Shown here: one piece after another, positions 1-10,983 of the stretch
Numbering within the stretch: position 1 is the first letter of the stretch
How the letters are laid out: each line of letters starts with the position of its first letter
Assembly (NCBI GenBank): GCA_043732485.1
Contig: JAYTHP010000172.1
Span: 1 to 10,983 of the forward strand
From: Oligoflexia bacterium
Lineage (GTDB): Bacteria > Bdellovibrionota > UBA1018
Length of the DNA stretch: 10,983 bases
Reading direction: 5' to 3'
The notes under the pieces: generated by a model
Seen by the model: only the letters and a program-made list of their open reading frames with translations
Told to the model about the DNA's origin: nothing
The model's database searches: none
Program-made: the position numbers and the translations under genes

Positions 1-77
1 CTTTCCTTGGGTGAGCCGCCTGTGGAGGGGGATGATTCGTTGGTGGGGGGGAGCCCGCGGATGGGTGTGGTGCGCTC

Positions 78-1079
78 GTGAGTGACTTACAAAACGACGG
101 GGTGGTTGCCCAAAAAGGGTGGAAACCGCGCGGCGTGACGCTGCTAGCAAATTGGAAGATGAACCACACCAGCGCCAGCACCCAAGCCTTCTTGGATGAG
201 GTGGCGCAAGACCCGTTGGTGCGGGAGTGGGCTTCGCGTTACCAGGCATCAGCTTCGCTTGCGCCTGCGTCATCACGGGAGGCTTCAAAATCACCCACAA
301 AATCCACAGTGAGTTGCAGCGGTATGCCGGAGTTTAGTCACCAGTCAATGACGAAGGGGAGTGGGCTTGAGGGTGATGGTGATGAAGGCTGCGGACTTTC
401 AGTCGGTCTTTTTCCCTCTTTTTTAAGTTTACAGGCGGCAGCAAGCGCCTTGGCCTCGCACCGCTTACCGATCGGTCTAGGGGCCCAAAACGTTGCAAGT
501 GAGCGGCAAGGGGCTTTCACGGGCGAGGTGTCGGGCGTGGATCTCAAGAGCGTGGGCGTGCAATCGGTGCTCGTGGGGCATTCCGAAAGGCGGACCTTGT
601 TTCAGGAGTCCGACGCTGAGATTCAAAAGAAAGCCACCCTTGTCTTGCAAGAGCAGATGCAAGTCGTGTTGTGTGTCGGTGAAAGTCTAGCGGAGCGCAA
701 GGCGCAGCAGACTTTACAGGTGCTAGAGCGGCAAGTACGCTTGGGGCTTCCGCAGATGCTCCCCTCCACCGCTCCCTCACCCTCCCAGCTGATCATTGCT
801 TATGAGCCGGTGTGGGCGATTGGTTCCGGCTTAAGTGCCACGCCTGCGGAGGTGCAAGCCGTGCATCAAGCGATTCGCTCCATGCTCAAGCAATCCCCGT
901 GGGGGCGGGTGGTGTCTAGCGTGAGGATTGTTTATGGCGGGAGTGTCAATGCCCAGAATCTTGGCGCCTTTTTGCAGCAATCCGAAGTCGACGGGGTGCT
1001 GGTGGGCGGGGCGAGTGTGCAAGCGGCAAGCTTTTTGCAGCTCTTGCGGCGGGCCTACGGTGCACCAGCTGAGGCGTGA
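78..1079 (+). CDS. tpiA: Triosephosphate isomerase with a ~55-aa low-complexity insertion
   Basis: All TIM motifs present: ANWKMN (catalytic Lys), AQN, GAFTGEVS, GHSERR (catalytic His), LCVGE, IAYEPVWAIGSG (catalytic Glu and lid loop), YGGSV, DGVLVGGAS. Start is uncertain (GTG 78, or a later codon such as GTG 136). Confidence 0.97.
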   Translation: MSDLQNDGVVAQKGWKPRGVTLLANWKMNHTSASTQAFLDEVAQDPLVREWASRYQASASLAPASSREASKSPTKSTVSCSGMPEFSHQSMTKGSGLEGDGDEGCGLSVGLFPSFLSLQAAASALASHRLPIGLGAQNVASERQGAFTGEVSGVDLKSVGVQSVLVGHSERRTLFQESDAEIQKKATLVLQEQMQVVLCVGESLAERKAQQTLQVLERQVRLGLPQMLPSTAPSPSQLIIAYEPVWAIGSGLSATPAEVQAVHQAIRSMLKQSPWGRVVSSVRIVYGGSVNAQNLGAFLQQSEVDGVLVGGASVQAASFLQLLRRAYGAPAEA

Positions 1080-1118
1080 AAGTCAGCCTGTTTTAGTCGG
1101 CTTTTAGGTGGCGACTCC

Positions 1119-1147
1119 GGGGGGAGGGTAGGGTAGGATAGGGTGGG
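1119..1147 (+). repeat. G-tract array / AGGGT pentamer tandem repeat (G-quadruplex pattern)
   Basis: GGGGGG-A-GGG-TA-GGG-TAGGATA-GGG-T-GGG; contains AGGGT AGGGT AGGAT AGGGT at 1125-1144. Confidence 0.7.
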
Positions 1148-1188
1148 CTAGAAAACAGACGCTTGCATTCCTCTTTGAAAAACCCCCT

Positions 1189-1216
1189 TTGAATTCCTGC
1201 CTGATTAAGTTACAAT
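1189..1216 (+). promoter_or_regulatory. Putative sigma70 promoter for ORF 1224..2888
   Basis: TTGAAT (1189-1194), 16-nt spacer, TACAAT (1211-1216); 7 nt separate the -10 box from ATG 1224. Confidence 0.55.
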
Positions 1217-1223
1217 CTGAGGG

Positions 1224-2888
1224 ATGGGGCGTTTGCGCTTGAGTCATTTTAATAGAAATCCAAGAAAACTAAAATTCCTGACCTACCTCAACTTGTTGAG
1301 TTACCTGGCGCTGATCCAAGTTCCTTTCGAGGGGGTCGTCGGAGGAGAGGGGCGGGGTGCGGCTTGGGCGGGGACTGGGGCCTCACGCTTCCGGCGACTC
1401 AACCGTCTCCCAGTGCTCGCCAGAGCGCACGCTCAAAATCCCGCTCAAGTCCAAGACCCCTTCAGCGCACAAAGTGACGTCATCGTGCTCGATGGCTTTG
1501 AAAGTGCGGAGCTCGAGAGTGATTTTTTGATGACTTTAAGGCAAGAGCTGGCCCGCAGCCTCAGGCAGGTGCAAGAGCGCTGGAGTTGGGAGGAAGAGGC
1601 GGTGGGGGGGCACTCGCTGCAACCGGAGCAGGAGCGGCGGGACTTTCAAGCGGTTTTAGCTTGGTTGCAAGGTGAGCAGCAGCAGCAGCAGGCAGAGCTA
1701 CCGCGCTTGGCGGGGGCAACGGTGCTTGAAATGACAGCGGGTTCGCTTTCCGGTCTCCCGTGGTCCGGTCGGGCGCTGCGGGAATTGGTGCGGGCGTTTT
1801 TGCGCTTAAGTCAGCGCCTCAATGCCGGAGCCGAGTTGGGAGCCGCCGAGCTGCTGGGAGGTGAGGAAGGGGCGGCAGGCGATCGGCAAGATCCTCTGCG
1901 GGTTGCCACTTCGATGGCAGACGGTCGTAGGGGTGCGCAAGAAGCGCAGCGCGCACAGCTTGAACTCTATGAGAGAGTCGCCCGGAGAAGCTTTTTCTTC
2001 AGTCGCTGCAGTTGCGCGGGTTTGGCGTTCTATGCCATCTATTTGGCGTGCTTTTATGGCAATGCCGCAAGCTCAGTGAGTGGGGCTTTTCAGGGTCTCA
2101 ATTGTGGCTCGCGCATGCTATTTTTTGCAGAAAATTGCAGTAATTCCGCGAACTCCTCGCAGATTGCCAATTTTCAGTGCTTGGGCTCAGTCACCACCCA
2201 GTGGAACGCCAGCAGCTGGGGGATGTGCCCGTGGAAGCCCGGCATTCCGATTGCCTCCCAGCAGCTGTTGCCGCAAGATGCGCACAGTACCTTTTCCTGC
2301 GGGGATTTCTTTTGTGCGGCGCCACGACCGCTAGTGCGCGGGGGCGTTTCTCAGGCTAACTTGTCGCTTGGTTATGGCTCACAAGCTCCCACCGCGCAGC
2401 AAGGGTTGCAAGGGGATGGCAACCTTCGCTTGGGAAGTGCGCAAAAGATCATTAACAGTACTCTTTTGGCCTTTTTGATCACCGGAGTGGTAGCGTCGAT
2501 CCTTGCGGGAGGGTTGTTTCGCTTGCTTGCTTGTGAACGGTCGGATCGCAGCTGGAGCCGTTCCCCGCAAATCCCCGTCCAAAGGATCAACGACCACCGA
2601 CGACGACCGGGGGGTGAGGGGGCGTCAGCCGGGCCAGATCAGCGAGAGGATCAGGAAACAGGGCTGGGTGGCGAAGACGCCTATAGCGTTTGTATCAGAA
2701 GCTTAGCACGCTGGTTGATCCGGCATTTTGCGTCGTTACTGACAGGGCAATTTCAGCGAGAGGTGACGCTTGGGGAGTTGTGCGTTTTTTTGCGGCAGAT
2801 TTACCCCCAGCGTCAGGTCGTGCAGTTGCCAGGCGAGGAATGGGGTCTGGCGCTGCGCGGGAACGACAGCTTGCTGTTTTTTGAGTGA
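1224..2888 (+). CDS. Hypothetical membrane protein (signal-like N-terminus, helical N-domain, two TM helices enclosing a Cys-rich loop)
   Basis: 554-aa ORF with a promoter-like element directly upstream. Basic then hydrophobic N-terminus ending AAWA. Hydrophobic segments CSCAGLAFYAIYLACFYG (~2007-2060) and LLAFLITGVVASILAGGLF (~2463-2519). No family recognised. Confidence 0.8.
   Translation: MGRLRLSHFNRNPRKLKFLTYLNLLSYLALIQVPFEGVVGGEGRGAAWAGTGASRFRRLNRLPVLARAHAQNPAQVQDPFSAQSDVIVLDGFESAELESDFLMTLRQELARSLRQVQERWSWEEEAVGGHSLQPEQERRDFQAVLAWLQGEQQQQQAELPRLAGATVLEMTAGSLSGLPWSGRALRELVRAFLRLSQRLNAGAELGAAELLGGEEGAAGDRQDPLRVATSMADGRRGAQEAQRAQLELYERVARRSFFFSRCSCAGLAFYAIYLACFYGNAASSVSGAFQGLNCGSRMLFFAENCSNSANSSQIANFQCLGSVTTQWNASSWGMCPWKPGIPIASQQLLPQDAHSTFSCGDFFCAAPRPLVRGGVSQANLSLGYGSQAPTAQQGLQGDGNLRLGSAQKIINSTLLAFLITGVVASILAGGLFRLLACERSDRSWSRSPQIPVQRINDHRRRPGGEGASAGPDQREDQETGLGGEDAYSVCIRSLARWLIRHFASLLTGQFQREVTLGELCVFLRQIYPQRQVVQLPGEEWGLALRGNDSLLFFE
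1677..1691 (+). repeat. (CAG)5 microsatellite encoding polyQ
   Basis: CAG x5 in frame, giving QQQQQ in ORF 1224..2888. Confidence 0.85.
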
Positions 2889-3770
2889 GCCTGTGGGGGT
2901 AGGTGAACTGGTGGGGGAGTCAAGGGGGATAGTGTGTGGGACGGTGTGCTCAAGGCACGCAGCAGTCTTTGTCCGCAAGGCTCTCGTTTTTTTCTTCTTC
3001 ACGGGTAGGGTTGTCAGAAAAACGCGCGCCCAAGGATCTCGGGGTGATCCGACGATCGACGGCTCCCTCCTCCCCACGCCAGAAAGACCCAAGCGTGAAA
3101 AAAGCGAGTCTTTCTAGGGAAAAAAATCCCCGGGGGGCCGGGCAACGGTGGAGCGTGGTGGGCAAGAAAAACAGTCCAAAGCGCATTCTTCCGCTTCGTG
3201 TTGATCGCTGACATCACGGTCTAGGTAGGTTTTCGTCTCTTCTTTGGAGTTTTTTTGTACAATGTTTTTGTGGAGTGTTTTTTGGGTTTTTTTGTCAGAA
3301 AAAATCCTGGTTTGACTTGATTCCTCTTTTTTGGCTGCAGCCGAAGCGCTGAGGCTTCACCCTCAAGCTTAAAGCAAAGAGTAGCAGGGTTATTCTCCTT
3401 ATGTTGTAGGTCTTTTTCCTGTTTGCCTTTAAATGAACGGCGCCTCTCACGCTCACCATTTGAGCTTATTGCTGAATCACTAGCGGATCGTTCGATTCCG
3501 AGATGCAAGGAACCGAACTGAACTTTCGCGTCCCGTCCGCAAAAAAGGCTTTGCCTGAGCACCCATTTACTGAAATCATAAGAGTGACGGCGGGGCGAGC
3601 GCTTCTGCAAAGACGTGCTTACTTCTTGCAGTGGCGCTTGGAGATGAGGCTAAAGAAAAACGAGGGTGGAGTGCAGCAGGTTATTCATAAGTGCTTGCCT
3701 TTAAAAGTAAAAAACTAAGTTTCGCTGAAGATTCTTATGAGCTTGATCTCTGATTCGCAGGCAAGCGGAA

Positions 3771-3823
3771 ATTATTTTTTAATATTTAATAAAAAAATTT
3801 ATTATTTTATACTTAAAATAAAA
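3771..3823 (+). promoter_or_regulatory. AT-rich island with putative sigma70 promoter and overlapping inverted repeat
   Basis: About 50 nt of almost pure A/T. TTTAAT (3785-3790), 17-nt spacer, TATACT (3808-3813). Perfect 8-bp inverted repeat TTATTTTA-TACT-TAAAATAA at 3802-3821. Confidence 0.5.
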
Positions 3824-4109
3824 GAGCTAAGAGCGAGCTAAAAAGATTTCGTAAAGTCGGTTGTGCTGAGGCCACTTTGGCAGCGGCGAGTGTCGTGGTG
3901 GGTCCTTGTGTGACGATGTATGGTTTTGTAACAAGACCTGATCCAACGTCTGAGGCGTCCATACACAAGGTCATGCCAGTTTTGCTTCAGGAGAGCGTTC
4001 CTGAGGGAGTGGTAGCAACGAGAGGGCTTGAGCGTAAAAAAAGTAGGCTGCTACTCGTTAGCTTTGGCTGCGAGAAAAAAATCTAAGAGTTCAACCATCT
4101 AGATGGGGA

Positions 4110-7028
4110 GTGCGACTGTTTATGAATTTGGGACATTGTGGTCGATCTTTTGTGGGACTTTCACGCTTGTGGGTTCGGATGACAAGCCTACTGCTTCGGT
4201 TTTTGGGTACGCTAAGTTTGCCGGTAGGGTCCCTGGTGGGGGTGATTATGATAGGCCTGATGGGCGGGCGGCAGGCGTTTGCCAGCCAGAATCATAGTTA
4301 TTTCTTTGCCAATGGTAATCGCATTTTGCTGTCGCAAGACGTTGAGAAGGATCGCTATCAAATTGAGTGGTTTGCAGCGGGTGAGGCGGGTGAGGCGGGT
4401 GAGGGTAAGGTTTTATTGGAGGGGAAGGGTTTTCAAGAGCTGAAGGCCAAGAGCTGGCCTACCCCTTACTTGCAGGTGCGTGATGGCAGTCGCAAGTGGA
4501 TTTCCCAAGACGGCGAAGTGTTTCAGTCTTGTGCCCAGGCAAAAAAGTTGCGCGAGGTGCATCAGCAGTGGTTGGTGTTATCGCCGTTGGGGGAAAAGTC
4601 TGGAGAACAGTGGCTCGTGGAAACGGTGTTTTTTCGCGGGCATTACCAGACCTTTCTCCAAGAGCACTCGAGTGGGGATTGCTATAGGATGTCCAGTCAC
4701 ATGATGGCTCGTGAAAACCGCAAAGAGCAGGAAAAGACCGCTTTTCAAGTCACGCTCTTGGAGCAAAACGGTCACGTCTGGGTCTTACAAAAGGGCACGC
4801 AGTTTGCTTTTGATCTGACCCATCAGCGCCCTTTGCGCTTGATTGAGCATCAGGGGGTGTTGTACTCGCTCGATTGGTCGCATCAGGCGGAGTTAGGGGG
4901 TGAGGTAGTGGTCATGCGGCTTGCGGATCAGCAAAAGGTGCGGCTTTTTTACCCAGTGCAGGAGAATCACTCTGAGAATCCGCTGGAGCTGGAATCTGAG
5001 TCGGAAGAGGAGTCGCCGCGGCCACCCCTGCGCAAGCGTAAGCGGGGTTTGATTGAGCAGCTTTTAGTCGGTTCGGAGGCAGAGGAAAGTGACTCCGAGT
5101 GGAGTGCTCAGCCGGCGATGGAAGTCGAGTCAGGTTTGCTGACGATCAGAAACAGTCCACGCAAGATTGATTTGGATCGTTTTGATGAAGAAGTGCGCAT
5201 GGGAGAGCAGTTATCGCGCAATTTAAGATCCCTGAATAACCGCGGAGATTCCTTGGATCCGATGGCTTATCTCAGGACCCATTTTCAGGAATTGGTATCT
5301 GCGGCCAGGCAGTCGCCTGAGCACTTCCCGGAGGATGCCTTAGAGACCGTGATCTTACCGATGAAGCGAGCCTTGCGGCATCGCCAAAGTGTGATTCTGC
5401 TGGGTCCTGCGGGCTCAGGCAAATCCAGTGCTATTCGAGCGTTAGCCAGAGAAATTGCCCGGGGGGCTTATAAGGATCTGCCACGCAGTTTGCAGATTTT
5501 TGAGCTCACTGCAGCCACCTTACAAGAGGAGTCCAAGTTTGTTGGGACGATTGAAGGCAGGATGAACCTGATCTTGAAGGCTGCACAGGAAAACGGCGTG
5601 ATCTATTTCATGGATGAATTTCATAACCTGGCAGGCGCAGGCACCCACTCTAACCGTGCGAACGATTTAACTCAAGACCTCAAGGTAGCGTTAGAGCGCA
5701 AGCAGATCGTGCTGGTGGGTGCTGATACCAAAGAGGAGTTTCGGGCGGCTTATGGCTGGGACGGGGCGTTTATGCAGCGCTTTCAGGAAGTGAAGATGGT
5801 GCCGCTTGCCGGTCAACCGCTGCTCAAGTTGCTGGCTGAGAAGTTTCAAAAGGATACCTCAGTCACCCTCTCGCCTGCCATCCTGGAGCAAGCGGTGCGG
5901 CTGTCGGAGCAGTATGATCTGGAAACTGCGCAGCCCCGGGCAGCAGTCAATTTACTGAAAGAAGCCCTTCGGCAGGTCGAAGAGCGCGGCGGGGTGCTTA
6001 GGCTGTCGTCAGACGAGTTGCAACGTGCGGCCTTGAGTCGTTATAGTTTGGATCCGCATCAGTTTGATTTAAGCTTTCAAAAGCAGCGACTCAAAAATCT
6101 GCAAGAGGATCTTAAAAAGGAAGTGGTGGGGCAAGAGCACGCGAAAAAAGCCTTGCTGCAACTCTGGGGACGGCAAGTGAGTCAGGCCGTCGATCCTGCG
6201 GCGATTAAGACCTTGCTGTTAGTCGGACCGCCTGGAGTGGGTAAGTCCATGCTCGCTGAGTTCTCAGCGAAACGGATGGGGTATGCCTCAACCCTGATTG
6301 CCATGAATGCCTTAGGTTCGTACTCAGGGGTGGAGCAGTTTAAAAAGGAGATTGTCCAGGCCCTAGTGAAAAACCGCTTGCAGGTCTTTATCTTGGATGA
6401 GATCGAAAAAGCTCCCTTGAGCGTACAAAACGTCATTTTACAGCTCCTTGAAAAGGGCACGCTGACTTTTGAAGAGCAGTTTTCAAGCAGACGCAGCAAG
6501 ATCCGGACGATCAATTGTCGCAACTCCTTTTTCATTTTTACCTCCAACGGTGCGCAGGGCTATTTGGAGGAAAGAAAAGACCAGCGCGACTTTGAAAAGT
6601 ATCCGCTGGATCAGTTTCGGTTGCGCAGGATCTTGCGTGAGCCTGATCATCATGGCCGGATGATCTCCACGGAGCTCTTGGCAAGGATCCAAGAAATCCT
6701 CCCTGTGATGCGTCCGTCGCGTGAGGAATACAAGCGAGCGGTGGAGTTTTATCTGACGCGTCTTTTAACGGAAGCAAGCCAGCGGCTGCGGATCACCGTC
6801 AGTCTCACCAACGCCCCGGAGTTCATTGAAGCCGCTATCGCAGGTGATCTTTCGGAGATGGGTTACCGCGAGGCCCAGCAAACCACGCGGCTGATTGAAA
6901 ACACCCTGGCGCAGGCCTATTTGGAGCAACTGCCTGAGCCAGGCTCACACCTCGCCATTCGCTGGAATCCTCAAGAGGCTGATCAGTTTGTGAAAAAAGT
7001 GCCGGAGTTTTTAGGGATGTACCAGTAG
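4110..7028 (+). CDS. Atypical Clp/Hsp100 class I (ClpA/ClpB-like) double AAA+ ATPase with signal-peptide-like N-terminus and unrecognised N-domain
   Basis: D1: Walker A GPAGSGKS (5403-5426), Walker B IYFMDE (5601-5618), LKVALERKQIVLVGADT and DGAFMQRFQ (ClpB LKPALARGEL..GATT and DAALERRFQ). D2: VVGQEHA, Walker A GPPGVGKS (6225-6248), Walker B VFILDEIEKA (from 6384), ILQLLEKGTLT, IFTSN, ELLARI. ATG 4122 with GGGGAG at 4105-4110 is a plausible alternative start. Confidence 0.9.
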   Translation: MRLFMNLGHCGRSFVGLSRLWVRMTSLLLRFLGTLSLPVGSLVGVIMIGLMGGRQAFASQNHSYFFANGNRILLSQDVEKDRYQIEWFAAGEAGEAGEGKVLLEGKGFQELKAKSWPTPYLQVRDGSRKWISQDGEVFQSCAQAKKLREVHQQWLVLSPLGEKSGEQWLVETVFFRGHYQTFLQEHSSGDCYRMSSHMMARENRKEQEKTAFQVTLLEQNGHVWVLQKGTQFAFDLTHQRPLRLIEHQGVLYSLDWSHQAELGGEVVVMRLADQQKVRLFYPVQENHSENPLELESESEEESPRPPLRKRKRGLIEQLLVGSEAEESDSEWSAQPAMEVESGLLTIRNSPRKIDLDRFDEEVRMGEQLSRNLRSLNNRGDSLDPMAYLRTHFQELVSAARQSPEHFPEDALETVILPMKRALRHRQSVILLGPAGSGKSSAIRALAREIARGAYKDLPRSLQIFELTAATLQEESKFVGTIEGRMNLILKAAQENGVIYFMDEFHNLAGAGTHSNRANDLTQDLKVALERKQIVLVGADTKEEFRAAYGWDGAFMQRFQEVKMVPLAGQPLLKLLAEKFQKDTSVTLSPAILEQAVRLSEQYDLETAQPRAAVNLLKEALRQVEERGGVLRLSSDELQRAALSRYSLDPHQFDLSFQKQRLKNLQEDLKKEVVGQEHAKKALLQLWGRQVSQAVDPAAIKTLLLVGPPGVGKSMLAEFSAKRMGYASTLIAMNALGSYSGVEQFKKEIVQALVKNRLQVFILDEIEKAPLSVQNVILQLLEKGTLTFEEQFSSRRSKIRTINCRNSFFIFTSNGAQGYLEERKDQRDFEKYPLDQFRLRRILREPDHHGRMISTELLARIQEILPVMRPSREEYKRAVEFYLTRLLTEASQRLRITVSLTNAPEFIEAAIAGDLSEMGYREAQQTTRLIENTLAQAYLEQLPEPGSHLAIRWNPQEADQFVKKVPEFLGMYQ
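4377..4403 (+). repeat. 9-bp tandem repeat (GCGGGTGAG)x3 encoding AGE x3
   Basis: Three perfect in-frame copies in the ATPase N-domain. Confidence 0.9.
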
Positions 7029-7058
7029 ACGGCGGGAGAGGGCGGGCGCAGCCAAAAG

Positions 7059-7076
7059 AGCAGCAGCAGCAGCAGC
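7059..7076 (+). repeat. (AGC)6 intergenic microsatellite
   Basis: AGCAGCAGCAGCAGCAGC about 30 nt after the ATPase stop codon. Confidence 0.85.
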
Positions 7077-7366
7077 GGGAGTGCGCAAGTGAGCGGCGGG
7101 AGTTTTGTCGGAGCAGGAATGCTTGTATGGTGGGCAACCGTTAAAAGTACCCAGTGTTTGAGGGTGACCACCGACACACCGCGCCGCTTAAAAGGTCGTT
7201 GAGGCCCCAGGGAAGCAGTGAGGGGGGCTCTTAAGCTTCTAATTCAGTTGCGTCCCGGCAGTCTTACCAGGGTGTCTTCTCTTAAAGCACGCATCCCCAA
7301 TGATCTGCAAAAAGTTGCGTTTCTCTGCGATGACCGCAATGCGACAACTATCCTGATACAGGGGGG

Positions 7367-7798
7367 GCACGGGCAAACCTTGAACTCGATCTGATGCTCG
7401 GTCACCTGCATCGCTATCCTTAGAAGGTCAAAAACCTGAACGATATGAGTCTTGTCAGACTTTACCGTCTTTAAGCTCGAGCCGCATGCACATTCAGAAA
7501 CACTATGCTGAAGGAGCTGGTCTGGCTTCGCCACTTTTTTTAGTTTAGTAACACGATGACCGGTCTATCCACCCGGCTTTTTTCCGGTCTTTTTGCGCTG
7601 ACTGCTAGGGATGACGGGTTGGTTTGCTAAGCCGTCACTTGAAGGGAGCTTCGAGCTATTGGTGCTGTTTCTCCCCTTTTTTCAAGAAGGCCACGAATCA
7701 TAACTTCAAGATTACGAACCTGTCCTCAAGCTTGCGAATATGCTCTTTCACTTCGTTCGGTAGATCCTCAAAGAGGTTCTCTTAAGCAAGGTAGGCAT
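7367..7798 (-). pseudogene. IS66-family transposase N-terminal remnant (frameshifted, internal stop, 3'-truncated)
   Basis: The minus frame reads NSTNSSKLPSSD (7669-7634)...SQRKKTGKKPGG*TGH...HSVSECACGSSL...QVFDLLRIAMQVTEHQIEFKVCPC. This matches the IS66 NSxNSSxPPSSD / KPGGQxGH motifs and zinc ribbon. TAG at 7567-7565 replaces the conserved Gln. Coiled-coil-like pieces upstream lie in shifted frames. No DDE core is seen. Confidence 0.88.
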
Positions 7799-8040
7799 TT
7801 CAACAGAGCTTATCAATGATGGCTAGCATCAATCAGATGAGAAAAACAAAAAAGGACGTTTCTGCGCTCAATCTAAATATTTATTTGCCCTCTTTCTAGC
7901 TGGATCAGTGGGATTTGGGCTGGTTCGAACAAATAACTTATGGGCGCCTCGTAAGCAGAAGATTCATGTCATGTTGACGCCATCCGTGTCTGTTCGTGAA
8001 AAATTAAACCCACTCTGCAGAAAATGCGGTGAACAGTCAC
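7367..8040 (-). mobile_element. Decayed IS66-family insertion sequence (left end plus partial transposase)
   Basis: Transposase remnant plus a candidate left inverted repeat GTGACTGTTCACCG (minus strand, 8040-8027) resembling GTAACTGTTCA-type ends. No matching right end found. Confidence 0.65.
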
Positions 8041-8103
8041 ATGAAAACTCAAAGAGACCAGGGAGTCCAAGTGCCGTCTTGAAGTCGGGCCCAACGTTAT
8101 AAT

Positions 8104-8475
8104 TTACTGCGTCGCAGAGGGGCTGGCAGGCGGCAGCGGCGTTGCGCTAGTAGACCCCTGATTCGCAGGCACCGGGCTCCCGGAAAGCGTTTCCGATGGC
8201 GCGCTGCTGGGTGTTGCAATCGGCGTGCCCTCAAAAACGCTCTTTCCTGCTTGCCCGGACAAGACGGTCAGGCCAATCGAGGTCAACATGAAAACAGCAG
8301 CCGAGCCTGAGGTCATGCGGGTTAAGAAATTAGCCCCGCCTGAGGTCCCAAAGATCGTTTGGCTGGATCCACCCAGCGTGGTGCTGATCTCGGCGCCTTT
8401 GCCGGATTGCAGTAACACCAAGAGGATGAGGAAAAAGCAGGTCACAATGTGAACGATTGTCAGTAGGGTTTGCAT
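8104..8475 (-). CDS. secG: Preprotein translocase subunit SecG
   Basis: TM1 ending LVLLQSGKGA, Gly-rich loop LGGSSQTIFGTSGGANFLTRMT, TM2, then a Pro/Ser/Thr-rich tail. This is the classic SecG signature. Confidence 0.96.
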   Translation of the reverse strand: MQTLLTIVHIVTCFFLILLVLLQSGKGAEISTTLGGSSQTIFGTSGGANFLTRMTSGSAAVFMLTSIGLTVLSGQAGKSVFEGTPIATPSSAPSETLSGSPVPANQGSTSATPLPPASPSATQ

Positions 8476-10578
8476 TTACTTACTTTCTTTAGCCTTCTGC
8501 TCTTGATATTTCCTGGTCATCTCTTCTTGCACGTTGCGAGGCACGGAGGAGTATTTTAAGAACTCCATCGTAAATTCCCCTTTTCCTTGAGTGGCTGATC
8601 GTAAGTCGGTGGAATAGCCAAACATTTCACTTAAGGGCACTTCGGCTTCAATGATCGCATACCCTTCATTGGTGCCGCTGTTGACAATCACTCCGCGTCT
8701 TTGATTGATCTGGCCCATGGCGCCCCCTTGGAATTCTTCAGGGACCTGAGTTTCAAGCTTCATGATCGGCTCTAAAACCACTGCGCCAGCCTTCGCGTAA
8801 GCTTCACGAAACCCCATCAGTGAGGCGGTTTTGAAAGCCAATTCCGAGGAGTCCACCGCATGGCTCGCGCCGTCGTTAATCGTCGCACGCACGCCCACAA
8901 TTGGGAAGCCAATCAGCCTGCCTTCTTTGATTGCCTCTTGGAAACCCTTGTCACACGCTGAGACGAACTCGCGTGGGATCGATCCCCCCACGATTTCATC
9001 GACAAACTCGTAACTGAGTACCGAGTCGCTGGGCAATGGCTCAAGAGAGCCCACCACTTTACCAAACTGACCGGAACCCCCGGTTTGCTTCTTGTGGGTG
9101 TAACTAAAGTCAGCCTTTTTCGTGATCGTTTCTCGGAAAGCCACCTGTGGCTTACCGACAATCACTTCACAGTTGTATTCTCGCTTGATGCGTTCACAAT
9201 AAATCTCCAAGTGCAATTCACCCATCCCACTAATGATGGTCTGCCCGGACTCCTCATCGCGGTGCACGCGAAAGGTCGGGTCTTCTTTGGTGAACTTATT
9301 AAGTGCTTTGGAAAAATGGGTCTGGCTGGCCTTATCTTTTGGCGTAATAGCCAGCGAGATCACCGCATTGGGGATGAACATCGAGGTCATCGTGTACTTA
9401 ATCTTACCATCGGTAAAGGTATCTCCTGAGGCACAATCCACCCCGAACATCGCCACAATGTCGCCTGCTTGGCAATCATCAATGTCGTTCATCTCATCGG
9501 CGTGCATCTGGGCGAGTCTGGGGACCTTGACTTTCTTGTCATTGGAGACGTTAAAGATCACGTCTCCCTTCTTCATGGAGCCCTGATAGATGCGCATGTA
9601 AGTGAGCTGTCCGTAACGCCCTTCATCAAGTTTGAAGGCCAAAGCCACGAACGGCAGGCTGGCGTCCGACTTTAAGACCACCTTTTCTTCAGCTTTGAGC
9701 TGATCGAGGGCCAGATTTTCCTTCTCAGCAGGGCTGGGCAGGTAATAGGTCACAGCGTCAAGCAAAAGTTGTACGCCCTTGTTTTTATAGGCGGAGCCCA
9801 TCATGACGGGAGTAAAATTGAGGGTCAAGGTTGCCGTGCGAATCGCGTTTCTTAGTTCCTCAACCGTGACGGCTTCCCCTTCTAGGTATTTGTTCCCCAC
9901 CACTTCGTCAAATTCGCCAACAGCCGAGATCAAATCTTCTCGGTATTTCTGAGCTTCGGCGACCAATTCGGCTGGCACTTCCTCTTCACGAATGTGCTCG
10001 CCGTTATCGCCGTCAAAGTAAAATGCCTTGAAGGTCACTAAATCGACCACGCCCTTGAACTGATCTTCGGCGCCAATCGGGTAAGTGATTAAGTGAGCGT
10101 TGTGACTGAGCTTTTCTCGTAACATTTTGACGCCGCGAAAAGGATTCGCTCCCGCGCGGTCCATCTTATTGATGAAGCAAATCCTGGGGACTTTATAACG
10201 CTTCATCTGACGATCAACCGTGATCGATTGCGATTGCACGCCTGCCACCGAGCACAAGACCAACACCGCGCCGTCTAAGACGCGCAAGGAGCGCTCGACT
10301 TCAATCGTGAAGTCGACGTGTCCTGGGGTATCAATCAAGTTGACGTTGTAATCTTTCCAGACGCAGTAGGTGGCGGCTGATTGGATGGTGATCCCTTTTT
10401 CACGCTCTAAATCCATGAAATCCATGGTCGCGCCGACCCCGGACTTCCCTTTGACTTCCTCAATACGATGGATTCTTTTGGTGTAAAAAAGTACTCTTTC
10501 GGAAAGGGTGGTTTTCCCGGAGTCAATGTGAGCTGAGATCCCAATGTTTCTAATTTTATCGGCGGCAAAACGAGTCAT
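8476..10578 (-). CDS. fusA: Elongation factor G (spdEFG1 / mitochondrial EF-G1-like subtype)
   Basis: [77 protein letters not shown]; 700 aa. Confidence 0.99.
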
Positions 10579-10590
10579 GAAAAATATGTT

Positions 10591-10596
10591 CTCCTT
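10591..10596 (-). promoter_or_regulatory. Shine-Dalgarno site of fusA
   Basis: AAGGAG on the minus strand, 12 nt upstream of ATG 10578. Confidence 0.65.
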
Positions 10597-10612
10597 GATC
10601 TTAAGTAAGGGG

Positions 10613-10642
10613 GTTCTACCGAAAAAGGAGCGATTTAATCAA
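10613..10642 (-). promoter_or_regulatory. Putative sigma70 promoter for fusA-secG
   Basis: Minus strand TTGATT (10642-10637), 18-nt spacer, TAGAAC (10618-10613), in the divergent intergenic region. Confidence 0.35.
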
Positions 10643-10693
10643 GTGATTTCTCTGGCCTGGGCGGGTTTTTTGCTCTAAAGTCGCGCTAAACGT

Positions 10694-10983
10694 ATGAGAA
10701 ATGTGAAAAATTTTCTGTGGATGGATCTGGAGATGACCGGTTTAGACGAAAAGCGCCATTGCATCTTAGAGGTGGCGGTGGTGGTGACTAATCCTCAGCT
10801 TGAGGTTTTAGCGGAATACCACCAGGTGGTGTATCAGCCGGAAACGGAGCTGGGGCCTGAGCGGATGGACGATTTTGTCAGAAAAATGCATGAAAGCAAT
10901 GGCTTACTGCCGTTAATCCCGTTTGGAGTGGCGTTACCGCAAGTCGAAGAGCAGATTCTCAGCCTGATTGCCCCTTTCTTTCC
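10694..10983 (+). CDS. orn: Oligoribonuclease (5' part; runs off the window end)
   Basis: Manual translation MRNVKNFLWMDLEMTGLDEKRHCILEVAVVVTNPQLEVLAE...VYQPE...MDDFVRKMHESNGLL matches Orn WIDLEMTGLD...IIEIA..VT...MDDW...H..SGL (DEDDh Exo I motif). Absent from the ORF track because there is no stop in the window. Confidence 0.95.
   Translation, partial: MRNVKNFLWMDLEMTGLDEKRHCILEVAVVVTNPQLEVLAEYHQVVYQPETELGPERMDDFVRKMHESNGLLPLIPFGVALPQVEEQILSLIAPFF

Follow-up and report, generated by a model that had tools for sequence, protein, structure and literature searches.

A clade of leader-bearing Clp/Hsp100-like AAA+ ATPases in Bdellovibrionota as candidate exported unfoldases

Could a bacterium of the Bdellovibrionota, a phylum noted for its attacks on other bacteria, export an ATP-driven protein unfoldase from its own cytoplasm? 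This question is raised by a 10,983-nucleotide stretch of DNA from an Oligoflexia bacterium (contig JAYTHP010000172.1, positions 1 to 10,983), which we refer to as the window. An open reading frame at positions 4110-7028 of the window, which we judged to be real, encodes a two-ring AAA+ ATPase of the Clp/Hsp100 type, and an earlier note had proposed that the protein is exported. In the textbook view, the ATP-driven chaperones and unfoldases of bacteria work no further out than the inner membrane, and the periplasm is regarded as free of ATP. With no ATP expected beyond the bacterial cytoplasm, a secretion signal on an ATPase is surprising. The reading that we favor, with a probability of roughly one half, is that the protein belongs to an undescribed Hsp100/Clp clade in which the Clp N-domain has given way to a Sec signal peptide plus a beta-rich domain, and that it acts as an exported ATP-dependent unfoldase.

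All features described here lie on the forward (+) strand, and residues are counted from the GTG at position 4110, which yields a protein of 972 amino acids. The database gene call begins instead at ATG 4122 (968 amino acids), and this start is more probable than the GTG; ATG 4179 is a possible alternative. A Shine-Dalgarno-like GGGGAG lies 13-18 nucleotides upstream of ATG 4122, a rather long spacing. From its N terminus, the protein consists of a hydrophobic leader, an orphan beta-rich domain of approximately 225 amino acids, a disordered acidic/basic linker and two AAA+ modules. A Pfam scan of the protein gave no match to Clp_N (PF02861), which all of the canonical hits possess, and hydrophobicity peaks at residues 32-50, confirming the proposal of the earlier note that a hydrophobic leader has taken the place of the Clp N-domain. 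The window gave no matches when scanned for Rfam families and tRNAs, and promoter and terminator scans performed no better on the window than on shuffled sequence.

The two AAA+ modules occupy approximately residues 409-945 and are identified by both Pfam and NCBIfam as nearest to ClpA, ClpB and ClpV. Both had been thought to retain Walker A and Walker B motifs, and the positions of these motifs bear this out. In the first ring module, D1 (positions 5334-5984, delimited by Pfam/NCBIfam, alignments and a structural model), Walker A is GPAGSGKS (residues 432-439, nt 5403-5426) and Walker B ends in D502-E503 (nt 5601-5618). An aromatic pore loop, K-F-V-G, is encoded at nt 5535-5546, with G479 conserved, and Arg557 is encoded at nt 5778-5780. 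In the second module, D2 (positions 6072-6944, delimited in the same way), Walker A is GPPGVGKS (residues 706-713, nt 6225-6248) and Walker B ends in D763-E764 (nt 6387-6401), and the pore loop is degenerate, with G-S-Y-S-G-V in place of the canonical GYVG. Across 44 sequences, the invariant residues are the two Walker A lysines, D502, D763 and R859, and conservation reaches 90% or more at E503, E764, R557, T540, R920 and G479; N813 is conserved as well. Arginine finger and sensor residues are thus found in both rings (T540, R557, N813, R859 and R920), with R920 assigned as sensor 2 by the HMMER alignment and placed elsewhere by a three-sequence MAFFT alignment.

Among proteins that share only 21-34% identity, these ATPase residues are either fixed or kept in 90% or more of the sequences. 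Only selection for hydrolysis would be expected to leave such a pattern, and the protein is best read as an ATPase that is intact and bears an export signal. The same conservation, which extends to the Walker, arginine finger and sensor residues of both rings, is at odds with a very unlikely alternative in which the protein is exported but does not turn over nucleotide, serving as a periplasmic holdase or scaffold whose AAA+ fold is purely structural. That alternative gains from the generally accepted absence of ATP from the periplasm and from the degenerate D2 pore loop.

Although the rings resemble those of ClpA, ClpC and ClpB in their Walker A and B motifs, arginine fingers, sensors and aromatic D1 pore loop, the protein is not, by score, a member of the curated ClpA, ClpB or ClpV families. 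Its NCBIfam scores stay far short of every threshold set by the curators (for ClpA, 149 bits against 993; for ClpB, 143.8 against 1232; for TssH, 128.5 against 885). Aligned with the ClpB and ClpA of its own genome, it has a gap opposite the ClpB M-domain, an absence that it shares with ClpA, and a deletion opposite the ClpA segment SLGMGADVG, which we take to be the ClpP-docking [IL]G[FLM] loop. Thus, unlike ClpA, ClpC and ClpB, it is without Clp_N, a ClpP-docking loop, a ClpB_D2-small match and a canonical D2 GYVG, and it has an export-type leader and a beta-rich N-domain. Across the rings, pLDDT values exceed 90 in the full-length model, which resembles ClpC, ClpA and ClpB protomers with TM scores of 0.65-0.69; the best PDB sequence match is to ClpC1 (E 1e-33).

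The leader of this protein (positions 4122-4283), which has low pLDDT in the full-length model, was divided by inspection into an n-region, a core and a c-region. The n-region is Arg-rich (+4), the uncharged core spans 23 residues (F31-G53, nt 4200-4268) and the c-region reads RQAFA, with a predicted cut before S59. The A-X-A signal peptidase I-like site formed by A56-F57-A58|S59 lies at nt 4275-4283, exactly where it had been placed before. By inspection and crude rules, the features of a Sec type I signal are present, namely a positive n-region, an uncharged h-region and small residues at -3 and -1. The protein contains a single hydrophobic segment, with its Kyte-Doolittle 19-residue peak at residues 32-50 and none past residue 60.

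The core is unusually long for a signal peptide, and this length could allow it to be retained as an anchor. In one such arrangement, the core would stay in the inner membrane as an uncleaved N-in/C-out signal anchor, leaving the N-domain and rings in the cell's own periplasm. The 23-residue core, compared with a family median of 18 residues for core plus c-region together, is consistent with this arrangement, as are the Arg-rich +4 n-region, which suits an N-in orientation, and the helices that the model draws at residues 14-34 and 40-49. However, A-F-A follows a helix-breaking G-G-R-Q and lies four residues before a conserved strand, just as in orthologues with short cores, and the anchored protein would face the same ATP problem as a fully exported one. 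We regard this arrangement as unlikely.

Whether the leader means anything depends on whether relatives have one. Signal-peptide calls were made with our own crude rules, one strict and one looser. The strict rule was satisfied by 79 of 137 full-length family members and by 0 of 109 canonical Clp proteins; it misses the other 58 members, and the looser rule also flags 34 of the 109 canonical proteins. This recurrence of leader-like N termini across the family, compared with their absence from canonical Clp proteins under the strict rule, argues that the leader is more than chance. The median length of the uncharged run, comprising core and c-region, is 18 residues, and Ala is the most frequent residue at both -1 and -3. 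In 13 of 13 genomic orthologues inspected, the leader lies directly upstream of a conserved strand with the motif [YF]xFxNG, although the start of one of the loci (L091) is ambiguous. In orthologues this strand begins 4-6 residues past the predicted cleavage site, and in the present protein it reads SYFFANGN (positions 4296-4319), the first strand of the predicted mature protein. Moreover, the alignment with the orthologue P0133 (33% identity, E 7e-152) spans residues 63-972, and the leader is therefore a separate module that precedes a homologous mature protein. On these comparisons, homologues do keep the leader, as a feature conserved across a clade of Hsp100-like ATPases, and it is a family trait, laid out like a Sec signal peptide, rather than a start-codon artefact.

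These observations leave little room for the idea that the protein is an ordinary cytoplasmic Clp whose start has been extended wrongly, so that the hydrophobic stretch is untranslated or accidental. The existence of three candidate starts (4110, 4122 and 4179) and the rather distant placement of GGGGAG, 13-18 nucleotides from ATG 4122, lend it some substance. Yet the next Met past the leader is at about residue 197, within the conserved N-domain, every orthologue examined has an open frame with a leader before the conserved strand, and the genome already encodes canonical ClpA and ClpB. The P0133 alignment and the orthologue N termini already contradict this idea, and we consider it extremely unlikely. 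The earlier note had named a start downstream of the leader, and ordinary homologues without a leader, as findings that would overturn its proposal; the orthologues instead hold an open frame and leader before the strand, and homologues carry leaders (79/137 by the strict rule).

It had likewise named an uncleaved anchor that leaves the ATPase in the cytoplasm. In this reverse, N-out/C-in arrangement, the leader would tether a cytoplasmic N-domain and ATPase, producing a membrane-bound unfoldase like FtsH or Msp1, and the ATP problem would vanish. The charges that flank the leader speak against it. Of 134 family members, 99 have a net positive charge ahead of the uncharged run (23 are neutral there and 12 negative), 95 have a negative or zero net charge after it, and in 84 the first charged residue after it is D or E; this is the opposite of what the positive-inside rule would demand of such an anchor. 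In addition, the cores of many members are too short to span a membrane and are followed by A-x-A and acidic residues. A resemblance to FtsH does exist, as both have an N-terminal hydrophobic segment before an AAA+ motor, and one branch of the family (P0130/P0011) has a C-terminal extension with HExxH and a weak Peptidase_M41 match (P0011, E 0.024) that recall it. We rejected the identification of an M41 peptidase in that branch, for which the HExxH and the E value of 0.024 were the only signs and no PDB sequence match was found. FtsH itself pairs two transmembrane helices with a single ring and an M41 peptidase, whereas the present protein combines a single hydrophobic segment with two rings and lacks a peptidase domain. 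Three other genes in the same genome combine a leader with an AAA module and may encode membrane proteins, which also suits this arrangement. Overall, we find a reverse anchor improbable.

An exhaustive profile search showed how widely the family extends, recovering about 140 related cluster representatives and at least 150 matches with E values of 1e-122 to 1e-58; canonical Clp proteins reach approximately 100-125 bits against single family sequences. A FastTree phylogeny grouped 31 of the 32 family rows in a single clade, at an SH-like support of 100, separate from 40 canonical Clp rows. A profile of the N-region matched 23 of 401 genomes of the phylum of the window, which a single NCBI label names Bdellovibrionota, and 0 of 301 and 0 of 401 genomes, respectively, in the phyla of a Myxococcota-labelled MAG and of Macromonas. 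The family is patchy, occurring in about 6% of the sampled genomes of the phylum, and is commonest in the order to which the window belongs (15 of 90 other genomes of the window's order, compared with 7 of 310 elsewhere in the phylum). The record of the best orthologue is named Bdellovibrionia, that of one other member is labelled Xanthomonadaceae, and database labels for the family are only "AAA family ATPase" or "ClpA". A further word-index search with the family alignment yielded no new members, and a contig search of genomes for related loci found mainly canonical Clp D2 sequences, the best two of which (L005 and L006) have Clp_N-type N termini and were set aside. Literature searches, with most subscription journals outside their reach, found neither a description of a signal-peptide-bearing AAA+/Hsp100 protein in Bdellovibrio nor the phrase "periplasmic/secreted/exported AAA+". 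The clade of putative two-ring unfolding ATPases therefore appears undescribed, and so far it has been found only in the Bdellovibrionota sample, a restriction that is compatible with a link to predation and does not show one.

The earlier description of some 230 amino acids of unrecognised, beta-rich sequence and an acidic linker holds, as approximately 225 residues have no Pfam family and AlphaFold predicts strands, followed by a low-confidence linker. The N-domain spans residues 59-281 (positions 4284-4952). No fold was assigned to it: Foldseek against the PDB gave only propeller-like matches with TM scores of about 0.2, and the best Z score from a wide VIA-align search, 7.3 (PorZ, the DPP4 propeller and PliI), is within the stated noise of the tool. 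A features search of the ESM Atlas returned a best score of 0.75, under the lead threshold. The closest relatives share Cys141 (nt 4530-4532; 7 of 36 filled rows) and Cys191 (nt 4680-4682; 7 of 13), but across the family 17 members have an even number of cysteines, 32 an odd number and 88 none. Since there is no bias toward even numbers, disulfides were not counted as a sign of an oxidising location.

The linker (residues 286-332, positions 4965-5105) is an insertion specific to this protein and is of low confidence in the AlphaFold models. It contains RKRKR (residues 308-312, nt 5031-5045), which had been read as an NLS-like sign of host targeting; this reading finds no support, in that the motif sits in a predicted-disordered insert that is absent from 16 other aligned N-regions. 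Between linker and rings lies a conserved segment, GLLTIRNSPRKIDLDRFDEEVR (positions 5133-5198; family consensus GIL...R.IDL..FDAE.R). At the C terminus, G-M-Y-Q (positions 7014-7025), with its penultimate aromatic residue, resembles the HbYX motif, the proteasome-activator tail of PAN, Mpa and Cdc48. Like those proteins, this one carries a hydrophobic-Tyr-any tripeptide on a flexible tail (the tail pLDDT is low). Unlike them, it has the motif in its closest subfamily only (9 of 150), and a search of the 89%-complete genome found no proteasome-family gene (PF00227) that could supply a partner. The motif gives the idea of activity in another cell no clear support.

If the protein is exported as we propose, its working cycle might run as follows. 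The unfolded precursor would pass through SecYEG, the leader would be cut after A-F-A and the mature protein would assemble into hexamers beyond the cytoplasm. ATP would drive the intact D1 pore loop to grip polypeptides, unfolding or pulling them, while the beta-rich N-domain would choose the substrate or site and the ring would attach to some partner through its conserved C-terminal tail. Because ATP is needed, the site of work is most likely one where the ATP of another cell is within reach; judging from the restriction of the family to Bdellovibrionota, this would be the interface between predator and prey, the bdelloplast or the cytoplasm of the prey. Export would thus require an extracytoplasmic source of ATP, most simply the victim cell. 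That source may be brief; PMC12228718 reports that the prey proton-motive force collapses very early, and prey ATP would therefore be short-lived. The same paper reports that B. bacteriovorus PopA inserts into the prey inner membrane. What makes the family of wider interest is that a whole Hsp100 clade combines retained catalytic residues with a secretion signal, in a phylum that attacks bacteria. A 2025 review (PMC12428579) calls protein transfer or dismantling across prey membranes by predators "poorly understood," and members of the clade, if exported, would be candidate motors for it.

A precedent for such a motor comes from malaria parasites. As described in PMC7355975, Plasmodium HSP101 (ClpB2), the motor of PTEX, is an exported Hsp100 whose C-terminal domain docks on a membrane pore. 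It is an Hsp100 that leaves the cytoplasm of its producer and works in a compartment facing another cell, and its structures (6e10 and 6e11) are among the PDB sequence matches of our protein (E about 1e-22). However, HSP101 is eukaryotic and retains a Clp-type N-domain and a ClpB M-domain, so that the likeness is a functional analogy and not close kinship. A distinctly unlikely extension of our reading is that the present protein is a bacterial counterpart of this motor, with a C-tail-docked exported Hsp100 hexamer sitting on a pore at the predator-prey interface and powered by prey ATP. Just as speculatively, leaked prey ATP would drive the threading of predator proteins into the prey or the pulling of prey proteins out for digestion. 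Were this so, no earlier example of an ATP-driven protein machine at work outside a bacterial cytoplasm would be known. In comparison with HSP101 of PTEX, a signal-like leader is present here, and a search of the neighbouring genes found no pore or peptidase partner; a Pfam scan that covered 30 of the 46 flanking genes gave unrelated functions. Across 12 loci, about 8 kb to either side, no neighbours are conserved except between two congeneric genomes.

A second group of AAA+ proteins that leave the cytoplasm is provided by the Torsins, which have a single ring and are missing key catalytic residues. According to PMC7175109 and PMC5425593, Torsins carry a signal sequence and reside in a secretory compartment, in this case the ER lumen and nuclear envelope. 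The Pfam Torsin family (PF06309) is not among the best 25 Pfam families of the present protein, and it matches D2 of the relative P0130 at the cut-off (27.0 bits).

The gene under study (4110-7028, plus strand; 972 aa counted from its GTG) encodes P0001, whose residues ~409-945 form two AAA+ modules according to Pfam and NCBIfam, searches of which returned no Clp_N domain in this protein. The modules are nearest to ClpA, ClpB and TssH, yet they score far under the curated cut-offs (149 bits versus 993 for ClpA). The solved structures closest in sequence are ClpC1, ClpB, ClpC and ClpA (E 1e-33 to 1e-28), and the predicted full-length model (pLDDT 83.7; 72.9 for the N-region) resembles ClpC, ClpA and ClpB protomers, with TM 0.65-0.69 over ~600 columns. 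Walker A and B motifs are present in both the first ring (D1) and the second (D2), in agreement with the earlier note. Among 44 sequences with only 21-34% identity to P0001, residues G435, G437, K438, D502, G706, K712, N813 and R859 are invariant, and E503, T540, R557, D763, E764, R920 and the G479 of the pore loop show conservation of 90% or more. Judged by these alignments, the catalytic sites of both rings are preserved. Aligned with the source genome's own ClpA and ClpB, P0001 has neither the M-domain nor the ClpP-docking loop; D1 retains the pore loop K-F-V-G, whereas D2 has G-S-Y-S-G-V in place of the usual GYVG. Since canonical ClpA (C61) and ClpB (C107) are both encoded elsewhere in the source genome, the ATPase ORF is an additional gene. 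Its public gene call, P0002, starts at ATG 4122, with GGGGAG lying 13-18 nt upstream, and ATG 4179 is a third candidate start.

The only clear relatives that word-index searches returned were P0003 (full-length form P0130) and P0011, and both begin with textbook leaders (MKLITFLFVLTFSVAAFA, cut before QK, and MRILLSILLLCQITIISTSAYT, cut before QDD, respectively). An exhaustive hmmsearch with a three-sequence profile listed 150 matches with E values of 1e-122 to 1e-58. Because a few of these listed matches have Clp_N-like starts (e.g. P0254 and P0273-P0275, among the lowest-ranked), we estimate the family at roughly 140 cluster representatives. P0133 aligns with residues 63-972 of P0001 at 33% identity (E 7e-152), indicating homology that extends to the N-domain, with the leader separate from it. 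A quick, unrooted FastTree tree built on the ATPase part places 31 of 32 family rows in a single clade with SH-like support of 100, apart from 40 canonical Clp rows; the other family row groups with canonical Clp. Database entries call family members 'AAA family ATPase', 'ClpA' or 'SpoVK/Ycf46/Vps4 family', and a full-text literature search that covers a minority of subscription journals turned up no account of such a family.

The earlier note had described a hydrophobic leader ending in an A-X-A site. P0001 indeed has a single hydrophobic segment, with a Kyte-Doolittle peak at residues 32-50 and none past residue 60, and A56-F57-A58, followed by S59, lies at nt 4275-4283. Leaders were scored across the family using our own sequence rules, in loose and strict versions. 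The loose rule proved too permissive, since it accepted 34 of 109 canonical Clp proteins besides 99 of 136 family members. The strict rule requires an uncharged core that begins no later than residue 30, is at least 10 residues long and has a mean hydropathy of at least 2.0, together with an n-region of net positive charge and a small-x-small site. It was positive for 79 of 137 full-length family members versus 0 of 109 canonical Clp proteins; leaders thus recur family-wide. An uncharged run (median length 18) begins inside the first 45 residues in 134 of the 137. Within this group, 99 members have a positive charge ahead of the run, 23 a zero charge and 12 a negative one; 65 are net negative over the 12 residues past it, 30 are neutral there and 39 net positive; and D or E is the first charged residue past it in 84. 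Positions -1 and -3 are most often alanine. Two established criteria for signal-peptide layout are the positive-inside rule and the -3/-1 rule, and because the charges and alanines agree with both, we read the layout of the family leaders as that of N-in, cleaved signal peptides and not of N-out anchors. A conserved strand, [YF]xFxNG (SYFFANGN in P0001), begins 4-6 residues past the predicted cut, and 66 of 150 family members have it among their first 110 residues, versus 5 of 118 canonical Clp proteins. The uncharged core of P0001 is long, at 23 residues, so its leader could be an uncleaved anchor with the same N-in orientation, although we consider this unlikely. While the motor type is already known, an export signal on such a motor, in bacteria and clade-wide, is new, and it carries an unexpected implication.

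The best-supported reading is that P0001 is a Sec-exported, ATP-dependent unfoldase. It would pass through Sec, be cut after AFA and form hexamers outside the cytoplasm, where the beta-rich domain may choose the substrate and the C-terminal tail may dock. We assign a probability of roughly 0.5 to this explanation in full, with cleavage after AFA and work outside the cytoplasm; export in some form, whether the leader is cleaved or stays as an anchor with the bulk of the protein outside, is probable. The working place would have to contain ATP and, given the phylum, a prey cell would be the simplest source. Excerpts of PMC12428579 describe predators' secreted enzymes and secretion routes as little understood, and those of PMC12228718 report that PopA of B. 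bacteriovorus inserts into the prey inner membrane. The same excerpts place the loss of the prey proton-motive force very early, which argues against the prey-ATP reading. Excerpts of PMC7355975 present Plasmodium HSP101, the motor of the PTEX translocon, as an exported Hsp100 that drives protein export with its C-terminal domain docked on EXP2; a comparable translocation role for P0001 strikes us as quite improbable.

Past the leader, the models place a beta-rich region at residues 59-281 and a disordered acidic/basic linker at 286-332, the order proposed in the earlier note. For the N-domain, Pfam held no family, an Atlas search gave no lead, and the fold search that had been suggested yielded nothing beyond weak propeller-blade-like matches (TM ~0.2), the best Z of 7.3 being within the stated noise. 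Cys141 and Cys191 are common to the sequences closest to P0001, and family-wide cysteine counts show no excess of even numbers. The NLS-like motif, RKRKR (residues 308-312), had been taken to point to work in another cell; we give it no weight, since it lies in a linker insertion that is missing from the 16 other aligned N-regions and disordered in both models. As for the HbYX-like motif, P0001 ends in G-M-Y-Q, and a penultimate aromatic tail, [MYL][YF]x, occurs in 9 of 150 members, the closest subfamily (P0002, P0133-P0136, P0138, P0144, P0145 and P0161); the expression further matches 4 family members whose tails are of another type, as well as 4 of 118 canonical Clp proteins. Two genomic orthologues end in YFN (L088) and YYN (L089). 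In the remaining family, a Cys lying a few residues before the C-terminus is conserved instead (32 of 35 filled rows of the family alignment), and Cys falls in the last 30 residues of 122 of 150 members versus 33 of 118 canonical Clp proteins. No PF00227 proteasome/HslV gene was found in the 89%-complete source genome; ClpP is present. The conserved tail suggests docking on some partner, and it is presumably flexible because model confidence there is low.

At E <= 1e-40, 29 of the 401 genomes sampled from the window's phylum matched P0001, source genome included, a count that takes in 2 canonical ClpA (L084, L085) and 4 proteins with unresolved N-termini (L071, L075, L082, L083). The family-specific N-region profile found 23 of the 401, again with the source genome; among the other 400, matches fell in 15 of the 90 from the window's own order and in 7 of the 310 from elsewhere in the phylum. 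In two other phyla it had no match: none among 301 genomes of the one that includes a MAG labelled Myxococcota, and none among 401 of the one that includes Macromonas. These sets are samples, in which absence means not found in the genomes searched. P0170 is recorded under 'Xanthomonadaceae bacterium', yet its genome (G057, contig C2) is placed in the window's own order, a probable taxonomic mislabel.

One family branch carries a C-terminal extension (HELxGHW...IPGxGYLGY; P0130 residues ~820-1066, P0011 ~840-1103) that is not in P0001. It has no PDB sequence match and, in P0011, a weak Peptidase_M41 match (E 0.024); it is possibly a fused metallopeptidase. P0171 (1335 aa) has four Walker A motifs, at positions 420, 699, 808 and 1086, and its ATPase part appears duplicated. 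Three further source-genome genes each start with a leader-like N-terminus, continue with an unassigned N-region of 260-570 aa and contain a single classical AAA module (PF00004): an adjacent pair at C116:26306-28006 and 28367-30964 (L110:4307-6007 and 6368-8965) and one at C194:486-1994 (L111). They contain additional segments of weak hydrophobicity and may simply be membrane proteins of an ordinary kind.

The window is the entire 10,983-bp contig C172 of a 2.58-Mb genome in 250 contigs. Around the ATPase gene lie tpiA, an orphan 554-aa ORF, secG, fusA and orn (Pfam), and the gene is flanked by non-coding DNA, 1.2 kb on its upstream side and 1.07 kb on its downstream side. Family gene neighbourhoods show no conservation between loci, and the flanking genes have unrelated functions; the ATPase gene stands alone. 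The gene-free upstream stretch (2889-4109) has a G+C of 0.44-0.51 versus 0.55-0.62 farther upstream, occurs once only in the source genome, and gave no Rfam family, tRNA or Pfam match in any tested frame. The 554-aa ORF (1224-2888), with a Cys-rich centre and hydrophobic stretches, has no Pfam or NCBIfam family and no match among 40 relatives searched; it is either an orphan gene or no gene at all. Triosephosphate isomerase (78-1079; 333 aa) matches Pfam only from residue 107, at profile position 33, indicating a Ser/Gly/Glu-rich insertion or extension of ~70-80 residues near its N-terminus. Downstream of the ATPase gene, a repeat of about 680 bp (7367-8047) has three near-full copies at 82-88% identity on C171, C198 and C107 and shorter pieces on C68 and C250, and at least a dozen other source-genome loci carry the 37-nt piece 7329-7367. 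On the minus strand, an open frame that overlaps the repeat (7244-7564) matches zf-IS66 below threshold (E 5e-5; 24.1 bits versus a cut-off of 27.3), and the element at 7329-8047 looks like a non-autonomous mobile element.

Follow-up and report, generated by a model that had tools for sequence, protein, structure and literature searches.

The ATPase and its architecture

The window analysed here, a stretch of 10,983 nucleotides from an Oligoflexia bacterium contig, contains a gene for an exported-looking ClpA-like double AAA+ ATPase (4110..7028), which lies, like all of the features described below, on the forward strand. Read from GTG 4110 the protein has 972 amino acids and matches the Pfam families AAA and AAA_2; the true start may instead be ATG 4122 or ATG 4179. 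Over 4110–7400 a contig of run X1, from which this DNA may derive, is identical to the window. No RNA dataset is listed as carrying the sequence, and three glacier-metagenome runs contain fragments of it that do not reach the tail. The best NCBIfam match is ClpA (TIGR02639), whose score of 149 bits falls short of the equivalog cut-off of 993. The CDC48 and pup_AAA models match weakly (E values of 2e-6 and 5e-7, far under cut-off) and Clp models rank first. As the nearest solved structures are also Clp/Hsp100 proteins (ClpB, ClpC and ClpA), the protein can be called a Clp-type motor, as the earlier note had done.

The protein has two AAA+ domains of the ClpAB clade with intact Walker A and B motifs and no middle domain. 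According to an alignment with the ClpA and ClpB of the same genome, ring D1 (5331..5984) is intact, with Walker A (G432–S439), the pore loop K-F-V-G (476–479), Walker B (D502/E503), sensor-1 (T540) and the Arg finger (R557). Ring D2 (6072..6959) retains Walker A (G706–S713), Walker B (D763/E764), sensor-1 (N813), R859 and R920, but a 12-residue stretch with the GYVG pore loop is deleted; this loop is found in 0/146 family rows and in 8/11 outgroup rows. The segment that aligns with the IGL/IGF ClpP-docking loop of ClpA (6546..6686) lacks the motif.

The N-terminus (4110..4283) resembles a Sec-type signal peptide by sequence, hydropathy and alignments: a basic n-region and a hydrophobic core are followed by A-F-A, the putative cleavage site, ahead of a conserved FxNG that opens the mature domain. 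The hydropathy peak is 2.5 in the query, and a peak of at least 2.0 is found in 99 of the 127 full-length family members compared with 0/9 outgroup rows; we infer that the ATPase is exported by Sec. It is followed by an all-β domain of repeated blade-like meanders (4284..4964; model pLDDT 75.5), which stands in place of the Clp N-domain and presumably binds substrates or adaptors. This domain has no Pfam match and no Clp N-terminal repeat, and ESM Atlas gave no usable match to it. Fold searches, in which model residues beyond about 150 were barely covered, matched no more than parts of propeller blades (TM about 0.2; the best match had Z 8.2 over 76 residues). Between this domain and D1 there is a disordered acidic/basic insert (4965..5105; pLDDT below 50 for residues 286–332) that is specific to the query protein; it contains RKRKR (5031–5045), which we take to be NLS-like. 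In summary, the query shares with ClpA and ClpC (class 1 Hsp100; TIGR02639) two ClpAB-clade rings without the ClpB middle domain, and it can be aligned with them at the pore loop of D1, the Walker motifs and the Arg fingers; it differs from them in its signal-peptide-like N-terminus, its β-blade N-domain, the absence of the IGL loop and of the D2 GYVG loop, and its HbYX-type end. Three features that the earlier note missed shape the mechanism that we propose: the putative signal peptide, the missing ClpP-docking loop and the D2 pore-loop deletion seen throughout the family.

The C-terminal tail and its conservation

The last codons of the ORF (7005..7028) are GAG TTT TTA GGG ATG TAC CAG TAG, giving E-F-L-G-M-Y-Q-stop, with M-Y-Q (7017–7025) as the Hb-Y-X motif. 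The HbYX-type end FLGMYQ that had been noticed on the ATPase is thus read directly from the 972-residue ORF, and the tail is kept in orthologues. In the predicted structure the last structured element is a β-strand (residues 947–950), and pLDDT falls below 50 over residues 963–972, suggesting a free, disordered tail. The tail survey and the pLDDT values place a conserved Trp (W952) and then a flexible spacer ahead of the motif (6963..7016). The Trp lies 17–21 residues from the end in 10/13 tail-bearing proteins; the count caught a later Trp in two more of the 13, and one has no Trp.

The query belongs to a Bdellovibrionota family of ClpA-derived AAA+ ATPases with two rings and signal-peptide-like N-termini (three of 160 rows were removed before the first tree). 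An Hb-[Y/F]-X end is present on each of the eight closest orthologues, which come from seven of the 75 family genomes and are 29–39% identical. In the branch that holds the query the penultimate residue is Tyr in 11/31 rows and Phe in 2/31; of the 115 family rows outside it, none has Tyr and six have Phe at this position. Fisher tests on family counts are descriptive only, as kin genomes are not independent. A quick IQ-TREE tree of 40 rows, from which P0138 was excluded because it ends inside D2, gives a clade with 96% SH-aLRT in which 13 of 21 rows have the Hb-[Y/F]-X tail. The other eight have neither Tyr nor Phe at the penultimate position (for example NPLVI, NPLVF and HPMVS), and the distribution of the tail on this tree needs seven changes of state. 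The expectation that the penultimate Tyr would be conserved in homologues therefore holds for an aromatic residue in the closest relatives and in most of the clade, with Phe in two of the 13 tails. Beyond generic Clp proteins, nothing came from a metagenome-contig search or from a further protein search that used the clade alignment.

For a single tail, an origin by chance, against which the earlier note had warned, is possible: among 1953 closed, non-shadow ORFs of the query genome, 30 (1.5%) end in Y-X, 12 in Hb-Y-X and two in [SG]-M-Y-X, and the share of HbYX ends among bacterial proteins in ProEnd is 0.72% (PMC11475706). Conservation decides against chance: the tail is kept in all eight closest orthologues at 29–39% identity, and Tyr is absent from all 115 outside rows.

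Candidate partners of the tail

The internal IGF loop is present in 0/13 tail-bearing proteins and in 47/113 outside rows, and an IGF-like motif is found in the tail of 14 of the 66 outside rows without the internal loop (three of 146 rows with missing anchors were left out of these counts). Loss of IGF as a unique mark of the tail-bearing clade was considered and rejected, as both an internal and a tail IGF are missing from 52/113 outside rows. As the wider family often has an IGF loop or a C-terminal IGF, the tail-bearing clade would have swapped ClpP for 20S. The query genome encodes separate ClpA, ClpB, ClpX and ClpP genes. The check for a proteasome of the organism's own (prcA/prcB), proposed with the original observation, came back empty: the 20S/HslV model PF00227 was found in none of the 75 family genomes, the query genome (89% complete) included, while the same model matched 10/14 controls, and PF10584 was found in 0/5 genomes. 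When genera are compared, the neighbourhoods of the eight orthologues have nothing in common, and no protease partner recurs in them.

Ankyrin, LRR and F-box-like proteins abound in the tail-bearing genomes, which points to a eukaryotic host, most likely a protist. At least 11 Ank_2 matches occur in 7/7 tail-bearing genomes and in 8/68 other family genomes, LRR_6 in 4/7 and 4/68, and F-box-like matches, mostly under the Pfam cut-off, in 5/7 and 6/68. Signal-peptide-like N-termini occur on LRR proteins of the query genome, and some of these proteins contain F-box-like segments. Two of the seven genomes have no F-box-like match and three no LRR_6, and several LRR-rich relatives lack the tail-bearing ATPase clade. 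Flagellins, found in 5/5 genomes, count against a eukaryotic host, as does the fact that no true ATP/ADP translocase was found in the tail-bearing genomes; TLC matches in six of the 75 genomes are short and C-terminal, and none of these genomes is tail-bearing. As for delivery, neither T6SS nor VirB4 was found in any of five genomes, T2SSK matches are weak (the model also matched 10/14 controls), and the U-box search gave no match in any genome, the controls likewise.

The chemistry of the tails bears on which partner they would bind. In the 13 tails P2 is Tyr (11) or Phe (2), with Tyr at P3 in both Phe cases; P4 is Ser, Gly or Pro in ten, and one tail has Asn at P3. Free (monovalent) peptides bind human 20S by a Y-Φ rule of Tyr at P3 and Tyr or Phe at P2, while multivalent activators do not need the P3 Tyr (PMC8907193). 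The monovalent rule is unmet by the query (Met at P3) and met by 4/13 tails, and one relative ends HLSYYQ, to be compared with the optimised NLSYYT (PMC8907193). Overall the tails fit human 20S preferences (P2 Tyr or Phe, small P4) better than they fit the acidic p97 tail. Against docking, only 22–25% of the HbYX proteins of human and Thermoplasma were observed to interact with the proteasome (PMC11475706).

A near-identical tail is found on giant-virus ATPases. The pattern PPxGMYx-stop occurs in at least 119 viral stretches compared with 20 for a swapped control, Walker A is present in 60 of the 64 long viral frames with this end, and 14 of 14 scanned frames are AAA ATPases; one bacterial clade member ends PPFGMYQ. 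The viral proteins are Lon-type or other single-ring AAA+ motors without an attached protease. They differ from the query in being single-ring and viral and are related to it only by generic AAA similarity (best E 1e-5), which suggests that they reached the tail by convergence; their docking is likewise putative. A literature search found nothing joining HbYX and giant viruses.

Taken together, we lean towards a Sec-exported, ClpA-derived motor that docks on the 20S of a eukaryotic host by its Hb-[Y/F]-X tails. The earlier suggestion of coupling to a host 20S gains from the conserved tail, the lack of an own 20S/HslV and the signs of a eukaryotic host, and we keep it as an interpretation. Once exported by Sec and brought into a host compartment that contains ATP, the ATPase would form a hexamer whose six tails enter the pockets of the 20S α-ring and open or occupy the gate. 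The β-blade N-domain would select substrates. D1, which alone of the two rings has an aromatic pore-loop residue, would unfold these substrates and thread them via D2 into the 20S without ubiquitin. The two-ring threading model is weakened by the absence of the D2 pore loop from every family member. This reading has two forms: a productive cap for the host 20S is put forward tentatively, and mere opening or blocking of the gate by the docked protein seems rather unlikely.

The tail might instead be read by another host receptor of C-termini (a TPR/PDZ scaffold, a C-degron ligase or a trafficking factor) that sets the location or lifetime of the motor, which would then remodel host complexes in the manner of NSF. 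A D2 without a pore loop would suit such a role, as would the basic, NLS-like spacers of many tails and the clade ends NPLVI, NPLVF and HPMVS, which retain a Pro-hydrophobic end without Tyr. We think this unlikely, as the precise register of Tyr or Phe at P2 and the small P4 agree with the 20S peptide data, the viral ATPases converge on the same tail, and the same position in the family also hosts IGF-like docking motifs.

Mimicry of p97/Cdc48, the other alternative raised in the earlier note, would have the Met-Tyr tail recruit host PUB/PUL cofactors (PNGase, Ufd3/PLAA or UBXD1) to a bacterial segregase. The tail of p97 is acidic, and acidic residues are expected before Hb-Tyr in the PUB/PUL motif. 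The two-ring architecture of the query is p97-like, and its tail has the hydrophobic residue and penultimate Tyr on which PUB/PUL binding centres; this binding also uses electrostatics, with a positively charged ridge on PUL (PMC5389986), yet an acidic residue at P4–P6 is absent from 12/13 tails (present in one), net tail charge runs from −1 to +5, and two members have Phe at P2. The mimic fits less well and is improbable.

We give little credence to the tail as an intra-bacterial signal for export, maturation or recognition by a periplasmic protease, replacing the C-terminal Cys motif of the family. The tail does occupy the site of an end that has Cys within its last 45 residues in 106/115 family rows outside the branch, one clade member carries both Cys and an SMYL end, and the N-terminus is signal-peptide-like. 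(The Cys-x-x-x-Phe ends of LRR proteins in the query genome were left out of this motif because, as we presume, they may be LRR caps.) Against it, viruses, which have no such pathway, carry the same tail, and many exported-looking LRR and ankyrin proteins lack the [SG]-M-Y-X end found on just two ORFs of the genome, a rarity that speaks against a general export tag.

Docking on the 20S of archaeal or actinobacterial prey is very unlikely: HbYX docking is used by archaeal PAN and, in a variant form, by actinobacterial Mpa (PMC11475706), and according to PMC11656739 the known members of the phylum are predators of prokaryotes (AAA, Clp and signal peptide are not mentioned there), but the F-box-like, LRR and ankyrin expansions indicate a eukaryote and the Tyr-Phe ends suit the human 20S rule. 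A neutral inherited end without a binding role would accord with the eight clade members that lack the tail and with the background of Y-X ends in the genome, but it is scarcely credible and appears largely refuted already by a disordered tail that holds an aromatic at exactly −2, with a near-constant spacer and no Tyr in the outside rows, while core identity is 39% at best.

Relation to known systems and significance

ATPases of the PAN, Rpt, Cdc48 and Mpa type are classical-clade AAA proteins, and F-box and U-box bacterial effectors act through ubiquitin ligation or through inhibition. The query shares with PAN, Rpt2/3/5, Cdc48/VAT/p97 and Mpa/ARC an AAA+ ring and a flexible tail ending in Hb-Tyr-X (PMC11475706), but it is Clp-clade and exported-looking with no 20S in its family, whereas these ATPases serve the 20S of their own cell. 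The likeness to effectors that exploit the host ubiquitin–proteasome system lies in bacterial proteins aimed at host proteolysis, for which the query genome has F-box-like/LRR candidates. Our literature search found no ATP-driven cap docking directly on 20S among bacterial ubiquitin–proteasome effectors, and neither Clp ATPases that are exported nor HbYX effectors of bacteria turned up in it.

A possible, still tentative scenario is that a Bdellovibrionota lineage exchanged its bacterial prey for eukaryotic hosts, and that an exported ClpA-like unfoldase of this lineage gave up ClpP docking (IGF) for proteasome docking (HbYX). The bacterium would then supply an ATP-driven, ubiquitin-independent cap for the host 20S and choose what the host degrades; giant viruses may have done likewise with Lon-type motors. 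The HbYX motors known so far work with the proteasome of the encoding cell, and Clp motors use another loop to dock on ClpP. If the proposed docking is true, it would be a new bacterial control of host proteolysis without ubiquitin, exerted by an exported Clp-clade motor on a foreign 20S, a change of partner protease by an AAA+ motor in nature, and a sign that eukaryotes sustain some Bdellovibrionota. Should the link to 20S fail, there is still a large family of signal-peptide ATPases, with 146 representatives here, whose members must get into a compartment of another cell that contains ATP.

The ATPase and its surroundings

The window is contig C172 of a genome that is 2.58 Mb in size and 89% complete, and a run contig that is possibly the source of this DNA covers the whole gene with zero differences. 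The 972-residue ATPase has two AAA+ domains of the Clp clade, and the Walker A, Walker B, sensor and arginine-finger residues are intact in both rings. Its score against the ClpA model is 149 bits (cutoff 993), and it is distinct from ClpA; separate ClpA, ClpB, ClpX and ClpP are encoded in the same genome. The first ring (D1) retains an aromatic pore loop (KFVG). The 12-residue GYVG loop of the second ring (D2) is absent from the protein and from all 146 family rows, but is present in 8 of 11 outgroup rows. Residues 1–58 are predicted from the sequence to resemble a Sec signal peptide ending in AFA; a comparable hydrophobic N-terminus occurs in 99 of the 127 family members that are full-length and in 0 of 9 outgroup rows. 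Residues 59–285 form repeated β-meanders in the predicted fold, for which a fold search with the model gave no clear structural match. In the full-length model the final strand is 947–950 and residues 963–972 are disordered. An RKRKR stretch in the N-terminal insert (5031–5045) resembles a nuclear-localization signal, as do basic clusters (KRQRR, KRKRR and KKRK) in the tail spacers of relatives (loci L034 and L037, proteins P0123 and P0124).

Elsewhere in the window, a 554-residue ORF (1224–2888, +) begins like a signal peptide, is rich in Cys in its middle part and has a hydrophobic segment late in the chain; it has no Pfam or NCBIfam match and no counterpart among the compared loci. A 37 bp repeat (7329–7365), which recurs on ten or more other contigs, adjoins a 680 bp element (7367–8047) with three further genome copies (82–88%); together they are probably an insertion-sequence remnant. 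tpiA (78–1079, +) has an apparent long Ser-rich insert near its N-terminus. secG, of which tpiA is the usual neighbour, lies at 8104–8475 (−), after fusA and on the opposite strand, and not beside tpiA.

Conservation of the C-terminal tail

The ATPase does end in an HbYX-type motif, as the earlier note had read it: 7005–7028 (+) encodes EFLGMYQ-stop, the terminus of the ORF at 4110–7028. A single such tail means little, because of the 1953 ORFs in this genome 30 have a Y-X end and 12 an Hb-Y-X end, the latter near the bacterial frequency of 0.72% given by ProEnd (PMC11475706). Among the 75 family genomes, eight matches in seven genomes stood far above the others (E at most 4e-224) and end in FLGMYQ, WMSMYN, WQSMYN, LNSMYI, YYNYFN, YYNYYN, HLSYYQ and YDHLYT; three weaker matches have ends without the motif. 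A class-wide search of 127 genomes placed this group in no additional genome. Four of five records of orthologue-bearing relatives are Oligoflexia or Bacteriovoracaceae MAGs, i.e. Bdellovibrionota, and the best core identity of the protein to its relatives is 39%.

The wider family was gathered by searching 1.84 billion representatives with a profile. Three of 160 rows were dropped for the tree; of the 157 that remained, 31 form a branch (99% local support) that contains the protein. In this branch position −2 is Tyr in 11 rows and Phe in two, against Tyr in 0 and Phe in 6 of the 115 rows outside. A Cys lies in the last 45 residues of 106 of these 115; such ends are often CxxLF-like and may be a sorting signal. 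A 40-row tree (an IQ-TREE quick result) gathers all 13 tails into one 21-row clade (96% SH-aLRT); eight members lack the tail and seven state changes are required, so a single gain followed by several losses is only possible. An aromatic penultimate residue is conserved in the clade: it is present in all eight top matches and in 13 of the 21 clade members (Tyr in 11, Phe in two), and is missing from eight. Even at a core identity of 39% at best, the aromatic of the 13 tails never shifts from −2, and in ten of them the last Trp is followed by a spacer of 17–21 residues. Judged from these sequences, the tail is under selection. Protein P0133 reads KMYC and then runs on for 10 residues, which looks like a tail buried by stop loss.

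Other docking motifs and viral proteins

To dock on ClpP, ClpA uses an IGL/IGF loop that lies between the D2 sensor-1 and the arginine finger. This internal motif is found in 47 of 113 outside rows, six of 30 branch rows and none of the 13 tail-bearing proteins. Of 66 outside rows lacking it, 14 have instead a tail with an IGF-like motif, so the family C-terminus is a site where protease-docking motifs appear; the other 52 have neither, and loop loss is therefore not specific to tail-bearers. Loop-less members (P0211, P0254, P0207, P0233, P0256, P0216 and others) often have RIGF-like ends, which look as if the ClpP-docking motif had relocated. Two paralogues in genome G005 (L021, 3447–6104 and 10603–13269), with ankyrin repeats as N-domain, have no IGF, Cys motif or Tyr tail.

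The DNA pattern for PPxGMYx-stop was picked on the basis of one relative's tail and prior knowledge, and its at least 119 viral stretches, versus 20 for a Tyr/Met-swapped control, come from a targeted search and not from genome-wide enrichment. Contigs with GVMAG names make up 26 of 80 among the pattern matches listed and 1 of 20 for the control. Among the matches listed, 64 end frames of at least 150 codons (flanks are too short to qualify at 39 loci), and 60 of these 64 carry a Walker A. All 14 viral proteins scanned are single-ring AAA proteins, three with a Lon lid and one with a BCS1-type lid; their likeness to our ATPase is generic only.

Host context and possible function

A check for the genome's own 20S, suggested in the earlier note, found none: no match to PF00227 (20S and HslV) came from any of the 75 family genomes, whereas 10 of 14 controls gave one, and PF10584 was found in 0 of 5 genomes examined. 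Orthologue neighbourhoods are not conserved across genera. Compared with 68 relatives, the seven tail-bearing genomes look eukaryote-associated in their predicted repertoires: LRR_6 occurs in 4/7 versus 4/68, F-box-like matches in 5/7 versus 6/68, and Ank_2 matches number 11–69 per genome versus a median of 2.5 (at least 11 in 8/68), although these genomes are kin and not independent samples. Counting against intracellular life, the tail-bearing genomes have no ATP/ADP translocase and keep flagellins, and T6SS and VirB4 are absent from five genomes examined. The query genome has 24 ORFs with at least three LRR motifs, many with signal-peptide-like starts; three of 16 hand-picked ORFs gave weak F-box-like matches, each under the curated cutoff. 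F-boxes work via eukaryotic SCF ligases. The expanded signal-peptide-like F-box-like and LRR proteins on contigs C233, C141, C96, C90, C40, C19, C242 and C114 (L296–L303) of this genome (G000) are a candidate effector repertoire aimed at those ligases. Large LRR or ankyrin expansions also occur in other family genomes, namely G021, G024 (1067 LRR_6 candidates in 1.9 Mb), G028, G073 and G094, in which no tail-clade member was found. Sponge-associated Bdellovibrionota MAGs are described as reduced in PMC9944714.

From anatomy, conservation and genomic context we infer, with slight preference over all else, a motor that would dock on the 20S of a eukaryotic host. The ATPase would be exported by Sec, delivered into the host and assembled as a hexamer whose tails would occupy the 20S α pockets; the N-domain would select substrates and D1 would power their threading for degradation. 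Because the D2 pore loop is missing, the motor may instead gate or block the 20S. It is no orthologue of PAN, Cdc48 or Mpa, but may work like them. For human 20S, PMC8907193 allows Tyr or Phe at P2 (the penultimate residue), ranks Ser first at P4 while accepting Gly and Pro there, and has Tyr at P3 needed by free peptides but unnecessary under multivalent display. The 13 tails have Tyr (11) or Phe (two, both preceded by Tyr) at P2, Met (six), Tyr (four), Leu (two) or Asn (one) at P3, and Ser, Gly or Pro at P4 in ten; one relative's HLSYYQ matches the optimized NLSYYT of that source at 4/6 positions.

That another host reader of C-termini binds the tail is doubtful. Mimicry of p97 is unlikely: the tail has the hydrophobic-Tyr pair used in PUB/PUL binding, yet such binding also involves electrostatic contacts (PMC5389986) and 12 of 13 tails lack an acidic residue at P4–P6. 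A bacterial export or processing tag is rather improbable too, as [SG]MYX ends just two of the 1953 ORFs. Docking on a prokaryotic prey's 20S is very improbable, and a neutral tail the least probable of all.

The open-access literature, in the parts available, describes no exported Clp ATPase in Bdellovibrionota and no bacterial or giant-virus HbYX cap, and the accessible parts of PMC11656739 and PMC9944714 cover neither; the ProEnd database and supplements may list such proteins. What the sequences point to is a real, selected motif on a putatively exported motor, apparently undescribed so far, within a family (P0122–P0269) that is a large set of signal-peptide-like ClpA-like ATPases.
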